The notes beneath the pieces were generated by a model, which did no database searches, had not been told where the DNA came from, and was given only the letters and a program-made list of their open reading frames with translations. Below are positions 1-64,000 of a stretch of DNA of 64,000 nt, one piece after another (positions within the stretch are counted from its first letter, which is position 1; every line of letters starts with the position of its first letter). The translations under genes and the position numbers were made by a program. Location of the stretch: positions 1 to 64,000 of IMG/VR virus record IMGVR_UViG_3300044633_000899; one strand, given 5' to 3'.

Positions 1-2
1 GT

Positions 3-1739
3 ATTGGTCAAACCCCAGAAGAGTTAAATTACCAATACTATAGAAATCTAATATTAAATTCGGCTTACTTATTCAAGTCAAAAGGAACCCGTAAATCTAT
101 TGAAATATTATTACGATTAATTGGTGCACCAGAAATGTTAGTTGAATTTAATGAATACATTTATATTGCTGACCAAAAGATAAATTTAAATGATTTTGAA
201 AAACAATATCAGTTAATAACTGGTGGTACCTATAACCAAGAATTACCGGTGTTAGATACCACTGATATCTTCTCAATTATGGGAACACAATATACAGGGT
301 TTACAACACAAACAATATCACAAAATGTTGATACCGTATTAGAAGATTACCCAATTGATGATCTTGGTTATCCAGCAATGCCCCAACAAAGTGATTCGTT
401 TTTCTATCAAATCGGTGGTGGTTGGTTTGAGTCAACACCGCAGCACAGAATGCCCGAAAAGGTAGATGTAACAAATAGTGTATTTACTGGTGAGAATCCA
501 ACATTCCAAACGACATTACTACCTTTTAATTATGGTGAACAGTACCTACAAAGATACCGACAATTTCCATATATGAATTTAGGTTTTAGGTTAAGAAAGG
601 TTATTGACAATAAAAAAAGTTGGACAGACGAAGAAGACACTTTAAGAAGAAGTTTTGATGGGAATTTTAATGCGTATTATGAGGTTGGTGATGAAAATTT
701 AACAATTAACGTTAAAAACGTTGACATACATATGAATCCAGCACAAGGTTTGGTTTATGACGTGTATACAATGTCCAGAGCGTATAATTACCCAATACCA
801 AACGAGGGTTTGAATTATGTTAAACCAACATATTGTGATCCGACACCAAATAGTCAATACCCAAAAAGAGGTGGGATTGACTGGACAGAAATAAATCCTA
901 AACCAAAACAAAAGACGTTTTTTGAATTTGCACAAACATTTTGGCGAAATATGATAAACGTTAGAAATAGACAATACATAACAGATGGTAAAACTGGGGG
1001 TTACCCAACTTTACAATCAATATATTGGAAATATTTAGAATCAGATTCGGCGATTAATATACCAAACGACAATTTCACGTATCAAACAATGATTAATTAC
1101 GTGCATGGCCTTGGTGATTATTGGATTCGGTTAATTGAACAAATGGTTCCAGCAACAACAATATGGAATACGGGTGTTAAGTATGAGAACTCAATTTTCC
1201 ACAGACAAAAATTTGTTTGGAGAAGACAATCTGGTTGTCAGATTATCCCAGTACCGTGTAAACCGTGTTCATTAGTCAGTCAACTATTTGTGTATGATTG
1301 TCCAATCCAAGCCGTAGATTGTTCATTATATCCTTGGGGTTCTGACCCAACAGTTAATTCATTTGGTGTTGTTTTAAGTTCGGTGGTTAATAAGTATTTA
1401 TTAAATAATGGTTATGACCCAACAAATGATTGTGTTTTAAATTCAATTGAATCAACTTGGTATTTGGATGTTAGTGTTAACGGTGATACATTAGTATCAC
1501 AAGAATTTTTCACTGGTTTTGGATACACATTAAGTGGTACTAGTTACCCAACAACAATTGAATGGCTTAACGCAGTAAACAACATAAATTCTGAACTACA
1601 AATTTTTGGTTTGAGTGTTATAATTAACGATGTTGATGAAACAATAACGGTATATAATAATAATTGTATACCACTAAGTACTCAAAATCAATTTGAATTT
1701 AATGTGGGTATAAACTTTGATATAACGTGTAATAATTAA
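3..1739 (+). CDS. Baseplate wedge-like structural protein (5' partial)
   Basis: The frame is open from the window start. It includes YLFKSKGTRKSIEILL, the KGT motif typical of baseplate wedge proteins, and lies in a structural gene cluster. Confidence 0.6.
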   Translation: MGQTPEELNYQYYRNLILNSAYLFKSKGTRKSIEILLRLIGAPEMLVEFNEYIYIADQKINLNDFEKQYQLITGGTYNQELPVLDTTDIFSIMGTQYTGFTTQTISQNVDTVLEDYPIDDLGYPAMPQQSDSFFYQIGGGWFESTPQHRMPEKVDVTNSVFTGENPTFQTTLLPFNYGEQYLQRYRQFPYMNLGFRLRKVIDNKKSWTDEEDTLRRSFDGNFNAYYEVGDENLTINVKNVDIHMNPAQGLVYDVYTMSRAYNYPIPNEGLNYVKPTYCDPTPNSQYPKRGGIDWTEINPKPKQKTFFEFAQTFWRNMINVRNRQYITDGKTGGYPTLQSIYWKYLESDSAINIPNDNFTYQTMINYVHGLGDYWIRLIEQMVPATTIWNTGVKYENSIFHRQKFVWRRQSGCQIIPVPCKPCSLVSQLFVYDCPIQAVDCSLYPWGSDPTVNSFGVVLSSVVNKYLLNNGYDPTNDCVLNSIESTWYLDVSVNGDTLVSQEFFTGFGYTLSGTSYPTTIEWLNAVNNINSELQIFGLSVIINDVDETITVYNNNCIPLSTQNQFEFNVGINFDITCNN

Positions 1740-4105
1740 TGTCAATAATAATAAATAACTATTCGGTAACTGGCGACTGCTCAAACCTTGGTGTTGGTGC
1801 TGTGTATTTTAATATAACTGGAGATAGTCCAACTTGGGCTGTTAGCGAAATAACAACAAGTGGTTTATTACCAACATCGGCATCAACGACAGATTATTAT
1901 GTGGATAATTTACCACCTGGTAATTACTTTGTTGAAATCATTGATTCTGGGATACCCACACAAGAAACCATAATATTACCAGTTTATATATCATCGGGAA
2001 CTTGTGTTTCAATAGAGACTGAAGGTACAAATTGTGGTATTACCAATGGATCTATAACAGCAACAACGGCAAACGTTTACGGACCAATTGATTTTTATTT
2101 ATTTGACATTAATGATAATTTAGTTAATTTAGCAATTGGTGTAACAAATGACTACGTGTTTAATAGTTTATCTGCCGACACATATTATGTTGTTGCAGAT
2201 GATGGTGGTGGTTGTACTGGTAGATCAGAATCTTGTATAATATACACCTCAACATCAATAACATACGGACTATACGTTGTAAACGACGCCAATTGTGTTT
2301 CAACGGCGGGAAGTGGTAAGATATTTGTAACAGGTTTAACAGGTAACCCACCATTCACGTATCTTTGGTCTAATGGTGAATTAACAAATCAAATTGAAAA
2401 TTTAATACCTGGAGCATACTCTGTAACAGTAACAGATAGTTTAGGTTGTTCACTAATACAAACCGCAATCGTTAATAATGTAAATCCAGTAACTTTTGGG
2501 TCATTTATAACAACACCACCAACTTGTTTTAGTAATGATGGTGAGATTGACGTGATTATAGTTGATGGTACAGCACCATATTATTATAGTGGTAGTAATG
2601 GTGATACAGTTATAACATATTCTCAAAATTACACATTTACTGGATTAAGTTCGGGTGGCTTCACCGTGTTTGTACAAGACGCTGGACTATGTAGTTTTAC
2701 ACAATCAACAACATTAATAACACCTAATAGTTTTTCTGTTGTAAGTGTCAACACAACTAACTCAAACTGTGGTAATAACGGACAGGTTGATGTTATAATA
2801 AATAGTGGTGGGGGTTTAGGTAGTTTTACATATTCGTTAACAAACTCAAGTGGTAATACGATATCTGATACAACACCATCAATAACATATTCATTCCCAA
2901 ACCTAAGTTCGGATACTTACACATTAACAATAACTGATGGTACTTGTACATATACGACAACCGTAACGATTAATAACGTAATATTATTCGGAATAAGTAC
3001 CTCAATAACAGGTACAACTTGTGGTTTAAATAACGGATCCGTACAAATTACCGCAACAACTGGGGGTACGTTACCATATACATACTCAATAAATGGGTTA
3101 ACACCATCTCAACAAACAATATTTAACAATTTAACATCAGGAAATTACATTGCAACGGTAACTGATTTTAATGGTTGTTCACAAACACAGAATTTTAGTA
3201 TTTCAGCATCAACAGGTGTGTTTTTTGATTTATCAACAACACAACCGATAACGGGTAATGATGGGGAAATTGATGTTTTATTATATAATGGTGAACCACC
3301 ATTTACCTACAATTGGAGTACAAATGTTGGATCACAAACAGGATTAGTTGTTACTGGATTAACAGCCGGAACATACACACTAGAGGTCATTGATGATAAT
3401 GGTTGTGCATACACTAAAAGTACCATATTAAACGGTACTAATAGAGTCTCAACGTACCAAAAATACACTATTTGTGATACTCAATTTGAAAACACTGATA
3501 TTATTGGTAAACGAGGCATCCAACAAATGTACAACGAAGGTTTTTATGATTTAACATTAGATGATGTTAATTGTGTTGTAAATTCAGCAAAATTTACTGC
3601 AGTCCTAAATGTTAACGATGTTGTAAAAAACATTGAATTTTACACATCAAATGGTTTAACAGATTTCCCAAGTGATGTTTTATGGGTTGAAACAATTGTT
3701 AATAACTTAAAAACTTTTGACGGTATAGGTGACGTTATTGTGGACTATACAACAAACACAATACAGATTTTCAACGCGTGTGATATTGTTGGTAGTACTT
3801 GTAACCCACAAATTATTAACACATTATCCGATGTGAAAGTGATTATCAATTTATTGATTGATTATGATATTTCTTGTGTGTCGTGTGATGGACCAACAAC
3901 CACAACAACAACAACCTGTTTATTTAATGAGTTTGAAATACAACTTGGTAGTCCTTGTACTTTTTACTTATATGATTGTGATGGAAGTATATTTGATACG
4001 ATTAGTTTTGTTAGTGGTGGAACATATACTATTTGTGCCGCGAGTTACGGACATGATATATGTGCTGTTAGTTTACCAATAATTCTTGGTCCTTGTAACC
4101 CATAA
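1739..4105 (+). CDS. Large beta-rich virion fibre/adhesin-like protein with SprB-like repeats
   Basis: Repeated GxIxVxxxGGxPPYTYxW and LxxGxYxVxVxDxxGC units. Ser/Thr/Gly/Cys rich, with a poly-Thr near the C-terminus. Confidence 0.65.
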   Translation: MSIIINNYSVTGDCSNLGVGAVYFNITGDSPTWAVSEITTSGLLPTSASTTDYYVDNLPPGNYFVEIIDSGIPTQETIILPVYISSGTCVSIETEGTNCGITNGSITATTANVYGPIDFYLFDINDNLVNLAIGVTNDYVFNSLSADTYYVVADDGGGCTGRSESCIIYTSTSITYGLYVVNDANCVSTAGSGKIFVTGLTGNPPFTYLWSNGELTNQIENLIPGAYSVTVTDSLGCSLIQTAIVNNVNPVTFGSFITTPPTCFSNDGEIDVIIVDGTAPYYYSGSNGDTVITYSQNYTFTGLSSGGFTVFVQDAGLCSFTQSTTLITPNSFSVVSVNTTNSNCGNNGQVDVIINSGGGLGSFTYSLTNSSGNTISDTTPSITYSFPNLSSDTYTLTITDGTCTYTTTVTINNVILFGISTSITGTTCGLNNGSVQITATTGGTLPYTYSINGLTPSQQTIFNNLTSGNYIATVTDFNGCSQTQNFSISASTGVFFDLSTTQPITGNDGEIDVLLYNGEPPFTYNWSTNVGSQTGLVVTGLTAGTYTLEVIDDNGCAYTKSTILNGTNRVSTYQKYTICDTQFENTDIIGKRGIQQMYNEGFYDLTLDDVNCVVNSAKFTAVLNVNDVVKNIEFYTSNGLTDFPSDVLWVETIVNNLKTFDGIGDVIVDYTTNTIQIFNACDIVGSTCNPQIINTLSDVKVIINLLIDYDISCVSCDGPTTTTTTTCLFNEFEIQLGSPCTFYLYDCDGSIFDTISFVSGGTYTICAASYGHDICAVSLPIILGPCNP

Positions 4106-4106
4106 T

Positions 4107-4412
4107 ATGTCACAATTAATAATATCAAATATCACAGGAGTAACACTACCATATAACATTTATGGTTGTGATTACTATGGAAATAACTGTATCTTATTAG
4201 CAACAATAACAACATCAACAACACCGATAACAATAGAATTACCATCAATGTTTATAACGTATCCAGCGTTAACGGTTAAATTAGGTAATTGTATTAATTG
4301 TGATTATAGTGAGTTTATAACCGCAAGTTGTTTTGTACCCCAATCTAAAAACTTTCAAACGGGGGAAATATTCTTTTTTATGGATGGTACTGAATATACT
4401 TTCCAAACATAA
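4107..4412 (+). CDS. Small virion-associated protein (paralog of 13346-13567)
   Basis: ATG at 4107. MSQLIISNITGVTLPYNIYGCD resembles MPTNITITNIGGASPFDVYVCD. Confidence 0.6.
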   Translation: MSQLIISNITGVTLPYNIYGCDYYGNNCILLATITTSTTPITIELPSMFITYPALTVKLGNCINCDYSEFITASCFVPQSKNFQTGEIFFFMDGTEYTFQT

Positions 4413-4414
4413 AG

Positions 4415-4422
4415 TATTTATA
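4415..4422 (+). promoter_or_regulatory. Putative late-promoter motif TATTTATA
   Basis: Lies 8 nt upstream of the ATG. The same motif precedes many structural-type genes. Confidence 0.5.
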
Positions 4423-4430
4423 AATAAAAA

Positions 4431-5978
4431 ATGGGATTTTTAACTAGTAGAACAATAGCACCAACAGTAACGACAAACGACCTCGTACACATCGTAATTA
4501 CTGGTGATACATCACAAGGAAATCCATCAGGATCATCATATAAAGCAACTATTGGTCAAATAGGTTTAGCAATTGGTACTGGAAACACGATAACAATTAG
4601 TGGGGGTACAGACATTTCAGTTACGGGATCACACCCAAATTTTGGTATTAGTTTTACAGGAACAACAGGTGGTGATTATTTACCATTAAGTGGTGGTACA
4701 GTAAGTGGGGAAACCATATTTACAAGTGGTATAACAGCAAATACAATATCCGCAACAACCATTGGTACTAGTGGTAACTGTGTTGATGATATCTACGTAT
4801 ATAATATACATTCCTGTTCACCATTAAATATAAACCCATTGAATGAAGGTAATATTTATTTCGGACAAACAAGTGGTATTACAATTGATGTTACAAATAA
4901 TAGACTTGGTATTAATAACCCAACACCAACATATCCGTTAGATATTTTAGGTAATGGTAATTCTGGTAGTTTTTATTATACACCATCAAGTGCTGGAGGT
5001 CTTACTTTTTTAAGTGGTACCACAACAACACCAACAGACTCAATTGTGAGGTACGGAGTATCAACACCATCGTATTTAACAAAACCAACAGCATCAATGA
5101 CATTTGGTATTAGAGGGTGGGGTGATTCAACATATAATGCGTATGGTAATAATGGTGATGGTTTTATACGAGCCTCGGTTGAAGTGAATGGATTGACGTT
5201 TATAAAAGCCCAAGGATCGGGAACAAGTGATTATATTCGTTTCTTTGCTGGATCAAACCCAACACTAACACCAAACTTGATGATAAATGGTACAGGAGCA
5301 ACGCAAGGGTTTGTCGGTATCAACACATCAACACCAAGTCAAAGGTTACACGTTAGTGGAAATACGTTAATTGATGGTAGTCTTACTGCAACAACGGCAA
5401 ACACCTCAACATTGGTGATAAACACAACACCAACAACAGATCCTACAAATAATAATGTTTTAGTGAGGGATGTGTCAACCGGTGTTGTTAAACAAAGAGA
5501 TATTACAAGTACTTTAAATAAAAATTACGCATCTTTTTATGATACTGGTGATCAAACAGGTCTTGCTAATGCTGTATTAACTATGTCGGCAAACACATCA
5601 GATTCTTGGAATACTGGAATTACTTTAAGTGCAAATACAAGATTTGTAATACAAAACCCTGGTGTTTATAGTTTAGCGTTTAGTGGTCAAATGGTAAAAA
5701 CTGGTGGTAATACTGCTACGCACGCACACATATGGCTTTACCAAAATGGTCTTGATGTACCAAATAGTGCTAGTCAGATTGGGTTTCCTTCAAATTCTGT
5801 ATATATTGTTTCTGCTTGGAATTTCTTTTTTAGTACTACAACACCAAACGAATATGTTGAATTAAAATGGGAAATAAATAGTAATGTAGATAACCAATTG
5901 TCATTAAAGCATCAACCAGCGACTGGAAATGTACCGGCAATCCCATCTCTTATTGTTACTATTAACCAAGTAAATTAA
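4431..5978 (+). CDS. Tail fibre/spike-like protein with a C-terminal TNF/C1q (BclA-like) domain
   Basis: Contains RLGINNPTPTYPLDI and VGINTSTPSQRLHVSG fibre repeats. The C-terminal beta domain includes FVIQNPGVYSLAFSGQ. Confidence 0.6.
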   Translation: MGFLTSRTIAPTVTTNDLVHIVITGDTSQGNPSGSSYKATIGQIGLAIGTGNTITISGGTDISVTGSHPNFGISFTGTTGGDYLPLSGGTVSGETIFTSGITANTISATTIGTSGNCVDDIYVYNIHSCSPLNINPLNEGNIYFGQTSGITIDVTNNRLGINNPTPTYPLDILGNGNSGSFYYTPSSAGGLTFLSGTTTTPTDSIVRYGVSTPSYLTKPTASMTFGIRGWGDSTYNAYGNNGDGFIRASVEVNGLTFIKAQGSGTSDYIRFFAGSNPTLTPNLMINGTGATQGFVGINTSTPSQRLHVSGNTLIDGSLTATTANTSTLVINTTPTTDPTNNNVLVRDVSTGVVKQRDITSTLNKNYASFYDTGDQTGLANAVLTMSANTSDSWNTGITLSANTRFVIQNPGVYSLAFSGQMVKTGGNTATHAHIWLYQNGLDVPNSASQIGFPSNSVYIVSAWNFFFSTTTPNEYVELKWEINSNVDNQLSLKHQPATGNVPAIPSLIVTINQVN

Positions 5979-6012
5979 TTCACTTTAAAGATTTTAACAA
6001 TATATTTTCATT

Positions 6013-6990
6013 ATGAAAGATATTGTATTTGTAACCGCACAACCAGATGTCCCATATTTTCATTGGCAAGTTAAATTATACACACATAATTTTATGTCTT
6101 TAGGTATTAACCCAAACGATATCCACGTCGTCTTTTCAACATTAGGTAATAATGTATTGTCTGAGGGTGCAAATTCTTTAAAAGAACTAGGTATAAATGT
6201 ACATACATATAAAGATGAACGAACAAATAAAACATACATACCAAGTATAAAACCATACCTAATATCAAAATGGTTAGAACAATATCCACAGTTTGGTAAT
6301 TGTTTTTTCTTACACGACGCCGATATTATCTTTAGAGAATTACCAAATTTTGATGAACTATTAAACGATAATGTTTCTTATTTATCAGATACTATTGGTT
6401 ATATTGGATATGAATACATTATGGGTTGTTGTAAACGATATGAAAAACAACACCCAACAACCAACCAAGGACAGTTACTACAAGAAATGTGTGATATAAT
6501 TGGTATTGATGTTAACACAGTTAAGGATAATCAATTAAATTCTGGTGGTGGACAATACATTATAAAAAATACCGATCACAAATTATGGGAAAAGATCTAC
6601 AATGATTCAACACCTTTATATTCACAAATGTTAGACTATCAAAAACGATACCCAATAAATCCTGGTCAAATACAATTTTGGACGGCAGAAATGTGGTCTG
6701 TATTGTGGAACTTATGGTTATATGGGATTGAAACTAAAATTACAAAAGAATTAGATTTTTCTTGGGCGACAGATAGTATTGACGTATATAATAAAAAACC
6801 AATTTTACATATGGCTGGTATTACTGATAATCTAAAATTGACAAAATTCTATAAAGGTGAATATATTAATGTTAACCCAATACAAAAACTAAAAGAAAAC
6901 CCAAACCATTTTGATTATGTAGATAAAAATAATGCAACAATAAAATATATTGATGTTATGAAATCATACACCCAAAAAACGAATAATTGA
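6013..6990 (+). CDS. GT-A fold glycosyltransferase, possibly acting on protein Ser/Thr/Hyp
   Basis: Has the DxD motif FFLHDADIIF and a WTAEMWS motif reminiscent of the plant peptidyl-Ser galactosyltransferase/Hyp arabinosyltransferase WxxEM motif. Confidence 0.6.
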   Translation: MKDIVFVTAQPDVPYFHWQVKLYTHNFMSLGINPNDIHVVFSTLGNNVLSEGANSLKELGINVHTYKDERTNKTYIPSIKPYLISKWLEQYPQFGNCFFLHDADIIFRELPNFDELLNDNVSYLSDTIGYIGYEYIMGCCKRYEKQHPTTNQGQLLQEMCDIIGIDVNTVKDNQLNSGGGQYIIKNTDHKLWEKIYNDSTPLYSQMLDYQKRYPINPGQIQFWTAEMWSVLWNLWLYGIETKITKELDFSWATDSIDVYNKKPILHMAGITDNLKLTKFYKGEYINVNPIQKLKENPNHFDYVDKNNATIKYIDVMKSYTQKTNN

Positions 6991-6991
6991 T

Positions 6992-6999
6992 TATTTATA
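6992..6999 (+). promoter_or_regulatory. Putative late-promoter motif TATTTATA
   Basis: Lies upstream of the ATG at 7013. Confidence 0.5.
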
Positions 7000-7012
7000 A
7001 TAAAATAGAATA

Positions 7013-8695
7013 ATGGCCGAAGAAATATTTAGTTGTGATCAATGTCTTAACGTATCTTTTATAATTACCGCCATTGATTTTGTAAAACCTGTTGATTTAC
7101 AGATGTCTTACGATGGGATTAATGGTTTCTATAGTGGTGAAACACTTGGTGATATATATACTATTTATAACGACAATGGTGTTTGGATTATTGAAGATGA
7201 ACTTGTTATTTTAGCAACTGGTTCTACTTGTGATTGTCCATACAATTGTAATTGGGTTACAAATCCTAATTTAGATGTAACAATTAATGACCTTACAGTG
7301 GTTTCGTGTACACAAACTACAACAACCACATTTTATCCGTTTACAACCACCACAACAACACTACAACCAACACCAATCCAACCAACAAATGAATGTGACG
7401 TTATCACGATATTCCCAATGAATGTTATTTGTGAATCAACAAACCCAACATTTACAAACACGTTTGACGGTATTGCGACAATCTTAATTACTGGTGGGAC
7501 ACCACCTTATGAGATTTTATGGGATAATGGTGGTGTTGGTCCTTTTGTTACAAATTTAGGTGTTGGTGAATACGTTGCAACGATTAGTGATTATTATAAC
7601 GATTTTATAATTACAAGTACTTGTGTTTTAACAGCACAAACACCTGCGACAACAACTACAACATCAACAACTACATTACCTCAGTTTGGTAATCTTTGTT
7701 TTATTGTTTCTGGATATTTTGGTAGACTATATCAAACGCAATACATTAGTTTTGATTTTGATGGTTATATTAACGACAAACCTAGTTGGTTATCTGACGA
7801 TGGAGAATATTTCTTATATTGGAATACTGGTACAACATCACAATGGACTGTTTCTGGTTATACAGGTGGTGCAATTTTTAACCAAAACCCAAGTGTACCA
7901 CCAATTACTGGGTGGCAACATTTAGGTAAACAAAGTTTAGAAATTAATGTTTATGAAGGTGATTGTGTTTTTATCAACCCAATAACATTCCAGATTGGAA
8001 AAAATAACGCAACATGTATTAATGACGGATCCATTATTATTAATGCGAGTGGTGGAATACCACCATATGAATATTCATTAAATGGTGGGACTAATTTCGT
8101 AACAACACCAATAATAAATAACTTATCACCTGGTTCATACATTGTTTTAGTTAAGGATTCATTAAATAATATCTCAACAACACAAAACGTATTAATATCA
8201 CAAAATGTGACAAATACTGTGTATACATTAACATTAAATAAAGTTGGAAACAATATTACCATTGTGGTATCACCAACATTACCTATTGGAACATCAATAT
8301 CATTTGACGTTGTATATGAAAGTGTGTTTACTGTGGCACCATCACCAACTTCAGCTAGTTTTAATGGAAATTTAAATTTATTATTAAATGGTAGTCCAAT
8401 TATATCAAATTCACCAATAATAACGAATACAACAACATTTAATCCGTGTAATAATGGTAGTCTTTATACAACCAACAATAAACTAATTTGGACAAATGTT
8501 GTAATGGTAAATACATCAACACTTACAGGTTCTTTAACCGGTCAAATAACACCAAATACACCTTTACCATCTTGTTATTCTGCAAACAAAAGCAATTCCG
8601 TAACACTAAATAATGTAACAATAAGTGGTTGTCAGTGTTGTTCGGTTGTAATTACACAATTAGTGGTAGAAACAATATCACAAGGGTTTAATTAA
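7013..8695 (+). CDS. Thr-rich virion protein with SprB-like repeats
   Basis: GGTPPYEILW and GGIPPYEYSLNG units, plus several poly-Thr tracts. Confidence 0.6.
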   Translation: MAEEIFSCDQCLNVSFIITAIDFVKPVDLQMSYDGINGFYSGETLGDIYTIYNDNGVWIIEDELVILATGSTCDCPYNCNWVTNPNLDVTINDLTVVSCTQTTTTTFYPFTTTTTTLQPTPIQPTNECDVITIFPMNVICESTNPTFTNTFDGIATILITGGTPPYEILWDNGGVGPFVTNLGVGEYVATISDYYNDFIITSTCVLTAQTPATTTTTSTTTLPQFGNLCFIVSGYFGRLYQTQYISFDFDGYINDKPSWLSDDGEYFLYWNTGTTSQWTVSGYTGGAIFNQNPSVPPITGWQHLGKQSLEINVYEGDCVFINPITFQIGKNNATCINDGSIIINASGGIPPYEYSLNGGTNFVTTPIINNLSPGSYIVLVKDSLNNISTTQNVLISQNVTNTVYTLTLNKVGNNITIVVSPTLPIGTSISFDVVYESVFTVAPSPTSASFNGNLNLLLNGSPIISNSPIITNTTTFNPCNNGSLYTTNNKLIWTNVVMVNTSTLTGSLTGQITPNTPLPSCYSANKSNSVTLNNVTISGCQCCSVVITQLVVETISQGFN

Positions 8696-8717
8696 GTTAT
8701 AAAATCAATAAATTATA

Positions 8718-8725
8718 TATTTATA
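8718..8725 (+). promoter_or_regulatory. Putative late-promoter motif TATTTATA
   Basis: Lies upstream of the ATG at 8732. Confidence 0.5.
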
Positions 8726-8731
8726 TATTAA

Positions 8732-11362
8732 ATGGCATACATACTTAAAAATACTTCAGGACTTGTAAACACAAGGGTTACCGATACCGGTAGACAAAAA
8801 TTATCACAAGGTAATTTTAAAATCGCATACTTCCAAGTTGGTGATAGTGAAGTGTCTTACGATAAAACACCGTTAAATTACAATCAACCGAATAGTTATG
8901 TGTTAGAACCACCATTTAATACACAAAACACAAGTGGTGTTCCACAATCAAACAAACAAAGTATTAAATACCCTTATTATGTTGATGGTAACGAAGGAAA
9001 CACATATGGAATACCTTATATGGATTCTGTTGTTGATCCTGTTTATAATAGAGCACCATTAAGAGGTTTTTTTAGTGGTAACACGTCAGCAACAACAATA
9101 GATTGGAAAGTTTTAACAAATAATAAGTATGTGATTTCCGCGAATTTTGTTATTAATTTATCAATGTTAAACGGAACAAATAAGATTAATTTAATTTACG
9201 ACCCTTGTAATGTACAAAATTATAAAGAACCATCTGTTGGTGATATAGTAACAATATATTACGATGGTAAAGGTGGGTATAATTGCGGTTGTACTAATTA
9301 CCCCCCATTACCAACACCATCGCCTAGTTCAACGATTGTTATAACACCAACACCTAGTTTATCTGCAACAAACCCGTGTGCTTCACCAACCCCAACCCCA
9401 ACACCTAGTGCGACACCTTGTTTAACACCAACACCTAGTTCACAATGTCCGTTACCATCGGATCCTAATTGTGAGATGAATATCGCGTCTTGTTATCCGA
9501 TTTTAACTTATAAGATTGTTTCGGTTTGTGAAAATGAAATAACATTAGACAGAAAATTACCATATTTTGGTAATATTTTAGGTGAATGTTTTGGTAGAGT
9601 GGTTATTTACCCACCAAATATGACATCAATATATGATAGTATAACACCACGACCACACTGGTCAGATGATGTTATTAATTTTGAATCAATATGTGATACC
9701 GATCAATTTGATGTTAAGGTTTGGAATATGAATATTCCTTGGACAGAAAACCCGGCTGGGTTAAAAACAAACACATATGAGGGTTATGATAAGTTTGGTT
9801 CAATTGATTATATTGGTACAAAAGAATATTTTGGGTACAACTCAAGTGTTGGTCAAACAGATACAGACTACGTGTATTATTATAATTCATTTGATGAAAT
9901 CGTTGAGGTAAAACCAGAAGAACAAAAGGCTATTGCAATTATTCACTATACTAACCAAACAATTGATTTTTTCTATGGTGAAAAATTCGCTTTAGAACCG
10001 TACAACCCAACAAATATTGATGACACAACAGGTCAAGCAAGAAATTTTAAAATACATATTCCTTGGTTAATGTGGCATAAAAATCCAGAGTGTTGTTATG
10101 GTGAAACATTTTGGGTTGACCCACCAAATTTTGACGATTTAGATTTATTTCAAGTGCAATATATCAAATCAACTAAAAACGATGGGATGAACCAACCAGG
10201 TATTAGATACTACCACTTATGGGATACACATAGAAATTCAAATGGTATACCAAGTCGTATTGGTAAAGTTTTCCCAGACAGTAAAATGATTATTATTGAC
10301 GACGAAGAAATAATTGCTGCGATGTCATATAAATCAAATAGAAACTGGACATTACCAGCACCACAAGTTTCATTAATAACACCAAATACATGTGGTATTG
10401 AATCAACAACGACTGAAGGCGTTTTAACGGGTAGTAATGAAACAATGTATGTCACATATAGACTATCAAATGATGTTGATTTTACAAATTCACTACATTC
10501 AAATTATTATTCAAAAATAACTGGAAATAATAATATTTGTAACCCTGACACACCAAAAAATGTTGCGATCAGATTTGGTGCTGAGTTTAATTGTTTAACA
10601 CAACCATACACACCAACAACAACGACAACAACTTTTAACCCGACAACAACGACAACAACAATAATACCTATTGAAAATTGTTATATTTTAACTGAAGATT
10701 TAAACATCCTTACAACAGAATCTGGTCAAGGACTACTTTGGTGTAACACCATAAATGACGTTGAGACATTACAAGATAGTGTTTATTATCCTATTGGTTA
10801 TTTAACGACAACAACAACACAATGTCCCGTTGTTTGTGATGTACCAAGTGGTTTTTACGCTACAAATTTGGAAATATTAGTACAAAAAGTAACAACAGGT
10901 CAACGACCAAACGCTAGTGATTGGAAAATAATTGATTTCACAAACAATATTAGTGGTCAAACAATTAATGGGTATTTAACACAAGAATCATTAACGGGAA
11001 CAACATTTGTTGTCACAAAGGAATTATATGATTCAGCACCGTACTATAACCTAAATGATTATATTGATTTGACACCATTAGGTAATACAAGTCCAAAATT
11101 AAATTTTGGTGATGAGTATTATTTTTATGGGGGTGTTGAAACTGACATTCAGGCGACAATATATGAAATGAACTATAAAGTTAATTTAAATTTTACTGAG
11201 TTCCAGAATACAACAAACCCAACTTGGACAAAAGGTACTAAATCGTATATCACAGAAATAGCACTATTGGATGAAAACAAAGATATTATGGTTATGTCTA
11301 AATTACAGTCACCAGTATTAAGACAAGGAATCCAACAGTTTGTTGTTAAATTAGACTTCTAA
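8732..11362 (+). CDS. Baseplate/tail-collar-like structural protein with Pro/Thr-rich insertions
   Basis: The N-terminal VTDTGRQKLSQG..FQVGDSEV and C-terminal ITEIALLDENKDIMVMSKL resemble tail-collar fibre domain halves. (PT)n and poly-Thr tracts lie between them. Confidence 0.55.
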   Translation: MAYILKNTSGLVNTRVTDTGRQKLSQGNFKIAYFQVGDSEVSYDKTPLNYNQPNSYVLEPPFNTQNTSGVPQSNKQSIKYPYYVDGNEGNTYGIPYMDSVVDPVYNRAPLRGFFSGNTSATTIDWKVLTNNKYVISANFVINLSMLNGTNKINLIYDPCNVQNYKEPSVGDIVTIYYDGKGGYNCGCTNYPPLPTPSPSSTIVITPTPSLSATNPCASPTPTPTPSATPCLTPTPSSQCPLPSDPNCEMNIASCYPILTYKIVSVCENEITLDRKLPYFGNILGECFGRVVIYPPNMTSIYDSITPRPHWSDDVINFESICDTDQFDVKVWNMNIPWTENPAGLKTNTYEGYDKFGSIDYIGTKEYFGYNSSVGQTDTDYVYYYNSFDEIVEVKPEEQKAIAIIHYTNQTIDFFYGEKFALEPYNPTNIDDTTGQARNFKIHIPWLMWHKNPECCYGETFWVDPPNFDDLDLFQVQYIKSTKNDGMNQPGIRYYHLWDTHRNSNGIPSRIGKVFPDSKMIIIDDEEIIAAMSYKSNRNWTLPAPQVSLITPNTCGIESTTTEGVLTGSNETMYVTYRLSNDVDFTNSLHSNYYSKITGNNNICNPDTPKNVAIRFGAEFNCLTQPYTPTTTTTTFNPTTTTTTIIPIENCYILTEDLNILTTESGQGLLWCNTINDVETLQDSVYYPIGYLTTTTTQCPVVCDVPSGFYATNLEILVQKVTTGQRPNASDWKIIDFTNNISGQTINGYLTQESLTGTTFVVTKELYDSAPYYNLNDYIDLTPLGNTSPKLNFGDEYYFYGGVETDIQATIYEMNYKVNLNFTEFQNTTNPTWTKGTKSYITEIALLDENKDIMVMSKLQSPVLRQGIQQFVVKLDF

Positions 11363-11413
11363 TCTTTAAATTATTTAAAACTAACCTATTATATTAATAA
11401 AAAAAAAATTAAT

Positions 11414-12019
11414 ATGTCAAAAAATATTAAAAATTCACCAAAAGTTTTAGGGTTAGACGTATCAACTCGTACAATCGGTTGGGCTCTATTTGATGTTCAG
11501 TCACAAGAATTATTGGAATTGTCACACATATCACCTAGACCAAAATTAAAAGACAATGATGATAAAATATTAGAATTGTTGATTAAATCTGAAATTTTTG
11601 CTGAAAAACTACGACAATATGTTGGATTGGGAATTGTTAGGGTCATCATTGAGGAACCATTAATGAATTCAAATAACGTATATACTATTCAAACCTTATT
11701 AAGGTTCAATAGTTTTGTTTTTAAAGAAATATATAATATTTTAGGTATTGTACCAGAATTTATATCAACATATAATTCTAGAAAATTTGCTTGGCCTGAT
11801 TTTGTTAAAGAAAACGATAAGGGTAAACACGTTTTATTCGGTGGGTTACCAAAAGATGTTGATAAGAAAATGTTAATTTGGGAAAAGGTTGCTAAACGTG
11901 AACCACAAATTGTTTGGGATTACACAAAAAACAATACTTTGAAAAAAGAGAATTTTGACCAAACTGATGCTTATACTTGTGTGTTGGGTTATATGAGATC
12001 AAAAGAAATTTGGAATTAA
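11414..12019 (+). CDS. ruvC: RuvC-like Holliday junction resolvase
   Basis: VLGLDVSTRTIGWALFD, an IIEEP motif and C-terminal DQTDAY give the RuvC catalytic D/E/D set. Confidence 0.8.
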   Translation: MSKNIKNSPKVLGLDVSTRTIGWALFDVQSQELLELSHISPRPKLKDNDDKILELLIKSEIFAEKLRQYVGLGIVRVIIEEPLMNSNNVYTIQTLLRFNSFVFKEIYNILGIVPEFISTYNSRKFAWPDFVKENDKGKHVLFGGLPKDVDKKMLIWEKVAKREPQIVWDYTKNNTLKKENFDQTDAYTCVLGYMRSKEIWN

Positions 12020-12044
12020 TATCGTTTAAATTACCGATAATTTG

Positions 12045-12074
12045 AAATATCGTCTTTTTAGACGATATTTTTTT
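12045..12074. terminator. Bidirectional intrinsic terminator
   Basis: Perfect stem AAATATCGTC-ttttta-GACGATATTT between convergent genes. Confidence 0.8.
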
Positions 12075-13344
12075 ATATTATGCAATTACCAATTTGTGTT
12101 GCAATGAATACTGATGTTGACGTTTGTATTTCTGATGTACAAATCTTAACACTTTTACCAGGACTAACCAAAACACTTTGTGTCTGACCGTAACAGTCTT
12201 TATAATCATAAACATAAACACTAAAAGGATCTGAGTTCACAATTAAAAAATCATAACACGGTAATAAACTAGGTGTTGGTGTCATTGTTGGTGTAACACT
12301 AGGTGTTGGTGTTGGTGTTTGACTTGGGATTGGAACACAGGTTAAACAAGACCCTGCACTTTCAAAACCAATGTTTTGCAATATCGTAACATTATCAACA
12401 CCACTAATGTTCTCAACTAAACCATCATAAACAACACATACTGAATTATCATTAATGTTTGCACGATAAACATAACCTAATGTTGGTAAATTACCAAATT
12501 CATCTAATATAACACTAGATGTATGATATAAGAAACCATTATTACAATCTTTAAATCTTTTACTATTTGCACATCGGATAAAATCGTCAACCGTATTAAA
12601 TGTAACAATACCATCAAAATTACAAGGTCGTGTAATGTCAGGTGTTGAACTAGGTGTCATCGTTGGTGTTGGACTAGGAGTTGGTGTAATCGTTATCGCA
12701 CTTACTGTTAATGAAATACCACCACAAGGGTTTGTGGGTGTTACCGTAGGTGTTGGTGTCATTGTTGGTGTTACACTAGGTGTTGGCGTCGGTGTTGGAC
12801 TTACAGCACAATTAAAAACCGCGTTAAAATCAATATTACAAACAGACGTTGGTGATGGTGTGGGTGATGGACAAGAACCGGCGGTAAAAAAACTATCACA
12901 TAAATCAGGACAAGAACTAACACACGGAGATTTACCAAATAACAAACAACTACCATCCAAGACAGTTGATAAACACCAAGAATTTGATGTTATTGATGAA
13001 AAAATGTAATAAGTTGGTGAAGTGTTACCAGTATAATAAATCGTACCATTATGAAGCGACGGAGCAAGTTCGTAAGTACCATCATAAGTATTAGTGTTTG
13101 AAATACAATATTCCGTATCACAATTAGGACAAGATGTAATATCTGTAATCCCTAAAGGTAGTGTTTTATATATTATCTGATCAACACCATTAGAATAGGT
13201 TGCACTATCAGCCTCAATAGTACATGCAACGTCATAATATAAACCTTCACCTAAAGTAATAGAATCACCATAAAGAGTTAATGTTGGTGTTATAAAACAC
13301 GAAGTATCACCAGAAGAAAATAAACCTAAATTATTACAAGCCAT
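12073..13344 (-). CDS. Cys-rich virion protein with (PT/PS)n mucin-like linkers
   Basis: Three TPTPTPSVTPTMTPTP tracts separate Cys-rich domains. Confidence 0.7.
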   Translation of the reverse strand: MACNNLGLFSSGDTSCFITPTLTLYGDSITLGEGLYYDVACTIEADSATYSNGVDQIIYKTLPLGITDITSCPNCDTEYCISNTNTYDGTYELAPSLHNGTIYYTGNTSPTYYIFSSITSNSWCLSTVLDGSCLLFGKSPCVSSCPDLCDSFFTAGSCPSPTPSPTSVCNIDFNAVFNCAVSPTPTPTPSVTPTMTPTPTVTPTNPCGGISLTVSAITITPTPSPTPTMTPSSTPDITRPCNFDGIVTFNTVDDFIRCANSKRFKDCNNGFLYHTSSVILDEFGNLPTLGYVYRANINDNSVCVVYDGLVENISGVDNVTILQNIGFESAGSCLTCVPIPSQTPTPTPSVTPTMTPTPSLLPCYDFLIVNSDPFSVYVYDYKDCYGQTQSVLVSPGKSVKICTSEIQTSTSVFIATQIGNCII

Positions 13345-13345
13345 A

Positions 13346-13567
13346 TTATACGGTTAAAGTGTCATTTATAGTACAGTTATTACTGTCAACAACTTTAACT
13401 GTGAACGTACTTAACGAACTAAAAACAGAAGGAATTTCAAAAGCATAGGGAAAATCACCGCTGGTTACCGTGTTAACGTAAATACAAGTCGTAACACCTG
13501 AATCACATACGTATACATCAAAGGGTGATGCACCACCAATGTTTGTTATTGTTATATTTGTTGGCAT
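13346..13567 (-). CDS. Small virion-associated protein (paralog of 4107-4412)
   Basis: Shares the N-terminal motif. A TATTTAT motif lies upstream on the minus strand (13576-13582). Confidence 0.65.
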   Translation of the reverse strand: MPTNITITNIGGASPFDVYVCDSGVTTCIYVNTVTSGDFPYAFEIPSVFSSLSTFTVKVVDSNNCTINDTLTV

Positions 13568-13643
13568 ATATACTAATAAATATAAAAAAATATAAAAACT
13601 TGTGAAGTTGATAATAATATTTAATTTTACTATATTATAACAA

Positions 13644-14549
13644 ATGGAAGAAGAACACGAAGCAATTGTTGAATTACTAGAAGAAATTTTTGGCGACCAC
13701 GGACTTCACTACTCAAATCGTGGACAGATATCACTAAATTGTCCGATATGTGACGAAGGTAGAAACAAACACAATTTGGAAGTAAATTACTTCAACGACG
13801 TATATCATTGTTGGAGTTGTGGTGACAGTGAAGGTACACACGGGTCATTAGGTAAATTGTTTGATAAATTTGGAAATAAAAAACAAAAGAAACTATATAA
13901 AATATTTAAACCCGACGACACCGAAAAAAAAGTTAGAGTAAAAAAACCAAAGGCTGTATTACCAGACAATTTTACCTTATTTAAGGATTCACACCCTGTT
14001 TATCCAATACGACGACAAGCATATAATTACTTAAAAAGTCGGGGAATTACAGATGAAATAATTGAAAAATTCGGAATTGGGTTTTGTGATAAAGGTAGTC
14101 ATACAGGTAGGATCATCATTCCTTCATATGATGTAAAAGGGGATTTAAATTATTATGTTGGCAGAAGTTGGGATCCTCACAGTAGAGCCAAATACCGAAA
14201 TCCAGAAGCGGAAAAAGATCAAATCATATTTTGGGAAAATTTAATTGATTGGAACAAGGACATTTATTTGGTTGAGGGTGCTTTTGATGGAATGTTTTTG
14301 GATAATCCAGTTGTGATGTTAGGAAAACATATGTCGGAATTAATGTTTGACAAGATTTACAATAACGCAAAAGGAAATGTGATTATTTGTTTGGATGGTG
14401 ATGCTTGGGATAATGCGGTTAAGTTATACCACGAGTTAAATGGGGGTGAATTGTGGGGAAAAATTAAGATTGTTAAATTACCGAAAGATAGGGATGTTTG
14501 TGACCTTAAAGGACAAATTGATGATTTTTTTGTAAAAATTTTGGATTAG
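13644..14549 (+). CDS. dnaG: DNA primase (Zn-binding + Toprim)
   Basis: CPICD...YHCWSC zinc finger, YLKSRGI, GRIIIP, LVEGAFD and ICLDGDA Toprim motifs. Confidence 0.9.
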   Translation: MEEEHEAIVELLEEIFGDHGLHYSNRGQISLNCPICDEGRNKHNLEVNYFNDVYHCWSCGDSEGTHGSLGKLFDKFGNKKQKKLYKIFKPDDTEKKVRVKKPKAVLPDNFTLFKDSHPVYPIRRQAYNYLKSRGITDEIIEKFGIGFCDKGSHTGRIIIPSYDVKGDLNYYVGRSWDPHSRAKYRNPEAEKDQIIFWENLIDWNKDIYLVEGAFDGMFLDNPVVMLGKHMSELMFDKIYNNAKGNVIICLDGDAWDNAVKLYHELNGGELWGKIKIVKLPKDRDVCDLKGQIDDFFVKILD

Positions 14550-14570
14550 TCAAAAAAATATATATCTTTG
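14540..14570 (+). promoter_or_regulatory. Bacteroidota-type sigma70 promoter (TTTG-N19-TATCTTTG)
   Basis: Matches the -33/-7 consensus TTTG/TAnnTTTG, upstream of 14588. Confidence 0.75.
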
Positions 14571-14587
14571 TACCATAATTAAAGACT

Positions 14588-15070
14588 ATGAATATTTTTG
14601 TATTAGATTTGGATATCAAGAAATGTGCTATGTACCACTCAAATTCCCATGTTTTAAAAATGATAATTGAATACAATCAATTATTATGTTCCACACATTG
14701 GCTCACTGATAGTGAAGCACCTTATAAATTAACACACAAAAATCATCCTTGTGCAATCTGGACAAGAGAGTGTATTGAAAATTATATTTGGTTGGCCGAT
14801 TTATGTTTGGAATTATGTAAGGAATACACCTACAGATATGGAAAACGCCACAAATCACAAGATGTTGTTGAATGGTGCATTGTTAACAAACCAAACTTAA
14901 CTGAAAATGGTAACATAACTGAATTTCCATTGGCAATGCCAGACGAATGTAAAATTGGAAATGCTGTTGAATCATACAGAGAATATTATATTAAACATAA
15001 ACAATCAATTTCTTCCTGGAAACATAGAGAAATACCATATTGGTTTGAATCGGAAAGATGTTTTGTTTAA
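14588..15070 (+). CDS. Pyrimidine-dimer DNA glycosylase (DenV/endonuclease V family)
   Basis: MNIFVLD..., HVLKMIIE, THKNHPCAIW, YTYRYGKRHKS and YREYYIK motifs. Confidence 0.8.
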   Translation: MNIFVLDLDIKKCAMYHSNSHVLKMIIEYNQLLCSTHWLTDSEAPYKLTHKNHPCAIWTRECIENYIWLADLCLELCKEYTYRYGKRHKSQDVVEWCIVNKPNLTENGNITEFPLAMPDECKIGNAVESYREYYIKHKQSISSWKHREIPYWFESERCFV

Positions 15071-15101
15071 TTGTGAGATAACAAATAAAATATAAAAAGT
15101 T

Positions 15102-15287
15102 ATGAGAGAAGAAATATTAGAAATCGCGTCAAAACTCCAGTTCAATATGATAACGGAAAATGAAGCCGAAGATCTTTTACTAGAGTTATTTGGTGTTAGC
15201 AGTAGATTTGGTGGATATTGTAGTAAAGAAACCCTAGAAGGTAAAAGATGTAGGGATATTTGTGATAAACCTCAGTGTGGTTGGTAG
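15102..15287 (+). CDS. Hypothetical protein
   Basis: ATG start in an operon context. Confidence 0.5.
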   Translation: MREEILEIASKLQFNMITENEAEDLLLELFGVSSRFGGYCSKETLEGKRCRDICDKPQCGW

Positions 15288-15634
15288 ATTTTATGTGTGA
15301 TAGATATGAGAAAATAGACGAAAAATCAAAAATAATTACCGACTTACTTGGTTGTAAGATTGATAAAGGTATTAGGGAATTAATCGTTTTACTTAACTAT
15401 AATCATATTGGAACAACCCAGTCTTGTTGGGGACATAAAAATTGGGGTGAAAAATTTCCTTGGTTTGATATTAATAGTGACTACTATGATAATATAAAAC
15501 CAATTATTCTTGACTTAGAAATTGAACTTGAAAAGATTGGTACTGATACAATACGATTTTATCCGAAATGTAAAACCTTAATAAAAGGTAGGAGAGAATT
15601 TAACAAATTGAAAGAAAAATTAAAACAAAAATAA
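15275..15634 (+). CDS. Hypothetical protein with a TxxSCxGH motif
   Basis: IGTTQSCWGH resembles the TYW3-like motif. The start is uncertain. Confidence 0.45.
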   Translation: MWLVDFMCDRYEKIDEKSKIITDLLGCKIDKGIRELIVLLNYNHIGTTQSCWGHKNWGEKFPWFDINSDYYDNIKPIILDLEIELEKIGTDTIRFYPKCKTLIKGRREFNKLKEKLKQK

Positions 15635-15639
15635 ACATA

Positions 15640-16503
15640 ATGGATTTAAACAAAACAGCATCTGAGATCCGAGAAATCTTACAGAAAAAAAGACAAGAAT
15701 TTCAGTTAACATTTGAGGAGGAAAGTCACCAATATACAATGTTGGGTTTAGATGGAAAATTAACAAATGAATGGCCATCCGTATCAAAAGTAATGAAGTT
15801 ATTCTACGATGAATTTCCAAGTGAAGAAATGGCCTTCAAAAAGTCTGGTGGCGATCCTGATGAAGCAGAACGATTACTTGCGGAATGGGCAGAAAAAGGT
15901 CGTTTATCAACAAATTTAGGTTCCAGAGTTCATTACTTTCTTGAAGAACAAACATTAAAAGAATTTGGTCACGATAAAGAAGTTCGTCAACCTATTTTTG
16001 ACTGTAACGCAGAACAAATCACAATTAGTGATGCTATGATTACGGGGGGGAAAAATTACATCAATTTATTAAAAGAACGTGGATGTGAGTTATTGGACAC
16101 TGAACTTGTTTTAGGTAGTCCAGAACTAGGCTATGTGGGGCAGCCTGATAAGGTGTGGTTAGTAAATAGTAATAAAGGTGAAGTTGGGTTGTTAGTGTCT
16201 GATTGGAAAAGTAATGCTGAGAAAAATTTCTTAAAACAATGGTTTACTAAACCAATGTTACATCCATTCCAATACTTACCTAATAACGCATTAGGTCATT
16301 ACAATACCCAGTTACCTTTATATGGAAAATTATTACTTAAAATGTTGGAGGGTACAAAATACGAGAACATTAAATTATTAGGTTGTATCATCGTTAGATT
16401 GACTGAGGGTAGAGAATTTGTTGAGTACAGAGTTGATAAATCAACAATAAATACTATACTTGATATGGATATTAAACCAATGTTAAAAAAAATCAAGAAA
16501 TGA
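15640..16503 (+). CDS. PD-(D/E)XK exonuclease-like protein
   Basis: WPSVSKV, GSRVH, TELVL, GQPD, DWKS and YxxQLxLY form the RecB-like/lambda-exo-like motif set. Confidence 0.75.
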   Translation: MDLNKTASEIREILQKKRQEFQLTFEEESHQYTMLGLDGKLTNEWPSVSKVMKLFYDEFPSEEMAFKKSGGDPDEAERLLAEWAEKGRLSTNLGSRVHYFLEEQTLKEFGHDKEVRQPIFDCNAEQITISDAMITGGKNYINLLKERGCELLDTELVLGSPELGYVGQPDKVWLVNSNKGEVGLLVSDWKSNAEKNFLKQWFTKPMLHPFQYLPNNALGHYNTQLPLYGKLLLKMLEGTKYENIKLLGCIIVRLTEGREFVEYRVDKSTINTILDMDIKPMLKKIKK

Positions 16504-16588
16504 AATACGAGATAGTAACAGTCTGGACAACAACCACAAGTTGGGATAAAATGGTGGGTAAAATAAATATTAATTATATAATCAAATA

Positions 16589-16807
16589 ATGATGGACGAA
16601 ATTATTAAACCAAGAATTGACTTAAAACAACAAGAAACAGTAAAATGTACTGAGTGTGGATCTAAATATTTTAAAGAAGTCACAATGATTAAAAAAGTAC
16701 CGAAATTATTAACTGGTAGTCACGAGGACTCGATCGTACCATTTCCGACCTATATGTGTAATAGTTGTGGTTTTGTGAATGAAGTGTTTGAACTTTTCAT
16801 TGATTAA
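16589..16807 (+). CDS. Small zinc-ribbon protein
   Basis: CTECG and CNSCG pairs. Confidence 0.7.
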   Translation: MMDEIIKPRIDLKQQETVKCTECGSKYFKEVTMIKKVPKLLTGSHEDSIVPFPTYMCNSCGFVNEVFELFID

Positions 16808-16808
16808 T

Positions 16809-17042
16809 ATGGATTATAGAGACTTTTACATCTGGTTAGACGGGTTTATGACAAATAGATCCTGGACTGTAATAAAACAGTCTGATATTGAAACGATTCA
16901 AACAAAGATGAAAGAAGTTCATAGTGGTAAGAATCAATTGTCAACACAAAAAATTATTATCAAACAACCTTTTGATCCAATTCAAATTCCAACACCTAAA
17001 AACCCTTTTGATATAACTTGTAAAACAAATTTAGATGATTAA
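16809..17042 (+). CDS. Hypothetical protein
   Basis: ATG at 16809, operon packing. Confidence 0.6.
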   Translation: MDYRDFYIWLDGFMTNRSWTVIKQSDIETIQTKMKEVHSGKNQLSTQKIIIKQPFDPIQIPTPKNPFDITCKTNLDD

Positions 17043-17814
17043 AACTATAGTACATTTCTCTGACCTTCATATCAGATTATTTAAAGATCACGACCTATAC
17101 AGATTGGTATTACAGGATGCGATTAACCAATGGAAAGAATTAAAACCTTGTAGAATCGTATTTTCTGGAGACCTAGTACACAGTAAGAACCAGTTAACTC
17201 CGGAATTGATAGAAATGGTTAGTTGGGTTTTAAATGAGTGTTCAGAAATCGCACCAACAGTTATTATACCAGGCAATCACGATGCCTTGATCAACAATAC
17301 TGAACGCTTGGATGCTTTAACACCAATAATTAATTCATTGAATAATGAAGATATTATTTATTACAAAGACCGTGGTGTTTATGAAGACGAAAACATTAGT
17401 TGGTGTGTATATTCACAATTCCAAAACAACATTCCACCAGACATTAATACTGCAACCGGAGTTAAAATCGGATTATTTCACGGACCAATACAAGGAATGA
17501 CAACCGATTTGGGGTTTGATTTTGGTGACCACGCTTACGATATTGATAAGTTTAATGGTTTAGATGTTTGTCTATGTGGGGATATTCACAAAAGGCAAGA
17601 ATTTAACTTTAGTACTGGTAAAGGATATATGATTGGTTCAACTTTACAGAACAATATGGGTGAAAGTGTTGGGAAACACGGATATGGTATTTATGATGTT
17701 GAAACAAAAGATTATAAGTACGTTGATTTGTTCAACCCCAAACCATTTTTGAAATTCTCAATAAAATCCATTGAAGATATTGAGAATGGAACTGAAAGAT
17801 TATTGAATTTGTGA
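17035..17814 (+). CDS. Mre11/SbcD/gp47-like metallophosphoesterase nuclease
   Basis: DLH, GD, PGNHD, FHG and GDIH motifs. Confidence 0.85.
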   Translation: MIKTIVHFSDLHIRLFKDHDLYRLVLQDAINQWKELKPCRIVFSGDLVHSKNQLTPELIEMVSWVLNECSEIAPTVIIPGNHDALINNTERLDALTPIINSLNNEDIIYYKDRGVYEDENISWCVYSQFQNNIPPDINTATGVKIGLFHGPIQGMTTDLGFDFGDHAYDIDKFNGLDVCLCGDIHKRQEFNFSTGKGYMIGSTLQNNMGESVGKHGYGIYDVETKDYKYVDLFNPKPFLKFSIKSIEDIENGTERLLNL

Positions 17815-17825
17815 TATTTATTGGT

Positions 17826-18365
17826 ATGTTAAAAAATATCATCAAATCTGTACTTAAAGAACATATCACCGAATCACTAATTAACCAAGATGGTAGTTTG
17901 GGTGATATAACCCAGGACGACATTAATGAAATTTTAAGTGGTTATATTGACTGTGCTTTATGGACTGAAGAAGAACGACTAGAAGACGAGTCAACTTACG
18001 AAAGTGATGATGAGGATTATGAAGATATGGATGAGATTGAAAAACTCATTACATTGAAAGGTAAATTTGATAGTAAGGACTTTACATCATTCGTATCAGA
18101 TGATATAGATTTTGACAGTAAAATTGACGCATATCTTGATATCAAAAAATTCATTATGTACGCAGGAGACACCGCAATTGACGAAGCCATTGATGATAAT
18201 GGTCTATACCAATTGGGAATGGATATCTGGTTAACAAGAAACGGACACGGTTCCGGATTTTTTGACAGATCCTACGACAATGAAGAAGACTTGGAAAATG
18301 CTGCAAGAAAAATAAAATCAAAAGATCTATACGTTGGTGACGACGGGAAACTATATTTTAGTTAA
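17826..18365 (+). CDS. Acidic hypothetical (putative virion-internal) protein
   Basis: Start at MLKNIIKSVLKE, just after TATTTAT (17815-17821). Confidence 0.65.
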   Translation: MLKNIIKSVLKEHITESLINQDGSLGDITQDDINEILSGYIDCALWTEEERLEDESTYESDDEDYEDMDEIEKLITLKGKFDSKDFTSFVSDDIDFDSKIDAYLDIKKFIMYAGDTAIDEAIDDNGLYQLGMDIWLTRNGHGSGFFDRSYDNEEDLENAARKIKSKDLYVGDDGKLYFS

Positions 18366-18367
18366 AA

Positions 18368-18399
18368 GTTGATATTGTAACAAATTTTGTTTAGATTTG
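18368..18399 (+). promoter_or_regulatory. Bacteroidota-type promoter (GTTG-N20-TAGATTTG)
   Basis: Consensus -7 box with correct spacing. Confidence 0.6.
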
Positions 18400-18405
18400 T
18401 TGCAG

Positions 18406-18981
18406 ATGAACTCAAAAATTTACGACAAAACAATTTATTCACAAATTCAAACCTATTGTAATGAAAACAATATCAGTGATATTGAAGATTTTATATTTAG
18501 GTGTTTCAAACAGGGTTTTGATATTAATAGATATGGATTTTTGGGAAAAACCCAGGATGTTATTGAAAAAGAAATCATCATTGAAAAAGAAGTGCCAGTT
18601 GAGGTGATTAAAGAGGTTGAAAAAATTGTCTATATTACCAACACAGAAAATGAAAAAAATTTAACCGAAAGAATAACTAAATTAGACGAAGAAAGTAAAA
18701 AATTTTCCACTAAAATAGATGAACTTGAGTTAGAAAGACAATTTTTTTCCACTAAAACACAAGAAATGGAAAAAAATTTCCATTATAGTTTATCTAAGAA
18801 GGATGAAGAATTAGATGAACTTAAACGGAATTTAGACGATGATCAGTCAAAAAAATTACAAGAAACCTTACAAAAATTAAGGAAAGAGTTAGTTGAAAAA
18901 AACAAAAAAATAGAAGAATTAGAAAAAATAAACCAGAACCCCATTAAAGGAAATTTGATGAATGGTTCAAAATTAATATAA
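18406..18981 (+). CDS. Coiled-coil hypothetical protein
   Basis: E/K-rich heptads. Confidence 0.65.
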   Translation: MNSKIYDKTIYSQIQTYCNENNISDIEDFIFRCFKQGFDINRYGFLGKTQDVIEKEIIIEKEVPVEVIKEVEKIVYITNTENEKNLTERITKLDEESKKFSTKIDELELERQFFSTKTQEMEKNFHYSLSKKDEELDELKRNLDDDQSKKLQETLQKLRKELVEKNKKIEELEKINQNPIKGNLMNGSKLI

Positions 18982-18986
18982 CAATT

Positions 18987-19412
18987 ATGATTGAATTACT
19001 ATTATTTACATTTGTTGCATATGGAATGACAACAATTTTAGTTTACGGATCCATCTTTAATGATGTCCGAGATTTTATTCACCGACAAGCACAAGATGAA
19101 AACAGTTTTATACTAACTAGACCAATTTTTAAGTTTTTATCTGGACTAATTGTCTGTCCGTTATGTACATCAACTTGGGTTGGTTTTCTTTTATCGTTGA
19201 CATTATTTTCACCAATTAAACATTTTATTGGACTTAATAGTTTTTATTATGTATTTTTTGATGGAATGTTTGCCGCAGGAATTGTTTGGGCGTTAAACGC
19301 AATAATTGAATGGTTTGAGGAAAATAGATTAAACAATCAAAAACAAATGGTTGAATATATTTTACCTGATGAAGATGAACCACAACAACAAAAAGAAATT
19401 TTAAACGATTAA
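18987..19412 (+). CDS. Membrane protein (DUF1360-like)
   Basis: Hydrophobic helices and the LIVCPLCTSTWVG motif. Confidence 0.55.
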   Translation: MIELLLFTFVAYGMTTILVYGSIFNDVRDFIHRQAQDENSFILTRPIFKFLSGLIVCPLCTSTWVGFLLSLTLFSPIKHFIGLNSFYYVFFDGMFAAGIVWALNAIIEWFEENRLNNQKQMVEYILPDEDEPQQQKEILND

Positions 19413-19424
19413 ATATAAATAAAG

Positions 19425-19646
19425 ATGGGAAAAAAAACAAAAGCACACAGAGCAAAAGTTCAGAAACGAAATCGTACATTATCACAAGAACGATACACGA
19501 TGCAAAATTCATTAACTAAAATGATGAAAGAAATGGCATTACAACAAAATGGTGAAAAAGAAAATTTACAAGTTAAAGTTGGTAATGAAACCGTACCTTT
19601 TGAAATTGTCGCAGAACCTATGACAACAGGGATTAAAGGGTTTTAA
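19425..19646 (+). CDS. Basic hypothetical protein
   Basis: K/R-rich N-terminus, operon context. Confidence 0.55.
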   Translation: MGKKTKAHRAKVQKRNRTLSQERYTMQNSLTKMMKEMALQQNGEKENLQVKVGNETVPFEIVAEPMTTGIKGF

Positions 19647-19654
19647 TTACAATA

Positions 19655-22024
19655 ATGGATCTATTTAATCCACCAAAATTATACAATTACAACATTATGA
19701 TTAAAGATATTGACTTCTCAAAATTTGAAAATCCTACAATACAAGTTGTTTGGGAGGATTTGTCAGAGAATTTCACACAAGATAAGATAAAAAGTGTTAA
19801 ACATTATTTCCAAAAGAAATATAATACGACAAATGTAAATGTCTTAACAAAAGCCAAGATTGTTGATCAAGAAACAAATCAAACAATTGATATTTCGGTA
19901 AACATTACCGACACAAATTATCAATTGGATTTATTGAAGAATTTTATTACATCAAAGGGTTATGATAAAAAGATGGACGAAATCTTGGATTTAAATAAAT
20001 CTGTTGAGGGCAGAATGGATAATATTGACACATCACAATTCAAACAGTGGTATATTAGAAATATTGAATTTTCAAACTTTTTATCGTATGGTGAGAATCA
20101 AAAACTGGACATTGATAAGTTAAATGGTATCGTTGTTGTTGAATCAGACCCAAAAAATTTCGGTGGAAAAACTGTTTTAAGCCTGGACCTATTATTGTTT
20201 TTATTCTTTAATGAGACAACCAAAACAACAAAGGCCGAGGAGATTTTTAACCGATTTACCGATAAAGACAAAGTCTCGGTTAAGGGTGAAATCACGATTG
20301 ATGGTGAGGACTATATAATTGTACGAACGATTGAACGAAAAAAATCAAAGAAAGGTGAATGGAATGTAAAAACCGAATTGGACTTTTTCAAAAAGTTGGG
20401 TGATGGATCGTTACAAAACTTTACTGGGGAACAAAGACGAGAGACTGAAGATTTTATTAAGAACTCAATTGGAACAAAGGAAGACTTCTTAATGACAATT
20501 CTAACAACCGCAACAAACTTGGAGGACTTGTTGGAATCAAAACCAACAGCAAGAGGTCAAATTTTGTCACGATTTATGGGACTAGAATTTCTTAAAAGAA
20601 AGGAAGAGGTGGCTAAAGAAATTTATTCCGAATTTAACAAGTCAAAATTATCAAACATTTATAATTCTGAACAATTAAAAAATGATATTGAGACTTATAG
20701 ACAAGAAATAAGTGACCTTAATGATAAAATCATCACATACGATGTTGAACTAAAAACAATTGAAGAAGGTATCACCAAGGGTAAACAATATCGCGATGAT
20801 ATGTTAAACAAAAAACATAGTGACATTGACCGTGAGATTGCGATTATGAATCCAGATGAGGTTAAAAACCAAATCCAAAAGTTAACAACCGAAAAAAGTT
20901 CATTCCAGACAAAGTTAAACGAATTAAATGTTGTTGAACCAGAAACATTTTACCACGAGGACGAACACGACAATGTTAAAGATGAGTACAACAAGGTTAA
21001 TACGGAAAAAATAACACTTGATACAAAAATATCTGAAATTGAGAAATTAAAAAGTTCTGTTAAAGGTGGTATTAAATGTGAACACTGTGGAATTGAGTTA
21101 ATGAACGCTGCGATTACCCAACAAAAAATTTCAGAACTTGACGGATTTATCAATCAAAGAGATGAAAAAATTAGGTTAATGACTGATTTATCACTCAAAG
21201 AAAAAGAATTTGTTGAAACTAAAAAACAGTTTGATGAGTATGAAAAAAACAAACTAATCAAAGAAAAATACGATTTAAGTATTGAAAGTTGTGATTTAAA
21301 AATTGCTGGTTTAAATACAAAACTAGAAAAGTGGGAAGAAGTCCAGGATAAAATCCAAGGTAACAAAAAGATTGATGAGATGTTACTTAAAGCGGATATG
21401 CGTTTGGAAGAACTGGAAAGAACGAAAAGGGCGAAAACAACTGAAATTTCAACCGCTGAGTACAACATTAAATCCAAGAACGAAAAAATCGTACACAACG
21501 AAAGTATGATTGTCAAAATCAATGAAGAAGAACAAAAAGACAGTATCTACAAAATGTACTTGGAGGCCTTCGGTAAAAACGGACTATCTAAAAGTATTAT
21601 GAAAACAATGATGCCGTTGATTAATTCTGAGTTACAACGATTAATGGAAGATAGTGCATACTTCAAATTAGAGGTTAGAATTAACGATAAAAACGAAGTT
21701 GAGTTCATTATGGTTGATAATAGTACTGGTGTTGAGAAATTAATGATTAGTGGGTCTGGTTATGAGAAAACAATTGCGTCATTAGCATTACGATCGGTAT
21801 TAAGTAAAGTATGTTCACTACCAAAGCCCAACATTGTTGTGTTTGACGAGGTTTTTGGAAAGATTGCGAATGACAATTTAGAGTTGGTTGCCGAATTTTT
21901 CACAAAGATTAAAACGTATTTTGATAAGATCTTTGTTATCAGTCACAATCCATTAATTAACCAATGGGCAGATTCAACGATTAGAGTTACCAAGGAAGAC
22001 AATGTTTCACGAATTTTATCTTAA
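19655..22024 (+). CDS. Rad50/SbcC/gp46-like SMC ATPase
   Basis: FSNFLSYG, Walker A NFGGKT, a CEHC zinc hook, SGSGYEK signature and VVFDEVFG Walker B. Confidence 0.9.
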   Translation: MDLFNPPKLYNYNIMIKDIDFSKFENPTIQVVWEDLSENFTQDKIKSVKHYFQKKYNTTNVNVLTKAKIVDQETNQTIDISVNITDTNYQLDLLKNFITSKGYDKKMDEILDLNKSVEGRMDNIDTSQFKQWYIRNIEFSNFLSYGENQKLDIDKLNGIVVVESDPKNFGGKTVLSLDLLLFLFFNETTKTTKAEEIFNRFTDKDKVSVKGEITIDGEDYIIVRTIERKKSKKGEWNVKTELDFFKKLGDGSLQNFTGEQRRETEDFIKNSIGTKEDFLMTILTTATNLEDLLESKPTARGQILSRFMGLEFLKRKEEVAKEIYSEFNKSKLSNIYNSEQLKNDIETYRQEISDLNDKIITYDVELKTIEEGITKGKQYRDDMLNKKHSDIDREIAIMNPDEVKNQIQKLTTEKSSFQTKLNELNVVEPETFYHEDEHDNVKDEYNKVNTEKITLDTKISEIEKLKSSVKGGIKCEHCGIELMNAAITQQKISELDGFINQRDEKIRLMTDLSLKEKEFVETKKQFDEYEKNKLIKEKYDLSIESCDLKIAGLNTKLEKWEEVQDKIQGNKKIDEMLLKADMRLEELERTKRAKTTEISTAEYNIKSKNEKIVHNESMIVKINEEEQKDSIYKMYLEAFGKNGLSKSIMKTMMPLINSELQRLMEDSAYFKLEVRINDKNEVEFIMVDNSTGVEKLMISGSGYEKTIASLALRSVLSKVCSLPKPNIVVFDEVFGKIANDNLELVAEFFTKIKTYFDKIFVISHNPLINQWADSTIRVTKEDNVSRILS

Positions 22025-22030
22025 TTTAAT

Positions 22031-22564
22031 ATGCAAAAAAGATGTTTAACGGGTACAATTTTTGAAAAATTTTTATGTACGGATGGTTTTATCCACAAAT
22101 CAAAATCACCAAAGGTAAAATACTCTGGTGAGGGTAAATCCATCCTAAGTAAAATTAAAAACTCAAATTATGATCCATCAATAGTGGAAGTATTACCTGA
22201 AAGTGATTTTACAAAATACGACATTATAAATGAAGAAACCAACGAAAAGTTGGAAGCAAAAAAATACAAAAGAGAGTCGGTAACAAAATGGACACTATTC
22301 TCTGAACCATTTTTTAAGATTGCAACAAGAAAACAAGCAACAAAAATTACCGTCAGACAATATAATTTATTTGTCAATCGTTTTTGGAAACTTAACAATA
22401 AAAAAGGGTTTTTTGATGATATCATAACACAAATGACTGAAACGTTATCTGGGATTTGTGTTATTGATGGATTCATACCAATAGATGATATTGAGTTTAG
22501 GTTTGTTGTTAAAGATTCCTGGATGGGATATAAAAGAATTACATTAGAATTTAGAGTAAAATAA
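22031..22564 (+). CDS. Putative PD-(D/E)XK restriction-like endonuclease
   Basis: KYDIINEETNEKLEAKKY fits a D-x10-E-x-K catalytic pattern. Confidence 0.4.
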   Translation: MQKRCLTGTIFEKFLCTDGFIHKSKSPKVKYSGEGKSILSKIKNSNYDPSIVEVLPESDFTKYDIINEETNEKLEAKKYKRESVTKWTLFSEPFFKIATRKQATKITVRQYNLFVNRFWKLNNKKGFFDDIITQMTETLSGICVIDGFIPIDDIEFRFVVKDSWMGYKRITLEFRVK

Positions 22565-22641
22565 ATCAAATTTGACACAAAAAAAATTAGTATATATACT
22601 AAACTTTCACTACCTTTGTATCAACAAAAAAAGATAACATT

Positions 22642-23184
22642 ATGAAGTATTTATTATTTGTCTATCCCAATCATACATACTGGGAAGCCGATATTATGAA
22701 CCACGAAATAGGGGTTGAACTAACTAAAATTTCAAAAGAAAAAAAACCAGTTAATTTTATTTACAGCGAAACGGATTCGGTATTTAATTTCAATTCTGAT
22801 TTGTCGGAAGATGAGTTATTAATATACCTTGATACGTTAGATCCCATAATAGATGAGTTTACCTATATTTTAGTTAGAGGTGCTAAAAGTATCACGTCAA
22901 ATTTACCTAAACAACATTTTAAACAATTAACAAACCCTAAAAATAAGGGTAAAACAGATGGTGATATTAATTATTTCGCAACAAGTGACGGTGAATTAGA
23001 TCAAAACTATTATGAAACATTAGTGAATAACGCCATGGATTATTTTTTCAGTAAAAATCTAGGACAAAATGTTTGTACAATGACACTTGACGACCTATTA
23101 GATAAAATATCATTAGATGGTATTGATTCATTAACAACAGAAGAGAAAAATAAATTAGACGAATATTCAAAAACACAATTATGA
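22642..23184 (+). CDS. Hypothetical protein with a DUF6576-like C-terminus
   Basis: LDDLLDKISLDGIDSLTTEEKNKL. TACCTTTG -7 box at 22611-22618. Confidence 0.55.
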   Translation: MKYLLFVYPNHTYWEADIMNHEIGVELTKISKEKKPVNFIYSETDSVFNFNSDLSEDELLIYLDTLDPIIDEFTYILVRGAKSITSNLPKQHFKQLTNPKNKGKTDGDINYFATSDGELDQNYYETLVNNAMDYFFSKNLGQNVCTMTLDDLLDKISLDGIDSLTTEEKNKLDEYSKTQL

Positions 23185-23981
23185 GAGAAAAAACAAACGG
23201 AGCGCCGATTAATCAAGACGAAATTTATCACTACTTAAAGGACATTAGAAAAATAAAAGTAATGACACCTGAACGTGAGAAAGAATTAGCGATTAAAATG
23301 AAGTCAGAAGAAACGTCGTTGATTGAAAAGAAACGGATTGAAGAGGAGTTAATACAAGGTAACCTACGTTTTGTTATCACCGTCGCAAAACAATATCAAA
23401 ATCAAGGTCTTGAATTACCAGACTTAATTGCCGAAGGAAATCTTGGTTTAATGAAAGCAATTAAACATTTTGATTGGACAAAAGATCTTAGATTTATATC
23501 ATATGCTGTTTGGTGGGTTAAACAATCAATAATACAATCACTAAATGATAATTCAAGAACAATACGACTACCAGTTAATGTTGTCCAGGATTTACAACGA
23601 GCAAAAAAAGAAGTTGAACAGAACGGTAAAAAAATAGACGATAAATTCTCTGCATTACCATCAATTATCAACTTGGATATGAACATCAATGAAGAAGGTG
23701 ATACGTTAGTAGACATCATCCAGAACCATAACGCTGAAGCACCAGACGCATGTTTTGATACCAAAGATATTTTAAAACAAAAATTAATATCGTTATTGGA
23801 CGTATTGGATGATCGTGAAAAAGTTATTGTTGAAGATTACTTTGGTTTAAGTGGAACACCAAGAACTTTAGAAGACATTGGATCCGATTTTAACTTAACG
23901 AAAGAACGCGTTAGACAGGTAAAGGAAAAAAGTTTAAGAAAGTTAAGAAACCATTGTTCTGAATTATTTGATTATTTATAA
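23181..23981 (+). CDS. Sigma-70 family RNA polymerase sigma factor (Bacteroidota primary-sigma-like, no region 1.1)
   Basis: NLRFVITVAKQY, DLIAEGNLGL, RFISYAVWWVKQSI, RTIRLP and a region-4 HTH TLEDIG..LTKERVRQ. Confidence 0.92.
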   Translation: MREKTNGAPINQDEIYHYLKDIRKIKVMTPEREKELAIKMKSEETSLIEKKRIEEELIQGNLRFVITVAKQYQNQGLELPDLIAEGNLGLMKAIKHFDWTKDLRFISYAVWWVKQSIIQSLNDNSRTIRLPVNVVQDLQRAKKEVEQNGKKIDDKFSALPSIINLDMNINEEGDTLVDIIQNHNAEAPDACFDTKDILKQKLISLLDVLDDREKVIVEDYFGLSGTPRTLEDIGSDFNLTKERVRQVKEKSLRKLRNHCSELFDYL

Positions 23982-24073
23982 ATCAATATTGATTTGCTAA
24001 AATATGTTAAAAAAAATTTTTGTATTGAAAAATAACATACCTTTGTCTTGTTAATCATTTAAAAATATGTCTT

Positions 24074-24304
24074 ATGTTGAATTTATGTAAAAAGGTTGAA
24101 AAGGATTTCCAAATCCTTAAAAGTGGTGTTAAGAATGACACGCTTACAATCAACGAGATTGATACTATGAGTTTTGAATTACTTGGTATTTTAGGAACAT
24201 TGACACAAAACAATGTTGTTAACATCAACGGAAAGGAAACTGTTGATAAATACAAAGATCGTGTTTGGATGATTATTGAGAACGTAGGTTTATTGGCCGA
24301 CTAA
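24074..24304 (+). CDS. Hypothetical protein
   Basis: Has its own TACCTTTG box (24038-24045) and a downstream terminator. Confidence 0.6.
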   Translation: MLNLCKKVEKDFQILKSGVKNDTLTINEIDTMSFELLGILGTLTQNNVVNINGKETVDKYKDRVWMIIENVGLLAD

Positions 24305-24337
24305 ACTTGATAATTAATTTCTTGAAAATATTTGATT

Positions 24338-24364
24338 CCCACCGTAAATGGTGGGTTTTTTTTT
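24338..24364 (+). terminator. Intrinsic terminator
   Basis: CCCACC-gtaaat-GGTGGG followed by a T run. Confidence 0.85.
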
Positions 24365-24410
24365 GATCATATCATTTGACATTAAAAAACGTTTCACCTA
24401 TATTTCATCT

Positions 24411-25247
24411 ATGAATGTATTAAGTTTATTTGATGGATTATCTTGTGGTCAAATTGCCCTTAATAGAGTTGGAATTAAATACAACAAGTATTTTGCGTCA
24501 GAGATTGACGAATACGCGATTAAAGTAACCCAACAGAATTATCCAGGAACAACCCAAATTGGTGATGTAACACAAGTTAAAGGATCTGAGTTACCACAAA
24601 TTGATCTTATCATTGGTGGATCACCTTGTCAAGGATTTTCATTTGCGGGAAAAGGTTTAAATTTTGACGATCCAAGAAGTGCTTTATTCTTTGAATTTGT
24701 TAGATTAGTAAAAGAATGTAATCCGAAATACTTTTTACTTGAAAATGTTAAAATGAAAAAAGAACACGAAGATGTTATTACTGAACATATGGGGATTAAA
24801 CCTATTAAGATTAATAGTAAATTAGTATCAGCACAAAGTAGGGAAAGACTATATTGGACTAATATTCCGAACATAAAACAACCGGAAGATAAAGGTATTT
24901 TAGTTAAAGATATTTTAGATTATACCACCGAACATAAACTTTTAACTGAGAAGGGTATTAAATCACAAATCCATTATGCCAAAAATTACAAGTCAATAGG
25001 TAAATCACCAACATTAACTAGTGAATTGGCGCACGGTTGGGGTAAGAACATCACACCCAAATGTTATATTGAAATAAAAGCAATTACTGGTGAGGATAGG
25101 TTATTCTCACCATTAGAATGTGAACGATTACAAACAGTTCCAGATAATTACACTTCAGTTGTATCAAATACACAAAGATATAAAATGTTGGGGAATGGAT
25201 GGACAGTAGATGTAATCGCACATATATTTAAAAATATTGAAATATGA
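24411..25247 (+). CDS. DNA cytosine-C5 methyltransferase #1
   Basis: SLFDG (motif I), GSPCQ (IV), ENV (VI), QSRER (VIII) and GNG (X). True start ATG at 24411. Confidence 0.92.
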   Translation: MNVLSLFDGLSCGQIALNRVGIKYNKYFASEIDEYAIKVTQQNYPGTTQIGDVTQVKGSELPQIDLIIGGSPCQGFSFAGKGLNFDDPRSALFFEFVRLVKECNPKYFLLENVKMKKEHEDVITEHMGIKPIKINSKLVSAQSRERLYWTNIPNIKQPEDKGILVKDILDYTTEHKLLTEKGIKSQIHYAKNYKSIGKSPTLTSELAHGWGKNITPKCYIEIKAITGEDRLFSPLECERLQTVPDNYTSVVSNTQRYKMLGNGWTVDVIAHIFKNIEI

Positions 25248-26041
25248 ATGTATTAAGTTTATTTGACGGCATGTCAGTAGGACAAATTGCTCTTAATAGA
25301 GTTGGAATTAAGTATGACAAATATTTTGCATCAGAGATTGATAAATTTGCAATACAAGTAACACAATGTAATTATCCAGAAACAACCCAAATTGGGGATG
25401 TAACACAAGTGAAAGGTTCCGATCTGCCACAAATTGATCTTATTATTGGTGGATCACCTTGTCAAGGATTTTCATTTGCTGGTAAACAATTGAATTTTGA
25501 TGATCCAAGAAGTGCTTTATTCTTTGAGTTTGTTAGGTTAATTGAAGAATGTAAACCAAAGTATTTTCTACTTGAAAATGTTGTGATGAAAAAAGAATAT
25601 GAAGATATTATCACACAACATATGGGTGTAAAACCAATTCTCATAAATAGTAATCTTGTTTCAGCACAAAATAGAAAACGACTTTATTGGACCAACATTC
25701 CAAACATAGAACAACCAGAAGATTTAAATATAACTATGTCTGACATACTTTTAAGTGGTCAACATATACTTGTCTCAAAACAAAAAAAGGAACATAAACC
25801 TGGTGGTGATAAAACGGCAACATTACTTGCTAGAGACTATAAAGGATTTGGTAATCAACAAATGAGTGGTGCTATGGACAATGGTAATATTAGAATGTTT
25901 ACACCTGTAGAATATGAAAGATTACAAACTGTTCCAGATAATTACACCTCTGTCGTCTCAAACACCCAAAGATATAAAATGCTTGGAAATGGATGGACTG
26001 TTGATGTAATTGCACATATATTTAAAAATATAGAAATATGA
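25244..26041 (+). CDS. DNA cytosine-C5 methyltransferase #2
   Basis: Same motif set with a different TRD. ATGA overlap with #1. Confidence 0.92.
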   Translation: MNVLSLFDGMSVGQIALNRVGIKYDKYFASEIDKFAIQVTQCNYPETTQIGDVTQVKGSDLPQIDLIIGGSPCQGFSFAGKQLNFDDPRSALFFEFVRLIEECKPKYFLLENVVMKKEYEDIITQHMGVKPILINSNLVSAQNRKRLYWTNIPNIEQPEDLNITMSDILLSGQHILVSKQKKEHKPGGDKTATLLARDYKGFGNQQMSGAMDNGNIRMFTPVEYERLQTVPDNYTSVVSNTQRYKMLGNGWTVDVIAHIFKNIEI

Positions 26042-26946
26042 ATGTATTAAGTTTATTTGATGGGTTATCTTGCGGTCAAATCGCATTGAACCGTGCTGAT
26101 ATTAAATATGAAAATTATTTTGCTTCCGAAATTGACAAACACGCAATCAAGGTAACGCAACACAATTACCCAAACACAATACAACTTGGAAGTGTTACAG
26201 AAATTAAAGGGTCTGATTTACCACAAATTGATCTTATCATTGGTGGATCACCGTGTCAAGGATTTTCATTCGCTGGTAAACAATTAAACTTTGATGATCC
26301 ACGAAGTAAATTATTTTTTGAGTTTGTTAGACTAAAAAATGAGTTAAATCCAAAATACTTTTTACTTGAAAACGTTGTGATGAAACAAGAGTTCCAGGAT
26401 GTAATAACCGAGTATCTGGGTGTCAAACCAATTAAGATTAATAGTAAATTGGTATCAGCACAAACCAGAGAAAGATTATATTGGACTAATATACCAAATT
26501 TAAAACAACCAGAGGATTGTGGAATAACATTAAATGATATCTTGGAGGATATTGGTATAAATGGTGAATCTTTTGATAAAACAAAATTAAATAAAGCGAC
26601 AATATTAGGTAGAAGATTAGATTCTCGTGGTAAACGGATGGATTATGACAAAACAATCCCAATTACACAATGTTTGGAGGTTAGAGCGACAAATAGAGAT
26701 AAAAGTAATTGTTTAACAACGGTTGCAAAAGATAATGTTTTAACAACACTACCAATTGGTCGTCACGTTGACGCATTTAAAAAGAATTTACCATTCAGAT
26801 ATTTTACAATAAAAGAACATTGTAGACTACAAACCGTACCAGATACTTATTTTGATGGTGTTGCGAGTGAAAATCAAATTAGAAAAATGTTAGGAAATGG
26901 GTGGACAGTTGATGTTATTTCACATATTTTTAAAAATATTTTGTGA
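26038..26946 (+). CDS. DNA cytosine-C5 methyltransferase #3
   Basis: Same motif set with a longer TRD. ATGA overlap with #2. Confidence 0.92.
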   Translation: MNVLSLFDGLSCGQIALNRADIKYENYFASEIDKHAIKVTQHNYPNTIQLGSVTEIKGSDLPQIDLIIGGSPCQGFSFAGKQLNFDDPRSKLFFEFVRLKNELNPKYFLLENVVMKQEFQDVITEYLGVKPIKINSKLVSAQTRERLYWTNIPNLKQPEDCGITLNDILEDIGINGESFDKTKLNKATILGRRLDSRGKRMDYDKTIPITQCLEVRATNRDKSNCLTTVAKDNVLTTLPIGRHVDAFKKNLPFRYFTIKEHCRLQTVPDTYFDGVASENQIRKMLGNGWTVDVISHIFKNIL

Positions 26947-26948
26947 AA

Positions 26949-26982
26949 GTTGTTATTTATTCAAAATAAAGTGTTACATTTG
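26949..26982 (+). promoter_or_regulatory. Bacteroidota-type promoter (-7 TACATTTG) facing an ORF-free region
   Basis: TACATTTG at 26975-26982, GTTG about 22 nt upstream. Confidence 0.6.
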
Positions 26983-26987
26983 TACTG

Positions 26988-27296
26988 TTGGATTAATCAA
27001 CAACTTGTTTTTGGACTCCCAAGTATAGAAAAGGAGTTTATCACTTAACTCACGGGTTAGGTGGGGTGATTGAAAAAGATGGGAGATCCCCAAAATACAC
27101 AGAAACGTGGTAATTACCAGCCATCCCATATACGGCTAGATGGGCGTTAAGTCTTTACGAGATAAGGACAGAAAGGACGGGTTAAAAATCACAAATGAGC
27201 TCAAAGTGATGGTTTAAGTAGAAGTAGTTTGGGAAGAAACGAGCCCAGGCTGATAGGAAGATGGAAGACGATTAAGATACTAATATCCTATCCTAC
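26988..27296 (+). ncRNA. Candidate ~310-nt structured non-coding RNA
   Basis: GC-enriched and ORF-free in a dense genome, has its own promoter, and contains many hairpins with G-U pairs. Confidence 0.55.
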
Positions 27297-27719
27297 TTAA
27301 GCAACCCAAATTACAACTTGATTATCACCAACTCTAAAAGGATTTGAAGGTGATTCCCTAAATACAGTTGAAATTTCTAATCTCCAGTAAGTACCCCCAA
27401 TATGTATAGGGTTTATCGCTAACGCTAATTCCCGTTCAACTGATTTAACGACAAATGGTTTTTTGTTAAAAATTTCTCTATTAATAATTTTTTCGGCGAT
27501 ATCACCCTTAACTAGTGAAATAAGTTCTTTAATTTCTCTATTTTCAATAGGGTTCTGATTATAATCTGTTCCATCAAGTTCTGGTCTTGTAGATCTATCA
27601 AAAGCATGACTCCTCCTGTCAACTTCAAAATTAAATGAAACCTCAAGATTTGAAACAACTTGTGCTATTTTCTTTTCAAGTATTAAATGTTTTCTAATTG
27701 ACTCTCTAAGTAGTGACAT
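27297..27719 (-). CDS. Hypothetical (putative virion-internal) protein
   Basis: N-terminal MSLLRESIRKHLILE motif. Confidence 0.7.
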   Translation of the reverse strand: MSLLRESIRKHLILEKKIAQVVSNLEVSFNFEVDRRSHAFDRSTRPELDGTDYNQNPIENREIKELISLVKGDIAEKIINREIFNKKPFVVKSVERELALAINPIHIGGTYWRLEISTVFRESPSNPFRVGDNQVVIWVA

Positions 27720-27767
27720 ATCTATTAAACTTTATTATAAGTATTTATTTGTTATATTTTAGTCATT

Positions 27768-28853
27768 ATGAAAGAAAAATTTTTACCTTGGTTTATGTTA
27801 GTGTGTGCGTTAGGTCTATCTGGTACCGCAGCATACTATAGTGTTATTGGATTATCCGTTGTGTTTATTAGTGTTGCAACACCAGTTATTATTATGGGAT
27901 CATTCCTTGAGATCTCAAAAATCGCAATTGCGACCTATTTACACGACAAATGGAATGAAACATACGGAATGTTAAAGTTCTATATGACAACTGCCTTAAT
28001 TACATTATCAATAATTACATCAATTGGTATTTACGGACTTTTGAGTACTGGATTCCAGGGAAATATTGCCAAAATGGAAATCAATGAAAAACGAATTAAA
28101 AATATTGAGGTTAAGAAGAATCGGTTTATAGAAATAAAAGATGAATTAATTGATGAGAAAACAATATTAAATGGTGATATAACAAAATTGAGAGATGGAC
28201 TATCAAATAATACAACGACACAAACAGTTGACAGAAAAACAGGACAATTAATAACCAAGGCCAACGAGGGTAATAGGAAATCTTTTGAAACTCAATTACA
28301 ACAAGCACAAGTCAGACGAGACGATATTTCAAAAAAGATTGACAATTGTAACGACAGTATTACCAATTTGGATGTTCAAATCTTAGATATGGAATCAGCA
28401 GAAATTGAAGGTAGTGAACTTGGGGCTATAAAATACATTGGAGAAATATTAGATTGGGATATAAAAAAAGTTGCCAACTTATTTATATTGATATTAATTT
28501 TTGTTTTTGATCCGTTAGCGATAACATTAGTGATTGCAACAAATCAATTGTTTAAATCAAACAAGAAAAAGAATCCGACAACACAAAAAATTGAGACGGA
28601 TAATACCAAAATAGAAACAGAAAAAATTTGGGAAAAGGCAAACCAATTACGAGAAGAAGGTAAATTAGAACCACCAACCACAGAAGACATTATTAATGAA
28701 CCAACGGCTTTGGCCAATTCACAATACCGAAATGAATATAATATAGAACGGGAACCATTAAATCTGAACCAAGAGATAAATTGGGTTCAGACAAGTGAAG
28801 AAAATAATGGTGAGGTTAATCAAAACATAAAAAGATTGATATATAAGAAATAA
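27768..28853 (+). CDS. Membrane protein with a periplasmic coiled coil
   Basis: Three N-terminal TM helices, a long coiled coil, then a TM segment with IFVFDPLA. Confidence 0.7.
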   Translation: MKEKFLPWFMLVCALGLSGTAAYYSVIGLSVVFISVATPVIIMGSFLEISKIAIATYLHDKWNETYGMLKFYMTTALITLSIITSIGIYGLLSTGFQGNIAKMEINEKRIKNIEVKKNRFIEIKDELIDEKTILNGDITKLRDGLSNNTTTQTVDRKTGQLITKANEGNRKSFETQLQQAQVRRDDISKKIDNCNDSITNLDVQILDMESAEIEGSELGAIKYIGEILDWDIKKVANLFILILIFVFDPLAITLVIATNQLFKSNKKKNPTTQKIETDNTKIETEKIWEKANQLREEGKLEPPTTEDIINEPTALANSQYRNEYNIEREPLNLNQEINWVQTSEENNGEVNQNIKRLIYKK

Positions 28854-29449
28854 TGACAAAAATTATTAAGTATGGAAAATTTGTTGGTCTTGGTATTAAT
28901 GAAAATAAACGACAAATTGTTTTAATTCATTCTGGTAGACCAAGTGATGAATATTTAACATCACTTAAATATCGTCTGAATGGTAATTACGAAAAAATAC
29001 CTAATTATTTTATAGATAAAGATGGTAAGATTTTACAATTATTACCAAAGGAGGAAACCTCAAAAAACTTTAATATTAGTGTTGTTGATAAGAACGCAAT
29101 TGTTATTTGTTTGGAAAATTTGGGTTGGTTAGAAAAAGAACCATTAAAAAATGGTTACATTAACTGGATTGGTAATATTTATAAAGGTAAGGTGTACGAA
29201 AAAAAATGGAGAGACTACATTTTTTGGGATCCTTACACTGAAGAACAAACTAATTCAACGTTATTCTTGTGTAAGAAACTAATCGCACAAATGAATATTG
29301 ACAATAAGTTTGTTGGACATAACACTAAAATTAACGGTGCTGAAAAATTTTTTGGAGTACTAACAAGAAGTAATTTCTTTATGGAAACAACAGATTTAAA
29401 TCCATCGTTTAATTTTGAATATTTTTTAAAAAAAATTGAAGATGAATAG
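28853..29449 (+). CDS. N-acetylmuramoyl-L-alanine amidase-like protein (Amidase_2 fold, possibly degenerate)
   Basis: IVLIHS, NYFIDKDGKI, IVICLEN and VGHN motifs. Confidence 0.65.
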   Translation: MTKIIKYGKFVGLGINENKRQIVLIHSGRPSDEYLTSLKYRLNGNYEKIPNYFIDKDGKILQLLPKEETSKNFNISVVDKNAIVICLENLGWLEKEPLKNGYINWIGNIYKGKVYEKKWRDYIFWDPYTEEQTNSTLFLCKKLIAQMNIDNKFVGHNTKINGAEKFFGVLTRSNFFMETTDLNPSFNFEYFLKKIEDE

Positions 29450-30023
29450 ATATGACGAAATTAAATCACTTTTAAGTGCATCAAGAAAAGTACTTAAAAA
29501 CACATTAAATGAAAGTGAAATTTATAAAATTAAATCAACCCACGGATTACTAACGGAACAAGAGGATGTTGAAAAGGAATATGAAACTTTTGATGGTGAA
29601 GAAGAAGATGGTAATGAGGAAGAAACTGTAAATAAATCAGATAAAAAACGAGCATACAGAATTTCTGGTGGTGTATTTGTTATCCACAGTAAAGAACCTA
29701 AAAATTTACAACTTACAACTGAAGACAAACGAGCATTCCAAGAAACAATGGATGAGTTTACCGCCGACGTATCTGAATTGGTTGATTTTGACAAGTTAAA
29801 TTTATATGACAATAATGTTGAGTGGTCTGGTAAAATAAATGAATTGGATGTTGAGTTCTTTTTATCAATTGGTGAAAAGAATGGTATTTATATAAATGGG
29901 ACTATGACCAAGGTTGACGATGAGTATATGGAGTTTTTGACAAATTTAAAACAATATTACGATAAATTTAAAACTAAATGGTCACAAGTAATCTCATCAA
30001 GAAAAAAAACACCAATAGAATGA
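29442..30023 (+). CDS. Acidic hypothetical protein
   Basis: ATG at 29442. Confidence 0.65.
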   Translation: MNRYDEIKSLLSASRKVLKNTLNESEIYKIKSTHGLLTEQEDVEKEYETFDGEEEDGNEEETVNKSDKKRAYRISGGVFVIHSKEPKNLQLTTEDKRAFQETMDEFTADVSELVDFDKLNLYDNNVEWSGKINELDVEFFLSIGEKNGIYINGTMTKVDDEYMEFLTNLKQYYDKFKTKWSQVISSRKKTPIE

Positions 30024-30373
30024 AAGAATTTGTAATTAATAATTTTCAGTTTATAATTCAATCAATAGGTACAATATTGTTAATTGTATTATTAATTAGA
30101 TCTTGTAGTCCAATTGAGGATAGATCAGAGTTATTGCAGTATAAATTAGACCAATTAGATACTAAAATTGAAGACTTAAATAAACAACAAAAAATGTTAA
30201 ACGATTCAATAATCGGTTATAAAAAGGATATATTAAAAATTGATTCAACAATATCAAAAATAAAAACCGATAGAAAAACAATTAACAATTATTATGAAGT
30301 ACAGAGGGATATAATTCTAGGTTATACCGCTAAACAAATTGACTCCGCGTTAAGAATTAAATATAAATATTAA
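30020..30373 (+). CDS. Membrane-anchored coiled-coil protein (spanin-like?)
   Basis: N-terminal hydrophobic helix ending IRSC, followed by a coiled coil. Confidence 0.5.
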   Translation: MKEFVINNFQFIIQSIGTILLIVLLIRSCSPIEDRSELLQYKLDQLDTKIEDLNKQQKMLNDSIIGYKKDILKIDSTISKIKTDRKTINNYYEVQRDIILGYTAKQIDSALRIKYKY

Positions 30374-30374
30374 A

Positions 30375-30785
30375 ATGAAAAACACACTTATTCTTTTTTT
30401 TATATTATTAACCAATATTTCTTTTGGTCAAATAATTGAATCTGACACAACAACACTATTAATACCAGTTAATGTTGGAAAATCTATTTTGGTTGACTTG
30501 AATGATTTAGAGCGATTGAAAAAACAAGAAGTGACGTATAAAAATGAAATACAACAACTAGAAAACAAAGTATTTAAAAACGAAAAGATAATAACTAGTT
30601 TAGAGGATAAGGATAAAAAAAACAATGAGATAATTGAATTAAAGGATTCAAAGTATAAATTAGTTGACGAGGAAAACAAACAATTACGTGATGATATTAA
30701 AAAAATCAAAACTAAGAATGTAATTATTGAAATTGTTGGTGGATCAATTATAGCCGCATTAACTTATATTATAACCTTTAAATGA
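30375..30785 (+). CDS. Secreted coiled-coil protein with a C-terminal TM helix
   Basis: Signal peptide (…TNISFG/Q), coiled coil and a C-terminal hydrophobic helix. Confidence 0.55.
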   Translation: MKNTLILFFILLTNISFGQIIESDTTTLLIPVNVGKSILVDLNDLERLKKQEVTYKNEIQQLENKVFKNEKIITSLEDKDKKNNEIIELKDSKYKLVDEENKQLRDDIKKIKTKNVIIEIVGGSIIAALTYIITFK

Positions 30786-31879
30786 TGGAAGACACTATTA
30801 AACAAGATATAACACAAATGGTTAACAGTTTAACGGCAGGAAATAATGACGCCAGAGTTGCTGCAAACAAATCCTTGAATGAAGATGGTAATGAAAGAAA
30901 TCCTGAAGACTATTTAGTTGAACCCAACGATATGGTTATTATTTTAAATCTAGTTAAAAATAAAAAACTATCTGCGAATAAAATAAAACAAAAAATTAGA
31001 GAGTATCTTAAAGATCCTAACACACTAAAAAGTTTCTTAAAATCAATAATTGACAGTAGAGGTAAAAAAGAAACAAAAGAAATGACTGGTACATCTTCAG
31101 CTGGGGGATATTCAGAACCGTTATTCACGAAAATGGAAACAAAAGAAGCGACAGGTTCATCCTCATCTGGTTCATATGAAACACCAAAGATATGGGCTAA
31201 AAGTACGAATAAAAAAGACTGGAGAGGTAAATCAAAACCACAAATACCTGGTGGTAAGTTTGTTCAGGTTAAGAAAAAATGTAAAAAGTTTCCATATTGT
31301 AATCAAGGTGATATTAACGCCCTTAATATTTTTGAAGATAAAATGTTGATAAATGCGGTAAATAAGGTTTCGCAAAAATTTGGTATAAATAAAGATATAA
31401 TCAAAGAAATAATTGAAGTTGAGATTAGTAATACAACAACCGAAAATCAATACAAACTAATTAAAGAAAATATTTCTTTAAAAGAAAAATTAAGGAACCT
31501 AATCAAAAAGATTGGTTTTGAATCTGTAACAAAGATTGTTGGATCTTTGGATAAAACTTTTGAAATCTTTGATATTAAAGAACCGATGGATTTCTTAAAC
31601 TTGTTTAACGATCTGGATGTTGTTCAGAGTGAAGACCTTGACTCTTGGACGTTATATCGTTATAAAAAAGGTCATAATTTTATTGTTTACGATAGAGAAA
31701 GTGATGAGATTTATATTAATTATTATGAAATTTGGTCGGTTTTGGAAGACAAATTTGGTCTTAAATACTCTGAAATACAGGAACTTACAAAGATATGGTT
31801 GGATGAGGTCTACAATTTAAGGGGTGTCACATCATTGATAATTGGTGTTGATGACAGTTGTATGAGGTCTACAATTTAA
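30782..31879 (+). CDS. Hypothetical protein C-terminally fused to the array-associated module (WLDEVYNLRGVT domain)
   Basis: Residues from about nt 31478 onward align with ORF 49880-50302. The stop codon lies inside repeat 2 of the array. Confidence 0.75.
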   Translation: MMEDTIKQDITQMVNSLTAGNNDARVAANKSLNEDGNERNPEDYLVEPNDMVIILNLVKNKKLSANKIKQKIREYLKDPNTLKSFLKSIIDSRGKKETKEMTGTSSAGGYSEPLFTKMETKEATGSSSSGSYETPKIWAKSTNKKDWRGKSKPQIPGGKFVQVKKKCKKFPYCNQGDINALNIFEDKMLINAVNKVSQKFGINKDIIKEIIEVEISNTTTENQYKLIKENISLKEKLRNLIKKIGFESVTKIVGSLDKTFEIFDIKEPMDFLNLFNDLDVVQSEDLDSWTLYRYKKGHNFIVYDRESDEIYINYYEIWSVLEDKFGLKYSEIQELTKIWLDEVYNLRGVTSLIIGVDDSCMRSTI

Positions 31880-31961
31880 GGGGAGTCACACCCTTTCATA
31901 TAACTTATGCAATTGACTTAGAGTAGTTGGATGAGGTCTACAATTTAAGATAGTTCATACT
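31798..31961 (+). CRISPR. CRISPR-like mini-array 1 (three 36-nt repeats, two unique spacers of 23 and 33 nt)
   Basis: Repeats at 31798, 31857 and 31926 (consensus GTTGGATGAGGTCTACAATTTAAGGGGAGTCACACC), with the distal copy degenerate. The repeats are certain, the CRISPR function is not. Confidence 0.5.
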
Positions 31962-32034
31962 TGAGTATACTAAGTTAACAAAACAAATAATGTTAACAAA
32001 AAATAAAATAATAAAATATTATTAAAATTTAAGA

Positions 32035-32042
32035 TATTTATA
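32035..32042 (+). promoter_or_regulatory. Putative late-promoter motif TATTTATA
   Basis: Lies upstream of 32057. Confidence 0.5.
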
Positions 32043-32056
32043 ATAAAACAAACAAA

Positions 32057-33202
32057 ATGAAAGACACACTAAAAAAACTAACAAATAAAATATTAAATGA
32101 GACTATTGAATCAAAAGCAAATGATTTGATGGAAAAACTAAAACTTAATAAATCTGAAGAATTTGATTACGTTGAAGAAGGTGAAACTTGTGAGCAATGT
32201 GGTCGTGAGATGACTGAAGGTGAGTGTAACGAATGTGGTACAAAAAACGAAGAAATAATATACGAATTAGAAGTTGATGAAGAAGAGATGGATGAAAGTT
32301 CAGAGTTTACATATGCTGCGCTACAAGCAAAGAAAAAAGGAAAAAAAGAATTTGAATTAGATGGTAAAAAATTTCCAGTTAAAGAAAGTGTTTACTATAG
32401 TTTAACAATTGATAATAAAAAAATATTAATGTCTGAATCACAATTTGAAACTTTAGTATTAAATATCGTGAAAAAAGAAAAATCAAAAATCACAGAATCT
32501 GATGTAAAATATAAACTTGAGATTGGTAACAAAGGTTATATCTTGAGTGAAGAAAAATTATTAGACATCATAGAACAAACAGTTATCGCTGAAGAGATGA
32601 AGTTTAAAAAAGGTGAAACACCAAAAGGTTATTCTGAATATGAAAAATCGGTTAAAAAATCAAAGAAAGAAAATGATGATTATTTAAAATCTGTTGGTAA
32701 AAAAATGAAAGATTATTTAGAAGACGGATCCAAAGGTGAATATGATGAAAACCCGAAGTATTTCCCAAAAAATAATGGTCAGTTAGAAAAAATGACAAAA
32801 AAGGCATATGTTATGTCAAATGATGGTAAGGACTTTATTGATGATTATTTACAACCAGGTATGGAAAATATTGTACCAGATGAAATTGAATACGATGAAA
32901 ATTGGGTTTCCGACAATATAAAAGGATCGTCAAAAACTGGGAACAACCCAGAATGGGCAAATGGTGAAAAAACAGAACTTGGTGATAGACTATCAAAAAA
33001 AATGAAAGATAAAAAATACAACAAGGCTAAAATGTCTGCATACAGAAAGTCTAAACAACCAATAACAGATGGTACTGGTGAAAATTCAGGAAAGGGTATT
33101 GATATTAAATTAGAAAGTATTGTTGAGAGAAAACAAGAAATATTATCTGAGGAGTTTAGTAAAATTCAAAATTTAATTAATTACGATCGGAAGACACAAT
33201 AA
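32057..33202 (+). CDS. Charged hypothetical (putative head-associated) protein
   Basis: MKDTLKKLTNKILNE N-terminus, CxxC pairs and a YAALQAKKKGKKEFELDGKKFPV motif. Confidence 0.7.
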   Translation: MKDTLKKLTNKILNETIESKANDLMEKLKLNKSEEFDYVEEGETCEQCGREMTEGECNECGTKNEEIIYELEVDEEEMDESSEFTYAALQAKKKGKKEFELDGKKFPVKESVYYSLTIDNKKILMSESQFETLVLNIVKKEKSKITESDVKYKLEIGNKGYILSEEKLLDIIEQTVIAEEMKFKKGETPKGYSEYEKSVKKSKKENDDYLKSVGKKMKDYLEDGSKGEYDENPKYFPKNNGQLEKMTKKAYVMSNDGKDFIDDYLQPGMENIVPDEIEYDENWVSDNIKGSSKTGNNPEWANGEKTELGDRLSKKMKDKKYNKAKMSAYRKSKQPITDGTGENSGKGIDIKLESIVERKQEILSEEFSKIQNLINYDRKTQ

Positions 33203-33249
33203 TTTACTTACGTAAAAACCTTATTATTATTCTCCATAGACAATTGTTT

Positions 33250-33726
33250 ATGGAGAATAATTTTTTTAACTATATTACAAAACAACTACAACGAGAAGAA
33301 GTTGATTTGTGGATGACGAGAAATAATATTTTCTCTGAGAAAATGGAGTTGTATTATGACTTTTGTAGATCGCTTTACATTAAATTATCAACCACTTTTT
33401 TAGGGGATGAAGATCTTACAGAAACCAAAATAGAAATGACCAACGAGGATAATCTAAAACATTTCAACTGGTGTTGGAAACAACTGATCAATGACTTCAA
33501 AAAAGAAAATATAATATTTGAAATAGAAGGTGAACACTACGAATATTTCCAGAACTTTTTTGATGAAATTTTTTATAAACAAAAAGATAAAAAAATCCGA
33601 GAATCAATTGATATGTTTTTTATGGATGTATTTGATTTTGAAAAAGCATTCACACAATCTGATTTAGATTTAATTTTAACAATATATAAGAACTTAGATA
33701 AAAATATGAGAATAAATATTTACTAA
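33250..33726 (+). CDS. Hypothetical protein
   Basis: ATG at 33250. Confidence 0.65.
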   Translation: MENNFFNYITKQLQREEVDLWMTRNNIFSEKMELYYDFCRSLYIKLSTTFLGDEDLTETKIEMTNEDNLKHFNWCWKQLINDFKKENIIFEIEGEHYEYFQNFFDEIFYKQKDKKIRESIDMFFMDVFDFEKAFTQSDLDLILTIYKNLDKNMRINIY

Positions 33727-33777
33727 TTTTTGATGTAGTGATATTATTCTAATAATAAACATAAATAAAAAATAAAA

Positions 33778-33954
33778 ATGGAAACTTTAGAAAAAATAAA
33801 AGCGTTAGTTGAGACACTTTCTGACGAATCAACAAAATTTTATGAAAAAAATAATAAATCAGCAGGAACTAGAGCAAGAACTGCAGCACAAGAATTAAGA
33901 GAACTATTAAAAACGTTTAGAGGTGAAATTTTAGAGGCTAGAAAGAATGGTTAA
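33778..33954 (+). CDS. Histone H1-like protein Hc1 family (missed by ORF track)
   Basis: METLEKIKALVETLSDESTKFYEKNNKSAGTRARTAAQELRELLKTFR. The KxAGTRAR motif is characteristic. Confidence 0.75.
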   Translation: METLEKIKALVETLSDESTKFYEKNNKSAGTRARTAAQELRELLKTFRGEILEARKNG

Positions 33955-34135
33955 TATAGATACAATATTTTCTTTCGTATTCGTATTTTCGCTTTTATCG
34001 TCTTTGAGACTGGTTACTAAACTTCTTTTGTTATTATTAGAAAAGACACCTCAAAAATTAATTTTAAATAAAAGTGAATTATTTTTTTACGGGATAATGA
34101 TATCATACGCAATAACATACATAATGAAAAATTAA
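33947..34135 (+). CDS. Small membrane protein
   Basis: Two hydrophobic segments. Confidence 0.55.
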   Translation: MVNIDTIFSFVFVFSLLSSLRLVTKLLLLLLEKTPQKLILNKSELFFYGIMISYAITYIMKN

Positions 34136-34139
34136 TACT

Positions 34140-34583
34140 ATGAGTATCTATAATGAATTTAATGAATTGTATCCTTATATACAATCAATCCGAAAACTTA
34201 AAACCTATTTGAGTTTTGACATGTCATTTCCGAAAGATTGGAAATTACCTAAAAAATACGTACCACAAGATAGTGTTATTGAAAATAAGTCAACAGACCC
34301 AACAATGAGGCTAATTTCTTTTGGTGTTGAATTTAATGAAGATACTGTCAATACAATTGTTGATAGTATTAAAAACGTAATCAAATATAATCGTGAAATT
34401 GAGGAAAAAGAACTTTTATTTGGTCTAAAAGTCCAGGAGTTAAAAAATATTTTTGAGAAACAAAACTTAATAACGTTACAAGATTTAAAATTTGACTTAG
34501 AGTCAAATAAACTTAAATTAGATGATGAATATGGTACAATTGAAAACAGAGACAGAGAAGAACATAGAGTGGTTGAAGAATGA
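34140..34583 (+). CDS. Hypothetical protein
   Basis: Operon context. Confidence 0.65.
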   Translation: MSIYNEFNELYPYIQSIRKLKTYLSFDMSFPKDWKLPKKYVPQDSVIENKSTDPTMRLISFGVEFNEDTVNTIVDSIKNVIKYNREIEEKELLFGLKVQELKNIFEKQNLITLQDLKFDLESNKLKLDDEYGTIENRDREEHRVVEE

Positions 34584-34728
34584 GATATTATTAGACCAAC
34601 AACAACTGGAACGTGAAAAAACACAGTTTATCCGGCAAATAAAAAATTTTAAGAGAGAAGAAATACTACCAAAAGAAGAGAAACAAACATTATGGAAACG
34701 GTTCAAGAAAGTAATTATGGGGATTTAA
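34522..34728 (+). CDS. Hypothetical protein
   Basis: Overlaps its neighbours. The start is uncertain. Confidence 0.5.
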   Translation: MMNMVQLKTETEKNIEWLKNEILLDQQQLEREKTQFIRQIKNFKREEILPKEEKQTLWKRFKKVIMGI

Positions 34729-35087
34729 CAAATTTAGCGTTAATAACAGATGGTATACAAAAATTATTTCCAACAGGATTAGGTGTTTTGGTTTACGAAT
34801 TAAACGTGTATGATTTTTATAATATCAAAAAACAATTTCCAGAAATAGACGAAAACAAAAATCGTTTTAAAATTGATATTTCAGGTGTTGAAGTTGTTTT
34901 CATACTTAAAGGTAGTCTTGAAAAAGAACTAACTAAACTAGAAGAACAAACTAAACTAGAAGAACAAACTAAACTAGAAGAACAAACTAAACTAGAAGAA
35001 GAAACATCAACGGAAGTTTTAGAACCAGTAATTAATGACTCATTTTTAAATAAACTTTTAAAATTATTCAGTAAAAAACGTAGTTGA
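34692..35087 (+). CDS. Hypothetical protein with (LEEQTK)n repeat
   Basis: Translation shows TKLEEQ repeated four times. Confidence 0.6.
   Translation: METVQESNYGDLTNLALITDGIQKLFPTGLGVLVYELNVYDFYNIKKQFPEIDENKNRFKIDISGVEVVFILKGSLEKELTKLEEQTKLEEQTKLEEQTKLEEETSTEVLEPVINDSFLNKLLKLFSKKRS
34932..35003 (+). repeat. 18-bp tandem repeat x4 (ACTAAACTAGAAGAACAA)
   Basis: Three exact copies plus one with a single mismatch. Confidence 0.95.
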
Positions 35088-35696
35088 ATTTCTATATAAA
35101 AACGATTTTGATATGCCTTTACTTTCTAATATTGAGTAAAGGTATTTTTTTTGTCGTATTGATGTGTCGTAAACCACAACACAGTCACTTCTTTTATTTT
35201 TATATAACGTATCTTCAAGAATTTTTAAAAACCTATTACTATCACCATCGCTTTTTAACGAGAATAAGAAATAATTATCATCTTCTTGAACTAATAATTT
35301 GTTGTTTAATTTAGATATAAATTTAAGTCCTTTCACTTTTAAATATTTACTATAAAAGTGTTTGAATGAGATTTTATGTTTGGTTTGTAAATCATATAAG
35401 AACTCCTCAACTTTATATTTTGATATCTTAGTTATTTTATAATTAGGATCATCAATTTCAATTTTTATTTGACGACCTAATTCATCTCTGACATAAAAAG
35501 GTGTAAAGTCTTTAGAATCGTTTTCTAATATACCAAGTTCAAATTCACAACGTTTACCATTCTCAACCTCTTTGTTAAAAACAACATCATTGTTTAGTAA
35601 TTTATCAAAAAATTTTTCAGCCCTTTCTTTGGTTTTAAATTTTTTAATTATTTTCTTTCTTTCTTTATTTTTAAACAAAACTATTAGGTATTTCAT
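35064..35696 (-). CDS. Basic hypothetical protein
   Basis: 210-aa ORF. Confidence 0.7.
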   Translation of the reverse strand: MKYLIVLFKNKERKKIIKKFKTKERAEKFFDKLLNNDVVFNKEVENGKRCEFELGILENDSKDFTPFYVRDELGRQIKIEIDDPNYKITKISKYKVEEFLYDLQTKHKISFKHFYSKYLKVKGLKFISKLNNKLLVQEDDNYFLFSLKSDGDSNRFLKILEDTLYKNKRSDCVVVYDTSIRQKKYLYSILESKGISKSFLYRNSTTFFTE

Positions 35697-35742
35697 AAAA
35701 AATTACTATATTTGCATTAAAGATATTAAAATTTAATAAAAA

Positions 35743-36678
35743 ATGAATACTGACAATTATTACACTATTTTAGGCGTCTCAGAAGACGCAACACAAGATG
35801 ATATAAAAAAAGCGTATAGAAAGTTAGCGAAAGAAAATCATCCAGATAAAGGTGGTGATGAGGAAATTTTTAAAAACATATCAATTGCTTACGACGCTAT
35901 TGGTAATGAGGAAAGTCGTAAGAAATACGATTTTGAACGAAAAAACCCTTTCAGTGGAATTAAAGGTCAATATGGTGAAGCGTTCAGATCTGCCTTTAGA
36001 AATATGCACAGAGGTCACGAATCACAAGAACATAGAGTCCACACAAAAACAATCACAATTGATATTACAGTGTTAGATTCTTTCCTATCAAAAGAAAAAC
36101 AATTTGAGTTTAATCGGAAAATTAAATGTGAACCTTGTGGTGGTAAAGGTGGTGAAAGACAAACTTGTCAAATATGTTCAGGACAAGGGCAGGTCATACA
36201 ACAGATGGGTAGTGGTATGTTTATACAAATTGTTTCTATGATGTGTAACAATTGCTCTGGACGAGGTTATACGTTGGTAAATAAATGTAACGAATGTTTA
36301 GGAAATGGTACAAAAAATGAAGCAAAAAAAGTTGAGGTAAAAATACCACACGGTATTGATAATGGGCAATTTTTAAGAATGAAAGGTGTTGGTGATTTTA
36401 ATGAAGGTTTGTATGGTGATTTAATAATTAAGGTTAATTTACAAAATGAAAACGACTTTGATAAGTACGACAATAATTTAGTATATAACAAATACTTTAA
36501 TATTAATGATTTTAATGAAGAATCTTTTGAAGTACCACACCCTGACGGAACAATGAAAGTCAATTTTCCAAAAAATATTGACACATCCAAACCATTAAGA
36601 GTAAAAGGTAAGGGATTTAAATATAATGGTGTTGGTGATTTATTTATAAATCAATATTTAAAGTATGAAAAACTTTAA
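35743..36678 (+). CDS. dnaJ: DnaJ chaperone
   Basis: J domain with HPD, four CxxCxGxG repeats and a C-terminal GDL domain. TATATTTG box at 35707-35714. Confidence 0.95.
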   Translation: MNTDNYYTILGVSEDATQDDIKKAYRKLAKENHPDKGGDEEIFKNISIAYDAIGNEESRKKYDFERKNPFSGIKGQYGEAFRSAFRNMHRGHESQEHRVHTKTITIDITVLDSFLSKEKQFEFNRKIKCEPCGGKGGERQTCQICSGQGQVIQQMGSGMFIQIVSMMCNNCSGRGYTLVNKCNECLGNGTKNEAKKVEVKIPHGIDNGQFLRMKGVGDFNEGLYGDLIIKVNLQNENDFDKYDNNLVYNKYFNINDFNEESFEVPHPDGTMKVNFPKNIDTSKPLRVKGKGFKYNGVGDLFINQYLKYEKL

Positions 36679-36836
36679 AAAAAATTAATCATGTCATAAA
36701 TAAATGATATAATACCATATATTGCAAAGGCGAACATAATGCCGCCAAACCAAAATAAAAAATTCTGAGTCTGTTTAACACCTTTATTTGTTTTACAGGC
36801 GCTACAGCCTACTTTTGTTGCTTCTTTCGTTTCCAT
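36675..36836 (-). CDS. Small CxxC + TM protein (missed by ORF track)
   Basis: METKEATKVGCSACK...FWFGGIMFAFAIYGIISFIY. Confidence 0.6.
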   Translation of the reverse strand: METKEATKVGCSACKTNKGVKQTQNFLFWFGGIMFAFAIYGIISFIYDMINFF

Positions 36837-36911
36837 ACATAAAATATAAATAAAGTGTGACGAATTGGAAAGGTTATTTTAACACGTTGGTGAATTTTAT
36901 ATGTTTAGTGA

Positions 36912-36919
36912 TATTTATA
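36912..36919 (+). promoter_or_regulatory. Putative late-promoter motif TATTTATA
   Basis: Lies upstream of 36940. Confidence 0.5.
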
Positions 36920-36939
36920 ATTAACAAAAAAAAAGAAAT

Positions 36940-38880
36940 ATGGAATTAGTAAATATATTATCAAAAGTAGTTAAAGAAAATTTAACGACTAAAAAAATAT
37001 TATTAGAATACCCTGAATCTACGGTTAAAAAATTATTAGATAAGTTTACAAAAGAAACTGATGAAACTGAAGATGTTATACGTAAAACAATCTCTGATTT
37101 TGAACGATTTAAAAGTTCGTTAAGTAATGAAGATAAAGATATTTTTAAACATTCATATGAAAAAATAAAAAGTTTGATTAAAGATAAATCAACACAACAA
37201 AAAACTAAAAAAGATTTAGATGGTTTAGTCCAGGATTATATCGCAAAAAATAAAGGTGCTGATTTACAATTAACAAAGAACAACATTAAAAAATTCTTTG
37301 AGATTAAAACAAATTTACCTCAAGCGAGAGAATTTAAATCAGACGTTACAAATATTAATCCCTCTGAGTTAAATAGTTTGGTTCAACGGTACTTTACAAA
37401 GTTCAATAACCAAGGTGTCAATGAACTTATAGTAGCAATAGCACAAAAATTTCACGATGAAAATCCAGATGAAGATGTTATGACTGCAATCTTACCTAGG
37501 GTTAAACGTTTTGTAAAACACTACGATTTAGTTCCACTAAATGCTAAGTTGAGTAAATTAATGAATTTTATTGAATTTGAACATATTGTTGATGGATACA
37601 CACCAATGGAAGAGAGTGAGTATACAGTACCAGAAGTTGACACTAGTGATGTTGATATTGCATATGAAGATGATGATATTTTAATTTTTGCACCAGACCA
37701 AAAACATAAATGTATTAACATTAGAAAGAAATTCGCACCAGATAGAAGATGGTGTACTTCTTGGGAGGGATCCTCAAATTATTATTACAATTATCGTTTA
37801 AATCAAAATTTAACATTATATTATGTTATTCAGAAAAATTTACCAGAGACTGATTTAAATTACGCAACCGTTGTCCTTGTTGATAAATATGGTAGTATGA
37901 GATTAGCCGATGGATCAAACTCTGGACGATACGCTGGTGGTAATGAATTACCTTGGAGTGAAATTGTTTCTAAAGTTCCCGCACTTAAAGGTAAGGAACA
38001 ATACTTAGAAGCAAAACCATACGATGGTGAAGATGAGGCAAAATTAAAAAAATATAAATCTTACAATTTAAATACAACAGATCCTATTTCAGAATTAGGT
38101 AGTTTAGAAGAAGTTGAATTATGGTTAGAATTAAGAAGTCCCGATCTTAAATCAACACCAAGAGGTGATGAGATTTTTGGGAATTTTCCGGAAGAATTAC
38201 AAAAAAAATACATTGGTTTAGGGAACGAATTATCCGCTGGGATGGTTAGAGCATTAACACCTAGTGCAATGGGTTACTATATTTCAAAGAAACGTGAAAA
38301 ATTATTACAAAAGACACTTAAAGATTTAAATGAAAATGATATGGAAATCATATTAAGTAAAGAAATGAGACCATATTATAAAAGTTTAAAGGAAAAATTT
38401 GCTAACGAACTTAATAATCAATTTGGTGATATTATACAAATTAAATACCCTTCAGATACTAGCGCAAAATATATTAGAATGTTTGGTATGAATGAGTTAT
38501 TAGATAGTATACCAGACACAACAATACTTTTTGAGGTTGATAACACATCAAACGACAAAGTAATCTTTGACATTCCAGATTCAATTGGTAAATTAACTAA
38601 TTTACAAACATTAGTTTTTAATAATTGTATTAATAAATTACCAGAAACAGTAGGTAATCTTACTAATTTACAATTTTTAACTTTAACTAATAATGAGGAA
38701 TTGACGACATTCCCAAATAGTGTTGTTGATTTAAGATGTTTATTGTTTATCTCTGTTGAAAATTCACCAATTGATATTGAAACATTACCAGAAGAGTTTA
38801 AAAGATATGTTGACACAAGTGCTGACACATTTTGGCCAGTTAACTATCCTGATGAGATGAAAGGCGACTGTTTACTTTAA
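36940..38880 (+). CDS. Multidomain protein with a central WCT domain and C-terminal leucine-rich repeats
   Basis: RRWCTSW...TLYYVI domain, then IPDSIGKLTNLQTL and LPETVGNLTNLQFLTL LRRs. Confidence 0.8.
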   Translation: MELVNILSKVVKENLTTKKILLEYPESTVKKLLDKFTKETDETEDVIRKTISDFERFKSSLSNEDKDIFKHSYEKIKSLIKDKSTQQKTKKDLDGLVQDYIAKNKGADLQLTKNNIKKFFEIKTNLPQAREFKSDVTNINPSELNSLVQRYFTKFNNQGVNELIVAIAQKFHDENPDEDVMTAILPRVKRFVKHYDLVPLNAKLSKLMNFIEFEHIVDGYTPMEESEYTVPEVDTSDVDIAYEDDDILIFAPDQKHKCINIRKKFAPDRRWCTSWEGSSNYYYNYRLNQNLTLYYVIQKNLPETDLNYATVVLVDKYGSMRLADGSNSGRYAGGNELPWSEIVSKVPALKGKEQYLEAKPYDGEDEAKLKKYKSYNLNTTDPISELGSLEEVELWLELRSPDLKSTPRGDEIFGNFPEELQKKYIGLGNELSAGMVRALTPSAMGYYISKKREKLLQKTLKDLNENDMEIILSKEMRPYYKSLKEKFANELNNQFGDIIQIKYPSDTSAKYIRMFGMNELLDSIPDTTILFEVDNTSNDKVIFDIPDSIGKLTNLQTLVFNNCINKLPETVGNLTNLQFLTLTNNEELTTFPNSVVDLRCLLFISVENSPIDIETLPEEFKRYVDTSADTFWPVNYPDEMKGDCLL

Positions 38881-38893
38881 TTATAACTACAAT

Positions 38894-39184
38894 ATGAAAA
38901 ATGTTGATATTGAAATTTATTTGAATCAAGTTATTACTTTTTTTGAAAAAAACCCAAATGATCTAATGGATTTAATTGGTGAATTACAAAAAGATGAGTT
39001 TTATTTAAAACTTCGTCAACAATGTGAAAAAAATGTTGAAGAAGGGAAAGATATTACCTTAACTAAAGAACAAATGATAAATATTATTGTTGATTTAAAA
39101 ATACCAGATATTGTTGATAAACAGGAAGTTGTGGTAAACAATATCGTCCAAAAAACAAAGTTTGGTGAAATATTTTTAAATTAA
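38894..39184 (+). CDS. Hypothetical protein
   Basis: ATG start, operon context. Confidence 0.65.
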   Translation: MKNVDIEIYLNQVITFFEKNPNDLMDLIGELQKDEFYLKLRQQCEKNVEEGKDITLTKEQMINIIVDLKIPDIVDKQEVVVNNIVQKTKFGEIFLN

Positions 39185-39196
39185 TTTTAAAAAATG

Positions 39197-39227
39197 TTTG
39201 GATATTAAGAAAATATTTATACCTTTG
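39197..39227 (+). promoter_or_regulatory. Bacteroidota-type promoter (TTTG-N19-TACCTTTG)
   Basis: Perfect consensus, with no ORF downstream before a terminator. Confidence 0.8.
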
Positions 39228-39230
39228 TAT

Positions 39231-39415
39231 AGTTAAATGATTAACGAAAAATCTTAACCGAAAAGACTGAGCATAAATCTTGAGTTTGTGTAGGAATACA
39301 TCTAAAGATGGTGGTTAAGTGGGTCTCTTGGATATACCCAACCAAGCGTAAGGTGACAACACGTGAGGGAAGGCTGTCACAACATTAACCCCCAAATTAT
39401 TGGGGGTTTTGTTTT
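39231..39415 (+). ncRNA. Candidate ~180-nt structured small RNA
   Basis: Bounded by a promoter and a terminator. Has a CTTAACC/GGTTAAG long-range helix and several hairpins. Confidence 0.65.
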
Positions 39416-39416
39416 T
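39387..39416 (+). terminator. Intrinsic terminator
   Basis: AACCCCCAA-att-ATTGGGGGTT followed by a T run. Confidence 0.85.
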
Positions 39417-40000
39417 TAATTTAATGGGTTATATGTTTTAATAATTTTTGTTTCTCTATTAAAATGTTTACCATTACCTTTCATTTGGTTATATAATGTT
39501 ATATCATATATTGGTAATTTATCTAATTTACCGAGAGTATTTAAACTGACTAAAATTTCATAATTAACCCCATTTATACTTTTTAATCTCAACACATCTT
39601 TATAACCTAATTTCTGTAAAGAAATCATTTTCCATATATTATCTATATTTACTTTTACAATATTAATCCCCTCATCAATTTTAGGGTTAACAAAATTAGG
39701 ATCACTTGGGAATGTCTGTTCTCTAAAATTCCTTTCTGAAAAATGAGGATTAATTTTAATATTAAAATAGGCTTTTTTAACTTGATTTGTTTTTTTATCT
39801 GTATATTGACCTAATAAAGGACTTATTTCTTTAGCTAAAATTTTTTGTGTAATATATGTTTGTTTGATTAACTTTAAAATTTCATCATCTATATGTTCGT
39901 AGTTAGTACCCTCATTCAATGGTTTACGACCAAGGTATTGAATACTCACAATATGATATACAATCTCCTCTCTCAAAATTTTTTTAATAATTTTTTTCAT
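39416..40000 (-). CDS. Hypothetical (putative virion-internal) protein
   Basis: MKKIIKKILREE N-terminus, with a TATTTATA motif upstream on the minus strand (40006-40013). Confidence 0.7.
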   Translation of the reverse strand: MKKIIKKILREEIVYHIVSIQYLGRKPLNEGTNYEHIDDEILKLIKQTYITQKILAKEISPLLGQYTDKKTNQVKKAYFNIKINPHFSERNFREQTFPSDPNFVNPKIDEGINIVKVNIDNIWKMISLQKLGYKDVLRLKSINGVNYEILVSLNTLGKLDKLPIYDITLYNQMKGNGKHFNRETKIIKTYNPLN

Positions 40001-40071
40001 ATTTATATAAATATCTAAAAAAAAGTATTATCTTAGCACAGAATTAGTTATTAACCTATAAAAAAAATAAG

Positions 40072-40182
40072 ATGAAAACAATTGAAATTACAATGCAGGA
40101 GATATGGTCAGCGACAAAACCAATAGTTTACAAGAGTAAAAAACAATACACTCGTAAAGAAAAACACAAAAACAACTATTGA
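40072..40182 (+). CDS. 36-aa basic peptide with an ArfA-like YxRKxKHK motif (missed by ORF track)
   Basis: MKTIEITMQEIWSATKPIVYKSKKQYTRKEKHKNNY, followed by a terminator. Confidence 0.55.
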   Translation: MKTIEITMQEIWSATKPIVYKSKKQYTRKEKHKNNY

Positions 40183-40189
40183 TTACGAT

Positions 40190-40219
40190 AAAGTGGTGGA
40201 TTTTTCTACCACTTTTTTT
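40190..40219 (+). terminator. Intrinsic terminator
   Basis: AAAGTGGTGGA...TCTACCACTTT plus a T run. Confidence 0.75.
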
Positions 40220-40231
40220 ATATTTTAAAAT

Positions 40232-40579
40232 ATGGAACGAAAGGAATTTTTTGAGAAAGAAAGTGATATTTTAAAATGGATATATGAACAAGAGGGAATG
40301 TTATTATCAAAATGTGCTGTTGATGGTAAATTAAATATAACACCAGAGTTATTATTAACTAAAAATTTTTTATTAATATATAGTGACAGTGTTATATTTG
40401 ATAATGGGTTTTTGTATTATGATGCTTTTTTTAAGAATAAATCAGACCTTTATATATATTTATCAAAGAAGGATATTCGTGATTCGGAATATAAAATAAC
40501 AATATATTTTGAGCCAAAAAACATAGAAGAAACAAAGTTCTTCATAAAAAATTTAATGAAATTAAAAGATGGAAATTAG
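40232..40579 (+). CDS. Hypothetical protein
   Basis: ATG start, operon with trx/grx. Confidence 0.65.
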   Translation: MERKEFFEKESDILKWIYEQEGMLLSKCAVDGKLNITPELLLTKNFLLIYSDSVIFDNGFLYYDAFFKNKSDLYIYLSKKDIRDSEYKITIYFEPKNIEETKFFIKNLMKLKDGN

Positions 40580-40883
40580 TAGTGTAGAATTACAAGAAAA
40601 AATTAATAAAGGTGAGAAAATAATTCTGAAGTTAGGTGCATTGTGGTGTGGTCCGTGCAAAATGTTAAAACCAATATTTGAAAAAGTGGCAAACGAGAAT
40701 ACAACCGACGTTCAAATGTATACACTTGATGTTGATTTAAACAGAGAAATCGCGATGTCATTAGGTGTTAGGAGTGTACCAACAATAAAAATGTTTAATG
40801 CTGGTGAGGTCATTGACACAAAAGTTGGTATTCAATCAGAAACCCAATTAAACGATATGATAAACACATTGATAAATGGATAA
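40569..40883 (+). CDS. trxA: Thioredoxin
   Basis: WCGPC active site and a VPT cis-Pro motif. Confidence 0.95.
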   Translation: MEISSVELQEKINKGEKIILKLGALWCGPCKMLKPIFEKVANENTTDVQMYTLDVDLNREIAMSLGVRSVPTIKMFNAGEVIDTKVGIQSETQLNDMINTLING

Positions 40884-41163
40884 AGCGGTTGTATTGTTCA
40901 CAATGAAAAGTTGTCCTTTTTGTGTTGAACTAAAAGAAATGTTGGATAAATCAAATATCCAGTTTGTTGATAGAGATATTGACGAATACGAAGAAGAATA
41001 TAATATGTTTGTTAATATTACTGAAAATGATTATGTACCAGCATTTATGTTAATTGAGGATCCAGAAACTGAAGAACCATTAACAGAGTTGTTTGCACCA
41101 GATCGTGATTTTGACGACATTAACGAAGGTTTTGAGATTATTAAATCATTTATAATTGATTAA
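40876..41163 (+). CDS. Glutaredoxin-like protein
   Basis: CPFC active site and a YVP motif. Confidence 0.85.
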   Translation: MDKAVVLFTMKSCPFCVELKEMLDKSNIQFVDRDIDEYEEEYNMFVNITENDYVPAFMLIEDPETEEPLTELFAPDRDFDDINEGFEIIKSFIID

Positions 41164-41165
41164 AA

Positions 41166-41198
41166 AAAATCCCACCTTAGTAGTGGGATTTTCGTTTT
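41166..41198. terminator. Bidirectional terminator
   Basis: AAAATCCCAC-cttagta-GTGGGATTTT between convergent genes. Confidence 0.8.
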
Positions 41199-41892
41199 AA
41201 AACAATATAATATGTTCTAATAAATCTTGTTTTGTATAGGGTTTATCTTTGACAGGGTTTAAAATATCTTCAAGAACGTTATAATCATTGATTTTACCTT
41301 TAAAGTCTTTTAAATCAAACGAAAACACGTCTAAAATTAATGACGTTATGTCTTTTAAATTTTGTTTTGTGTCACAAATTATTTTTATTTTGAAATCTTC
41401 AGAATCATCAGTTTCTTTAGTGAAGTAAAATTCCACCTCATCGGTATTTAATAAACTATATAAATGGTTAAAAATGTAGTGAGAATAATACACCATCAAT
41501 CTACCGCAGTTTAGACTATACCCATAAGGAAATTCGGACGTTATCGATAATTCGTGAATAGGGTCAACATCATCGGTAAAAATGTTTTTATTTACAGTGA
41601 TCCAACCTTTTTCAATGTTATTGATTTCTTGGTCATATCTAATAACGTCAATGGTATTTATTTTCTCAATACCAATACTACTTAATTCATCTTTAAACAA
41701 AACATAAAATTCTGATTTGACCTCCTCAAGATCTAATATTGTTTTTGATGTTGTTTGGCCGTGAACAACCATAAACGATTCACAGTCTGTAATTTGAATA
41801 ATCGTGTTCTCGTTTTTATCTATTTTGGTTAATATGAAATCGGTAAATAGATTTACGATACCTCTTTTTGAATTTTTATTAATTTTTTTCAT
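41197..41892 (-). CDS. Degenerate S-adenosylmethionine synthetase (MetK)-like protein
   Basis: FMVVHGQTTSKTILDLEEV resembles MetK LVxVAGEITTxAxVDIE, and FPYGYS..GRLM resembles MetK MFGYA..PELM. Catalytic motifs are absent. Confidence 0.45.
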   Translation of the reverse strand: MKKINKNSKRGIVNLFTDFILTKIDKNENTIIQITDCESFMVVHGQTTSKTILDLEEVKSEFYVLFKDELSSIGIEKINTIDVIRYDQEINNIEKGWITVNKNIFTDDVDPIHELSITSEFPYGYSLNCGRLMVYYSHYIFNHLYSLLNTDEVEFYFTKETDDSEDFKIKIICDTKQNLKDITSLILDVFSFDLKDFKGKINDYNVLEDILNPVKDKPYTKQDLLEHIILF

Positions 41893-41951
41893 ATACTATT
41901 TTTGTTAATAGATATGAATTTTATTTGGATAGTTAAATAGTTAATGATTTA

Positions 41952-43058
41952 TTATATGTAATCACCAAAGTAATCATTTATGTTTTTTCGGATATCATCC
42001 CAATCTGCATATTCTGGTATACGAAAACTAATCTGATCGTAAGTACCCTCATCAAGTAGTTTACCCATCATACCGACATATGAACCAAAATGTTCTAATA
42101 GTGAGTCGTTATAAGTATAACCTTTATTTTCATTGACAAATACAGATACGTTACTTCCAAAGTCACGTATTCTAATATAGTTACGATATTTTGTATTACC
42201 ACCAGTTTCAAAAGATTCTTCAACAATTTTTGACTCAAAAAATTCATAAAGACCGTCGTTTACCAAATCATAACATTCACTTTCATAAGCATTATTATAA
42301 GCACTATTATGAACTGAATATAATTCAGATTTAAGATCGTCCAGATCTCCATTTAACAACTCATTCATTGCTTTTTCATTGGAAATAAGTTCCATCACGT
42401 TTTCACTAGTAATTGTAAAAAACCCTTCAGTTCCTTGTTCTTCTGAAAACTCATTAAACAACTCAGAATCATATTCATCAAGTGATAATTCTTGATTTCC
42501 GATTTGTTTAACGATATAATGTGATAATCTGTATTTATTTTCATCATTTAAGTCATCAATTACATCGCGATAAACATCATCAGTTGTGTCCCAAAAGCGT
42601 TCAAAAAAATCATCCTCAGTAAAAATTGCTTTTGCTAAGTCTTGAGGTGATGTCTCACGACTATAGGATTCAAAAAAAACACTTAACTCATCTTTATCTC
42701 TCAAATATAACCAATATTGACCACTTCTATTTTCAACATCAGTTAAAAGGTTGTTACAAATATATTGAAGTGCACTATCTTCATCGTTTTCTAACCACCA
42801 TTCTAAATAGTAGTTTTTAATTTCATCATCAAAACCTTCATAGTCAACATCAACCAAAAACCCGTTTTTTGATAAAAAATCAAATAGACCAGGATTTGCA
42901 CCAAAGTCATCACCTTCTAACATTTCAAGGTTAATCTCAGATTGTCGGTTCGCCCTAGCGACCATTGTTAAAAATGCTGTCAACCTAACAAAAACGGATT
43001 TAACAGTTCCAACGAAACCATCTTCATTGTATTCTTCAATAAAATTATTTAGTGCCAT
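41952..43058 (-). CDS. Acidic hypothetical protein
   Basis: D/E-rich, with TATTTATA upstream (43063-43070, minus strand). Confidence 0.75.
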   Translation of the reverse strand: MALNNFIEEYNEDGFVGTVKSVFVRLTAFLTMVARANRQSEINLEMLEGDDFGANPGLFDFLSKNGFLVDVDYEGFDDEIKNYYLEWWLENDEDSALQYICNNLLTDVENRSGQYWLYLRDKDELSVFFESYSRETSPQDLAKAIFTEDDFFERFWDTTDDVYRDVIDDLNDENKYRLSHYIVKQIGNQELSLDEYDSELFNEFSEEQGTEGFFTITSENVMELISNEKAMNELLNGDLDDLKSELYSVHNSAYNNAYESECYDLVNDGLYEFFESKIVEESFETGGNTKYRNYIRIRDFGSNVSVFVNENKGYTYNDSLLEHFGSYVGMMGKLLDEGTYDQISFRIPEYADWDDIRKNINDYFGDYI

Positions 43059-43124
43059 ATTATATAAATATAAAAAAGGTGATAAAATATACTTACCACC
43101 TTAAATTTTAGTTACCCAAAGGAA

Positions 43125-43259
43125 TTATTTTTTATTGTAGTATTTCTCAACAATTTTTTTAACTGACTCTTGTACACTTGCACTTTTTTGTTCTTGAGTT
43201 TGTTTTACGGTTTGTTCCGCTTGTTGTTGGTTTCCTTTGTTTTTACATCCACATCCCAT
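43125..43259 (-). CDS. 44-aa MGCGCK peptide (missed by ORF track)
   Basis: MGCGCKNKGNQQQAEQTVKQTQEQKSASVQESVKKIVEKYYNKK. Confidence 0.65.
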   Translation of the reverse strand: MGCGCKNKGNQQQAEQTVKQTQEQKSASVQESVKKIVEKYYNKK

Positions 43260-43342
43260 AATTGATTGATTTTATAGTGTTTATTTATTAATAAATATTG
43301 GAATATAGATTAATTTGTAAAGAATTATATATTTATTATTGT

Positions 43343-44875
43343 ATGAAAAAGACATTTAAAATAACAGAATCAAAATTAATAACCTTAATTAAGGATATTA
43401 TTAGAGAACAAGAAATGGAGGAGGTTGTAATAACACCAGAACAATATTATGACTTAATGAGAAAAGTGTTTTATAAAACAGAAGCAATACCATCATTACC
43501 ACCTTTTAAAAATAAAACATTAGTGGTTTCTGGTGATTTAAAATTAACAGACCCAAAAATTAAAAAATTAGGTAAACTTAAAATTTTAGGAAAGTTAGAC
43601 ATTTCGCGTTCAAATATATCATCATTAGATGGTGTTGAAGTTACTGGTTATGTTAGTGATTGGAATACACCACTATATAATATTAAACAACAAAGAATAT
43701 TAAACGCAAAAATTAGTGAACAAGAAAGTCTTAGAGAAGATGATGAATGGAACTTGAATAATACTGATGAGGTTGGTGAAATGGCACATGCGGCATTTGA
43801 ATATGCGAATAATCGTTCTGATATTACTGCGTTAACGGATGACGAACTTGAACGAGTTAATGAAATTAGAAAAACAATACAAGAATTAGAAGAAGAACAG
43901 GAAAATTTAGACACAGGACTTGAAAATTGGAATGAGTTAGATGATGATATTACAGATCGTATTGGTGAGTTAGAAGATGAACTTAATGAATTAACAGATG
44001 ATAAATCAGATGTTTATGATTTTTACCCGTCTGGTCGTCATTATGATTTACACGAATATGAGTGTTTAACAGAAAATATGAAATTCGCAGTTGGAACAAC
44101 TGAAGAGGCTGATAGTTCATTAAGAGTTTATTTTGAAGAATGGATTGACAACCCATTAGAATATCTTGGACCAGATCGTATATCACACTATGTTGATGCC
44201 GATATGGTTGTAGATGCTTTTGAGGATGGCGAACGAGAGTATATAGAAGAAAACCCCGAAGATTACAATATTAGTAGAGATTTGAGTTATAAACAAGAAG
44301 AAGAAATTCAAGATTACGAAAAACAAAAATTAGGGTTAGAAGTTGAACGATTTTTAATTGAAAAGGGAGGAAGAACACCATTAATTGAAGATGTGATTGA
44401 TAGTGCAAAATATTTTAAATTTAAAGATTATTTGGATAATATTTTTGTTGTTGAGTTTTCAGACAAATGGGAATTATATCAAAATGGGAAAAAAGTTGAA
44501 ACAATAATATATTCTGATGAGGAATTTGAAGAACAAGAAACCGATAATCAAACACGTTTGGATGAGATTGTGAGTGAAATCAGTGATATTGAGTACGAAA
44601 TAGAAGAAATAAATGAAAACCCTGACGGTGATTTTAATCAGGATGAAATTTTTGAAAAGGTTGAGTCTATGTTAGAAGATATTAGATACGATCCATATGA
44701 CTGGTTAAAGGATAGAGGTTATGAGAATGAGACAATTGTTAAATTTATAGACACAGATGCTATGCTGGATGACCTAGTCCGTGACGCGGATTACGGTTCA
44801 TTAAATGGTTATGATAACTATTACGACGAAGTAAATATTAACGACACATATTATGTTGTTATGAGGATTGATTAA
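43343..44875 (+). CDS. Large acidic protein with internal repeats (putative virion-internal)
   Basis: Start MKKTFKITESKLITLIKDIIRE after TATTTAT (43330-43336). Coiled acidic repeats. Confidence 0.75.
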   Translation: MKKTFKITESKLITLIKDIIREQEMEEVVITPEQYYDLMRKVFYKTEAIPSLPPFKNKTLVVSGDLKLTDPKIKKLGKLKILGKLDISRSNISSLDGVEVTGYVSDWNTPLYNIKQQRILNAKISEQESLREDDEWNLNNTDEVGEMAHAAFEYANNRSDITALTDDELERVNEIRKTIQELEEEQENLDTGLENWNELDDDITDRIGELEDELNELTDDKSDVYDFYPSGRHYDLHEYECLTENMKFAVGTTEEADSSLRVYFEEWIDNPLEYLGPDRISHYVDADMVVDAFEDGEREYIEENPEDYNISRDLSYKQEEEIQDYEKQKLGLEVERFLIEKGGRTPLIEDVIDSAKYFKFKDYLDNIFVVEFSDKWELYQNGKKVETIIYSDEEFEEQETDNQTRLDEIVSEISDIEYEIEEINENPDGDFNQDEIFEKVESMLEDIRYDPYDWLKDRGYENETIVKFIDTDAMLDDLVRDADYGSLNGYDNYYDEVNINDTYYVVMRID

Positions 44876-44903
44876 TCTATAAATTATTAATATTATTAGT
44901 GAG

Positions 44904-45683
44904 ATGGGTAGGAAAAAAAAGGTAATGTTTTTGATGGAGACAGATTGGATGTTTGACAAACCAATTGACCAAGAACATAAAGAGTATGTGTTATTATCCT
45001 ATTTTCAAAAAATGGGTGAAAAATTAGATAAATTAGAATTATACCCAGGATTTATTGAGTTATCATTACATCTCGCAAATGCGCAAACGTTAATTAAAGA
45101 TAAGAAAATTTTATATACGGATAAAAAATTTAAAACTGTTGATGACGAATTATTGGTTATGGATTTAAAAATTAAAGATCTACCCCCAATGACAAGTGAT
45201 GAACATGCAGAATTTATTAAGATTTTATCATATAGTACACCAAAATTACACGAATATTTTGATATTGCAAAATCTGTATGGGAAACAGTATTTGACAATG
45301 TTGTTGTTAAAGTTAAAAAAAATATTGATAATATAACATTAAAAACTGGTTATTTTTATTATGAAAATAATAACACTAATGTTTTATATGTTTGGGAATA
45401 TGAGAAAAAACCAGCAGCAAAAGGATCCCCTGAAAATAAATTAATTATAAATTTAATTTATTCAGATGAAAAAAAGGATTTGACTATTACAAAAATAATT
45501 GATATGTTTAGTAATGTTGATAGTGAGAAACAAAAAACACTACCGATTGTTGAAATGACAGTTAATGGTGAGTTCCCGTTAGAAGAAACATTATTACCAC
45601 TATTTAAACGAAAATTGATTAGTTACATCGTACAGAAAAAAGGAATTGAGGATTACAAAAAAACAAAGGAACAATTAAAATAA
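44904..45683 (+). CDS. Hypothetical protein
   Basis: 259-aa ORF. Confidence 0.7.
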   Translation: MGRKKKVMFLMETDWMFDKPIDQEHKEYVLLSYFQKMGEKLDKLELYPGFIELSLHLANAQTLIKDKKILYTDKKFKTVDDELLVMDLKIKDLPPMTSDEHAEFIKILSYSTPKLHEYFDIAKSVWETVFDNVVVKVKKNIDNITLKTGYFYYENNNTNVLYVWEYEKKPAAKGSPENKLIINLIYSDEKKDLTITKIIDMFSNVDSEKQKTLPIVEMTVNGEFPLEETLLPLFKRKLISYIVQKKGIEDYKKTKEQLK

Positions 45684-45688
45684 ATAAT

Positions 45689-45892
45689 ATGAAAACAAGA
45701 ACACTTAATGAATTAAGACAAGAGAAAGAGTTTGGTTACAAAAATCCTGTATCACAGAAAAATAATCAACAAGAAATTGATTTAGTAAAAACTTACAAAA
45801 CAATTCAGGATTTGGCAAACGAATTCCCGAACGACGCAGATCTTGGTCGTAAAACGAGAACACTTTTAATTAGTTTAGGTCTGTATCAATAA
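45689..45892 (+). CDS. Hypothetical protein
   Basis: C-terminal FPNDADLGRKTR motif. Confidence 0.6.
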   Translation: MKTRTLNELRQEKEFGYKNPVSQKNNQQEIDLVKTYKTIQDLANEFPNDADLGRKTRTLLISLGLYQ

Positions 45893-45904
45893 AAAACGCT
45901 TAAT

Positions 45905-46132
45905 ATGTTAGGAAAAGAAATGGTTAACCACCCAGAACATTATGGTGGTTCAGAGAATAAATACGAAGCGATTAAAGTGATTGACGCTTGGGATCTTGGG
46001 TTTAGTTTAGGAAATACCGTAAAGTATATTTCAAGAGCCGGAAAAAAAGATAAAGATAAGGAAATACAAGATCTGAAAAAAGCGGCTTGGTATTTACAAC
46101 ATCATATTGAAAACTTAGAAACTAATCGTTAA
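45905..46132 (+). CDS. DUF3310-family protein
   Basis: VNHPEHY, GNTVKYISRAGKK and DLKKAAWYL motifs. Confidence 0.85.
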   Translation: MLGKEMVNHPEHYGGSENKYEAIKVIDAWDLGFSLGNTVKYISRAGKKDKDKEIQDLKKAAWYLQHHIENLETNR

Positions 46133-46469
46133 TAACAACGATATCGTTTTCTTGGATATCATATAGATCAGAAGAGCCACCCTTTATTTCAAGAACCATA
46201 TCACCAAAACCTTTGTAACGTAAACAATTATTACCTTTACACGGTTTACAATTTTTATGTATTTTTGTTATAGTGTTATTGTTGATAAAGATAATATCAA
46301 GATTGACGATACAATCTTTCATCCAAAAGGAATGTTCACCATCGGTTAAAATAAATAACATACCATTAAATTGGTTATCAAATTTTTTACCCATCATTCC
46401 ATTTTGGATATCTTTGGGTGTAATCATTGTTTTTACAGTAAAGGAATTGTTATTTATTAATAGTTCCAT
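46122..46469 (-). CDS. DUF192-family protein
   Basis: GMMGKK, GMLFI, SFWMKD, LDIIFI and VLEIKGG. Start MELL lies after a TATTTAT motif. Confidence 0.8.
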   Translation of the reverse strand: MELLINNNSFTVKTMITPKDIQNGMMGKKFDNQFNGMLFILTDGEHSFWMKDCIVNLDIIFINNNTITKIHKNCKPCKGNNCLRYKGFGDMVLEIKGGSSDLYDIQENDIVVIND

Positions 46470-46575
46470 AGTAATAAATATCATAAAATATTGAATTAAT
46501 TTGGTTTTTAACAATTTTGTAGATATTTATGAAATACAAAAAAACACACACCCACCCTTTCTGTTGGTAAAACAT

Positions 46576-46612
46576 AAAATCTCAAAAAATTAAAATATTT
46601 TTTTGAGATTTT
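46576..46612. terminator. Long AT-rich hairpin/terminator
   Basis: AAAATCTCAAAAAAT / ATTTTTTTGAGATTTT inverted repeat. Confidence 0.6.
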
Positions 46613-46642
46613 TGTTTTTATAATAATTTTTTTATATATTTG
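46611..46642 (+). promoter_or_regulatory. Bacteroidota-type promoter (TTTG-N20-TATATTTG)
   Basis: Consensus match. Confidence 0.75.
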
Positions 46643-46646
46643 TACT

Positions 46647-46919
46647 ATGAAAACAGGATTTAACATTAGAATATTACACGAAACGTTTGGTGAGTTACTA
46701 AACGAAACATTTGTTGATCAAATACAATTTAAATTGTTTTTAAAAATGATTCATACTAGTGTTGAATTAAAACAAAATTTATCATTTTATAATGGTGATA
46801 CATTTTACATTAATATACCTAGTAAAACTTTGGTTGATTGTATTATTGTCACCAACACAAATGAATTATCTTTAACAGAACAGGTTAGAAGTAAGATTGA
46901 AGCACTGGTAACAAAATAA
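46647..46919 (+). CDS. Hypothetical protein
   Basis: ATG immediately after the promoter. Confidence 0.65.
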   Translation: MKTGFNIRILHETFGELLNETFVDQIQFKLFLKMIHTSVELKQNLSFYNGDTFYINIPSKTLVDCIIVTNTNELSLTEQVRSKIEALVTK

Positions 46920-46997
46920 ATTGGGTTTTTTCATTTTCCTATGTCCAAAAAATGAAATGGTGGAGTCAATGGGTTGTTAATTAAATTTAACAACCCA

Positions 46998-47819
46998 TTA
47001 TTTTAATTTTAAAATTTGACCAGGTTTAAGTTCTGTTGATTTTAAATCGTTTAGTTTAATTATGGAATCAACGGTTACTGATTTGTCATATTTGGAAGCA
47101 ATTCCAGATAATGTTTCACCTGGTTTTACAACATATAGTTTAAAGACACTCGGAGAAAGACCACCACCACCAATTTGTGGTTTAGGTTTTTGTGTCTTAG
47201 TTTTTTGTTGTTTAACTTTCGGTTCAACTGGTTTAGATAATTCTTCGGCATATTTTAAGAACGCCCTTTGGTTGTTTTTCATTCGTTCGGCAACAGTTCC
47301 TTTTTTTCTTGGGTCGTCAACATTTGAAAAGTCAATATTCCAACCTTCAAGATATTGTTTAGCACCCAAAGACCAATTATCATCATTTAAACTTTTAACC
47401 CATTTATAACCACTTTTAACTTCACCACGATATGTCGCATTAACCAATGCTCTTTGAACATACACTGGGTATTTATCAAATTTTGGAAAAACTTTTTTAG
47501 CAATCTCTTCGTGTTTTTTAATATCATCAGTTAATAATTGTTCGGCTTCTCTATTTGATATAATCATACCTGGTTTTACTGATGGTCCGGTATGACCCCA
47601 CCCAATTGTTAACACACCACCATAAGGTGATTTTTTACGAATGAATGTTTTTTTATTGTTTGGTGGTAATTTCGGATCCTTATCATCAAACACGTAATGT
47701 TGGTTCTTACTATTAACAACGGTTGATTCATAACCTTTAATTAAATTCCTAAATTCTGTGTCACTAACAACACTTTCAATTAACATTTTATGTTGATTTT
47801 CAGTTATTACGATTTTCAT
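46998..47819 (-). CDS. Phage lysozyme (GH24-like) with a C-terminal LysM domain
   Basis: LTIGWGH, ALVNATY and LysM YVVKPGETLSGIASKY...LKPGQILKL. Start MKIVITE lies after a TATTTAT motif. Confidence 0.8.
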   Translation of the reverse strand: MKIVITENQHKMLIESVVSDTEFRNLIKGYESTVVNSKNQHYVFDDKDPKLPPNNKKTFIRKKSPYGGVLTIGWGHTGPSVKPGMIISNREAEQLLTDDIKKHEEIAKKVFPKFDKYPVYVQRALVNATYRGEVKSGYKWVKSLNDDNWSLGAKQYLEGWNIDFSNVDDPRKKGTVAERMKNNQRAFLKYAEELSKPVEPKVKQQKTKTQKPKPQIGGGGLSPSVFKLYVVKPGETLSGIASKYDKSVTVDSIIKLNDLKSTELKPGQILKLK

Positions 47820-47830
47820 AATGATAAATA

Positions 47831-47862
47831 GTTGTGTAATTAAAAAAAAATATCTATATTTG
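47831..47862 (+). promoter_or_regulatory. Bacteroidota-type promoter (GTTG-N20-TATATTTG)
   Basis: Consensus match, divergent from the lysozyme gene. Confidence 0.7.
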
Positions 47863-47866
47863 CTAT

Positions 47867-48256
47867 ATGGAAAAAACAATATACATCGTAAGAGGATGTC
47901 CGGGATCAGGGAAATCAACATTTGCTAAAACACTGGGTGGAATACACATTGAGGCGGATCAATACTTTGTTGATGCTGATGGTAATTACAATTTTGATGG
48001 TAGTAAAATTAAAAATGCTCACGCTTGGTGTTTAGATAGGGTTAAAACGAATATGGCGACAGGTAGAGATAAAATAGTTGTCTCAAATACCTTTACACAA
48101 GAATGGGAATTCCAACCATACCTTGAACTTGCAAAAGAATATGGTTACAAAACTTTCACTATTATAGTTGAAAATTATCACGGAGGTATAAATCAACACA
48201 ATGTTCCAGAAGACAAAATAGAACAAATGAAAAACAGATTTAGTATAAATTTATGA
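47867..48256 (+). CDS. P-loop polynucleotide-kinase-like protein (AAA_33/N4BP2-like)
   Basis: RGCPGSGKST, VVSNTF and HNVP..IEQMKNRF. Confidence 0.8.
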   Translation: MEKTIYIVRGCPGSGKSTFAKTLGGIHIEADQYFVDADGNYNFDGSKIKNAHAWCLDRVKTNMATGRDKIVVSNTFTQEWEFQPYLELAKEYGYKTFTIIVENYHGGINQHNVPEDKIEQMKNRFSINL

Positions 48257-49209
48257 ATAGATTAGACAAACTTAAAGAACAACATCCGGATTTAAATGTA
48301 TCATTAATTGATATCATAACATCATTGGACCCAACTGGTACTTACAAGTATACCGAGTTTTTAATTAAAAACTTTAAAAGGGATAACCAATATTATAGCC
48401 CAAATTTGGATGAACTTAAAGGTTATCTGGGAGTATTTTTGTTCGGTTCAAATGAAATTGAAGTTTTAAATGAATTTGAAAGACACTCAAGATCTAATAG
48501 AATAAAAGAAAAAGACATTAGTAAATATAAAAATTTTCTTGAGTTAAACGAACAAGTTAAGATTGCTGAAGATATTGAAAAACAAAAAGAAGTTGAAAAA
48601 CAAATTTTGAAAATACACGAAGATGACACCTGGTTAGTATTAACACCTTTAAGTTTTGAGGCGTCAAGGGTTTACGGATCAAATACAAAATGGTGTACAA
48701 CACAAGAAAAATATTGGGATAGATATCTAAAAACACATAGGTTAGTTTATTGTATTAATAAAAAAATTGATACTAAAGTTGCGTTTTCAAGAGATTACGG
48801 TGATGATAAATTCCAAGCTTGGACCGCAGACGATAGTGAGGTTAGTCCAATGTTTATAGATTGGATTCCGGATGAAATCTTTTTAAAGATTAGAAAAGAA
48901 TTACAAAAAAATGAAAGAACCATTGATTTAATTTATGGTGAAACCAGAAATAAACCAGTTTCTATTTCAGATATAATTAATATTCACCAAGGTAATAGTG
49001 AAACAACTAATTATCCAATCATACTTGACAGAATAAGAAGTTTAATGGATACTAATCGTTATAATAGTAATTGGACATCTGAACAGTATAGGATACCAGT
49101 AGTAGGACCAAACGATGATTTACCAAACCAAGGTGAATATGAAGTAACAAGAAGAATCAGTGATTACCCAAGAATAAGTGTTAATTATACTGGTGATGTT
49201 TTACCTTAA
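48253..49209 (+). CDS. Hypothetical protein with an ASxxYGxxTKWCT domain
   Basis: EASRVYGSNTKWCT. Related to the central domain of 36940-38880. Confidence 0.7.
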   Translation: MNRLDKLKEQHPDLNVSLIDIITSLDPTGTYKYTEFLIKNFKRDNQYYSPNLDELKGYLGVFLFGSNEIEVLNEFERHSRSNRIKEKDISKYKNFLELNEQVKIAEDIEKQKEVEKQILKIHEDDTWLVLTPLSFEASRVYGSNTKWCTTQEKYWDRYLKTHRLVYCINKKIDTKVAFSRDYGDDKFQAWTADDSEVSPMFIDWIPDEIFLKIRKELQKNERTIDLIYGETRNKPVSISDIINIHQGNSETTNYPIILDRIRSLMDTNRYNSNWTSEQYRIPVVGPNDDLPNQGEYEVTRRISDYPRISVNYTGDVLP

Positions 49210-49221
49210 AAAATAAAAAGT

Positions 49222-49875
49222 ATGAACTTTAAAAAAATATTAACAACAGGAAAAGTATTCATAACATCGGATACACATTACGGACACAAAAATATTGTAC
49301 GAGGTGTAACAAACTGGAGAACCCAGGATGGTGAAATACCTATTGATTCAGTTAGGGATTTTGGAACAATTGATGAAATGAATGAAAGATTGGTTTATGG
49401 TATTAACAATATGGTTGGTCAAGACGACACACTAATAATGTTGGGTGATGTTTCATTTGGGGGATTTGATAATATTGGAATTTTTCTTGATAGATTGGTA
49501 TGTCAAAACATTCATCTTATATTAGGAAATCACGATATGCACATCCAGAACAATCGTGGAAACATACAGAGTAGATTTTTAAGTGTTAATCACTATTTGG
49601 AAGTGAATATTGAAGGAAAAAATTTTGTGTTATGTCATTATCCATTACAAAGTTGGCATGGACTAAATAAAGGCGTTATCCAACTTCACGGGCATGTACA
49701 CCTTAGTCCAGACAAAAAATTTGGTAAAGGTAAAAAAATGGACGTTGGTATGGACGGTAATAACTTAAACCCATATAGTATTGGTGAAATCATTAAGATT
49801 ATGGATAAAAGACCAATATTTTCAGATATGGATAATGATCATCATCTGGATGATTTAGTTGGTATTATTGGTTAA
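49222..49875 (+). CDS. Calcineurin-like metallophosphoesterase
   Basis: SDTH, LGD, GNHD and HGHVH motifs. Confidence 0.9.
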   Translation: MNFKKILTTGKVFITSDTHYGHKNIVRGVTNWRTQDGEIPIDSVRDFGTIDEMNERLVYGINNMVGQDDTLIMLGDVSFGGFDNIGIFLDRLVCQNIHLILGNHDMHIQNNRGNIQSRFLSVNHYLEVNIEGKNFVLCHYPLQSWHGLNKGVIQLHGHVHLSPDKKFGKGKKMDVGMDGNNLNPYSIGEIIKIMDKRPIFSDMDNDHHLDDLVGIIG

Positions 49876-49879
49876 TAAT

Positions 49880-50302
49880 ATGGAAGACAAAATAAAAGAA
49901 AAATTAAAGGATTTAATCAAAAATGTTGGATTTAAATCAACGATAAGAGTTGTCGGATCCTTGGATAAAACATTTGAGATCTTTGATATTAAAGAACCAA
50001 TGGATTTCTTAAATTTATTTAATGATTTGGAATCGGTTCAGAGTGAAGAACGTGAAGATTGGACGTTATATCGTTATAAAAAAGGACATAATTTTATAAT
50101 TTACAATAGAAAAAATGATTATGTTCATATCAATTATGATGAAATTTGGTCAGTTTTAGAAGACAATTTTGGACTTAACTACTCTGAAACACAAGAACTT
50201 ACACAGAGATGGTTGGATGAGGTCTACAATTTAAGGGGAGTCACACCATATATTCAACTTTTTGAAAATCAGCAATATAGTTGGATGAGGTCTACAATTT
50301 AA
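49880..50302 (+). CDS. Stand-alone array-associated protein (WLDEVYNLRGVT domain)
   Basis: Paralog of the C-terminal module of 30782-31879. Its 3' end comprises repeat 1, spacer 1 and part of repeat 2. Confidence 0.8.
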   Translation: MEDKIKEKLKDLIKNVGFKSTIRVVGSLDKTFEIFDIKEPMDFLNLFNDLESVQSEEREDWTLYRYKKGHNFIIYNRKNDYVHINYDEIWSVLEDNFGLNYSETQELTQRWLDEVYNLRGVTPYIQLFENQQYSWMRSTI

Positions 50303-50365
50303 GGGGAGTCATACCAACACCCCCTTCCAACTTTTAGTAAACATTGGATGATATCAACAATTTAA
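50212..50365 (+). CRISPR. CRISPR-like mini-array 2 (two full 36-nt repeats, one degenerate partial repeat, spacers of 32 and 27 nt)
   Basis: Repeats at 50212 and 50280, and a degenerate ATTGGATGATATCAACAATTTAA at 50343. Same repeat as array 1 but different spacers. Confidence 0.5.
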
Positions 50366-50378
50366 TATATTTATTTTT

Positions 50379-50831
50379 ATGAAGATCATAATAACCGAAG
50401 AACAATATAACCTACTACAAGATATTGATGATGGGTTAATAACCTACTCAAGTATATTTAAACCTAAGATTAAGATTTTAGTTATATTTAAAAATAATGA
50501 AAATTACGAAAATCTTATAACGATATTCAATGAGTATGGTTATGGTTTTTATGTACCAAACCAAGAATTAATAATTATTAATGGTGAAATATTTTTAAAT
50601 TCTAACGATTTAACAATGGACGATTTAAGGTTTATTGAGGCTCACGAAATTAGTCACTTACTTTTAAATCACGATGGACCAAGATCCGAGAAAGACGAAA
50701 TGGATGCCGACATAGGTGCGTACATATTATTAACAAGACATAATATTTCAACAGAACGATTAGTGGATGAATTTGAATTTAGACATAATGTTAAATTTGA
50801 TGAAAAACTAACTAAAAATTTTGATATTTAA
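50379..50831 (+). CDS. HExxH metallopeptidase-like protein (IrrE/ImmA-like)
   Basis: AHEISHLLL...E..AD motif. MKIIITEEQ N-terminus after TATTTAT (50368-50374). Confidence 0.6.
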   Translation: MKIIITEEQYNLLQDIDDGLITYSSIFKPKIKILVIFKNNENYENLITIFNEYGYGFYVPNQELIIINGEIFLNSNDLTMDDLRFIEAHEISHLLLNHDGPRSEKDEMDADIGAYILLTRHNISTERLVDEFEFRHNVKFDEKLTKNFDI

Positions 50832-50855
50832 TTTTCTTTTACTAAATTTAGTTAT

Positions 50856-51410
50856 ATGAAGAAAGCGATTTTATTTTTGGATAACGACGGTGTAATATGC
50901 CTTTCCAACAATTGGGGTGGTAGATTTAAGAAAAAAGGATTTGATTCTAATCCCCAAACACCAATGGATATTAGAATGGATGATTTTGATACTAAAGCGG
51001 TTAAAGTTTTAAATGAGATTATTAAGGAAACTGGTTGTGATATTGTGATGTCATCTGACTGGAAGAGACACGGTACTTTGGAACAAATACAAGAAATGTA
51101 TGAAATCCGAGGAATTAAAAAACCAATTGATTTAACACCATTCTTTACTGACTTAGCGGTTAAACAATTATTACCAAAAGATTTTATTTTACCGTATTTT
51201 GATCGTATAGAAATTGAACGACATATTGAAATCCTACATTGGTTAAAAGAACACCCAGAAGTAACACACTGGGTAGCAGTAGATGATTTAGATATGGGAA
51301 TACAAGATGGTTGGGGTTTAACAAATTTTGTTCACTGTCAACGACCACATAATGAGGGAATAAAACAATCAGGAATTAAGGATAAGATTATAAAATTTTT
51401 AAATAGTTAA
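50856..51410 (+). CDS. HAD-superfamily phosphatase (Swiss-Army-Knife RNA-repair-like HAD)
   Basis: LFLDNDGVI, MSSDWK and WVAVDD motifs. Confidence 0.75.
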   Translation: MKKAILFLDNDGVICLSNNWGGRFKKKGFDSNPQTPMDIRMDDFDTKAVKVLNEIIKETGCDIVMSSDWKRHGTLEQIQEMYEIRGIKKPIDLTPFFTDLAVKQLLPKDFILPYFDRIEIERHIEILHWLKEHPEVTHWVAVDDLDMGIQDGWGLTNFVHCQRPHNEGIKQSGIKDKIIKFLNS

Positions 51411-51469
51411 AGGTTAACTTCAATTAAAAATATAGTTACTTATCATAATAAAAAATAAGACAATATAAA

Positions 51470-51775
51470 ATGGTAAAAAAATTAAAATTATTTATGGTTG
51501 ATGAATCACCATATATGGTATCATTAGATCCGATTGAACTCGGTGATAAAGCGATTGTTACTGTTGGAGGACAATACCCTAGTATCGTTGAGTGTTCAAC
51601 AAATCAAGTAATAATGTTAATCACTCAATCTAAATTAAAATCAACACAAGCGTATAAAGTTTTTTTAAATCCAGACAACGTTAAATTGACAACAGAACAG
51701 ATAGATAAAATTATAGAAAATTCCAATGAATTTGAAGTTGAAATAAATGGTAGTGAGATAACATACAATATATGA
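51470..51775 (+). CDS. Hypothetical protein
   Basis: ATG start. Confidence 0.6.
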   Translation: MVKKLKLFMVDESPYMVSLDPIELGDKAIVTVGGQYPSIVECSTNQVIMLITQSKLKSTQAYKVFLNPDNVKLTTEQIDKIIENSNEFEVEINGSEITYNI

Positions 51776-51866
51776 TTTTAGAATCAATATTAATTGTAAC
51801 CTCAACAATAATAATCACACTAATGATTACCTACGAATTATATCGTAGATTTAAAAACAAAAACTA

Positions 51867-52499
51867 ATGGGATATATTGAACATAATTTTTTCCCACTCA
51901 AAGTTTGGCTTAGGAATGAATATCTTTACCAAAATAAAAAGGGTCACGGTGAATTTACACCTGGTGTCATAATATCTGTAAGATGTATGCCAGGACAAGC
52001 AGCATTATTCCAGGTTCTTTTAGAAAATGGTGTAATGCGAGACAAATTACCATCACATGCGTTATTAACGGAACCACAAACACCAAATCCAGATTTACCA
52101 TTTCATTATTTACAGTTATGGAATTGTTTCTCATATAATTTTACATTAACACATTTGTCTTATGTCTATGATACCAAAGTTGAGGTGTATATGAAAGATA
52201 AAAAATGGTACACCGGAAGTTATTACGCAACAATAAATTGGGGTTCAAATGATCTTAATACAGATTTGTCATTAGCGGAAGATCCTATGGAACATAAGTC
52301 ACACCATATTATTTTACTTGATAACGGACAAATCGCACTTCAACCGAACAATAGAATTAAATGGTCAGAACCATCGTTTGTTACAAAACCATTTCCAGAA
52401 AGACCTGATTATTTGGTAAATAAAGATTGGTATAATTGCGAGGGTTTTGACAAATGGCACACAGAAGATAATGAAAAAATGTTTTATGACAATGAATAA
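51867..52499 (+). CDS. Conserved phage hypothetical protein
   Basis: 210-aa ORF with QLWNCFS and QPNNRIKW motifs. Confidence 0.7.
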   Translation: MGYIEHNFFPLKVWLRNEYLYQNKKGHGEFTPGVIISVRCMPGQAALFQVLLENGVMRDKLPSHALLTEPQTPNPDLPFHYLQLWNCFSYNFTLTHLSYVYDTKVEVYMKDKKWYTGSYYATINWGSNDLNTDLSLAEDPMEHKSHHIILLDNGQIALQPNNRIKWSEPSFVTKPFPERPDYLVNKDWYNCEGFDKWHTEDNEKMFYDNE

Positions 52500-52695
52500 A
52501 CTATTAATGATAACAACACCTAAAGGAAATGGTGTAATTGAAAAAATATATAAGTCTGAATTAGATTTTTTAATGTTGAGGATTGATAATTTAGACGGGA
52601 CTTACACAACATATAACTTAGGTAAGTATGATCCAGATAATAATATCTTTACAACAATAATAAATAATGAAAACACTGGATCTACACGGGATTAA
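52486..52695 (+). CDS. Hypothetical protein
   Basis: ATG at 52486, operon packing. Confidence 0.55.
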   Translation: MTMNKLLMITTPKGNGVIEKIYKSELDFLMLRIDNLDGTYTTYNLGKYDPDNNIFTTIINNENTGSTRD

Positions 52696-52888
52696 ACATT
52701 CTGAAGTACAAAGAGTTGTTGATGTTTTTCTTTGGGATAATATCCAGAAAAAAGAAAAAGAGGTTGAAATTATAACAGGGATTAGTGAACAAATGAAATT
52801 CATAGTTAAGAACTGTATAAAGGATTATAATATGGAATGTAATGATGATTTGTTAAATTTTGGAAAAATCATAGTAAAACTTGTCTAA
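52667..52888 (+). CDS. Smr-domain protein
   Basis: TLDLHG and IITG motifs. Confidence 0.75.
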   Translation: MKTLDLHGIKHSEVQRVVDVFLWDNIQKKEKEVEIITGISEQMKFIVKNCIKDYNMECNDDLLNFGKIIVKLV

Positions 52889-52911
52889 TTAAAAAAAAAG
52901 TTATATATTTG
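52880..52911 (+). promoter_or_regulatory. Bacteroidota-type promoter (CTTG-N20-TATATTTG)
   Basis: -7 consensus with correct spacing. Confidence 0.65.
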
Positions 52912-52945
52912 TCAATATAAATTAAAACTATTAAATAACTTTAAA

Positions 52946-53521
52946 ATGTTACATATAATAACACCTTTATATCGTCCTACTAATTTACCAAAAGTTTACG
53001 CATCAATATTTAAAAATGATGATATTATTTGGCATATTTCTAAATCATCTAAAGTTCCTGATCCAGAATATGATTTTCTAAAAAACGACAAACAAATCAA
53101 ATTATATAATGTTGATTGTGAAGATTCGGATACAACCTCAAAAAGAAATTTTGTATTAGAAAAAATTAAAACTGGGTATTTTTGTTTTTTAGATGATGAT
53201 ACCATCTTACACGAAAATATATATATAAAATATCTTGAGTGTAAAGAATATAATTTTATAGGGATGTTAGTTGGAGAACAAATAGATAATAATGGTAAAT
53301 TACGATTAATCGCTAGTAAACCAGTTTTTGGTAGAATTGATACTGGTAATGTAATTGCACATCATAAATGTTTAGAAGTGTGTAAATGGCCAACTCACAA
53401 CCAACCAGGTGTTAATCAAAAAGATTTTCTTTTTTGGGAGTCTGTTTATAATTACTATGGTAATAAATGTGGGATATGGAATCAAACTATAAGTTATTAC
53501 AATAAAATAAAAGTTAATTAA
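52946..53521 (+). CDS. GT2-like glycosyltransferase
   Basis: IITPLYR, SKRN..L and FCFLDDD motifs. Confidence 0.7.
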   Translation: MLHIITPLYRPTNLPKVYASIFKNDDIIWHISKSSKVPDPEYDFLKNDKQIKLYNVDCEDSDTTSKRNFVLEKIKTGYFCFLDDDTILHENIYIKYLECKEYNFIGMLVGEQIDNNGKLRLIASKPVFGRIDTGNVIAHHKCLEVCKWPTHNQPGVNQKDFLFWESVYNYYGNKCGIWNQTISYYNKIKVN

Positions 53522-53522
53522 T

Positions 53523-53786
53523 ATGAAAAAACTATTTTTAACAATTCTAATGGGCATTATGGTAACATCTTGTACGGAAAATGAAAGAGTAAAACAATGG
53601 GGGGGAGAAGGAAACATTAAACTACCAAAGGGTCGTAAATTAGTTAATGTAACCTGGAAAGAAACTCAAGTTTGGTATTTAACACGACCAATGAACTCAA
53701 ACGACGTTGCGGAAACATATCAATTCCAGGAAGAATCATCTTGGGGTGTAATGGAAGGAACATATAACATTATTGAAACAAAATAA
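53523..53786 (+). CDS. Lipoprotein
   Basis: Signal peptide with a VTSC lipobox. Confidence 0.7.
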   Translation: MKKLFLTILMGIMVTSCTENERVKQWGGEGNIKLPKGRKLVNVTWKETQVWYLTRPMNSNDVAETYQFQEESSWGVMEGTYNIIETK

Positions 53787-53788
53787 TT

Positions 53789-54037
53789 ATGACTGAAAGA
53801 GAGTTAATAACTTTAGGTTTTTTAAGTGAGGAAATAAGAGAACACGATGAAGATGATGCTTATTACTACGCCTTAGATGTTGTTGATGGAATAACATTTA
53901 TAACAACAACTAATGATGAAATCAAAGATGATGAGTGGTACGTAGAAATTTTCAATACGGATCCCATTATTAGATTTTATGATTTTCAAGAAGTCCAAGG
54001 GCTGATAAACACATTAAAAAATAGGATTGTAAAATGA
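53789..54037 (+). CDS. Hypothetical protein
   Basis: Operon packing. Confidence 0.6.
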   Translation: MTERELITLGFLSEEIREHDEDDAYYYALDVVDGITFITTTNDEIKDDEWYVEIFNTDPIIRFYDFQEVQGLINTLKNRIVK

Positions 54038-54228
54038 CAAACAAACAAGTTATTTATGAAACATTATTAAATGAACATAGATTAATTACAAATCAAATTT
54101 CGGACATCAAAGCAAATAGTTATGATTTAAATGAATCCGAAAAAAATAAAGTAGTAGAATTACAAAAAAGACAAGTTGAATTAATGAATAGAATGAAAAC
54201 ATTATTCAACGGAAATTTCGGAAAATAA
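54034..54228 (+). CDS. Hypothetical coiled-coil protein
   Basis: ATGA overlap. Confidence 0.6.
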   Translation: MTNKQVIYETLLNEHRLITNQISDIKANSYDLNESEKNKVVELQKRQVELMNRMKTLFNGNFGK

Positions 54229-54233
54229 GAGTT

Positions 54234-54596
54234 ATGGGAATGTTTGATAGTTTATATTTTGATAAAGAAATATTACCGTTATCGGATGATATTTTAAAGG
54301 ATTTTCCAAATGATATTGAGTGGCAAACAAAATCATTAGAATGTGTTCTTGATAGATTGACAATTAAAGATGGTGAATTACTTGTACAAAGGTATGAAAC
54401 AGAATTAACACCTGAAAACGAAAGACCATACCCAAATGACTCCAGACTTAGTTTTATTGGAATGTACCGAAAAATTAACGAAAGGTTTGAGAAATATGAA
54501 CACACTGGATCAATTATGTTTTATTCATTTGTTAATGATGTCTGGTACGAATTTTTTGGGGAGTTCCAGGATGGTAAATTAATTAAAATAACCTAA
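54234..54596 (+). CDS. Hypothetical phage protein (MGMFD family)
   Basis: MGMFD...WQTKSL...F.DGKL pattern. Confidence 0.65.
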   Translation: MGMFDSLYFDKEILPLSDDILKDFPNDIEWQTKSLECVLDRLTIKDGELLVQRYETELTPENERPYPNDSRLSFIGMYRKINERFEKYEHTGSIMFYSFVNDVWYEFFGEFQDGKLIKIT

Positions 54597-54647
54597 CAAA
54601 TAATTTGATTATTTAAAAATAAATGATTAATTTTACCAAAAAAAGAT

Positions 54648-54827
54648 ATGAAGTATTTTAAATTATTTTTGATGTGGTGTGGATTTATAACAATCACGTC
54701 AATGTTCGCTGAATATATTATCAGCAGAGAATTAAACGGATTCCTCCAATTGTTAAGTTTCGTTGGATTGGTTGGGATTTTTATTTTTACAATATACGAA
54801 ACAGTAAATTTATTTAAAAACAATTAA
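54648..54827 (+). CDS. Small 2-TM membrane protein (missed by ORF track)
   Basis: MKYFKLFLMWCGFITITSMF...FLQLLSFVGLVGIFIFTIY, directly upstream of the SPFH gene. Confidence 0.6.
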   Translation: MKYFKLFLMWCGFITITSMFAEYIISRELNGFLQLLSFVGLVGIFIFTIYETVNLFKNN

Positions 54828-54839
54828 AAAAAAAGAAAA

Positions 54840-55787
54840 ATGATTGGACTATTAATTTTTATTTTAGGATTAGCAATTGCTGGAGTTATTGCTTACACAA
54901 CACGAGAACAAATGTTTGAAATTGTTGAATCACGTTATGGTAATTCAGAAGAATTCAAACCATCCTGGGTGGTTAAACCATTATCAGTTTTATTATTAAC
55001 AATGTTGATTGGTATGGTACAACCATTCGCGATTGAAAAAATTGATGCTGGAAACAAAGGGTTAAAAGTTAACTTAGTAGGTAACCAAAGAGGAGTATCA
55101 AGTTATCAATACAAAACTGGTTGGGTAGTTTATAACACCTGGACAGAACAGATTTTAGAGTTTCCAATTTATCAACAACACATTGAATACGATGATCAAA
55201 TTGTTATATTAAAAGGTGGATTCTCAGCAACAATTAAACCAACATTTAATTATTCATTAAAAGAAAATGCTATTGGAGATATGTTTGTGAATTTAAGGAA
55301 ACCAATCACAGATATTGAACAGTTTTGGCTTAAAAATGCAATCGTTGGTGCCGTTAATGATGAGGCCAATAAATGGGAAGTTGATAGTATATTTAATCAC
55401 AGACAAGCGTTTGAAGCAGCAATTGTAGTTGAATGTAACGCAAGACTTTCTAAGTGGTTCAATGTATCACAATTAAGAACAAACATTACACCACCAGAGG
55501 CGTTACAAGAATCAATTATTGCCAAAACAAAATCAATCCAACAAGCACAAGCGTCAGAACAACAAGCGTTAGCCGCAATTGCTGATGGTAAAAGAAAAAT
55601 CGCGGTAGCAAGGGCTGATAGTGCTGAAACAGTAATCAACGCATCCGCAAAGGCAAAAGCAATGGATCTTACACAACAAAAATTAACATCACTTTATGTT
55701 GAATATAAGAAAGTTGAAAAATGGGACGGAAAATTACCAACAACAGTTGCTGGTGGATCTGGGACATTTCTAAATATAAAACAATAA
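54840..55787 (+). CDS. SPFH/band-7/prohibitin domain protein
   Basis: N-terminal TMs, IDAGNKGLKV, an Ala-rich coiled coil and KWDGKLP. Confidence 0.85.
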   Translation: MIGLLIFILGLAIAGVIAYTTREQMFEIVESRYGNSEEFKPSWVVKPLSVLLLTMLIGMVQPFAIEKIDAGNKGLKVNLVGNQRGVSSYQYKTGWVVYNTWTEQILEFPIYQQHIEYDDQIVILKGGFSATIKPTFNYSLKENAIGDMFVNLRKPITDIEQFWLKNAIVGAVNDEANKWEVDSIFNHRQAFEAAIVVECNARLSKWFNVSQLRTNITPPEALQESIIAKTKSIQQAQASEQQALAAIADGKRKIAVARADSAETVINASAKAKAMDLTQQKLTSLYVEYKKVEKWDGKLPTTVAGGSGTFLNIKQ

Positions 55788-55811
55788 AGTTTTATATTAA
55801 TATATAAAGAA

Positions 55812-55852
55812 TCCCCCCAGGTAAAAAAATATCTTGGGGGGTTTGTTTTTTT
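55812..55852 (+). terminator. Intrinsic terminator
   Basis: CCCCCCAG...CTTGGGGGG followed by a T-rich tract. Confidence 0.75.
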
Positions 55853-55873
55853 AAAAAAAATGTTGTACATTTG
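55842..55873 (+). promoter_or_regulatory. Bacteroidota-type promoter (TTTG-N20-TACATTTG)
   Basis: Consensus match overlapping the terminator. Confidence 0.75.
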
Positions 55874-55889
55874 TATAAAATATAAACAA

Positions 55890-56129
55890 ATGAAAATAGA
55901 AACAAATGACGATGTTATCTTCTTGAAAGAAGTATATAACACAATAATATTAAAAACCAATGAAGGTAAATGTCTATACCTTTGTATGAGAGATGGTGGA
56001 TTTGAAATGTCATTAGATAATAAAAATTGGCACATTATTCATAGTGATGATGACTTTACAAAACCTAGTTTAACTAACCCAAGAAATCTTCAATTGGATG
56101 ATGATATCCCACAATCAAATAAATCATAA
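55890..56129 (+). CDS. Hypothetical protein
   Basis: ATG at 55890. Confidence 0.6.
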   Translation: MKIETNDDVIFLKEVYNTIILKTNEGKCLYLCMRDGGFEMSLDNKNWHIIHSDDDFTKPSLTNPRNLQLDDDIPQSNKS

Positions 56130-56133
56130 TAAG

Positions 56134-56328
56134 ATGATACAAGAACAAGGAGAAAAAAATAATAATATATTCCAACGTATAAAAGTAGCGTATCGGAGAT
56201 ATAAGTCAGATGTGTATTTTGTTAAAAACAAGAATAAATTCTGGAAACAGAGACCTTATAGATGGGGTATAACCCACATTTCAATAGCAAAACATGCTAT
56301 CTATTGGGAAATAATTAAATCAGAATAA
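56134..56328 (+). CDS. Basic hypothetical protein
   Basis: ATG at 56134. Confidence 0.55.
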   Translation: MIQEQGEKNNNIFQRIKVAYRRYKSDVYFVKNKNKFWKQRPYRWGITHISIAKHAIYWEIIKSE

Positions 56329-56329
56329 G

Positions 56330-56581
56330 ATGACAGCAGTAGAAGTAATGATAAATGAATTTCAAAAAGAACTTGAAGTGTCTACCCAAATTGGAAATGA
56401 AGATAAAATTAGAATGATTAAACATCTAATTAATATCGCAGGTCAGTATTTACCAAAGGAGAAAGAGCAACACAATGAAACCTGGGACATTGCACACCAA
56501 GCGGGTAGATTTGAAGGTAAAGGGATTGCTGAAGAAAATTGGCAAACATTTGAAACACATTGGGAAGAAACATTTAAATAA
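56330..56581 (+). CDS. Hypothetical protein
   Basis: MTAVE...KEKEQH motif. Confidence 0.6.
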   Translation: MTAVEVMINEFQKELEVSTQIGNEDKIRMIKHLINIAGQYLPKEKEQHNETWDIAHQAGRFEGKGIAEENWQTFETHWEETFK

Positions 56582-56588
56582 TAATAAA

Positions 56589-56999
56589 ATGGAAAAAGAA
56601 TTTGTACCTTATGAGTTGGCAGTTAAACTTAAAGAATTAGGATTTGATGAACCTTGTTTTGGATGTTACACTAAAGAGGGTCAATTATCGTATGACTTTT
56701 CAGATAACCGAGGAATAGGACATTATTTTCAAAGTTGTGTAGCACCAACATTCTCACAATGTTTTAAATGGTTTAGAGAGAAATACCAGATATTTCCCGA
56801 AGTGTTAACCGATTGTACTACAGAACCGAAATTTGTTTTTACCTATAACACATTTTATGGAAACCCAAAAGATTTAACTGAACAAGAGTGGGGTTGGGAA
56901 AATAATATAGGTCAATATTCTGATATATATAGAACCTATGAAGATGCAGAATTGGAATGTTTGAAAAAATTAATTGAAATTGTGGAATCTAAATCATAA
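56589..56999 (+). CDS. Hypothetical protein (MEKEFVPY family)
   Basis: Paralog of the N-terminal domain of 62653-63561. Confidence 0.7.
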   Translation: MEKEFVPYELAVKLKELGFDEPCFGCYTKEGQLSYDFSDNRGIGHYFQSCVAPTFSQCFKWFREKYQIFPEVLTDCTTEPKFVFTYNTFYGNPKDLTEQEWGWENNIGQYSDIYRTYEDAELECLKKLIEIVESKS

Positions 57000-57016
57000 T
57001 AAGATACAAAACAATT

Positions 57017-57388
57017 ATGACAAATTTAGAAATATTTACGAAGGAATACGAAACACTTAAAGGTCAATTTGTTTTGGTTGATACTGAGGCGATACGTTTG
57101 ATTGGGATTGCTGAAGATGAAATTGACTATTACTATGTGTTATATAATGGTAGAACGTTACGATTAACAAGTTGTGTAATACGATTGACACCACTTAAAG
57201 GATTCATACAGGATGATCATTATAATGATATGGTTAGAATCGCAAAATTAAATCATTATGATCAAGTAACACTTTGGGGATCCAAGGATGACGAACTAAT
57301 TGGTTTTAATGAAAAACACAAAGAAGAGTTAATAAATGGGTGGAATGACACAAAATTTATACTTGGACCTTACTGGGATCTAAATTAA
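57017..57388 (+). CDS. Hypothetical protein
   Basis: ATG start. Confidence 0.6.
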   Translation: MTNLEIFTKEYETLKGQFVLVDTEAIRLIGIAEDEIDYYYVLYNGRTLRLTSCVIRLTPLKGFIQDDHYNDMVRIAKLNHYDQVTLWGSKDDELIGFNEKHKEELINGWNDTKFILGPYWDLN

Positions 57389-57420
57389 TTTGGATATTAA
57401 ATAAATAATAGTTATTTTTG
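57389..57420 (+). promoter_or_regulatory. Bacteroidota-type promoter (TTTG-N20-TATTTTTG)
   Basis: Consensus match. Confidence 0.7.
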
Positions 57421-57439
57421 TTGTTATAAAATAAATAAT

Positions 57440-57679
57440 ATGGAAAAAAGAAGTATACACTACGGAGACGTAGCAAAATGGATTGAGAAAGTAATTGATT
57501 CTTGTGAAACACATAATCAATTAATTACGGCTAGAAACCTAGTTTCTAATTTTAGAAAACGACTATCTTCAGATAATCTTTATCACTCAAAATACCACTA
57601 TAGTGTTATAATACCACTTGACAATCGTATCACATATAAGCGTGATAATTTAAGGATGATAAGGTTAACACACCAATAA
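57440..57679 (+). CDS. Hypothetical protein
   Basis: ATG after the promoter. Confidence 0.6.
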   Translation: MEKRSIHYGDVAKWIEKVIDSCETHNQLITARNLVSNFRKRLSSDNLYHSKYHYSVIIPLDNRITYKRDNLRMIRLTHQ

Positions 57680-57680
57680 T

Positions 57681-57863
57681 ATGGAAGAAACAAAAATTAC
57701 TGAAAAAGAAAATAGTGGTGTTGAAATACTCAAAGATTACTTACCTGGGTTTATAGAACAATTTGGTGATGGTCCTCTTGGTGAATTGAATCCAGATGAT
57801 TGGGACGCACTTAATTTTTTAATGTGGTTAGAACTTAATAATTACAAAATAGTAAAAAAATGA
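57681..57863 (+). CDS. Hypothetical protein
   Basis: Operon packing. Confidence 0.6.
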   Translation: MEETKITEKENSGVEILKDYLPGFIEQFGDGPLGELNPDDWDALNFLMWLELNNYKIVKK

Positions 57864-58039
57864 TTACAAACAAAGAAGTTGAAATTGTAGCATTGAATGG
57901 GTATCTTGAAGGGTTAAATTATAGACATACCTCTCTTGTAAGTATAAGTAAAAATCCACTTTATAAATCTGATTTGAAAGAAGAGATAGAAAAAGTGTTA
58001 AATGAGATTAAAGAAGTTAAAAACAAATTAAATGATTGA
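57860..58039 (+). CDS. Hypothetical protein (missed by ORF track)
   Basis: 59-aa ORF MITNKEVEIV... filling the gap with overlaps on both sides. Confidence 0.55.
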   Translation: MITNKEVEIVALNGYLEGLNYRHTSLVSISKNPLYKSDLKEEIEKVLNEIKEVKNKLND

Positions 58040-58634
58040 TAACATAGAACTTATAAAACCTTTATTAAATTTTTCTGAACCTGGAGATTTTTATATGTTA
58101 TATATTTTTATACGTAAAAAAGATCAACCCGAAGGAGAAAGAGATAATCACCAATCAGTTAGAACAATAAAAACTTATTGTGTTGATTCTATCCCATACC
58201 TTGAAAAAAGATATGATGAGATAAAACAACTATGTGAGATGTTTAAAGCGCGTGCGTACATTCACGTCCAAAAACAAAATCATAGAGATGTATCGTTAAA
58301 TATGATGGTCGCGTTGGCACAGAAAATCCAGAACGGTAATCATAAACAACAAGGATTGTTTGATTCTGTTGTTGGGCAAATTAAAACATATGAAAAAAAT
58401 TGGGTTGTGGATATTGATTTAAAAGACAGGTTGTTTTGTGAAGAGGTTGCAGAATTTATTAACACACTTAAACCTGAAGGTGATAAAATTAAAACGGCTA
58501 TACCAACCAAAAATGGTTATCATTTAATCACTAAAAGATTTGATGTTAAAACATTCTCTGAAATATACCCAGAAATCCAAATACAAAAAAAGAACCCAAC
58601 GCTTCTTTTTTTACCCAAATCGTTAGAACTGTAA
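58032..58634 (+). CDS. Possible AEP/primase-polymerase-like protein
   Basis: WVVDID (DxD) and PTKNGYHLI (TxxGxH) motifs. Confidence 0.45.
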   Translation: MIDNIELIKPLLNFSEPGDFYMLYIFIRKKDQPEGERDNHQSVRTIKTYCVDSIPYLEKRYDEIKQLCEMFKARAYIHVQKQNHRDVSLNMMVALAQKIQNGNHKQQGLFDSVVGQIKTYEKNWVVDIDLKDRLFCEEVAEFINTLKPEGDKIKTAIPTKNGYHLITKRFDVKTFSEIYPEIQIQKKNPTLLFLPKSLEL

Positions 58635-58654
58635 ATAATATAAAATAAATAAAG

Positions 58655-58921
58655 ATGGAAAAAGTAATTAAAATGAATTTAGGAATTGGGATGAATATGT
58701 TATTTCCAGAACCAGTAACTATCGTAATTGAATCTTTTGAAGAAAGATATGAGAAATATCGTGAATTTTGCAAAACAATTGAAGAACCTGATTATGATTT
58801 TTTGGTGGATGATCCAAACCAAAATAAAGTTAGAATATTAACGTTAGATGAATTTATAGATACGTGGCATACAAGTACAACATTTCAAGAAAAATTTAAA
58901 ATTAATGAAGATGAAATATAA
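58655..58921 (+). CDS. Hypothetical protein
   Basis: ATG start. Confidence 0.6.
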   Translation: MEKVIKMNLGIGMNMLFPEPVTIVIESFEERYEKYREFCKTIEEPDYDFLVDDPNQNKVRILTLDEFIDTWHTSTTFQEKFKINEDEI

Positions 58922-59129
58922 AATAATTAAATGGTTTGAATTGAATATCGGTTGGTTTTTCGTTAATGGTAGAAAACAAGATAAGTACATTGAATATTTA
59001 AAAAATAAATATGAAAATAATTGAATGTACTGATTACGACAGTATGGGTAATCACGGACGATTTCCGTTAAAGAAAAAAACAAAGTCAATCCGACAAAAA
59101 CTGATTGACATTTACAACAGATTTAAAAG

Positions 59130-59480
59130 ATGACAAACATAAATAATTTATTGATCGGAATAATATTCGGGGTTTTAGCACAAATACTAACGTTTTTTCA
59201 ATTACAAGGTCAAATGAAATTTGAATGGGTAAAAGAAAACTACTGGTTAACAGTTTTAGTTGGGATTCCGATATCAATGTTGTTTATGTTTTCGGTAAAA
59301 AATATGATAATTGCTTTTAATGGTGAAATGTGGCCATCAAGATTGTTTGGTTTTAGTATTGGTGCAATTGTGTTTACCATATTGAGTTGGTTAGTCTTTA
59401 GTGAACCACTAACAACTAAAACTTACGTTTGTCTGTTTTTAGCCTTGTTAATATTGTTGATTCAATTATTTTGGAAGTAA
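59130..59480 (+). CDS. Small multi-TM membrane protein (SMR/DMT-like)
   Basis: Four hydrophobic helices and an EPLT motif before the last helix. Confidence 0.6.
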   Translation: MTNINNLLIGIIFGVLAQILTFFQLQGQMKFEWVKENYWLTVLVGIPISMLFMFSVKNMIIAFNGEMWPSRLFGFSIGAIVFTILSWLVFSEPLTTKTYVCLFLALLILLIQLFWK

Positions 59481-59559
59481 TGAAAAGAAAACTACAAAAA
59501 TTATTACTTTGGTTAAGTTATAAATTTCCAAAGAAAAAAAGAAAATCAATTTGGGAATT

Positions 59560-59823
59560 ATGATGGAAGAAAATAATTATGATCCGTATTGTCCAGTATG
59601 TGGATCCTGTGGTGAAGATGGATGCTGCCCAGCAACATCGTGTAAACAACATCCAGATGGTCATTATTGTCAAACATATCTTGCCGAATTAAAATTCGGA
59701 TATTTGATGTATCACAAATTACTTGAATTAATTGATGGTGATGAAAAATATAAGGAACAAGTTGATGAGATTTGGGATAAGTTATATGATCAAATTTTTT
59801 ATGATGACAAAGAAGATAAATAA
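59560..59823 (+). CDS. Cys-rich hypothetical protein
   Basis: YCPVCGSCGEDGCCP..C..H..GHYC. Confidence 0.65.
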   Translation: MMEENNYDPYCPVCGSCGEDGCCPATSCKQHPDGHYCQTYLAELKFGYLMYHKLLELIDGDEKYKEQVDEIWDKLYDQIFYDDKEDK

Positions 59824-59865
59824 ACAAATAGGAATAACAAGTAATATACATTTAATTTAAAACAT

Positions 59866-60213
59866 ATGGAAAATTGGTTATTAAATTGGTCAGGGTGGTT
59901 AACAATGAATACACACGCTGAAATTGATGGGTTCAACTTTGAAGATGGACCAGATTGGTATTATGCTGCGTTTAAGGCTTGGCAAAAAAACTCAATGTAT
60001 GGTCAAGATTATGAAAGACATAAAACGGCATTTTCTTTAAGTGAATCACAACAAAATAAGTTGGATGAATGGAAGGGTCATATTAAGGCTGTATTTGGTG
60101 AATATGGTGATTATGACTTCATATTTAAACCAAATGGTATTGGTATGTCTGTTTCCGTTTATAGTGAATTAGCGGACAGAGAATTGGATTTAACAGAAAT
60201 AGAAAATTGGTAG
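59866..60213 (+). CDS. Hypothetical protein
   Basis: ATG start. Confidence 0.65.
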   Translation: MENWLLNWSGWLTMNTHAEIDGFNFEDGPDWYYAAFKAWQKNSMYGQDYERHKTAFSLSESQQNKLDEWKGHIKAVFGEYGDYDFIFKPNGIGMSVSVYSELADRELDLTEIENW

Positions 60214-60215
60214 TT

Positions 60216-60599
60216 ATGGGTGAAATAAATAATATGGATTGGAGAACGACATACCATACAGAAAGTACTGATGGGAAAACAGAACACATTATTTGTGAAT
60301 TATGGATTAATTTCCCAAATTCAATATGGAATCCAAAGGTGGAAAGTCCAATAATAAAACTACATTATCACGACAGAAAAGGTAAAATATTTTGGCCAGA
60401 AACTAATTATGTTATTGAACCAAATAAATCATGCACAATTGAGTTTAATTATTTCCAAAGACAACCTAACAAAGGGTTATATTCAGGTATAAATGGTTCA
60501 CCAGCGTATGATGATTTTAATTTAGATTACTGTAAAGATTATGCGGTTAAATTAATATCTGAAAGATTAAATGATGTTGTAAATCAATTAAAAAAATAA
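60216..60599 (+). CDS. Hypothetical protein
   Basis: ATG at 60216. Confidence 0.6.
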   Translation: MGEINNMDWRTTYHTESTDGKTEHIICELWINFPNSIWNPKVESPIIKLHYHDRKGKIFWPETNYVIEPNKSCTIEFNYFQRQPNKGLYSGINGSPAYDDFNLDYCKDYAVKLISERLNDVVNQLKK

Positions 60600-60600
60600 T

Positions 60601-60870
60601 ATGGAAAAAACTGATAATATGTTGAGATATGAAAAGGCTCACGATGATGTAAGAAAAATTTTTGAGAGTGATAAATCACTTGATGAAAGATTAAATGAGT
60701 TTAATGATTATTTAAAAGGTTATGTGAATAATATTGATGAAGAAGATAATGGAATGATTAGAACTTTATTAGTTATTGGTAAGTCTTTTAAAACCAACCC
60801 AATTGTTAAGGATAATCTTGATTATTTGGTAACCACATTAAAGACAAGGTTAAACGTTAATTTTATTTAA
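60601..60870 (+). CDS. Hypothetical protein
   Basis: Operon packing. Confidence 0.6.
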   Translation: MEKTDNMLRYEKAHDDVRKIFESDKSLDERLNEFNDYLKGYVNNIDEEDNGMIRTLLVIGKSFKTNPIVKDNLDYLVTTLKTRLNVNFI

Positions 60871-60965
60871 AATAATTGACTGATGAAAAAAATTTACATA
60901 TTTTTTTGGTGGTTATGTTACTATCCAGAAATAGTCTGGATTAAATTTAAAACATATTTTAAAAG

Positions 60966-61328
60966 ATGATGAATAAAGAAAAATACAACGAGATTATTGA
61001 TGAGGTGTATGACAAATACACAACCAAGTATGTAGGTTATGACGATGTACCATCAAAAGAATTGTTTTTGTTTGAGATTAGAACAAATAAAGAATTCTCT
61101 GAAAAGTGGGGATTAAAGATTGAGGAACGAGAGTTGAGTTTGGAAGAGAGATATGAACTTTGTAAAGAAAATACAAATAAAAACCCATTAAAGTATTCAG
61201 ATGAAAATGGTAACTATCCCGAACATATACAAAAACCTATATTAAAATGGATGGAAAGTGAAAATATCCCAACCAAACTAATCACAATAACATATAACAA
61301 CGAAACAATAGAAAATTATGAATATTAA
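60966..61328 (+). CDS. Hypothetical protein (FSEKWGLKIEER family)
   Basis: Paralog of 61517-61888. Confidence 0.7.
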   Translation: MMNKEKYNEIIDEVYDKYTTKYVGYDDVPSKELFLFEIRTNKEFSEKWGLKIEERELSLEERYELCKENTNKNPLKYSDENGNYPEHIQKPILKWMESENIPTKLITITYNNETIENYEY

Positions 61329-61524
61329 AATTGATGGAAATGATTTACTCAAAAATATGATGTTTTGGAGTGAGAAAACGGATGATGATTGTGTTGAAAT
61401 GGCAACTGTTGAAGGTAAACTAGATGCTGAACAAGCACTTATTAACATGATAGAAAGAGATTTTGCCTTAGAGTTTAATAAGGAAGTTATTGAAGGATTA
61501 AAAAACTTAGGAACAGATGAATAA
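61318..61524 (+). CDS. Hypothetical protein
   Basis: Overlapping operon packing. Confidence 0.6.
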   Translation: MNIKIDGNDLLKNMMFWSEKTDDDCVEMATVEGKLDAEQALINMIERDFALEFNKEVIEGLKNLGTDE

Positions 61525-61888
61525 AGAACAACAAGAATTATTGAATGATGCTTATGAGAATTATTCAAAGGAATATGAAAAGGATAATTCTATTGGGATG
61601 TGTCTTTTAGTTGCACGAATGGATGGTAAAAAAACCTATCGTAAACCCAACAAAGAAATGTTTGTTGGTTTATGTACTTCCGATAAAACATTCTCTGAAA
61701 AGTGGGGATTAAAGATTGAGGAGAGGAGTTTAAGTTACTCTGAAAGAGAGGAGTTATTCAACCAAAACAGAATTGTTATTCTAACAAAAGGTGAAAAAAT
61801 AGATGAACAAGATTTTGATGATGAAGAGATTCCATCAAAATTAACCACACTTGAATATAACGGAATAAAAACAGAAAGTTATGAGTAA
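61517..61888 (+). CDS. Hypothetical protein (FSEKWGLKIEER family)
   Basis: Paralog of 60966-61328, sharing a 33-nt identical block. Confidence 0.7.
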   Translation: MNKEQQELLNDAYENYSKEYEKDNSIGMCLLVARMDGKKTYRKPNKEMFVGLCTSDKTFSEKWGLKIEERSLSYSEREELFNQNRIVILTKGEKIDEQDFDDEEIPSKLTTLEYNGIKTESYE

Positions 61889-62183
61889 AAGAGTTAAGTT
61901 TGATGGTATATACGGTGAACCTATTGATTTTTCAAAATTTTGGGGTGATTCAATTAAAAGAAAAGAAGATGAAGAAGAAGTCAAAAGAAAAGAGGAAGAA
62001 TTAGAAAGGGAACGAATTAACAAAATTGAATGTCCACTTTGTAAGTCAACCGATAAAATTCATCATATTAAAATAAATAATAATGGTATTATCGGTTCAG
62101 GGTATTCTTCCTGGGTGACAGATGAATACTTAATTTGTAAAAGTTGTGGAATACATTATAGTGATAAAACAAAGTTAAAATAG
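61881..62183 (+). CDS. Zinc-ribbon hypothetical protein
   Basis: CPLC and CKSC pairs. Confidence 0.65.
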   Translation: MSKRVKFDGIYGEPIDFSKFWGDSIKRKEDEEEVKRKEEELERERINKIECPLCKSTDKIHHIKINNNGIIGSGYSSWVTDEYLICKSCGIHYSDKTKLK

Positions 62184-62185
62184 AT

Positions 62186-62614
62186 ATGGAAGGTTTAAAC
62201 GTTAAAGATTTAAGATTTGGTAATTTAGTTAAAACAGTTTTGACCGATGAATATCATATACTTGATATATACGATTTAAGAGTTATTTCAGAAGGTAATT
62301 ATCAAAATTCTTATAATCCAGATATTAAAGTTTTCAAACCGATTAGATTAAATAGAGATTATCTATTAAATTTAGGTTTTGAACAATGTGGTTATGATTT
62401 GTTATATTGGAGACATCCAAGGTTATATAATATTGAGTTTGTTGGAATTAATTGGGCTGATGAGGAATTTCCAGAATATCAATTTTTAAATGCTGAGATT
62501 TATGGTAATTTAATTAAAATTGATTATGTTCACCAAATTCAAAACTTTTTTAATATATTGACTGACGAAGAATTGGATATATCATTATTTTCTGTTGATG
62601 ATTTAGATAATTAA
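62186..62614 (+). CDS. Hypothetical phage protein
   Basis: DLRFGN...PIRL...VHQIQN pattern, a YopX-like family seen in Bacteroidota phages. Confidence 0.6.
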   Translation: MEGLNVKDLRFGNLVKTVLTDEYHILDIYDLRVISEGNYQNSYNPDIKVFKPIRLNRDYLLNLGFEQCGYDLLYWRHPRLYNIEFVGINWADEEFPEYQFLNAEIYGNLIKIDYVHQIQNFFNILTDEELDISLFSVDDLDN

Positions 62615-62652
62615 AATAATATTCATATATTTGCAAAACAAAAATTAGTAAA

Positions 62653-63561
62653 ATGGAAAAAGAATTTGTACCATATAATATTGCCGTTAGATTAAAAGAA
62701 CTTGGGTTTAATGATGAATGTTTTGGTTCTTATTATTTAGATAAAGATGAAAATCACCAGGAAGGTAAATTTGATTATAGAGGTGAACTTAATATTGAAT
62801 ATTCAATATATAAAGAAAATACATATTACATTTTAGCACCAATTTACCAACAAGCATTTTCATTTCTAATCCCACTTCAAGATGAATTTAAAGTTTGTCT
62901 AGATGAAAATGGTTGGTACATATATAATCTGGAAAGTCAAACATATTCAAGTAACGCATTAGAAAAACTATTATCAACAGTTGAGTTAAACCTGATAGTA
63001 AAACCCGATATTGATATAGTGATTGAAAATAAATCAGATTATTTTGAATATTTTATTTATCAATTGTTAACCAAATATAACAAAACTGAAGATAACGATT
63101 TTAGCCGAGTAAAAACATTGTTATTATTAACCTTTTTGGTTCATACAGACTCTGGTAGGGATGAATCAAATAAACTTATAAAAATATTATTTAATAATAT
63201 TGGCGCAAGACCACACGGTGCTTATGATTTTAATATCAGCAAAATAATGAACGAAAATAAACTAAAATATTTGGATATATCAACATCAAAAACAACAATA
63301 GCAAAAACTCCAGATTTTAGTGATTTAAATGTTGAATTAAAAAGAATAATTGATAAATCAATAGAGAAGTTATTAAATTATAACCCAGAGATTCTTGATT
63401 ATAACGTTAATCTGTTAATGGAAGTAAACAAGGACCATCGTTATTGGGATAGAAATTATCACCAAAATAGGGAAGTTTGGGACTTTGATAAACCGATTCC
63501 AATTAAAGAAATAATTGAATCTGAAAAATATTATAAATACAACATTTTTAAACTAATATAA
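62653..63561 (+). CDS. Fusion protein: MEKEFVPY domain + putative Panacea/SocA (DUF4065)-like domain
   Basis: KTLLLLTFLVH...LFNNIGARPHGAY...LMEVNKDHRYW...PIPIKEI resembles the DUF4065 pattern. TATATTTG box at 62626-62633. Confidence 0.5.
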   Translation: MEKEFVPYNIAVRLKELGFNDECFGSYYLDKDENHQEGKFDYRGELNIEYSIYKENTYYILAPIYQQAFSFLIPLQDEFKVCLDENGWYIYNLESQTYSSNALEKLLSTVELNLIVKPDIDIVIENKSDYFEYFIYQLLTKYNKTEDNDFSRVKTLLLLTFLVHTDSGRDESNKLIKILFNNIGARPHGAYDFNISKIMNENKLKYLDISTSKTTIAKTPDFSDLNVELKRIIDKSIEKLLNYNPEILDYNVNLLMEVNKDHRYWDRNYHQNREVWDFDKPIPIKEIIESEKYYKYNIFKLI

Positions 63562-63567
63562 AACAAT

Positions 63568-64000
63568 ATGAACAACAATTTAGATAAACAATACACAGAT
63601 TTATTACAGGATATTTTAGAGAATGGTACAAAAAAAGAAACTAGAAATGGTGGAACACTTTCAGTATTCGGAAGACAAATACGTCACAATATGAAAGATG
63701 GGTTTCCAGCCATTACTACCAAAAAAATGGTATTTAAGACAATGGTAACCGAATTGTTATGGTTCTTACGTGGTAGTTCAGATATTAGGTTTTTATGGGA
63801 AAACAATTGTAAAATCTGGGATGGTGATTGGGAAAAAAATTACAAAACTACTTGTTCAGAACCATATACAATAGAAGAAGTTAAACAAAAAGTAAAAGAT
63901 GGTAACCACCATTTTAACGATTCAATGTTTGATATGGGATTAATTTACGGTAAGCAGTGGAGAAGTTGGAGAGGAAAAAATGGTATGATTGGCGAGAAAG
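63568..64000 (+). CDS. thyA: Thymidylate synthase (3' partial; missed by ORF track)
   Basis: QYTDLLQDILENG..ETRNGGTLSVFGRQIR...FPAITTKK...ELLWFLRG...IWD...G.IYGKQWR. Confidence 0.95.
   Translation, partial: MNNNLDKQYTDLLQDILENGTKKETRNGGTLSVFGRQIRHNMKDGFPAITTKKMVFKTMVTELLWFLRGSSDIRFLWENNCKIWDGDWEKNYKTTCSEPYTIEEVKQKVKDGNHHFNDSMFDMGLIYGKQWRSWRGKNGMIGEK

What the first reader, a model, noticed from the sequence alone, without database searches (positions are those of the whole stretch)
26949..27296. Promoter-driven, GC-rich ~310-nt structured RNA candidate after the methyltransferase trio
This is the largest ORF-free gap in the window, preceded by a TACATTTG promoter box and visibly more GC-rich than the genome. 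Consecutive helices include GGACTCC/GGAGTTT (27013-27039), ATCACTTAACT-cacg-GGTTAGGTGG (27040-27064), GTCTTT/AAGGAC (27151-27169), ATCAC/GTGAT (27188-27210), TTTGGG/CCCAGG (27228-27249) and GATAGGA/TCCTATC (27252-27292). Many use G-U pairs, which suggests selection on RNA structure. I do not recognise the family.
Basis: partly seen in the sequence, partly recalled or inferred. Interest (0 to 1): 0.65.

Follow-up and report, generated by a model that had tools for sequence, protein, structure and literature searches.

The report
Two fused phage small-RNA genes
The gene-free gap in this lake jumbo-phage genome holds two different structured small-RNA genes, neither in Rfam, joined head to tail behind one promoter; what they do is unknown.

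Summary
Window 26947-27296 is the largest stretch without an ORF of 60 aa or more, and its GC (0.40 against 0.30) is in the top 0.4% of 320-nt windows. A Bacteroidota-type -7 box, TACATTTG, sits at 26975-26982.

The region is not one RNA family but two.
- **Module A (27179 to about 27307).** It is a three-way junction with a 22-nt loop invariant in all members found. I found about 30 distinct versions in lake phage contigs, including unrelated T4-like phages. 28 of 29 pairs show compensatory change.
- **Module D (26987-27178).** It is a separate small RNA. In two other phage lineages it stands alone, with its own promoter and terminator.

In this phage, D's terminator is cut after its 5' half and joined directly to A, which has lost its own promoter. 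One RNA of about 320 nt is therefore expected.

Rfam 15, tRNA and tmRNA searches, and ORF tests are all negative. Related phages carry other RNAs (types B and C, or D alone) at the same position, so this is an exchangeable RNA-cassette site. Transcription, host and function are not shown. My best guess is an early, trans-acting RNA that binds a conserved host factor.

The parts
26975..26982 (+). -7 promoter box TACATTTG (Bacteroidota sigma-A consensus TAnnTTTG). The predicted start is near 26987. The -33 element is weak here (GTTG at 26949-26952).
   Evidence: Sequence. The consensus and its -12 to -5 position come from PMC9723704. A TAnnTTTG box, mostly with TTTG 19-20 nt upstream, precedes the RNA in more than 20 orthologous loci and in the stand-alone D genes.
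26987..27178 (+). Module D, a structured small RNA. It has a 5' hairpin (26987-27002) and helices at 27013-27039, 27041-27064 and 27065-27118. The last of these encloses hairpins 27080-27092 and 27098-27109. Further helices lie at 27125-27144 and 27151-27169.
   Evidence: Stand-alone homologues L149:2789-2996(-) and L152:4293-4504(+) have their own promoter and terminator. nhmmer gives E = 1e-67 to 1e-71. 95.8% of cells are paired against 55% or less when the partners are slid. Six pairs changed on both sides, against one or none when slid.
27175..27183 (+). Fusion joint. GGACGG (27175-27180) is the 5' half of D's terminator stem. It overlaps by GG with GGGTT (27179-27183), the start of module A. 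D's terminator loop, 3' half and U-run are absent, as are A's promoter and leader.
   Evidence: Alignment A12 of the window with D ends plus terminators (L152, L149) and with promoters plus A starts (L110, L124).
27179..27307 (+). Module A, a three-way-junction RNA. P0 is 27179-27183 with 27303-27307. P1 is 27188-27192 with 27206-27210. P2 is 27214-27221 with 27293-27300. P3 is 27226-27233 with 27244-27251. P4 is 27252-27258 with 27286-27292. The 3' end is undefined.
   Evidence: Covariance models R1 and R2 score 130-147 bits here. In 31 distinct sequences aligned by MAFFT, 28 of 29 pairs show a change on both sides, and 83.9% of cells are paired against 50% or less when slid, with 0 of 500 shuffles as good.
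27259..27280 (+). Invariant apical loop of P4, AGATGGAAGACGATT(A/C/T)AGATAC. It is the most conserved part of module A.
   Evidence: Columns are invariant in all 31 sequences, apart from one purine/C position and the M position, while the flanking stems change completely.
27297..27719 (-). Convergent 140-aa gene ('p140') of unknown function. Its stop codon lies inside P2, and its last codons (I-W-V) are the complement of the 3' strand of P0.
   Evidence: There is no Pfam, PHROG or PADLOC match.
24348..26946 (+). Three tandem C5 cytosine DNA methyltransferase genes, upstream context. A sigma-70-like factor gene lies at 23181-23981.
   Evidence: Pfam PF00145 with E = 1e-43 to 1e-51. Sigma70 regions r2 and r4.

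Best explanation
WHAT IT IS (shown). The gap holds two unrelated phage small-RNA genes fused into one transcription unit on the + strand. Module D (26987-27178) is a multi-hairpin RNA that elsewhere is a stand-alone gene with its own promoter and intrinsic terminator. Module A (27179 to about 27307) is a three-way junction. Its stems covary freely, while its 22-nt P4 loop, its P3 loop and its junction stay almost unchanged across unrelated lake phages. In this lineage a deletion removed the 3' half of D's terminator together with A's promoter and leader. The only promoter left is the sigma-A-type box at 26975-26982.

HOW IT WORKS (inferred). The host RNA polymerase of a Bacteroidota host starts near 26987 early in infection. 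It reads through the crippled terminator and makes a two-part RNA of about 320 nt, which may or may not be cut into D and A. Module A then acts in trans by presenting its invariant single-stranded loop to a conserved host component, most likely a protein, as a decoy, sponge or RNP partner. It does not act by pairing with phage mRNAs. The site is an accessory hot spot. Related phages carry RNA types B, C, D alone or A alone there, next to anti-restriction methyltransferases. That fits a host-takeover or counter-defence role. My odds: real structured RNA about 0.93; D-A fusion about 0.85; trans-acting binder of a conserved host factor about 0.35.
For: - Covariation in A: 28 of 29 pairs changed on both sides, 0 of 500 shuffles as good, slid controls 50% or less paired.
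- Distribution of A: about 30 distinct members from IMG/VR and metagenomes. They include T4-like phages, where the RNA sits beside the gp23 capsid gene and ends in an intrinsic terminator.
- Conservation of A: the RNA is 77-87% identical between phages whose flanking p140 is only about 34% identical.
- D as its own gene: it has its own promoter and terminator in L149 and L152, and L152 is the same syntenic position. The fusion joint is seen. D pairs are 95.8% kept, with six compensatory.
- Promoter: the box is conserved at a fixed distance in orthologous loci and matches the Bacteroidota sigma-A consensus. No other box lies between D and A.
- Strand: frequent G-U pairs, and the + strand folds better.
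- Not coding: stops in all six frames. The 51-aa minus-strand ORF has no homologue. Against L149 its changed codons are 12 nonsynonymous to 4 synonymous. L152 has a stop at codon 3, and L149 a stop near the C-terminus that shortens the frame.
- No phage partner: the members share no neighbouring protein.
- Exchangeable position: types A, B, C and D occupy it in different relatives.
Against: - Transcription is not shown. The one metatranscriptome holding this phage gave a 387-nt contig over 26770-27144 at 94% identity. The whole locus was thinly covered there, so DNA carry-over cannot be excluded, and the A core was not covered.
- The host is inferred only from the promoter type. The two-box promoter pattern is not significantly enriched in the window (10 found against 5.9 expected), and the -33 element at this locus is poor.
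- No binding partner or target was identified.
- The 3' end of A is undefined, because no + strand terminator was found.
- D rests on only three distinct sequences, and its folding energy alone is not significant.
Confidence: 0.5

Rival explanations
1. Base-pairing regulator. The RNA acts as a classical trans- or cis-antisense small RNA. In particular, its 3' part overlaps the end of the convergent p140 mRNA and controls its stability or termination.
For: The 3' strands of P2 and P0 cover the stop codon and last codons of p140. In short-leader relatives the 5' leader (ACAAU..GGGUU) is complementary to AACCC..AUUGU inside p140. There is no + strand terminator, so transcription may run antisense into p140.
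Against: Module A occurs without any p140 homologue in T4-like phages and in L113, L114 and L122. Types B and C, and D alone, occupy the same position but stop before p140, or face a different gene as in L152. The most conserved part is a loop far from the overlap. It shows no better match or complement to E. coli rRNAs than shuffled loops do.
Confidence: 0.15
2. Cis element only. The structures are 3'-UTR stabilisers or bidirectional terminators for the methyltransferase operon and p140, not an RNA gene.
For: The region lies between convergent genes. A terminator-like hairpin with a U-run on the minus strand lies at 27092-27080, inside D. The metatranscriptome contig runs from the methyltransferase gene into D.
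Against: A dedicated promoter box sits at a fixed distance in more than 20 loci. D and divergent A members are stand-alone units with promoter and terminator in other contexts. A 22-nt invariant loop and a three-way junction are far more than a terminator needs.
Confidence: 0.07
3. Catalytic or ligand-binding RNA. The invariant junction and loops of A form a ribozyme core or aptamer, for example one that cuts the fused precursor into D and A.
For: The pattern is typical of ribozymes and riboswitch aptamers: invariant unpaired nucleotides with freely covarying stems. A fusion transcript would benefit from processing.
Against: There is no match to any ribozyme or riboswitch model in Rfam 15, even at E up to 10. 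No gene lies downstream on the same strand for a riboswitch to control. No internal complementarity was found between the conserved loops (inspection of A7).
Confidence: 0.08
4. A small protein gene or gene remnant explains the region. Candidates are the 51-aa hydrophobic ORF on the minus strand (27129-26974) or a 23-aa ORF on the plus strand.
For: An open minus-strand frame of about 40 codons can be read in all three D versions.
Against: There is no homologue among 5.8 billion protein clusters. Against L149 the changed codons are 12 nonsynonymous to 4 synonymous, with radical changes. L152 has a stop at codon 3 and L149 a stop that shortens the C-terminus. Changes are compensatory in RNA helices instead. 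tblastx finds no related coding sequence.
Confidence: 0.03

Closest known systems
phi29-type packaging RNA (pRNA, Rfam RF00044)
   Same: Phage-encoded and promoter-driven, about 120-170 nt, built on a three-way junction with two functional hairpin loops and a closing helix. One group of module A members lies beside the capsid gene.
   Different: There is no match to the Rfam model. The two loops are not complementary to each other, whereas pRNA rings form by loop-loop pairing (established knowledge). The phages here are jumbo and T4-like, not phi29-like. No link to a packaging motor was seen.
Phage T4 stable RNAs C and D (small non-tRNA RNAs co-transcribed and processed with tRNAs; from my own knowledge, not checked here)
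   Same: Small, stable, structured phage RNAs of unknown function, made as parts of multi-RNA precursors. This resembles the D-A fusion and the other 5' modules fused to A in L085 and L137.
   Different: This locus has no tRNA genes, and the whole 296-kb genome has one tRNA.
6S RNA, including 6S-Flavo (RF01685)
   Same: A small RNA that works by binding a conserved host machine, the sigma-A holoenzyme. In the jumbo-phage group the position lies just downstream of a phage sigma-70-like gene.
   Different: There is no Rfam match. The shape is a three-way junction, not a long rod with a central bubble. T4-like members are not next to a sigma gene.
Candidate structured RNAs mined from IMG/VR (PMC10690425, over 10,000 motifs)
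   Same: Same data source and same kind of object: an intergenic, covarying phage RNA motif without a known function.
   Different: I could not check whether A or D is among them, because no supplementary files are held. That paper does not discuss fused RNA genes or exchangeable cassette sites in what I read.
Type III toxin-antitoxin RNA antitoxins (ToxI and similar)
   Same: A structured RNA gene beside a small protein whose model weakly resembles endoribonuclease toxins.
   Different: There are no tandem repeats. The orientation is convergent rather than co-directional. The RNA occurs without p140. The RNase-like fold of p140 is below the noise level.

Membership tests
Any Rfam 15 family | Covariance-model score at or above the family's gathering threshold | tested here: not met
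   There were 0 hits in the whole window at gathering thresholds. Only chance-level hits (E 7.6-9.4, far below gathering) appeared in 26700-27900. Relatives carrying types B, C and other leaders gave none either.
tRNA / tmRNA | Cloverleaf or tmRNA architecture detected by ARAGORN | tested here: not met
   No gene in the window. One tRNA-Glu in the whole genome, at 104846-104918.
phi29 pRNA (RF00044) | Match to the family model, and intermolecular loop-loop complementarity | tested here: not met
   No Rfam hit. The P3 and P4 loop consensus sequences show no complementarity (inspection).
Riboswitch / cis-regulatory leader | Lies in the 5' UTR of a regulated gene on the same strand | tested here: not met
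   The next gene is convergent (27297-27719, minus strand). Divergent members are followed directly by a terminator.
Type III TA antitoxin RNA | Tandem direct repeats upstream of, and co-directional with, an endoRNase toxin gene | tested here: not met
   No tandem repeats. Convergent orientation.
New family 'module A' (defined here) | Three-way junction P2-P3-P4 with the invariant P4 loop AGAUGGAAGACGAUUNAGAUAC | tested here: met
   Window 27176-27300 scores 146.6 bits with R1 and 130.4 bits with R2. It is the only copy in the 296-kb genome.
New family 'module D' (defined here) | Full-length similarity and shared helices with the stand-alone genes in L149 and L152 | tested here: met
   nhmmer E = 9e-67 over profile positions 1-199. 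95.8% of pairs are kept. The terminator is absent from the window copy.
Expressed RNA gene | A discrete transcript with defined 5' and 3' ends | tested here: inconclusive
   One metatranscriptome contig covers 26770-27144, but coverage is thin across the whole locus and only contigs are held.

The most novel reading that the evidence does not exclude
Lake jumbo phages with Bacteroidota-type promoters keep a repertoire of interchangeable, self-contained structured-RNA cassettes (types A, B, C, D and more). They sit in accessory hot spots next to anti-restriction methyltransferases and are swapped and fused much as protein 'morons' are. These RNAs would be RNA-based host-takeover or counter-defence effectors. 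Module A's invariant loop would then be a decoy for a conserved host RNA-binding immune or housekeeping protein.
Probability: 0.15. Interest if true: 0.85.

Novelty: new variant of a known kind. Interest (0 to 1): 0.58.

Why it matters
Phage accessory regions are usually read protein by protein. Here the fixed occupant of a variable position is an RNA gene.
- At least four unrelated structured RNAs alternate at that position.
- One of them (A) is shared by phages that otherwise have nothing in common.
- Two of them have been welded into a single transcript.

This gives a concrete, testable system for two questions: what structured small RNAs do for large virulent phages, and how RNA genes move and recombine. 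The 22-nt invariant loop is a ready handle for pull-downs and mutagenesis.

On the cautious side, orphan covarying phage RNA motifs are found by the thousand. Without a function, this remains a well-supported catalogue entry rather than a new mechanism.

Tried and rejected
- **Known RNA families.** Rfam gave nothing at gathering thresholds or at E up to 10, on the window and on relatives.
- **tRNA or tmRNA.** None.
- **Hidden gene read with another genetic code.** All three stop codons occur in all six frames, and there is no suppressor tRNA.
- **The 51-aa minus-strand ORF.** No homologue. The substitution pattern is non-coding, with stops in relatives. tblastx found nothing.
- **The 5' part as a degenerate copy of module A.** Best score 6.6 bits at E = 0.33.
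- **The 5' part as lineage-specific junk.** I held this view until. It was overturned by the stand-alone D genes.
- **rRNA mimicry or pairing.** The invariant loop looks like the 16S 790 loop (GAUU-AGAUAC). Tested on E. coli 16S, 23S and 5S, it scores no better than shuffled loops, with 54% of shuffles as good.
- **Host-encoded or prophage homologues.** A scan of one genome per GTDB species for the loop motif gave one chance hit in a Pseudomonadota MAG, with no flanking stems. BLAST against cultured-phage records gave nothing.
- **Chance pattern matches.** Eight of the 38 metagenome pattern matches are not confirmed members. Seven are chance hits in sequence without the RNA's stems; in five, the motif's frame reads DG(K/R)RFRY. 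The eighth (L119) gave only a weak motif hit (E = 0.6) in sequence without the stems.
- **Expression from public data.** Inconclusive.
- **p140 as a cognate RNase.** Fold matches to RelE, ParE, BrnT, colicin E5/D and T4 RegB are only Foldseek E = 0.07-0.9 and VIA Z = 4-5.4, below the tool's noise level. A profile search against PDB sequences found nothing relevant, and PADLOC nothing.
- **Tandem repeats.** None.
- **Two-box promoter pattern in the window.** Not significantly enriched.

Full report
**Setting**
The window is the first 64 kb of a 296,330-bp IMG/VR phage record with 30% GC, rated complete by CheckV. Runs holding it are lake-water metagenomes. The finding lies between convergent genes.
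- Upstream on the + strand are a sigma-70-like factor (23181-23981), a 76-aa ORF and three tandem C5 DNA methyltransferases (24348-26946).
- Downstream on the - strand is a 140-aa gene, 'p140' (27297-27719), with no Pfam, PHROG or PADLOC match.
- Beyond it on the + strand are a 361-aa gene and an amidase.

**Checking the observation**
- The 350-nt gap 26947-27296 is the largest stretch of the window free of ORFs of 60 aa or more.
- Its GC of 0.40 is in the 99.7th percentile of 320-nt windows.
- TACATTTG lies at 26975-26982.
- The + strand folds better than shuffles (z = -2.1). The - strand does not (z = -0.6).
- All three stop codons occur in all six frames, so no recoded gene is hidden there.
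- Rfam 15 gives nothing at gathering thresholds and only chance-level hits at E up to 10.
- ARAGORN finds no tRNA or tmRNA.

**The 3' third is a widespread RNA family (module A)**
I fetched 80 related loci through the neighbouring 361-aa protein. BLAST showed that only window 27179-27300 is conserved in more distant relatives, at 77-87% identity. The adjacent p140 is only about 34% identical in the same contigs.

Seven sequences already gave five compensatory pairs. A covariance model (R1) and scans for the conserved loop motif recovered about 30 distinct members.

On a structure-blind MAFFT alignment of 31 sequences:
- 28 of 29 pairs show changes on both sides.
- 83.9% of cells are paired, against 50% or less when the partners are slid.
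- No shuffle out of 500 reaches the observed values.

The architecture in the window is:
- a 5' hairpin, P1 (27188-27210);
- a closing stem, P2 (27214-27221 with 27293-27300);
- P3 (27226-27251);
- P4 (27252-27292).

The apical loop of P4 (27259-27280) is invariant in every member. The P3 loop and the P2/P3 junction (AGAAGU) are nearly so. Many pairs are G-U, which fixes the strand.

An outer stem, P0 (GGGUU 27179-27183 with AACCC 27303-27307), is likely. In short-leader relatives it extends to ACAAU/AUUGU. It persists in L113, where no p140 follows. With P0 included, module A folds with z = -3.6 and no shuffle out of 200 does as well.

Divergent members sit in T4-like phages, beside the gp23 capsid gene or elsewhere. 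They have different 5' hairpins and a clear intrinsic terminator. No p140 homologue is near them. One member (L108) lacks P0 and P1, so the three-way junction is the minimal unit.

The family is single-copy in this genome. A scan of one genome per GTDB species gave only a chance hit.

**The promoter**
In more than 20 orthologous loci a TTTG-N19/20-TAnnTTTG pair lies about 20 nt upstream of GGGUU. TAnnTTTG at -12 to -5 is the sigma-A box of Flavobacterium and Bacteroides (PMC9723704; PMC7366714 is listed). This is the only evidence for a Bacteroidota host. It implies transcription by the unmodified host polymerase, hence probably early in infection.

In the window, the box at 26975-26982 predicts a start near 26987. 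The -33 element is poor here. The two-box pattern is not significantly enriched window-wide.

**The 5' two thirds are a second RNA gene (module D), fused to A**
At first the 190 nt between the promoter and module A looked lineage-specific. Only near-identical contigs carried it. Its fold energy was unremarkable (z = -1.45).

A weak similarity to another small-RNA locus of a 97% relative gave a motif. That motif, and a second scan, then found full-length homologues:
- L149:2789-2996 (-);
- L152:4293-4504 (+), which is identical in L153-L155.

There D is a stand-alone gene. It has a canonical promoter, a body of about 185 nt and a strong terminator (GGACGG-loop-CCGUCC followed by a U-run).

L152 is the same syntenic position. 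Its gene order is DUF6576 protein, sigma factor (84% identical), methyltransferase (84%), D, a different convergent gene, then the 361-aa homologue and the amidase.

Across the three versions:
- 95.8% of 56 predicted pairs are kept, against 55% or less when slid.
- Six pairs changed on both sides, against one or none when slid.

This structure was derived from the same three sequences, so the support is real but thin.

Alignment A12 shows the joint. The window follows D through GGACGG (27175-27180). It then continues as module A from GGGTT (27179-27183). D's terminator loop, 3' half and U-run are missing, and so are A's promoter and leader. No other promoter box lies between them, so A can only be made by read-through from D's promoter.

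Two other lineages (L085, L137) also carry different 87-95-nt modules between the promoter and A. Fusion of a 5' module to A has therefore happened repeatedly.

**No ORF explains the region**
The 51-aa hydrophobic ORF on the minus strand (27129-26974) has no homologue among 5.8 billion protein clusters.

Compared with the D homologues:
- Against L149 its changed codons are 12 nonsynonymous to 4 synonymous, with changes such as L to P and H to L.
- L152 has a stop at codon 3.
- L149 has a stop near the C-terminus that shortens the frame.

The same substitutions are compensatory in the RNA helices.

**An exchangeable RNA position**
Relatives that lack A carry another GC-rich RNA at the same place.
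- **Type B** has a 5' H-type pseudoknot, (A/U)GGGU with ACCC(U/A) interleaved with CCGAG/CUCGG. It also has further hairpins and a terminator, and nine pairs show compensatory change.
- **Type C** is a short small RNA.
- Some relatives carry both B and C.

None matches Rfam. The RNA type does not follow the phylogeny of the flanking proteins. Together with the methyltransferases and small ORFs that come and go here, this marks an accessory hot spot.

**Function**
Nothing here shows function. I tested and rejected rRNA mimicry or pairing by the invariant loop and kinship of D with A.

The p140 model (pLDDT 81.5) gives only sub-threshold matches. They are dominated by RelE/ParE-type and other small RNase toxins and T4 RegB. 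I record this as a lead only.

The one metatranscriptome holding the phage is inconclusive.

My working model rests on three observations:
- an invariant 22-nt loop shared by phages with no common neighbouring gene;
- a host-type promoter;
- an accessory position.

The model is therefore an early, trans-acting RNA that binds a conserved host factor. I give it about 0.35. Antisense action on p140, a purely cis role, a ribozyme or aptamer, and a small ORF are the rivals, in that order.

**Novelty**
Neither module is in Rfam 15. I could not check whether they are among the more than 10,000 unnamed motifs of PMC10690425.

The kind of object, an orphan structured phage RNA, is known. The new parts are the two families, their fusion and the cassette-like exchange at one position.

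Noticed in passing
window 39185-39415 (+): A second promoter-driven small-RNA candidate. It has TTTG-N19-TACCTTTG at 39197-39227 and a 5' hairpin, then a GC-enriched body of about 150 nt and an intrinsic terminator (CCCCC-loop-GGGGG followed by a U-run) near 39385-39412. In a 97% relative (L085:1560-1960, minus strand) the same promoter drives a different body, whose centre is related to module D (nhmmer E = 1.4e-10).
   Followed up: partly
window 27297-27719 (-): The AlphaFold model of p140 (pLDDT 81.5) gives only sub-threshold fold matches. They are dominated by RelE/ParE/YoeB/HigB, BrnT, colicin E5/D, CdiA-CT and T4 RegB endoribonucleases (Foldseek E = 0.07-0.9, VIA Z = 4-5.4). Invariant residues are E15, K16, H38, R42, S93 and Q134. 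This is a possible small RNase fold, not established.
   Followed up: partly
L063:3398-3527, L072:2739-2868, L041:3371-3500 and about 20 other related loci: 'Type B' RNA at the same syntenic position. It has a 5' H-type pseudoknot, further hairpins and a terminator, and nine pairs show compensatory change. It has no Rfam match and looks aptamer-like.
   Followed up: partly
L027:3440-3535, L049:3418-3534, L050:3441-3535; L082:2808-3061 (B plus C): 'Type C', a short small RNA with promoter and terminator, at the same position. L082 carries B and C in tandem.
   Followed up: no
L085:13296-13400 (-) and L137:9721-9830 (-): Two further, mutually unrelated 5' modules of about 87 and 95 nt lie between the promoter and module A. 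No homologues were found among the loci held. L137's module looks pseudoknotted (GGUGG..CCACC around GGUAUC..GAUACC).
   Followed up: partly
L041:3061-3370 and L037: A roughly 85-codon ORF is inserted between the promoter and a type B RNA. The RNA there would be the 3' end of an mRNA.
   Followed up: no
window 27080-27092 (-): One hairpin of module D, read on the minus strand, is followed by a U-run and scores as a terminator about 205 nt downstream of the p140 stop. It could end p140 transcripts. The flanking GAAAAAGA is conserved in all D versions.
   Followed up: no
window 23181-26946 (+): A phage sigma-70-like factor is followed by three tandem C5 cytosine methyltransferase paralogues. In many relatives the RNA gene follows the sigma gene directly.
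   Followed up: partly
G000 outside the window: 103195-105996 and 140536-146465: Seven more ORF-free gaps of at least 200 nt contain 100-nt stretches of 43-56% GC. One holds the genome's single tRNA-Glu. These are possible further RNA genes.
   Followed up: no
L129:1207-1401 versus window 26986-27180: The single difference in this 99.5% copy of D (a T to C change in GGTAATTACC, about 27113-27114) turns a predicted G-U pair of the 27065-27118 stem into G-C.
   Followed up: no

Follow-up and report, generated by a model that had tools for sequence, protein, structure and literature searches.

CRISPR-type repeat-spacer arrays beginning within the last codons of small genes in a T4-like jumbo phage

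The window analysed here is a stretch of 64,000 nucleotides, positions 1 to 64,000 of IMG/VR record IMGVR_UViG_3300044633_000899. At two of its loci, a gene runs at its 3' end into a short repeat-spacer array (Table 1). Such an array, seeded by the coding end of a gene, had been proposed in the initial annotation and was confirmed at both loci (31798-31961 and 50212-50378). At locus 1 the layout was found as described, with repeats starting at 31798, 31857 and 31926 and spacers of 23 and 33 nt between them; the module encoded by ORF 30782-31879 ends with ...WLDEVYNLRGVT, and the reading frame continues through spacer 1 (SLIIGVDDS) to a TAA in repeat 2. Spacer 1 of this locus is common to the orthologous array in L081. 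The same architecture recurs with other spacers at locus 2, as had been noted, but not at the position of 49.9 kb given for it: the array lies at 50.2 kb, and the gene starts at 49.88 kb. The 20-mer core of the repeat occurs in five copies in the window (up to three mismatches), compared to 0.01 copies expected.

Table 1. Positions of the genes, repeats and spacers at the two array loci of the window
Locus	Feature	Position	Strand	Remarks
1	365-aa ORF	30782..31879	+	Stop codon inside repeat 2
1	Conserved module, C-terminal ~125 aa of the 365-aa ORF	about 31457-31833	+	
1	Repeat 1, 36 nt	31798..31833	+	In frame, last 12 module codons, (W)LDEVYNLRGVT = WLDEVYNLRGVT
1	Spacer 1, 23 nt, atypically short	31834..31856	+	Translated as protein tail SLIIGVDDS
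1	Repeat 2	31857..31892	+	One mismatch, G to T at repeat position 5
1	Spacer 2, 33 nt	31893..31925	+	No match elsewhere in IMG/VR
1	Terminal degenerate repeat (repeat 3)	31926..31961	+	Only first 24 nt conserved
2	Stand-alone module gene, 140 aa including tail	49880..50302	+	Paralog of locus 1 module
2	Repeat 1, canonical sequence	50212..50247	+	In frame at 3' end of gene
2	Spacer 1, 32 nt	50248..50279	+	Seen only in this phage and one near-identical contig
2	Repeat 2	50280..50315	+	
2	Spacer 2, 27 nt, oldest spacer	50316..50342	+	Common to 4-spacer array of L044
2	Terminal degenerate repeat	50343..50378	+	Abuts ATG of next gene (50379)

The carrier is a T4-like freshwater jumbo phage of 296 kb, and its host is probably a Flavobacterium-like member of the Bacteroidota. 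At least ten small CRISPR-type repeat-spacer arrays were found in this genome, each with its start in the terminal 12 codons of a small phage gene. The gene-end repeat-spacer unit was detected by an exact 20-mer scan at 46 IMG/VR loci and was present at most of the 78 loci retrieved via homology of the module protein. Gene-end arrays are real and unusual, and they are widespread in this phage group.

The module protein has a length of ~125 aa, with paralogous copies at both loci of the window. Its family comprises 734 sequence clusters, and the arrays are tied to this one protein family. The repeat-spacer unit is kept even in family members only 39-55% identical, and the repeat of each subfamily co-diverges with its own gene end. 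Many distant members have a single old spacer followed by a decayed second repeat. The W-L-x-E-x-Y-N-L helix is ancestral to the module family, which indicates that the repeat was derived from the gene and not the gene from the repeat. Codons of the in-gene repeat that are rare in this genome (GAG, GTC, TAC, AGG) are invariant among diverged paralogs. Synonymous variation within the in-gene repeat is half that of the remaining gene.

The module had no match in Pfam, PHROGs or PADLOC, and no structure in PDB or BFVD matched its fold at E<=0.001. A profile search of the PDB returned only TcpK (E=0.066). These searches detected no relative of known function, and no deposited phage genome encoding the family was found. 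Homology to the C-terminus of Cas13b was rejected (hhalign probability 0.07). The module was modelled with a confident fold, and it has several conserved polar residues. With a pI of about 5.4 it is mildly acidic, unlike typical nucleic-acid-binding proteins. Longer family members carry domain fusions, which gave no further information. The N-terminus MKIIITE was considered as a possible T4-type capsid-targeting or prohead-protease motif; only one other gene of the window has it. One copy of the module adjoins the prohead protease gene.

The repeats are 36 nt long. The spacers (n=88, all unique) are mostly 29-32 nt, with lengths peaking at 30-31 nt and a mode of 31 nt; the unit length shows no 3-nt periodicity. 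Across arrays the terminal repeat is degenerate, and only its 5' 24 nt are kept. Arrays reach 5-6 spacers in several lineages with active turnover, and orthologous loci upstream of the same M78-peptidase gene have wholly different spacers. In five of six informative array pairs the common block was distal and the differences were gene-proximal. Counted from the gene end, repeat variants are grouped in blocks, a pattern that copying of the first repeat would produce. Both the gene-proximal differences and the degenerate terminal repeat support growth of the array from the gene end, which had been proposed initially together with the leader position of the gene and the translation of spacer 1, and these were supported as well. 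As a correction to the initial annotation, the array of locus 1 is itself partly decayed (23-nt spacer, mutated repeat 2).

Downstream repeats were nearly always present beside homologs of the module. The spacers are unique and are not decayed duplicates of adjacent sequence, and they vary between strains with polarity. Together, these results support the core array reading. Near-identical direct repeats of 23-55 nt, unique spacers of similar length, polar turnover and a degenerate far end are generic features of CRISPR arrays, and all were found here. The copies are tandem, head to tail, and recombination between paralogs does occur (in its distal part, the L021 array matches that of L011), as would be the case if replication slippage or unequal recombination among paralogs had made tandem copies of the gene end, without spacer capture. 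We regard this origin as very improbable, since the spacers are unrelated to one another and to flanking DNA and fall in a narrow range of lengths, and near-identical strains differ in all spacers while the repeats stay almost perfect; simple slippage had been doubted from the beginning. Other candidates (TIGR-Tas arrays, diversity-generating retroelements, shufflons, integron cassettes) disagree with the phage loci in unit size, repeat symmetry or mutation pattern and were not taken further.

The spacers are of non-self origin. None of the 12 spacers of the 296-kb contig matched within the 55.7% of that contig searched (P=5.8e-5 if spacers were randomly self-drawn). Spacer GC content was 35% vs. 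30% for the phage, and the coding-strand A/T skew of the phage was not observed in the spacers. Two spacers partly match (20 nt and 18 nt) genes of related phages in the clade. Both matches are in sense orientation, so that no pairing with mRNA would occur if array and gene are cotranscribed. Exact scans with five spacers (four in IMG/VR, one in metagenomes) found no full-length protospacer and yielded the arrays themselves or nothing; nor was one found for two arrays searched against deposited phages.

Counted by spacer codon, stops in the gene frame numbered 0, 0, 0, 1, 0 and 1 and then 6, 7 and 6, i.e., the first six codons are nearly stop-free. In the other two frames, stops occurred from the first spacer codons onward. 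Overall, 67 of the 88 spacers were open in the gene frame, compared to a mean of 44+-4.6 for shuffled sequences. The near absence of early in-frame stops indicates that the spacer-encoded tail is under selection. Because stop codons are present in the other two frames of the repeat, no tail extends past the next repeat. The tails showed neither conserved residues nor a codon periodicity (chi-square not significant), and their amino-acid composition resembled the output of AT-rich DNA, as judged by look and not against a control. A minimum length seems to be the sole requirement on them.

Selection on open tails, each terminated by the following repeat, is what would be expected if the selected product were a variable C-terminal peptide encoded by the newest spacer, with the downstream units being discarded tails. 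We consider this improbable: the tails have neither conserved residues nor codon periodicity beyond the apparent need for a minimum length, and both the VI-B-like repeat (see below) and the source of the insertion machinery would be left unexplained. The earlier suggestion of exchangeable tail cassettes is partly supported by the constraint that keeps spacer 1 open for about six codons, but recombinational swapping of cassettes was not seen.

The 36-nt repeats of Flavobacterium columnare and F. branchiophilum have been published (PMC5395568), and both species carry VI-B loci (PMC6452259). The phage repeat was identical to these repeats at 21-23 of 36 positions (permutation P<1e-4). No such similarity was found for the II-C-type repeat of the same genomes or for their other repeat, which is presumably Cas12a-like. 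By its sequence, the phage repeat is a member of the family of type VI-B (Cas13b) repeats. It matches VI-B repeats equally well in either orientation. Since these repeats are quasi-palindromic, the polarity taken from PMC8092290 is ambiguous, and the orientation was set empirically on host arrays.

Host arrays of the VI-B pattern were found in a metagenome scan (at least 120 loci), one of them, L185, beside a confirmed Cas13b (E=1.8e-241). At 35 of 36 host loci the upstream ORF had a length of at least 900 aa, with this one confirmed Cas13b. Like the phage loci, the VI-B arrays of Flavobacterium and other Bacteroidota combine a 36-nt repeat with ~30-nt spacers, GTTG...CA(A/C)C termini and a TTxAAGGG core; the array follows the upstream gene in the same direction and has its degenerate repeat at the far end, and the locus is without its own adaptation genes. 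The differences lie in the upstream gene, which in the phage is not cas13b but encodes the 125-aa protein unrelated to Cas13b, in the absence of an intergenic leader and a central repeat hairpin from the phage loci, and in an identity gap. Among the metagenome matches listed, phage-type repeats were identical at 31-36 of 36 positions and host-type repeats at no more than 26, with none between. Searches for a host repeat identical to that of the phage were negative: the closest among these listed matches was 26/36, and in 185,579 species genomes no bacterial array contained the exact 20-mer of the phage repeat.

The hairpin of the phage repeat was calculated at -2.1 to -5.7 kcal/mol vs. -10.9 and -12.2 kcal/mol for host VI-B repeats. 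The gene end together with the repeat had no significant RNA structure (z=+0.4 and +0.8), and the leader-repeat hairpin of host VI-B loci was not found in the phage. Compensating changes at repeat positions 5-6 were apparently absent (variants read by eye). The weak hairpin, the lack of significant structure in its context and the apparent lack of compensation make Cas13b binding doubtful. A search of Rfam returned no CRISPR-DR or other family, only C/D snoRNA noise at E>1. No tracrRNA-like anti-repeat was detected in the window as a reverse-strand copy of the core at up to three mismatches.

As annotated initially, the 64-kb window contains no cas gene: all 22 Pfam families at E<=1e-6 were non-Cas, and no Cas family appeared among the PADLOC and NCBIfam matches listed for the window. 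Annotated gene tables covering ~50% of the genome (including contig positions 67-107 kb and 157-186 kb) and a syntenic contig were likewise free of cas genes. The ORFs of at least 450 aa (a size floor above cas1 and cas2) in contig regions 236.8-251.5 kb and 271.2-287 kb included no cas gene. At the array-flanking loci L001-L047, no Cas or integrase family was detected among ORFs of at least 450 aa, and no relative of Cas13b was found in IMG/VR. Large ORFs beside the arrays remain unannotated.

It is unlikely, though with a real chance, that these phages possess an autonomous system independent of host Cas, with an unrecognised integrase and/or RNA-guided effector and possibly with the participation of the module protein. 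Such a self-contained, VI-B-linked system would insert spacers at the gene 3' end, and each ~30-nt fragment would be both a potential guide RNA and a new C-terminal tail. At least ten arrays per genome, all tied to one protein family, the subfamily repeats co-diverging with their own gene ends, and the failure to find a host with the same repeat in the species genomes or among the metagenome matches listed are consistent with it. The predicted confident fold without a known relative and the conserved polar residues of the module also fit, as do the unannotated large ORFs adjacent to arrays, with a gene search that covered ~56% of the genome and was in part coarse. However, no Cas or integrase was found in ~165 kb of the genome (in part among large ORFs only) or among the large ORFs of the flanking loci, and the mild acidity of the module is untypical for a nucleic-acid binder. 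The co-divergence of repeat and gene end would be automatic if new repeats copy the in-gene repeat, and an autonomous system would not account for the resemblance to VI-B repeats.

Our best reading, which we hold at somewhat short of an even chance, is that the phage loci are true CRISPR-type arrays of VI-B descent with active turnover, that their spacers are inserted by an integrase acting in trans, and that the array engages host CRISPR machinery. It builds on direct observations (architecture, polarity, non-self spacers, repeat family, translation constraint and the lack of recognisable cas genes in the gene tables and large ORFs covered), from which we infer what inserts the spacers, what binds the RNA and how the phage benefits. 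Non-self spacers of ~30 nt would be inserted at the gene-proximal repeat by a Cas1-Cas2-type integrase. Its most likely source would be the host, because host VI-B arrays borrow II-C Cas1-Cas2; VI-B arrays gain spacers in trans through II-C Cas1 (PMC8092290). Every insertion would duplicate the in-gene repeat and shift older spacers away from the gene, and insertions that bring a stop into the first six or so codons past the gene would be purged. The array would be transcribed as a 3' extension of the gene mRNA, and its DNA or RNA may then engage the host machinery. We consider it more likely that the array titrates or decoys either Cas13b or the adaptation complex than that it supplies guides. 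RNA of the first repeat and upstream sequence has been reported to sequester Cas13b and weaken defence (PMC13187072). Among the functional hypotheses put forward initially, a mini-array linked to host CRISPR fits best, because the repeat belongs to the VI-B family, although neither an identical host repeat nor a Cas13b-type hairpin was found. The repeat-spacer unit is tied to one protein family, and its spacers are selected for translation, a hint of a protein-linked role outside this reading. For the initial idea of a new RNA-guided system built on the small protein, the results speak neither for nor against. The initial core reading (growth from the gene end, the gene as leader, translated spacer 1) is retained, and its functional hypotheses are retained only in part.

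If the arrays were neutral or mildly harmful scars, left by ectopic insertions of host Cas1-Cas2 during infection at a gene end that by chance resembles a host repeat, this would also account for the missing cas genes, the non-self origin of the spacers and the lack of significant RNA folding. The phage would tolerate non-truncating insertions, and recombination among the copies would keep the repeats uniform. Purging of early stops would then be plain purifying selection, and both the ancestral helix, from which the repeat comes, and the many distant family members with one old spacer and a decayed second repeat would be consistent with such scars. We nevertheless consider this explanation quite unlikely. 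A harmful site could readily be lost through synonymous changes, but diverged paralogs all keep the same rare codons. Nearly every family member has retained the unit, which is actively renewed in several lineages, with arrays of up to 5-6 spacers. Indiscriminate capture should also yield many self spacers, and none was seen among the 12 spacers compared with 55.7% of the contig.

Viral mini-arrays resemble the phage loci in being virus-borne, free of cas genes and equipped with few non-self spacers; they act in inter-virus conflict, and their repeats are identical to those of the host (PMC11656645). At least some of their spacers come from relatives of the carrier, and two spacers of the phage loci have partial matches to genes of related phages. 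Known mini-arrays are non-coding and have 1-2 spacers with clear targets, whereas the phage loci have a first repeat formed by the final 12 codons of a conserved gene and number at least ten per genome, with up to 6 spacers in each array; no identical host repeat was found, and the spacers searched had no full-length target. As with RNA anti-CRISPRs (Racr, solitary repeat units), Cracr arrays and the Cas13b 'extraneous crRNA', phage-borne repeat copies could titrate Cas proteins. Solitary repeat units have been reported for every CRISPR type except VI, and the tool used to search for them masks ORFs first (PMC10651486), so gene-embedded repeats would escape such a survey. Racrs are non-coding, solitary and at least 90% identical to the host repeat (PMC10651486). 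The phage repeats, in contrast, are ~60% identical to known repeats and form arrays with variable, turning-over spacers, the first repeat of each array being part of a coding sequence.

In ectopic 'neo-CRISPR' integration, Cas1-Cas2 acts at a repeat-like site and duplicates it, which can give rise to an array away from a CRISPR locus. The likeness lies in a spacer inserted beside a repeat-like sequence that is duplicated; the phage site differs in being multi-copy and conserved across a large old gene family, also at the nucleotide level. Guide RNAs of TnpB and IscB overlap the 3' end of their own gene, with the variable guide directly after. This is an analogy only, in that a scaffold or repeat overlaps the 3' coding end and the variable part comes next: the module is far too small and unrelated, and neither transposon ends nor a nuclease domain are present.

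The CRISPR repeat here also encodes the C-terminal helix of a conserved protein, and translation of the spacer is under selection; to our knowledge, no such dual-coding arrangement has been described. It bears on how arrays may arise from, or fuse with, gene ends. As far as the checked literature shows, these would be the first VI-B-like arrays reported on phages. For the supply of spacers to VI-B loci lacking cas1, a phage with at least ten integration-competent look-alike sites per genome would be a natural substrate for studying recognition by a trans-acting integrase. The phage arrays also allow asking whether phages divert adaptation or Cas13b loading.

Repeat-spacer arrays in the window begin inside genes and have the architecture of CRISPR arrays. 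As the initial annotation had proposed, three copies of a 36-nt repeat (canonical form GTTGGATGAGGTCTACAATTTAAGGGGAGTCACACC) stand at the end of an ORF, separated by mutually unrelated spacers of 23 and 33 nt; of the third copy, the first 24 nt alone are preserved. The first repeat is in frame and is read as ...WLDEVYNLRGVT. Spacer 1 is translated, as had also been claimed: the ORF passes through it and ends at a TAA within repeat 2. The design recurs at a second locus, where a degenerate copy extends to the start codon of the gene that follows, and the two upstream modules (the conserved phage protein that ends in the first repeat) are paralogs with 75% identity. The 20-nt repeat core occurs five times in the window vs. 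0.01 occurrences expected. A 66-nt tandem duplication (77% identical) inside the first ORF has no relation to the array; its two copies encode Ser/Gly-rich segments (KETKEMTGTSS... and METKEATGSSS...).

Positions of array units and other features in the window, the complete contig and fetched loci (L numbers: individual IMG/VR contigs, metagenome contigs or MAGs)
Feature	Sequence	Position	Remark
Module ORF, locus 1	window	30782-31879	
Array, locus 1	window	31798-31961	repeats at 31798, 31857, 31926
Tandem duplication	window	31064-31177	
Module gene, locus 2	window	from 49880	
Array, locus 2	window	50212-50378	repeats at 50212, 50280; degenerate copy at 50343
M78/IrrE-like metallopeptidase gene	window	50379-50831	downstream of locus 2
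Large proteins with SprB repeats	window	1739-4105, 7013-8695	
SbcC/Rad50-like ORF	window	19655-22024	spacer match at 19913-19932
Gene-array units	296,330-nt contig	~31.8, 50.2, 77.4, 79.4, 167, 239.8-242.3, 284 kb	four in tandem at 239.8-242.3 kb
T4-like portal gene with intein	L037	1980-5081	
T4-like portal gene with intein	L252	6162-9257	
Small ORF, faint HNH match	L254	20500-20889	opposite strand
Exact 20-mer in housekeeping gene	L048	4327-4346	
ORF of ~1150 aa 5' of VI-B-type array	L198	2-3502	
ORF of ~1150 aa 5' of VI-B-type array	L222	1342-4785	
Predicted leader-repeat hairpin	L198	3538-3633	z=-5.3

The exact 20-mer was found in 46 IMG/VR loci, with arrays of up to six copies, and the 296,330-nt contig IMGVR_UViG_3300044633_000899, whose positions 1-64000 make up the window, has at least ten gene-array units. 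Nearly all arrays start in frame at the 3' end of a gene of ~125-140 aa; the first repeat is fused to a conserved gene. Retrieval by protein homology, independent of the repeat, yielded 78 loci. Among 31 inspected members with 39-75% identity, 17 passed a strict repeat filter, and in most of the others a repeat, a ~30-nt spacer, and a degenerate second copy were visible by eye. The homolog check suggested earlier was thereby run: downstream repeats accompany most module homologs, including most of the distant ones inspected. The family comprises 392 close relatives and 734 clusters at 50% identity, none of them annotated; it is absent from deposited phage genomes, and the module had no match in Pfam, PHROG, or PADLOC. 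The AlphaFold model (pLDDT 94.7) has four helices, a four-stranded sheet, and two C-terminal helices, with the WLDEVYNL motif within the last helix, and its fold gave no significant match in PDB or a viral structure library. The protein is mildly acidic (mean pI 5.4).

A diverged W-L-x-E-x-Y-N-L ending persists in distant family members; therefore, the helix is ancestral and the repeat derived from the gene end, not the reverse. Subfamily-specific repeat variants match their own gene ends (loci L049, L050, L102, and L103). Within the gene, the repeat is written in fixed codons that this genome seldom uses (GAG 27/27, AGG 27/27, GTC, TAC), and its synonymous variation is 0.26 bits vs. 0.51 bits in the rest of the gene. 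The fixed codons and low variation reflect either nucleotide-level constraint or homogenization among the many copies. Most module genes begin with MKIIITENQY, like the M78/IrrE-like gene (MKIIITEEQY); the MKIIITE N-terminus resembles the capsid-targeting or prohead-protease (I/L-x-E) motif of T4-type phages. In L252, a module copy is flanked by the portal gene and a Peptidase_S77 prohead protease gene.

The window and fetched loci together gave 137 arrays with 88 unique spacers, of which 80 were 29-32 nt long (mode 31). Unit lengths were 65-69 nt, and multiples of three were not favored. The arrays show polar turnover. Strains that hardly differ around the locus upstream of the M78-peptidase-like gene have wholly different spacers there (L001, L005, L025, L043, L044, and the window). 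Where arrays are partly shared, the common block is distal and the differences are gene-adjacent in five of six informative pairs: spacer 1 of 5 is the sole difference between L008 and L046, locus 2 of the window has only its last spacer in common with the 4-spacer array of L044, and L237, with six spacers, ends in the one that L019-type arrays carry alone. Repeat variants are grouped in blocks when counted from the gene end, a pattern that, together with the polarity, is expected if the first repeat is the one copied at each insertion. Such a polar pattern cannot arise by slippage or simple duplication, and the earlier argument against slippage holds. In one subfamily (L019, L022, L024, L033, and L038), the single spacer, which encodes the acidic tail TDEVDEEDDELVG, is identical in five contigs, and a metagenomic relative, L237, carries five newer spacers ahead of it. 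This subfamily thus contains both frozen and active arrays.

Selection acts on the translation of the spacers. In the gene frame, 67 of the 88 have no in-frame stop vs. 47-50 in each of the five other frames; shuffling gave a mean of 44±4.6, and 67 was reached in 0 of 2000 shuffles. Gene-frame stops numbered 0, 0, 0, 1, 0, and 1 in spacer codons 1-6 and then 6, 7, and 6, while in other frames they appeared already at the first codons. The depletion affects stop codons proper, not T at first codon positions, and the spacers have no codon periodicity. The repeat has stops in both alternative frames (VG* and WMRSTI*), and therefore translation always ends by the next repeat. On the simplest reading, captured fragments are frame-random, and selection removes any that would end the protein within about six residues of ...RGVT(P); the protein would then need a tail of six or more residues, whatever their sequence. 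Diversification of the protein tail is a live alternative for the role of the arrays.

The spacers are of non-self origin. With a mean GC content of 35%, they exceed the 30% of the phage (P~1e-6); the A-over-T skew of the phage coding strand is missing from them. The 12 spacers of the 296-kb contig had no match longer than 16 nt in 55.7% of that contig; the chance of zero self matches would be 5.8e-5 if spacers were random draws from the carrier genome. The third spacer of L044 has an exact 20-nt match in the SbcC/Rad50-like ORF of the window, beyond which the divergence keeps the reading frame, like a diverged homolog; such a homolog of this gene is probably the real target. A spacer of L017 has an 18-nt match in a hexapeptide-transferase-like ORF of L103. 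Both partial matches lie on the sense strand, in genes of related phages. No full-length source was found: exact scans with five spacers (four in IMG/VR, one in metagenomes) and a comparison of two arrays with 50,697 deposited phages gave no hit other than the arrays.

The repeat is akin to those of type VI-B. Flavobacterium columnare and F. branchiophilum have 36-nt repeats with 29-30-nt spacers (PMC5395568, Table 4), and both have type VI-B loci (PMC6452259). The phage repeat is identical to these at 21-23 of 36 positions (permutation P<1e-4) vs. only 11-14 of 36 for the II-C-type repeat and another repeat of the same genomes, which we read as Cas12a-like. The reversed phage repeat matches equally well, owing to the quasi-palindromic nature of VI-B repeats. 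When metagenomes were scanned with a pattern from the positions common to phage and Flavobacterium repeats, at least 120 loci were obtained; among the matches listed, the repeats formed two separate groups with nothing between. Phage-type repeats among them (31-36 of 36 to the query) lay in short arrays on AT-rich contigs, with no ORF of at least 700 aa in the fetched stretch; host-type repeats (at most 26 of 36) formed long arrays. Of 36 host loci, 35 had a same-strand ORF of at least 900 aa whose end lay 60-420 nt 5' of the first matched repeat, and degenerate copies were mainly at the far end. One such neighbor (L185) is a confirmed Cas13b (NCBIfam equivalog, E=1.8e-241). The ORFs of L198 and L222, metagenome contigs, had no NCBIfam Cas13b match and are only 19-22% identical to it; they lie directly 5' of the arrays and may be divergent Cas13b-like effectors.

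Host VI-B and phage loci thus have a common layout, in which the small phage gene occupies the place of cas13b. The module itself was rejected as a Cas13b relative. The phage repeat lacks the strong central hairpin of VI-B repeats; the host control reproduced the published leader-repeat hairpin, and the phage gene end with its repeat showed no significant RNA structure. The strong hairpin predicted in L198 agrees with the published mechanism blocking extraneous crRNA formation. The exact 20-mer was found in no bacterial array among genomes of 185,579 species. Two bacterial matches were dismissed: one is a piece of phage DNA that had been binned with a Flavobacterium MAG, the other a chance match, expected about once per 596 Gb, in a housekeeping gene of a Pseudomonadota MAG (L048), by our reading an RluA-type pseudouridine synthase.

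No recognizable cas gene is present in the parts of the phage genome examined. All 22 window Pfam families at E<=1e-6 are non-Cas, which bears out the initial annotation for these 64 kb. No Cas family was found among the first 25 families shown in the PADLOC and NCBIfam lists for the window, in its largest ORFs scanned singly, in contig gene tables with Pfam for 67-107 and 157-186 kb, or in that of a syntenic contig covering ~10 kb directly upstream of 156.7 kb; 236.8-251.5 and 271.2-287 kb were screened for ORFs of at least 450 aa only. A search of limited sensitivity with a Cas13b alignment found no relative in IMG/VR. Large array-adjoining ORFs in relatives were T4-type core genes (portal with intein, gp23, tail sheath, baseplate J, RNR, and SNF2 helicase) or unannotated giants of 1772 and 1861 aa. 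An autonomous system is a live alternative.

The phage that carries the arrays is a jumbo phage of distant T4-like type. In its capsid protein, it shares ~41-47% identity with uncultured huge phages, a Microcystis phage, and Flavobacterium phage vB_FspM_immuto. Large window proteins contain SprB repeats, one with a T9SS C-terminal sorting domain, which hints at a Bacteroidota host; these Bacteroidota-type surface-protein modules probably sit in tail-fiber proteins. The window genes of this contig (JGI Ga0453724_0000003) are nearly all on the plus strand, and the cumulative GC skew climbs steadily. Three of the 95 gene calls are C-5 cytosine DNA methyltransferases; an RpoD-like sigma factor, DnaJ, thioredoxin/glutaredoxin, an Smr domain, and a 'Swiss Army Knife' RNA-repair HAD domain are also encoded. 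The small ORF of L254, in a gene-poor stretch near 106 kb of the phage genome, may be a free-standing homing endonuclease.

The insertions would be made by a Cas1-Cas2-type integrase supplied in trans, a plausible route given that VI-B arrays of F. columnare rely on II-C Cas1 although leaders and repeats differ (PMC8092290). That the arrays are neutral integration scars is a live alternative. We favor a decoy function. The arrays could be an integration sink drawing off the adaptation complex or, by analogy with extraneous crRNA, which weakens Cas13b defense (PMC13187072), a source of RNAs titrating Cas13b; the missing hairpin argues against the latter version. Possibly the arrays serve as guides against competing phages, like known viral mini-arrays (PMC11656645), but neither an effector nor a full target was found, and with Cas13b as the effector collateral RNase activity would be triggered. 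Every model, the favored decoy included, leaves some observation unexplained.

We found no earlier description of the gene-fused arrangement in the literature searched. A survey of viral solitary repeats had none for type VI and masked ORFs before the search (PMC10651486), which would hide gene-embedded repeats; nor were CRISPR arrays reported in recent work on freshwater jumbo phages (PMC13573597). Mini-arrays and repeat mimics of viruses have been described before. Four features are apparently new: the type VI-B kinship, the dual role of the first repeat, which also encodes the C-terminal helix of a conserved protein family, the number of arrays per genome, and the translation constraint on the spacers.

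Follow-up and report, generated by a model that had tools for sequence, protein, structure and literature searches.

A gene for a small structured RNA lies in the genome of a freshwater jumbo phage, and the RNA it encodes belongs to a previously undescribed family, of which freshwater phage contigs contain five or more sequence types. That this family exists can be regarded as virtually certain. A gene for a protein whose predicted fold weakly resembles RegB and RelE stands in an obligate, one-way pairing with the RNA, and the two neighbours are probably linked in function. Below we describe the gene, the fold and the family, and weigh what the pair may do.

A small RNA gene in a freshwater jumbo phage

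The IMG/VR virus record comprises 296,330 bp with a GC content of ~30%; its first 64 kb, referred to as the window, were analysed here. DNA runs that hold the RNA locus come from lake and other freshwater metagenomes. The Bacteroidota-type promoter motif (TTTG, a spacer of 18–20 nt, TAnnTTTG) occurs 35 times in the 296-kb genome, against 16 +/- 2.7 occurrences expected from a first-order Markov model of the genome with the same spacer range. This enrichment makes a freshwater bacterium of the Bacteroidota the probable host. The locus is organized as follows:

38894-39184, plus strand: 96-aa ORF, the 5' neighbour of the RNA gene
39197-39227, plus strand: Bacteroidota-type promoter, with -33 TTTG at 39197-39200, a 19-nt spacer and the -7 box TACCTTTG at 39220-39227
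39232-39252, plus strand: 5' leader with a small hairpin (39232-36/39241-45), from folding
39253-39319, plus strand: three-way junction, 64.8 bits with covariance model R2
39253-59/39313-19, plus strand: P1, from folding and relatives
39271-78/39284-91, plus strand: P2, from folding and relatives
39299-302/39307-10, plus strand: P3, 4 bp with a 4-nt loop, from folding and relatives
39260-70 (ending in GA), 39292-98 (ending in GAAUA) and 39311-12 (GU), plus strand: junction strands, with conserved bases
39320-39348, plus strand: H-type pseudoknot, S1 (39320-24/39336-40) interleaved with S2 (39327-31/39342-46), then CG at 39347-48
39353-39380, plus strand: type-specific 3' hairpin P5 (39353-58/39375-80), its 16-nt loop rich in purines, from folding and relatives
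39387-39416, plus strand: intrinsic terminator with a 9-bp stem (five G-C pairs; 39387-39408), a 4-nt loop and a T-run
39416-40000, minus strand: 194-aa ORF (P0002), convergent to the RNA gene, its conserved protein partner

Transcription is predicted to start near 39232, which gives an RNA of ~180–185 nt (39232-39416). Neither strand contains an ORF of at least 60 aa between 39185 and 39415, and the GC content is 39–45% in 39250-39400 versus 16–27% in the flanks. The terminator abuts the stop codon of the convergent 194-aa ORF. The initial annotation had described a self-contained small RNA gene of ~180 nt with a perfect promoter, an ORF-free segment and a strong terminator. These three elements could be confirmed by direct reading, by the ORF scan and by the hairpin with its T-run, and the self-contained gene is borne out by conservation, by covariation and by the different terminator that each family member brings along: the types at other loci each end in their own GC-rich terminator hairpin and T-run, only T5 being without a recognisable one. 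A complete promoter motif also precedes the family RNAs in L056, L005 and L197/L198. We rejected a coding function for the RNA gene, as the short frames differ between types and the conserved core lies in different frames or is interrupted by a stop.

Two metatranscriptome contigs map to the locus. A riverine contig of 267 nt covers only 39275-39382, plus a second copy of the core, and a lake contig covers 38500-39519. Such contigs, which cannot prove a discrete transcript, are suggestive of expression of the locus.

The surrounding genes encode a complete DnaJ (with its J, zinc-finger and C-terminal domains), a leucine-rich-repeat protein of 646 aa, a thioredoxin and a glutaredoxin (35743-36678, 36940-38880 and 40569-41163); this neighbourhood is an auxiliary or host-takeover region. 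Further downstream we noticed a 36-aa ORF at 40072-40215 with a strong terminator of its own (40190-40215), which is kept in L005 though the neighbouring ORF is absent there.

The initial annotation had also suggested an Rfam search. Run on the 64-kb window, Rfam 15 yielded no match at the gathering threshold, and up to E 10 only terminator-driven noise; ARAGORN found no tRNA or tmRNA gene in the window. A blastn search with T1, T2, T3 and T5 (types described below) against 50,697 cultured phage records returned only a chance 41-nt match in the RNA ligase gene of a Klebsiella phage. An exact core pattern, a search of low sensitivity, gave 12 matches in 185,579 bacterial and archaeal genomes, none of which passed the covariance model, so that no host copy was found. 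When the pattern was relaxed, matches in coding sequence swamped the others among the matches listed.

Relatives support a junction and a pseudoknot

Folded alone, the window sequence has an unremarkable minimum-free-energy z-score (-1.5), and structural support must therefore come from relatives. All stems are kept in the close relatives L004 and L006 (95–98% identity) and in L056, which belongs to a different, 282-kb phage (record G001). Pair 39257:39315 in P1 changes from A-U in the window to G-C in L056, pair 39354:39379 in P5 from U-A to C-G in the same relative, and pair 39329:39344 in S2 from U-A to C-G in L277, a member of a T1-like group; several G-U/G-C switches also occur among the relatives.

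In four T1 sequences, 98% of cells were paired, compared with ~40% when the partner was slid. In 13 distinct sequences from four types, read at fixed offsets from the core, 322 of 325 pairs across five helices were canonical, against 29–44% after the 3' strand had been shifted by one to three bases. In a MAFFT alignment of the junction, all seven pairs of P1 covary with both sides changed, and none of 500 shuffles reached the observed score. The pseudoknot stems covary between tandem T2 copies, and the sequence of S1 and S2 is completely different in T1b, T2, T3 and T5 with the pairing still intact.

Most of the pairing drawn in the initial annotation stands. P1, P2, the 39320-24/39336-40 stem and P5 are supported by folding and by compensatory changes in relatives, and the homologue covariation that it had named as a check was found: the structure is conserved in related phages and contains covarying pairs. 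The P3 hairpin is present as well, but with four base pairs, not the five proposed; a fifth pair would leave a 2-nt loop. An alternative pairing of TGGTT with AACCA (39312-16/39340-44) is disrupted in L056 and L006, two of the four close relatives, and has to be given up. It had been taken as a hint of a switch or pseudoknot, and a knot does exist, but with other partners, AACCA belonging to the H-type knot formed by 39320-24/39336-40 and 39327-31/39342-46.

Interchangeable types around a common architecture

Relatives were recovered by pattern scans and two covariance models (R1 and R2). They fall into the following types:

T1: the window locus at 39232-39416
T1b: L005
T2: L191, L197, L199 and L281, often as two tandem copies
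T3: L206, L210 and L212
T5: orphan second copy in the window at 26975-27296, plus strand, with the -7 box TACATTTG at 26975-82, the junction at 27065-27118 and the pseudoknot plus CG at 27119-27146

Further subtypes were found in L273 and L277. In the common architecture, the three-way junction is closed by P1. The junction strand that leads into the variable hairpin P2 has GA at its end, the one after P2 ends in GAAUA with minor variants, and GU precedes the return strand of P1. P3 has a stem of 3 or 4 bp, usually with a GNRA or UAAR loop; T2 has UUAG instead, and in T5 the loop comprises 6 nt. The pseudoknot abuts P1 without a linker in all types, and the next two bases are CG, or UG in two T3 sequences. 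The T5 core (27065-27146) scores 35 bits with R2 (E about 1e-5) and has a folding z-score of -2.3; this copy has longer 5' and 3' extensions and an undefined 3' end. Matches of model R1 in G000, G002, G003 and G004 turned out to be terminator-only and were discarded, and in the related jumbo records G002, G004 and G005 a family RNA was undetectable.

The types behave as mosaic modules. In L005, flanks and promoter are 97–100% identical to the window, the RNA body is different, and only a 19-nt core is common to both. Types replace each other at one locus in two settings, T1 and T1b after the 96-aa ORF and T1 and T3 after an identical 127-aa ORF. One genome can hold more than one type (T1 and two T2 copies in G001, T1 and T5 in the genome of the window), and contigs in the DNA runs that have the core in common and different flanks represent still more mosaic types. 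Among T1 subtypes, the 3' half (knot and P5) is 89–95% identical, with identity in the 5' half going down to 58%.

The locus after the 96-aa ORF is a variable hotspot. More distant relatives of this ORF have no RNA at that position, and in distant relatives (L008-L024, ~3290-3700; L269:1535-2287) the promoter after the ORF drives a DUF932 (PF06067) gene instead.

Some further observations concern individual types. A leader motif containing AUGAUU is common to T1, T1b and T2 (window 39238-39247; L005:3342-3351; L197 ~5405-5420) and missing in L056 and T3; T1b and T2 also have a homologous U-rich/A-rich 5' domain in common. Compared with L056, L273 carries an insertion between two RNAs (L273:1976-2030, minus strand, and flanks) that consists of the partner ORF and a second, different family RNA. 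The terminator sequence is identical in the two RNAs, pointing to recombination at these elements.

The T1 copy of G001 lies inside a phage tRNA cluster, with at least 12 tRNAs on the same strand within 7 kb. The 296-kb genome, next to this relative with its large cluster, has a single tRNA gene (Glu-TTC, G000:104846-104918, outside the window). ARAGORN reported odd tRNAs in the clusters of relatives (L210:7831-7907, L035:3843-3914), among them one with a 4-base anticodon (aaag), one with a 2-base anticodon and a tRNA-Phe(AAA); these could be frameshift-suppressor-like or degenerate genes. Directly 5' of the T5 copy are three tandem paralogous genes for C5 cytosine DNA methyltransferases (window 24348-26946, plus strand; Pfam E 1e-43 to 1e-50), probably an anti-restriction battery.

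A convergent protein gene never seen without the RNA

Homologues of the 194-aa ORF are 59–98% identical to it. The proteins of 213–215 aa encoded convergently to T2 RNAs (L197, L198, L199, L223, L279 and L281) are also homologous to the 194-aa protein (hhalign probability 96%, E 4e-9, 171 columns, 25% identity). We counted the homologue loci with enough flanking sequence, namely the window, L269, L271, L273, L275, L282, L277/L278 and six T2 loci, and in all 13 distinct contexts a family RNA is encoded convergently just past the stop codon. L277/L278 are truncated, and the homologue there is a very divergent one. Genomes without the RNA are also without the protein. The reverse does not hold, since the RNA occurs without the protein gene in L005, L056, the T3 loci, T5 and one DNA contig. 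At loci where protein identity is only 59–68%, the RNA retains 89–95% identity in its type-specific 3' half.

Two neighbouring ORFs at other loci were considered as partners and dismissed. The 140-aa ORF convergent to the T5 copy is unrelated to the partner family (hhalign 0.4–1%) and the loci of its homologues carry no RNA; the 196-aa ORF beside T3 in L206 is likewise unrelated. By eye only, we noticed that N-termini look alike, with MK and hydrophobic residues followed by ILRE, LRES or INES, in otherwise unrelated small ORFs at 39416-40000 and 27297-27719 of the window and in L197 and L212.

No TAnnTTTG box, the host-type -7 element, is present upstream of the 194-aa ORF, so expression of the ORF may be timed differently from that of the RNA. 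In a lake DNA contig, 39435 is joined to 39982, with 14 nt at the joint fitting either side. This contig skips 39436-39981 and hence the ORF, which is therefore polymorphic in the phage population, being present in some members and absent from others. No obvious direct repeat was seen at the ends of the skipped segment.

Pfam, PHROG and PADLOC gave no match for the 194-aa protein. AlphaFold models built from two separate alignments (pLDDT 77 and pTM 0.75; pLDDT 70 and pTM 0.68) both display a beta-alpha-alpha-beta-beta-beta core, i.e. a strand, two helices and three strands. In an exhaustive structural comparison, T4 RegB ranked second for model 1 (Z 3.7, 113 residues) and first for model 2 (Z 4.5, 116 residues); all Z values were below 5, and the comparison tool itself notes that scores in this range can arise from nothing more than a common arrangement. 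Chains of RelE, HigB, ParE, YafQ, YoeB, MqsR and CdiA-CT nucleases fill much of both match lists, and a RegB-type phage nuclease is also among the matches from a viral library (BFVD). Foldseek against the PDB, the ESM Atlas and a sequence profile against PDB sequences returned no usable match. In the predicted fold, the invariant residues His86, Glu89, Arg90 and Arg93 are on the first core helix; the protein is predicted to be a soluble alpha/beta protein and has no transmembrane-type helix. The models thus point weakly to a RegB/RelE-like fold, and on this basis the protein would be a nuclease.

What the RNA may do

We tentatively propose that the RNA binds and restrains the RegB/RelE-like nuclease, the two forming an RNA-antidote/RNase-toxin module on a phage; we regard this as possible, if short of probable. 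Host RNA polymerase would transcribe the 39232-39416 RNA from its early-type promoter. The junction with its invariant bases, stacked on the H-type pseudoknot, would offer a binding platform to the product of 39416-40000, a protein of ~200 aa with a predicted RegB/RelE-like endoribonuclease fold, and binding would keep this protein inactive or direct it. Copies without a protein gene, such as 27065-27146, would serve as spares or decoys. What we infer here is that the RNA binds the protein, that the protein is a nuclease and that the RNA restrains it. An antidote fits the one-way dependence, in which the RNA is often seen alone but the protein never is, and it fits the pseudoknot in the RNA; that the type-specific 3' half is so strongly constrained in sequence would fit a surface in contact with protein. 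A protein-binding or antitoxin-like role, already among the roles considered in the initial annotation, is thus favoured by the obligate pairing with a RegB/RelE-like gene. The DNA contig with the RNA and without the ORF implies that the RNA must also have value alone.

The same synteny could mean that the 194-aa protein uses the RNA as a positive cofactor, guide or scaffold in a ribonucleoprotein enzyme, with the variable helices setting specificity. Several divergent RNA types in genomes with one protein copy, and peripheral modules swapped around a fixed core, are in line with such an enzyme. However, no conserved single-stranded guide-like segment is seen, the variable parts being mostly helices, and orphan RNAs occur in contigs without the protein nearby; neither point is decisive, and we consider this explanation unlikely but worth keeping in mind. 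Synteny could also reflect a shared accessory island instead of function. The RNA would then be an independent decoy or sponge that targets some host factor, such as a host RNase, a toxin used in defence or a protein that binds RNA, with the ORF merely in the same variable island. This agrees with RNAs that occur without the ORF, with the early host-type promoter, with the swapping of types at identical loci, with the tRNA-cluster location in one relative and with the position of the second window copy behind three anti-restriction-type methylase genes. It leaves unexplained, however, why the RNA is never missing beside this protein family, across protein identities of 25–98% and two types of RNA, and we doubt that it is the correct explanation.

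Read-through of the ORF mRNA into the RNA gene could in principle produce a duplex that controls the ORF in cis, as in type I-like antisense systems; the genes are convergent with one terminator hairpin in common, whose minus-strand U-run is poor. Type I toxins, however, are small hydrophobic peptides and not soluble alpha/beta proteins of 194 aa, antisense pairing needs neither invariant junction bases nor a covarying pseudoknot, and the annotated units do not overlap. We rejected assignment to type I and find cis-antisense control quite improbable. The compact junction-plus-pseudoknot core with invariant unpaired bases, on a phage and near tRNAs, also brings to mind a new ribozyme that cleaves itself or a stand-alone aptamer for some ligand, and GA/GA bases flank P2 as in hammerhead and k-junction cores. 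Of the hammerhead core strands around its three stems, CUGANGA and GAAA, only the GA and GAA bases beside P2 are present, and T1b, T2 and T3, three of the four types, have no CUGA turn; no Rfam ribozyme or riboswitch matches even at E 10, and there is no same-strand downstream gene to regulate. Such an activity thus appears very improbable. The 6S-like sigma/RNA polymerase decoy of the initial annotation has only the size (~180 nt) and the stand-alone transcription unit in its favour. The RNA is multi-branched, with a three-way junction, a pseudoknot and hairpins in place of a long irregular hairpin whose large central bubble imitates an open promoter, and no 6S model matches it. We see next to no chance that it acts in this way.

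Relation to known systems

Several phage RNAs are comparable in size or setting. The pRNA of phi29 is phage-encoded, has ~170 nt, its own promoter and a three-way junction core, and keeps its structure with poor conservation of sequence. The Rfam pRNA model, however, does not match the RNAs described here, which have an intramolecular pseudoknot and no link to packaging genes. The stable RNAs C and D of T4 and the GOLLD and ROOL RNAs are orphan structured phage RNAs beside or inside tRNA clusters. The new family has a member in such a cluster in one relative, but it displays no sequence or model similarity to these RNAs and has a defined partner gene.

The antidote reading recalls type III toxin-antitoxin systems (ToxIN, CptIN and TenpIN), in which an endoribonuclease is neutralised by direct binding of a pseudoknotted non-coding RNA, and which are tied to phage-host conflict; phages can carry RNA mimics (PMC5086642, PMC8860590, PMC4627078). 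The phage RNA likewise forms a pseudoknot, with binding and inhibition of the 194-aa protein being putative. A type III antitoxin is an array of short tandem repeats located upstream of the toxin on the same strand, with a terminator between the two (PMC5086642, PMC8860590). The phage RNA, in contrast, is a single unit of 150–300 nt with no repeat array, the sole duplication being that of whole genes in tandem in T2, and RNA and protein genes are convergent in every context. The protein carries no ToxN/AbiQ, CptN or TenpN signature and resembles RelE/RegB in its models, and the module is phage-borne. Since it has no repeat array, convergent genes and a different protein family, the pair is not a member of the type III systems.

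T4 RegB and RelE, YoeB and ParE, which are the best, if weak, matches of both models, belong with the RelE/RegB-like (BECR) ribonucleases, whose core has two helices packed on a four-stranded antiparallel sheet; the predicted topology of the partner would agree with this core. To our knowledge, no RNA partner of RegB has been described. The protein differs from T4 RegB and RelE in that the similarity is confined to Z 3.7–4.5, no sequence similarity is found and ~75 extra N-terminal residues remain unmatched. T4 RegB is an early-acting phage function (PMC3014915). More speculatively, and with some doubt, the pair may represent a new phage-borne class in which a RegB/RelE-fold endoribonuclease would be neutralised by a single three-way-junction/pseudoknot RNA, with interchangeable types and orphan copies serving as decoys against related host nucleases; RegB-type phage RNases would then have the RNA 'antitoxin' partner about which there has been speculation.

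With these RNAs, a well-supported structured family from uncultured freshwater jumbo phages joins the very short list of phage non-coding RNAs. The family is tied to a previously unannotated protein family whose sole structural relatives, by weak matches, are mRNA-cutting toxins, and the two make a testable pair. If the RNA does restrain a RegB/RelE-like nuclease, antidotes made of RNA would no longer be confined to the three known type III families or to bacteria but would reach into the lytic programmes of phages, and this would explain why phages keep several interchangeable RNA types.

Follow-up and report, generated by a model that had tools for sequence, protein, structure and literature searches.

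A family of protein-coding genes in a jumbo phage was found to end in a 36-nt sequence that is at the same time the first repeat of a short array of CRISPR type, and the spacers that follow this gene end avoid stop codons in the reading frame which the repeat sets. About ten such arrays are present in a single genome, and their repeats vary together with the ends of the genes to which they are attached. We consider it fairly probable (roughly 0.6) that these are gene-anchored CRISPR-type arrays, generated by integration of the CRISPR-adaptation type at the end of the gene and carried out by the adaptation machinery of the host.

The window, by which the whole analysed stretch of 64,000 nucleotides is meant, covers the initial 64 kb of a virus record of 296,330 bp, which is rated complete and has a G+C content of 30%. 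The record represents a T4-like jumbo myovirus with a gp20-type portal containing an intein, a tail sheath, a family B polymerase and a ribonucleotide reductase, and Pfam searches with ten large ORFs of the phage returned mostly structural and replication proteins. The intein splicing domain is located in the T4-type portal gene, a 1031-aa ORF at genome positions 162,873-165,968, and uncommon phage cargo is represented by an 899-aa leucine-rich-repeat protein (genome 214,075-216,774) and a ClpB-like double AAA+ ATPase (genome 149,152-151,404). The sequencing runs that bear the locus are lake-water metagenomes, and the sole hint at a host is one repeat-bearing phage contig that was binned into a Flavobacterium MAG. 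The protein bS21, looked for as a link to the lake Bacteroidetes jumbo phages described in PMC9723584, is absent from the phage. A BLAST search of the locus and two arrays against 50,697 phage records gave no match, and a scan for promoters and terminators gave no signal beyond that of shuffled sequences. The strongest tandem repeat of the window, an 18-nt unit present in 4.6 copies with 96% matches (34924-35005, score 150), has no relation to the 36-nt repeat.

The gene family and its arrays in the phage genome

The repeat, GTTGGATGAGGTCTACAATTTAAGGGGAGTCACACC, lies at 50212-50247, exactly where the first-pass annotation of the window had placed it, and, when read in frame with the ORF beginning at 49880, encodes LDEVYNLRGVTP. 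Additional copies with at most three mismatches occur at 50280-50315, 31798-31833 and 31857-31892, with 0 matches in 100 shuffles, and both loci of the window include a third, degenerate copy (at 50343 and 31926, respectively) of which only the first ~23 nt are kept. The copies thereby form two clusters of three in the window, at 50212-50378 (array B) and 31798-31961 (array A), and the whole genome contains about ten clusters of 2-3 repeat copies, distributed over both strands.

Array B is attached to family gene copy B (49880-50302, plus strand), which consists of the stand-alone domain. Its ORF runs through repeat 1 (50212-50247, the final 12 codons of the gene) and the 32-nt spacer 1 (50248-50279), and ends at a TAA within repeat 2 (50280-50315, one mismatch), giving a product that terminates in GVTPYIQLFENQQYSWMRSTI. 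Spacer 1, whose IMG/VR match is its own array only, is the gene-proximal unit and the one acquired last, and is translated as the tail of the protein. Spacer 2 (50316-50342, 27 nt) is an old distal unit, and the degenerate terminal repeat (50343-50378) adjoins the ATG of the next gene (50379-50831), the product of which is weakly similar to metallopeptidases of the M78/IrrE-like and M48 families. Upstream of copy B, a calcineurin-like phosphoesterase is encoded at 49222-49875. In a contig from an RNA library (run X23), nt 23 of repeat 1 is joined straight to AGACAT and the downstream sequence (window positions 50234 and 50359); this contig represents an allele without spacers, whose gene would terminate in LDEVYNLKT followed by a stop.

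Array A, also on the plus strand, follows family gene copy A (30782-31879), a 365-aa ORF whose conserved domain is confined to the last ~118 aa. Repeat 1 (31798-31833) again constitutes the final 12 codons of the gene, with two mismatches to the commonest repeat, and is followed by an unusually short spacer 1 of 23 nt (31834-31856), by repeat 2 (31857-31892, one mismatch), by spacer 2 of 33 nt (31893-31925), the 25-nt core of which has no match in IMG/VR, and by a terminal repeat (31926-31961) with nt 1-23 intact and the final 13 nt degenerate. The ORF of copy A likewise reads repeat 1 and spacer 1 and stops within repeat 2, after GVTSLIIGVDDSCMRSTI. The range of 23-33 nt previously given for the spacers was confirmed: the two spacers of array B measure 32 and 27 nt, and those of array A 23 and 33 nt. 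Spacer 1 of array A recurs exactly at genome positions ~239,245-239,267 (minus strand), behind a paralogue near 239.3 kb whose own gene-end repeat is decayed and carries a 6-nt deletion. The presence of the same 23-nt spacer at two paralogous loci implies that gene-plus-array units have been duplicated as wholes within the genome and that spacer 1 of array A is old.

When the ORF from 49880 was used as a tblastn query, 14 paralogues of the family were identified in the 296-kb genome, about ten of them with arrays, and the first repeat of every cluster in the genome consists of the final 12 codons (LDEVYNLRGVTP) of one paralogue. The earlier proposal that the repeat doubles as coding sequence is correct for the first repeat of each array, but not for the other repeats. 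The three most diverged paralogues of the genome have WLxxxYxL-like ends and ordinary tails, with no repeats downstream. Six family paralogues form a tandem cluster on the minus strand at genome 238.8-242.7 kb; since this cluster spans an intact array, a decayed repeat and the absence of any repeat, it can be regarded as a natural series for array gain and loss.

The family as a whole comprises 390 clusters at 50% identity, all of them without a name, and the protein has no match in Pfam, PADLOC or PHROGs. Third codon positions vary more than amino acids, which identifies the family as a real coding gene, and contigs from RNA libraries cover it. For the 123-aa core of copy B, AlphaFold predicts (pLDDT 97) four helices, a four-stranded sheet and two further helices, and in this model the repeat codes for the final stretch of the last helix and a short tail. 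Foldseek searches against the PDB and AFDB clusters returned uncharacterised relatives only, and the search with larger members of the family showed nothing beyond unrelated N-terminal fusions.

Polarised turnover and the reading frame of the spacers

The same architecture recurs in related contigs, of which 37 were retrieved from IMG/VR with the repeat core and 47 with a looser core, with 49 more coming from metagenome contigs. Across both sources, 91 unique arrays of 2-6 repeats each were recovered, most of which hold just one or two spacers; among 107 unique spacers from this lineage, length ranges over 27-34 nt with a mode of 31. Nearly all of the metagenomic clusters (64 of 68) are located directly 3' of an in-frame ORF with a terminal W, and the number of repeats does not exceed six in any of them. 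The terminal repeat of 74 of the 91 arrays keeps nt 1-23 intact (mean of 1.7 mismatches) but is degenerate over nt 24-36, which are near random, with 8.3 of these 13 positions mismatched.

Comparison between closely related loci reveals a turnover that is polarised towards the gene. For instance, the flanks of L045 and L011 are 100% identical to those of L014 (400 nt upstream, 300 nt downstream) and the four distal spacers are identical as well, whereas the first spacer is unrelated (33 vs. 31 nt). L043 has the terminal repeat and the distal 27-nt spacer in common with array B of the window, the latter with two changes, but carries three different proximal spacers where array B has one; L018 and L020 have their distal spacers in common and differ at the gene-proximal end; and one and the same spacer occupies position 2 in L041 and position 1 in P0121. 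The repeat itself follows the gene: 46 of 71 deviations in repeat 1 are common to repeat 2, which is what copying of new repeats from the gene end should produce, and diverged lineages repeat their own gene end as a 36-nt unit (encoding, e.g., LDETYNLGGLTP or VDEAYKLRGFTT), with 30-31-nt spacers and a decayed last copy. The suggestion of the first-pass annotation that a captured, decayed repeat is involved had to be abandoned, because spacers turn over between otherwise identical genomes and the repeat co-evolves with the gene end. The general hallmarks of a CRISPR array found here are thus unique spacers of comparable size that alternate with direct repeats of uniform length, polarised gain at one end, shared old spacers at the distal end and a degenerate terminal repeat. 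Logan contigs break at the repeats and therefore give no information on spacer heterogeneity at a locus. In five related contigs, a widespread spacer is made up of GATGAGG-like motifs similar to the 5' portion of the repeat; it encodes the acidic tail DEVDEEDDEL and may have originated by slippage rather than by capture.

The ORF usually passes through repeat 1 and spacer 1 and then stops in repeat 2, at GTT GGA TGA when the spacer has 31 nt and at ...ATT TAA when it has 29 or 32 nt. Among the first 58 spacers, 46 were without a stop in the frame of the preceding repeat, as compared with about half in the controls, i.e. other frames, shuffles and random genome fragments. This result was replicated with 49 fresh metagenome spacers, 43 of which were open, with stop trinucleotides distributed over the phases as 51/6/22 (P=7e-8). 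When both sets are combined, 89 of 107 spacers are open in the repeat frame, vs. 45 and 64 in the other two frames, and the stop trinucleotides by phase amount to 98/22/58 (P=1.5e-10), including a mild further asymmetry in the form of a slight excess of off-frame stops in one of the two other phases. Spacers of frame-shifting length are open in 69 of 74 cases, those of in-frame length in 20 of 33. Given the near absence of stops from the frame-shifting spacers, the ORF ends at the TGA (nt 7-9) or the TAA (nt 21-23) of the next repeat.

Since spacers avoid in-frame stops, the newest spacer is translated as a C-terminal tail, and the depletion shows directly that selection sees it as protein. 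That stops are depleted in first and later spacers alike fits the notion that later units are former first units. The codon usage of the spacers is not gene-like, and the signal thus reflects the filtering out of stops and not a derivation from coding sequence in phase. For this reason, the possibility that spacers are in-phase pieces of coding sequence was ruled out. Translation of the whole array by frameshifting was ruled out as well, on the basis of spacers with in-frame stops in one of the related arrays (L021). The encoded tails have no common motif, and stop depletion was not seen in 32 spacers of diverged lineages, which are mostly 30 nt long.

Form of the repeat, cas genes, host arrays and protospacers

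A resemblance of the repeat to type VI-B (Cas13b) direct repeats had been pointed out in the first-pass annotation on the strength of an alignment with a PspCas13b repeat. Direct repeats of type VI-B are characterised by a length of 36 nt, pairing between a 5' GTTG and a 3' CAAC, and an internal loop rich in U. The PspCas13b sequence used in the annotation is found verbatim in two papers, and recomputation of the ungapped alignment gave the same count of 21 identical positions out of 36. Such a match, which the annotation held should surpass that of other sequences encoding the same peptide, exceeds synonymous recodings both with uniform codons (mean 15.7, P=0.002) and with the codon usage of the phage (mean 17.4, P=0.01), as well as mononucleotide shuffles (mean 9.5, P=6e-5). 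A Flavobacterium array (G066) with 29-30-nt spacers, classed by the form of its repeat only (36 nt, GTTG...ACAAC), was used for a further comparison: its repeat is identical to the phage repeat at 19 of 36 positions (P=1e-4) and to the PspCas13b repeat at 22 of 36, meaning that the phage repeat is about as close to members of this form as these are to each other. Moreover, the repeat makes use of codons that are rare in the phage (GTC, 5% of Val; AGG, 12% of Arg; TTG, 14% of Leu), an indication that the nucleotide sequence as such is constrained.

The main repeat variant ends in CACC, and the GTTG/CAAC terminal pairing is broken, in agreement with what had been noted before, although some related arrays end in CACAAC. 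Folding of the repeat RNA, proposed at the time as a check, gave a weak structure, with a minimum free energy of -2.1 kcal/mol for the main variant (weaker than 198 of 200 shuffles) and of -4.7 for the CACAAC variant, and an Rfam search of three array loci at E<=10 returned no CRISPR-DR or other relevant family. The polarity of the arrays, with the variable end and the presumed transcription on the GTTG side, is the same as in the VI-B arrays of PMC8092290. However, the II-C repeats of F. columnare are also 36 bp long with a GTTGT end, and the VI-B system of this species borrows the II-C Cas1-Cas2 (PMC8092290). In a direct comparison with II-C, the sizes of the repeat (36 nt) and of the spacers (~30 nt) fit, and the 5' 23 nt are kept in the terminal repeat; a tracrRNA-type anti-repeat was not found in the phage, where all approximate matches to the repeat core are in the sense of the family genes. 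Because II-C repeats have the same length and end motif, the form of the repeat fits the Bacteroidota II-C/VI-B class and membership in VI-B cannot be claimed. Of the original assignment, the VI-B-like form (36 nt, GTTG start, 21 of 36 positions) is retained, but a specific tie to Cas13b is not.

Cas1, Cas2 and RT profiles gave no match in the 296-kb phage genome, Cas1 was not found in four related records (a 281-kb relative that is 96% complete and three fragments), and PADLOC gave no match for seven large ORFs of unknown function and both family proteins. On the side of the host, a degenerate 20-nt repeat core was searched in one genome each of 185,579 species and matched only in the phage contig binned into the Flavobacterium MAG. 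A 23-position consensus, composed of the positions conserved across three repeat variants, found no array in 400 Flavobacterium genomes at up to three mismatches, the only match being a lone one attributable to chance, and in metagenome contigs the repeat occurs only behind the phage gene, with no array of host type. Regarding protospacers, 139 spacers had no match in 1.37 Mb of related phage DNA, comprising the phage's own genome, two other large genomes of the group and ~100 loci. Seven spacer cores, six searched against IMG/VR and one against metagenome contigs, matched their own arrays or nothing; as these scans of collections were confined to exact matches, they constitute weak negative evidence for protospacers. 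Thus, two general attributes of CRISPR arrays, namely an association with cas genes or a host repeat and spacer matches to foreign elements, were not found in the data searched. The first 20 nt of one spacer of L043 are present exactly at 19913-19932 of the window, in an SbcC-like gene (19655-22024), and the remainder diverges; this match, with a rough P of 0.01-0.05, is suggestive only and may reflect either a protospacer that has diverged in a relative or chance.

Origin and possible roles of the arrays

The explanation favoured here assigns the role of leader-proximal repeat to the last 36 nt of the gene, i.e. the part encoding LDEVYNLRGVTP at the end of the last helix plus the short tail. 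Integration would duplicate this gene end and insert ~30-31 nt of foreign DNA beside the gene, with the same topology as spacer integration by Cas1-Cas2. The exact duplication of 36 nt, the 29-32-nt size of the inserts, the gain at one end and the decaying distal repeat together are the signature of integration of the Cas1-Cas2 type and, given that no cas1, cas2 or RT is detectable in the phage, we infer that the adaptation machinery of the host acts as the integrator. This machinery would probably belong to a system of II-C/VI-B type from Bacteroidota, in which the repeats are 36 nt long (GTTG...CA(A/C)C) and the spacers have ~30 nt. The newest spacer would then join the ORF and provide a C-terminal tail of 10-12 residues, usually ending at the stop in repeat 2, while insertions with an in-frame stop would be selected against, and older units would be pushed into the 3' untranslated region, where the last repeat decays. 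As to the purpose of the arrays, their RNA may feed or jam a host Cas effector, by serving as guide or decoy, the protein tail may be what matters, or the arrays may be neutral by-products, removed only where they harm the protein; these possibilities are mutually compatible.

Other explanations differ in what they take to be under selection and in which enzyme they invoke. One of them, which we regard as rather doubtful, holds that the arrays are of Cas13b type, their transcripts being processed and loaded by the Cas13b of the host to act as guides against competitors or as Racr-like decoys, with spacer gain as a side effect of mimicking a host array. The dimensions agree with this (36 nt, GTTG start, CACA(A/C)C end, ~30-nt spacers), as do the 21 of 36 positions matching PspCas13b, the 19 of 36 matching the Flavobacterium array and a polarity like that of the VI-B arrays of PMC8092290, but length and end motif are found equally in the Flavobacterium II-C repeats described in the same study, the main variant has a broken terminal pairing and folds weakly. 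With about ten expressed copies in each genome, a decoy would be plausible, and RNA-library contigs cover the gene family, although such coverage is no demonstration of a small RNA, whereas the scans of species, of Flavobacterium genomes and of metagenomes found no matching host repeat, no targets were found in the 1.37 Mb of related phage DNA, and neither a guide nor a decoy role predicts that spacers avoid stop codons. This avoidance speaks for another reading, in which the product under selection is the protein and integration is used or tolerated for the random C-terminal tails of 10-12 residues that it supplies, leaving the downstream units as spent tails. We consider this possible but not likely. 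Stops are depleted only in the frame set by the repeat, a result that was replicated, and 69 of 74 spacers of frame-shifting length are open, but this is true of only 20 of 33 spacers of in-frame length, and the constraint is absent in the diverged lineages sampled. That most arrays have one or two spacers, that the family has grown to 14 copies per genome, that tails differ between otherwise identical genomes and that no targets at the RNA level were found in the 1.37 Mb of related phage DNA are also in keeping with a role of the tails; nevertheless, the codon usage of the spacers is not protein-like, the tails are without a common motif, searches of Pfam, PADLOC, PHROGs and folds provide the family protein with no function, and a need for a minimum tail length alone would yield the same signal without any diversifying function. 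Somewhat less probable still is the stronger proposition that spacer integration serves as a generator of protein diversity, providing random C-terminal peptides to a 14-member family with the downstream array as a record of fossil tails; the integrase would in that case be either a hijacked Cas1-Cas2 of the host or an unrecognised phage enzyme.

Cas proteins may also be dispensed with altogether, if the arrays are the work of a phage recombinase or of recombination at the 36-nt homologies between paralogues or co-infecting relatives, an option that we judge improbable. It would accommodate the failure of genome and metagenome scans to find a host repeat, the fact that repeats track the gene end of each lineage, the one-for-one swap of the first spacer between L045 and L014, the occurrence of the 23-nt unit at two paralogous loci and the existence of a spacer-less allele. 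However, more than 130 unrelated spacers cannot come from the recombination of existing units, the narrow insert size of 29-32 nt, the exact 36-nt duplication and the gain at one end are the signature of Cas1-Cas2-type integration, and no candidate for the integrase was identified. Finally, an ordinary coding tandem repeat, a chance similarity or an assembly artefact is contradicted by the data and deserves next to no credence: although the first repeat does code for protein and a reading frame continues through a few of the arrays whose spacers have 30 nt, the modal spacer of 31 nt breaks the frame, the spacers are unrelated in sequence, and the architecture is present in ~100 independent contigs from many samples, with 0 matches in shuffles.

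Viral mini-arrays that lack cas genes are known from archaeal portogloboviruses, cyanophage N-1 and others, and carry repeats identical to those of the host and spacers that mostly match related viruses (PMC11656645). The phage arrays resemble them in their 1-5 spacers, in the absence of detectable cas1/cas2, in their CRISPR-typical sizes and in a spacer content that varies among relatives. They differ in that a host array with the repeat was not found, that no spacer has a match in 1.37 Mb of related phage DNA, and that ~ten arrays per genome are fused to the 3' ends of paralogues, with spacers under a reading-frame constraint. To our knowledge, none of the known phage mini-arrays has stop-free spacers. 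With the VI-B and II-C systems of Flavobacteriia (PMC8092290), the phage arrays have in common the 36-nt repeats with GTTG(T/G) at one end and a CAAC-like sequence at the other, the ~30-nt spacers and an acquisition that is polarised at the leader end, from which the transcription of VI-B arrays proceeds into the array (PMC8092290). Unlike these systems, they have no non-coding AT-rich leader, because the "leader" is coding sequence, no cas1/cas2 was found in the phage by profile search and no cas13b or cas9 was recognised close to the arrays or at other sites of its genome, the main variant ends in CACC, and there are never more than six repeats. RNA anti-CRISPRs (Racrs) and solitary repeat units are likewise known in phages; Racrs mimic the repeat of the host and need no spacers (PMC10651486). 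The repeat-like sequences described here are similar in that they might be transcribed and might bind Cas proteins of the host, and the array RNA may act as a decoy, but, in contrast to Racrs, they gain units in a polarised manner, their first copy is coding and a host counterpart was not found.

Two further systems offer partial parallels. Off-target integration by Cas1-Cas2 giving rise to "neo-CRISPR" loci was reportedly observed by Nivala et al. in 2018, as a rare event in bacterial chromosomes under overexpression. There, as here, integration at a repeat-like site outside a canonical array duplicates the site and seeds a new array, whereas in the present case it would belong stably to one phage gene family throughout a lineage, with the insert under selection. 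Diversity-generating retroelements consist of a reverse transcriptase and a pair of template and variable repeats with adenine-specific differences. The C-terminal variability of a phage protein and a gene-end repeat located downstream are reminiscent of such elements, but the genome has no RVT_1 match, there is no adenine-specific template repeat and the variation takes the form of inserted foreign sequence. A diversity-generating retroelement was thus ruled out, given the lack of an RVT_1 match, the near-identity of the repeats and the restriction of the variation to the inserted spacers.

In the literature, no account was found of the coding end of a multi-copy gene acting as the first repeat of many arrays per genome, with no host counterpart and with a frame constraint on the spacers. 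As far as could be found, therefore, what is new is the use of a coding gene end as the leader-proximal repeat, the presence of ~ten arrays on paralogues and the replicated frame constraint. The arrays demonstrate that CRISPR-like repeats are able to hide within annotated ORFs, and they would mislead host-prediction pipelines that take any array as bacterial. If the Cas1-Cas2 of the host writes at these sites, this would represent natural, heritable CRISPR adaptation inside a jumbo phage of lytic type, and would offer a handle on what the integrase needs from leader and repeat. If, on the other hand, the translated tails are the purpose of the arrays, they would constitute a new route of protein diversification.
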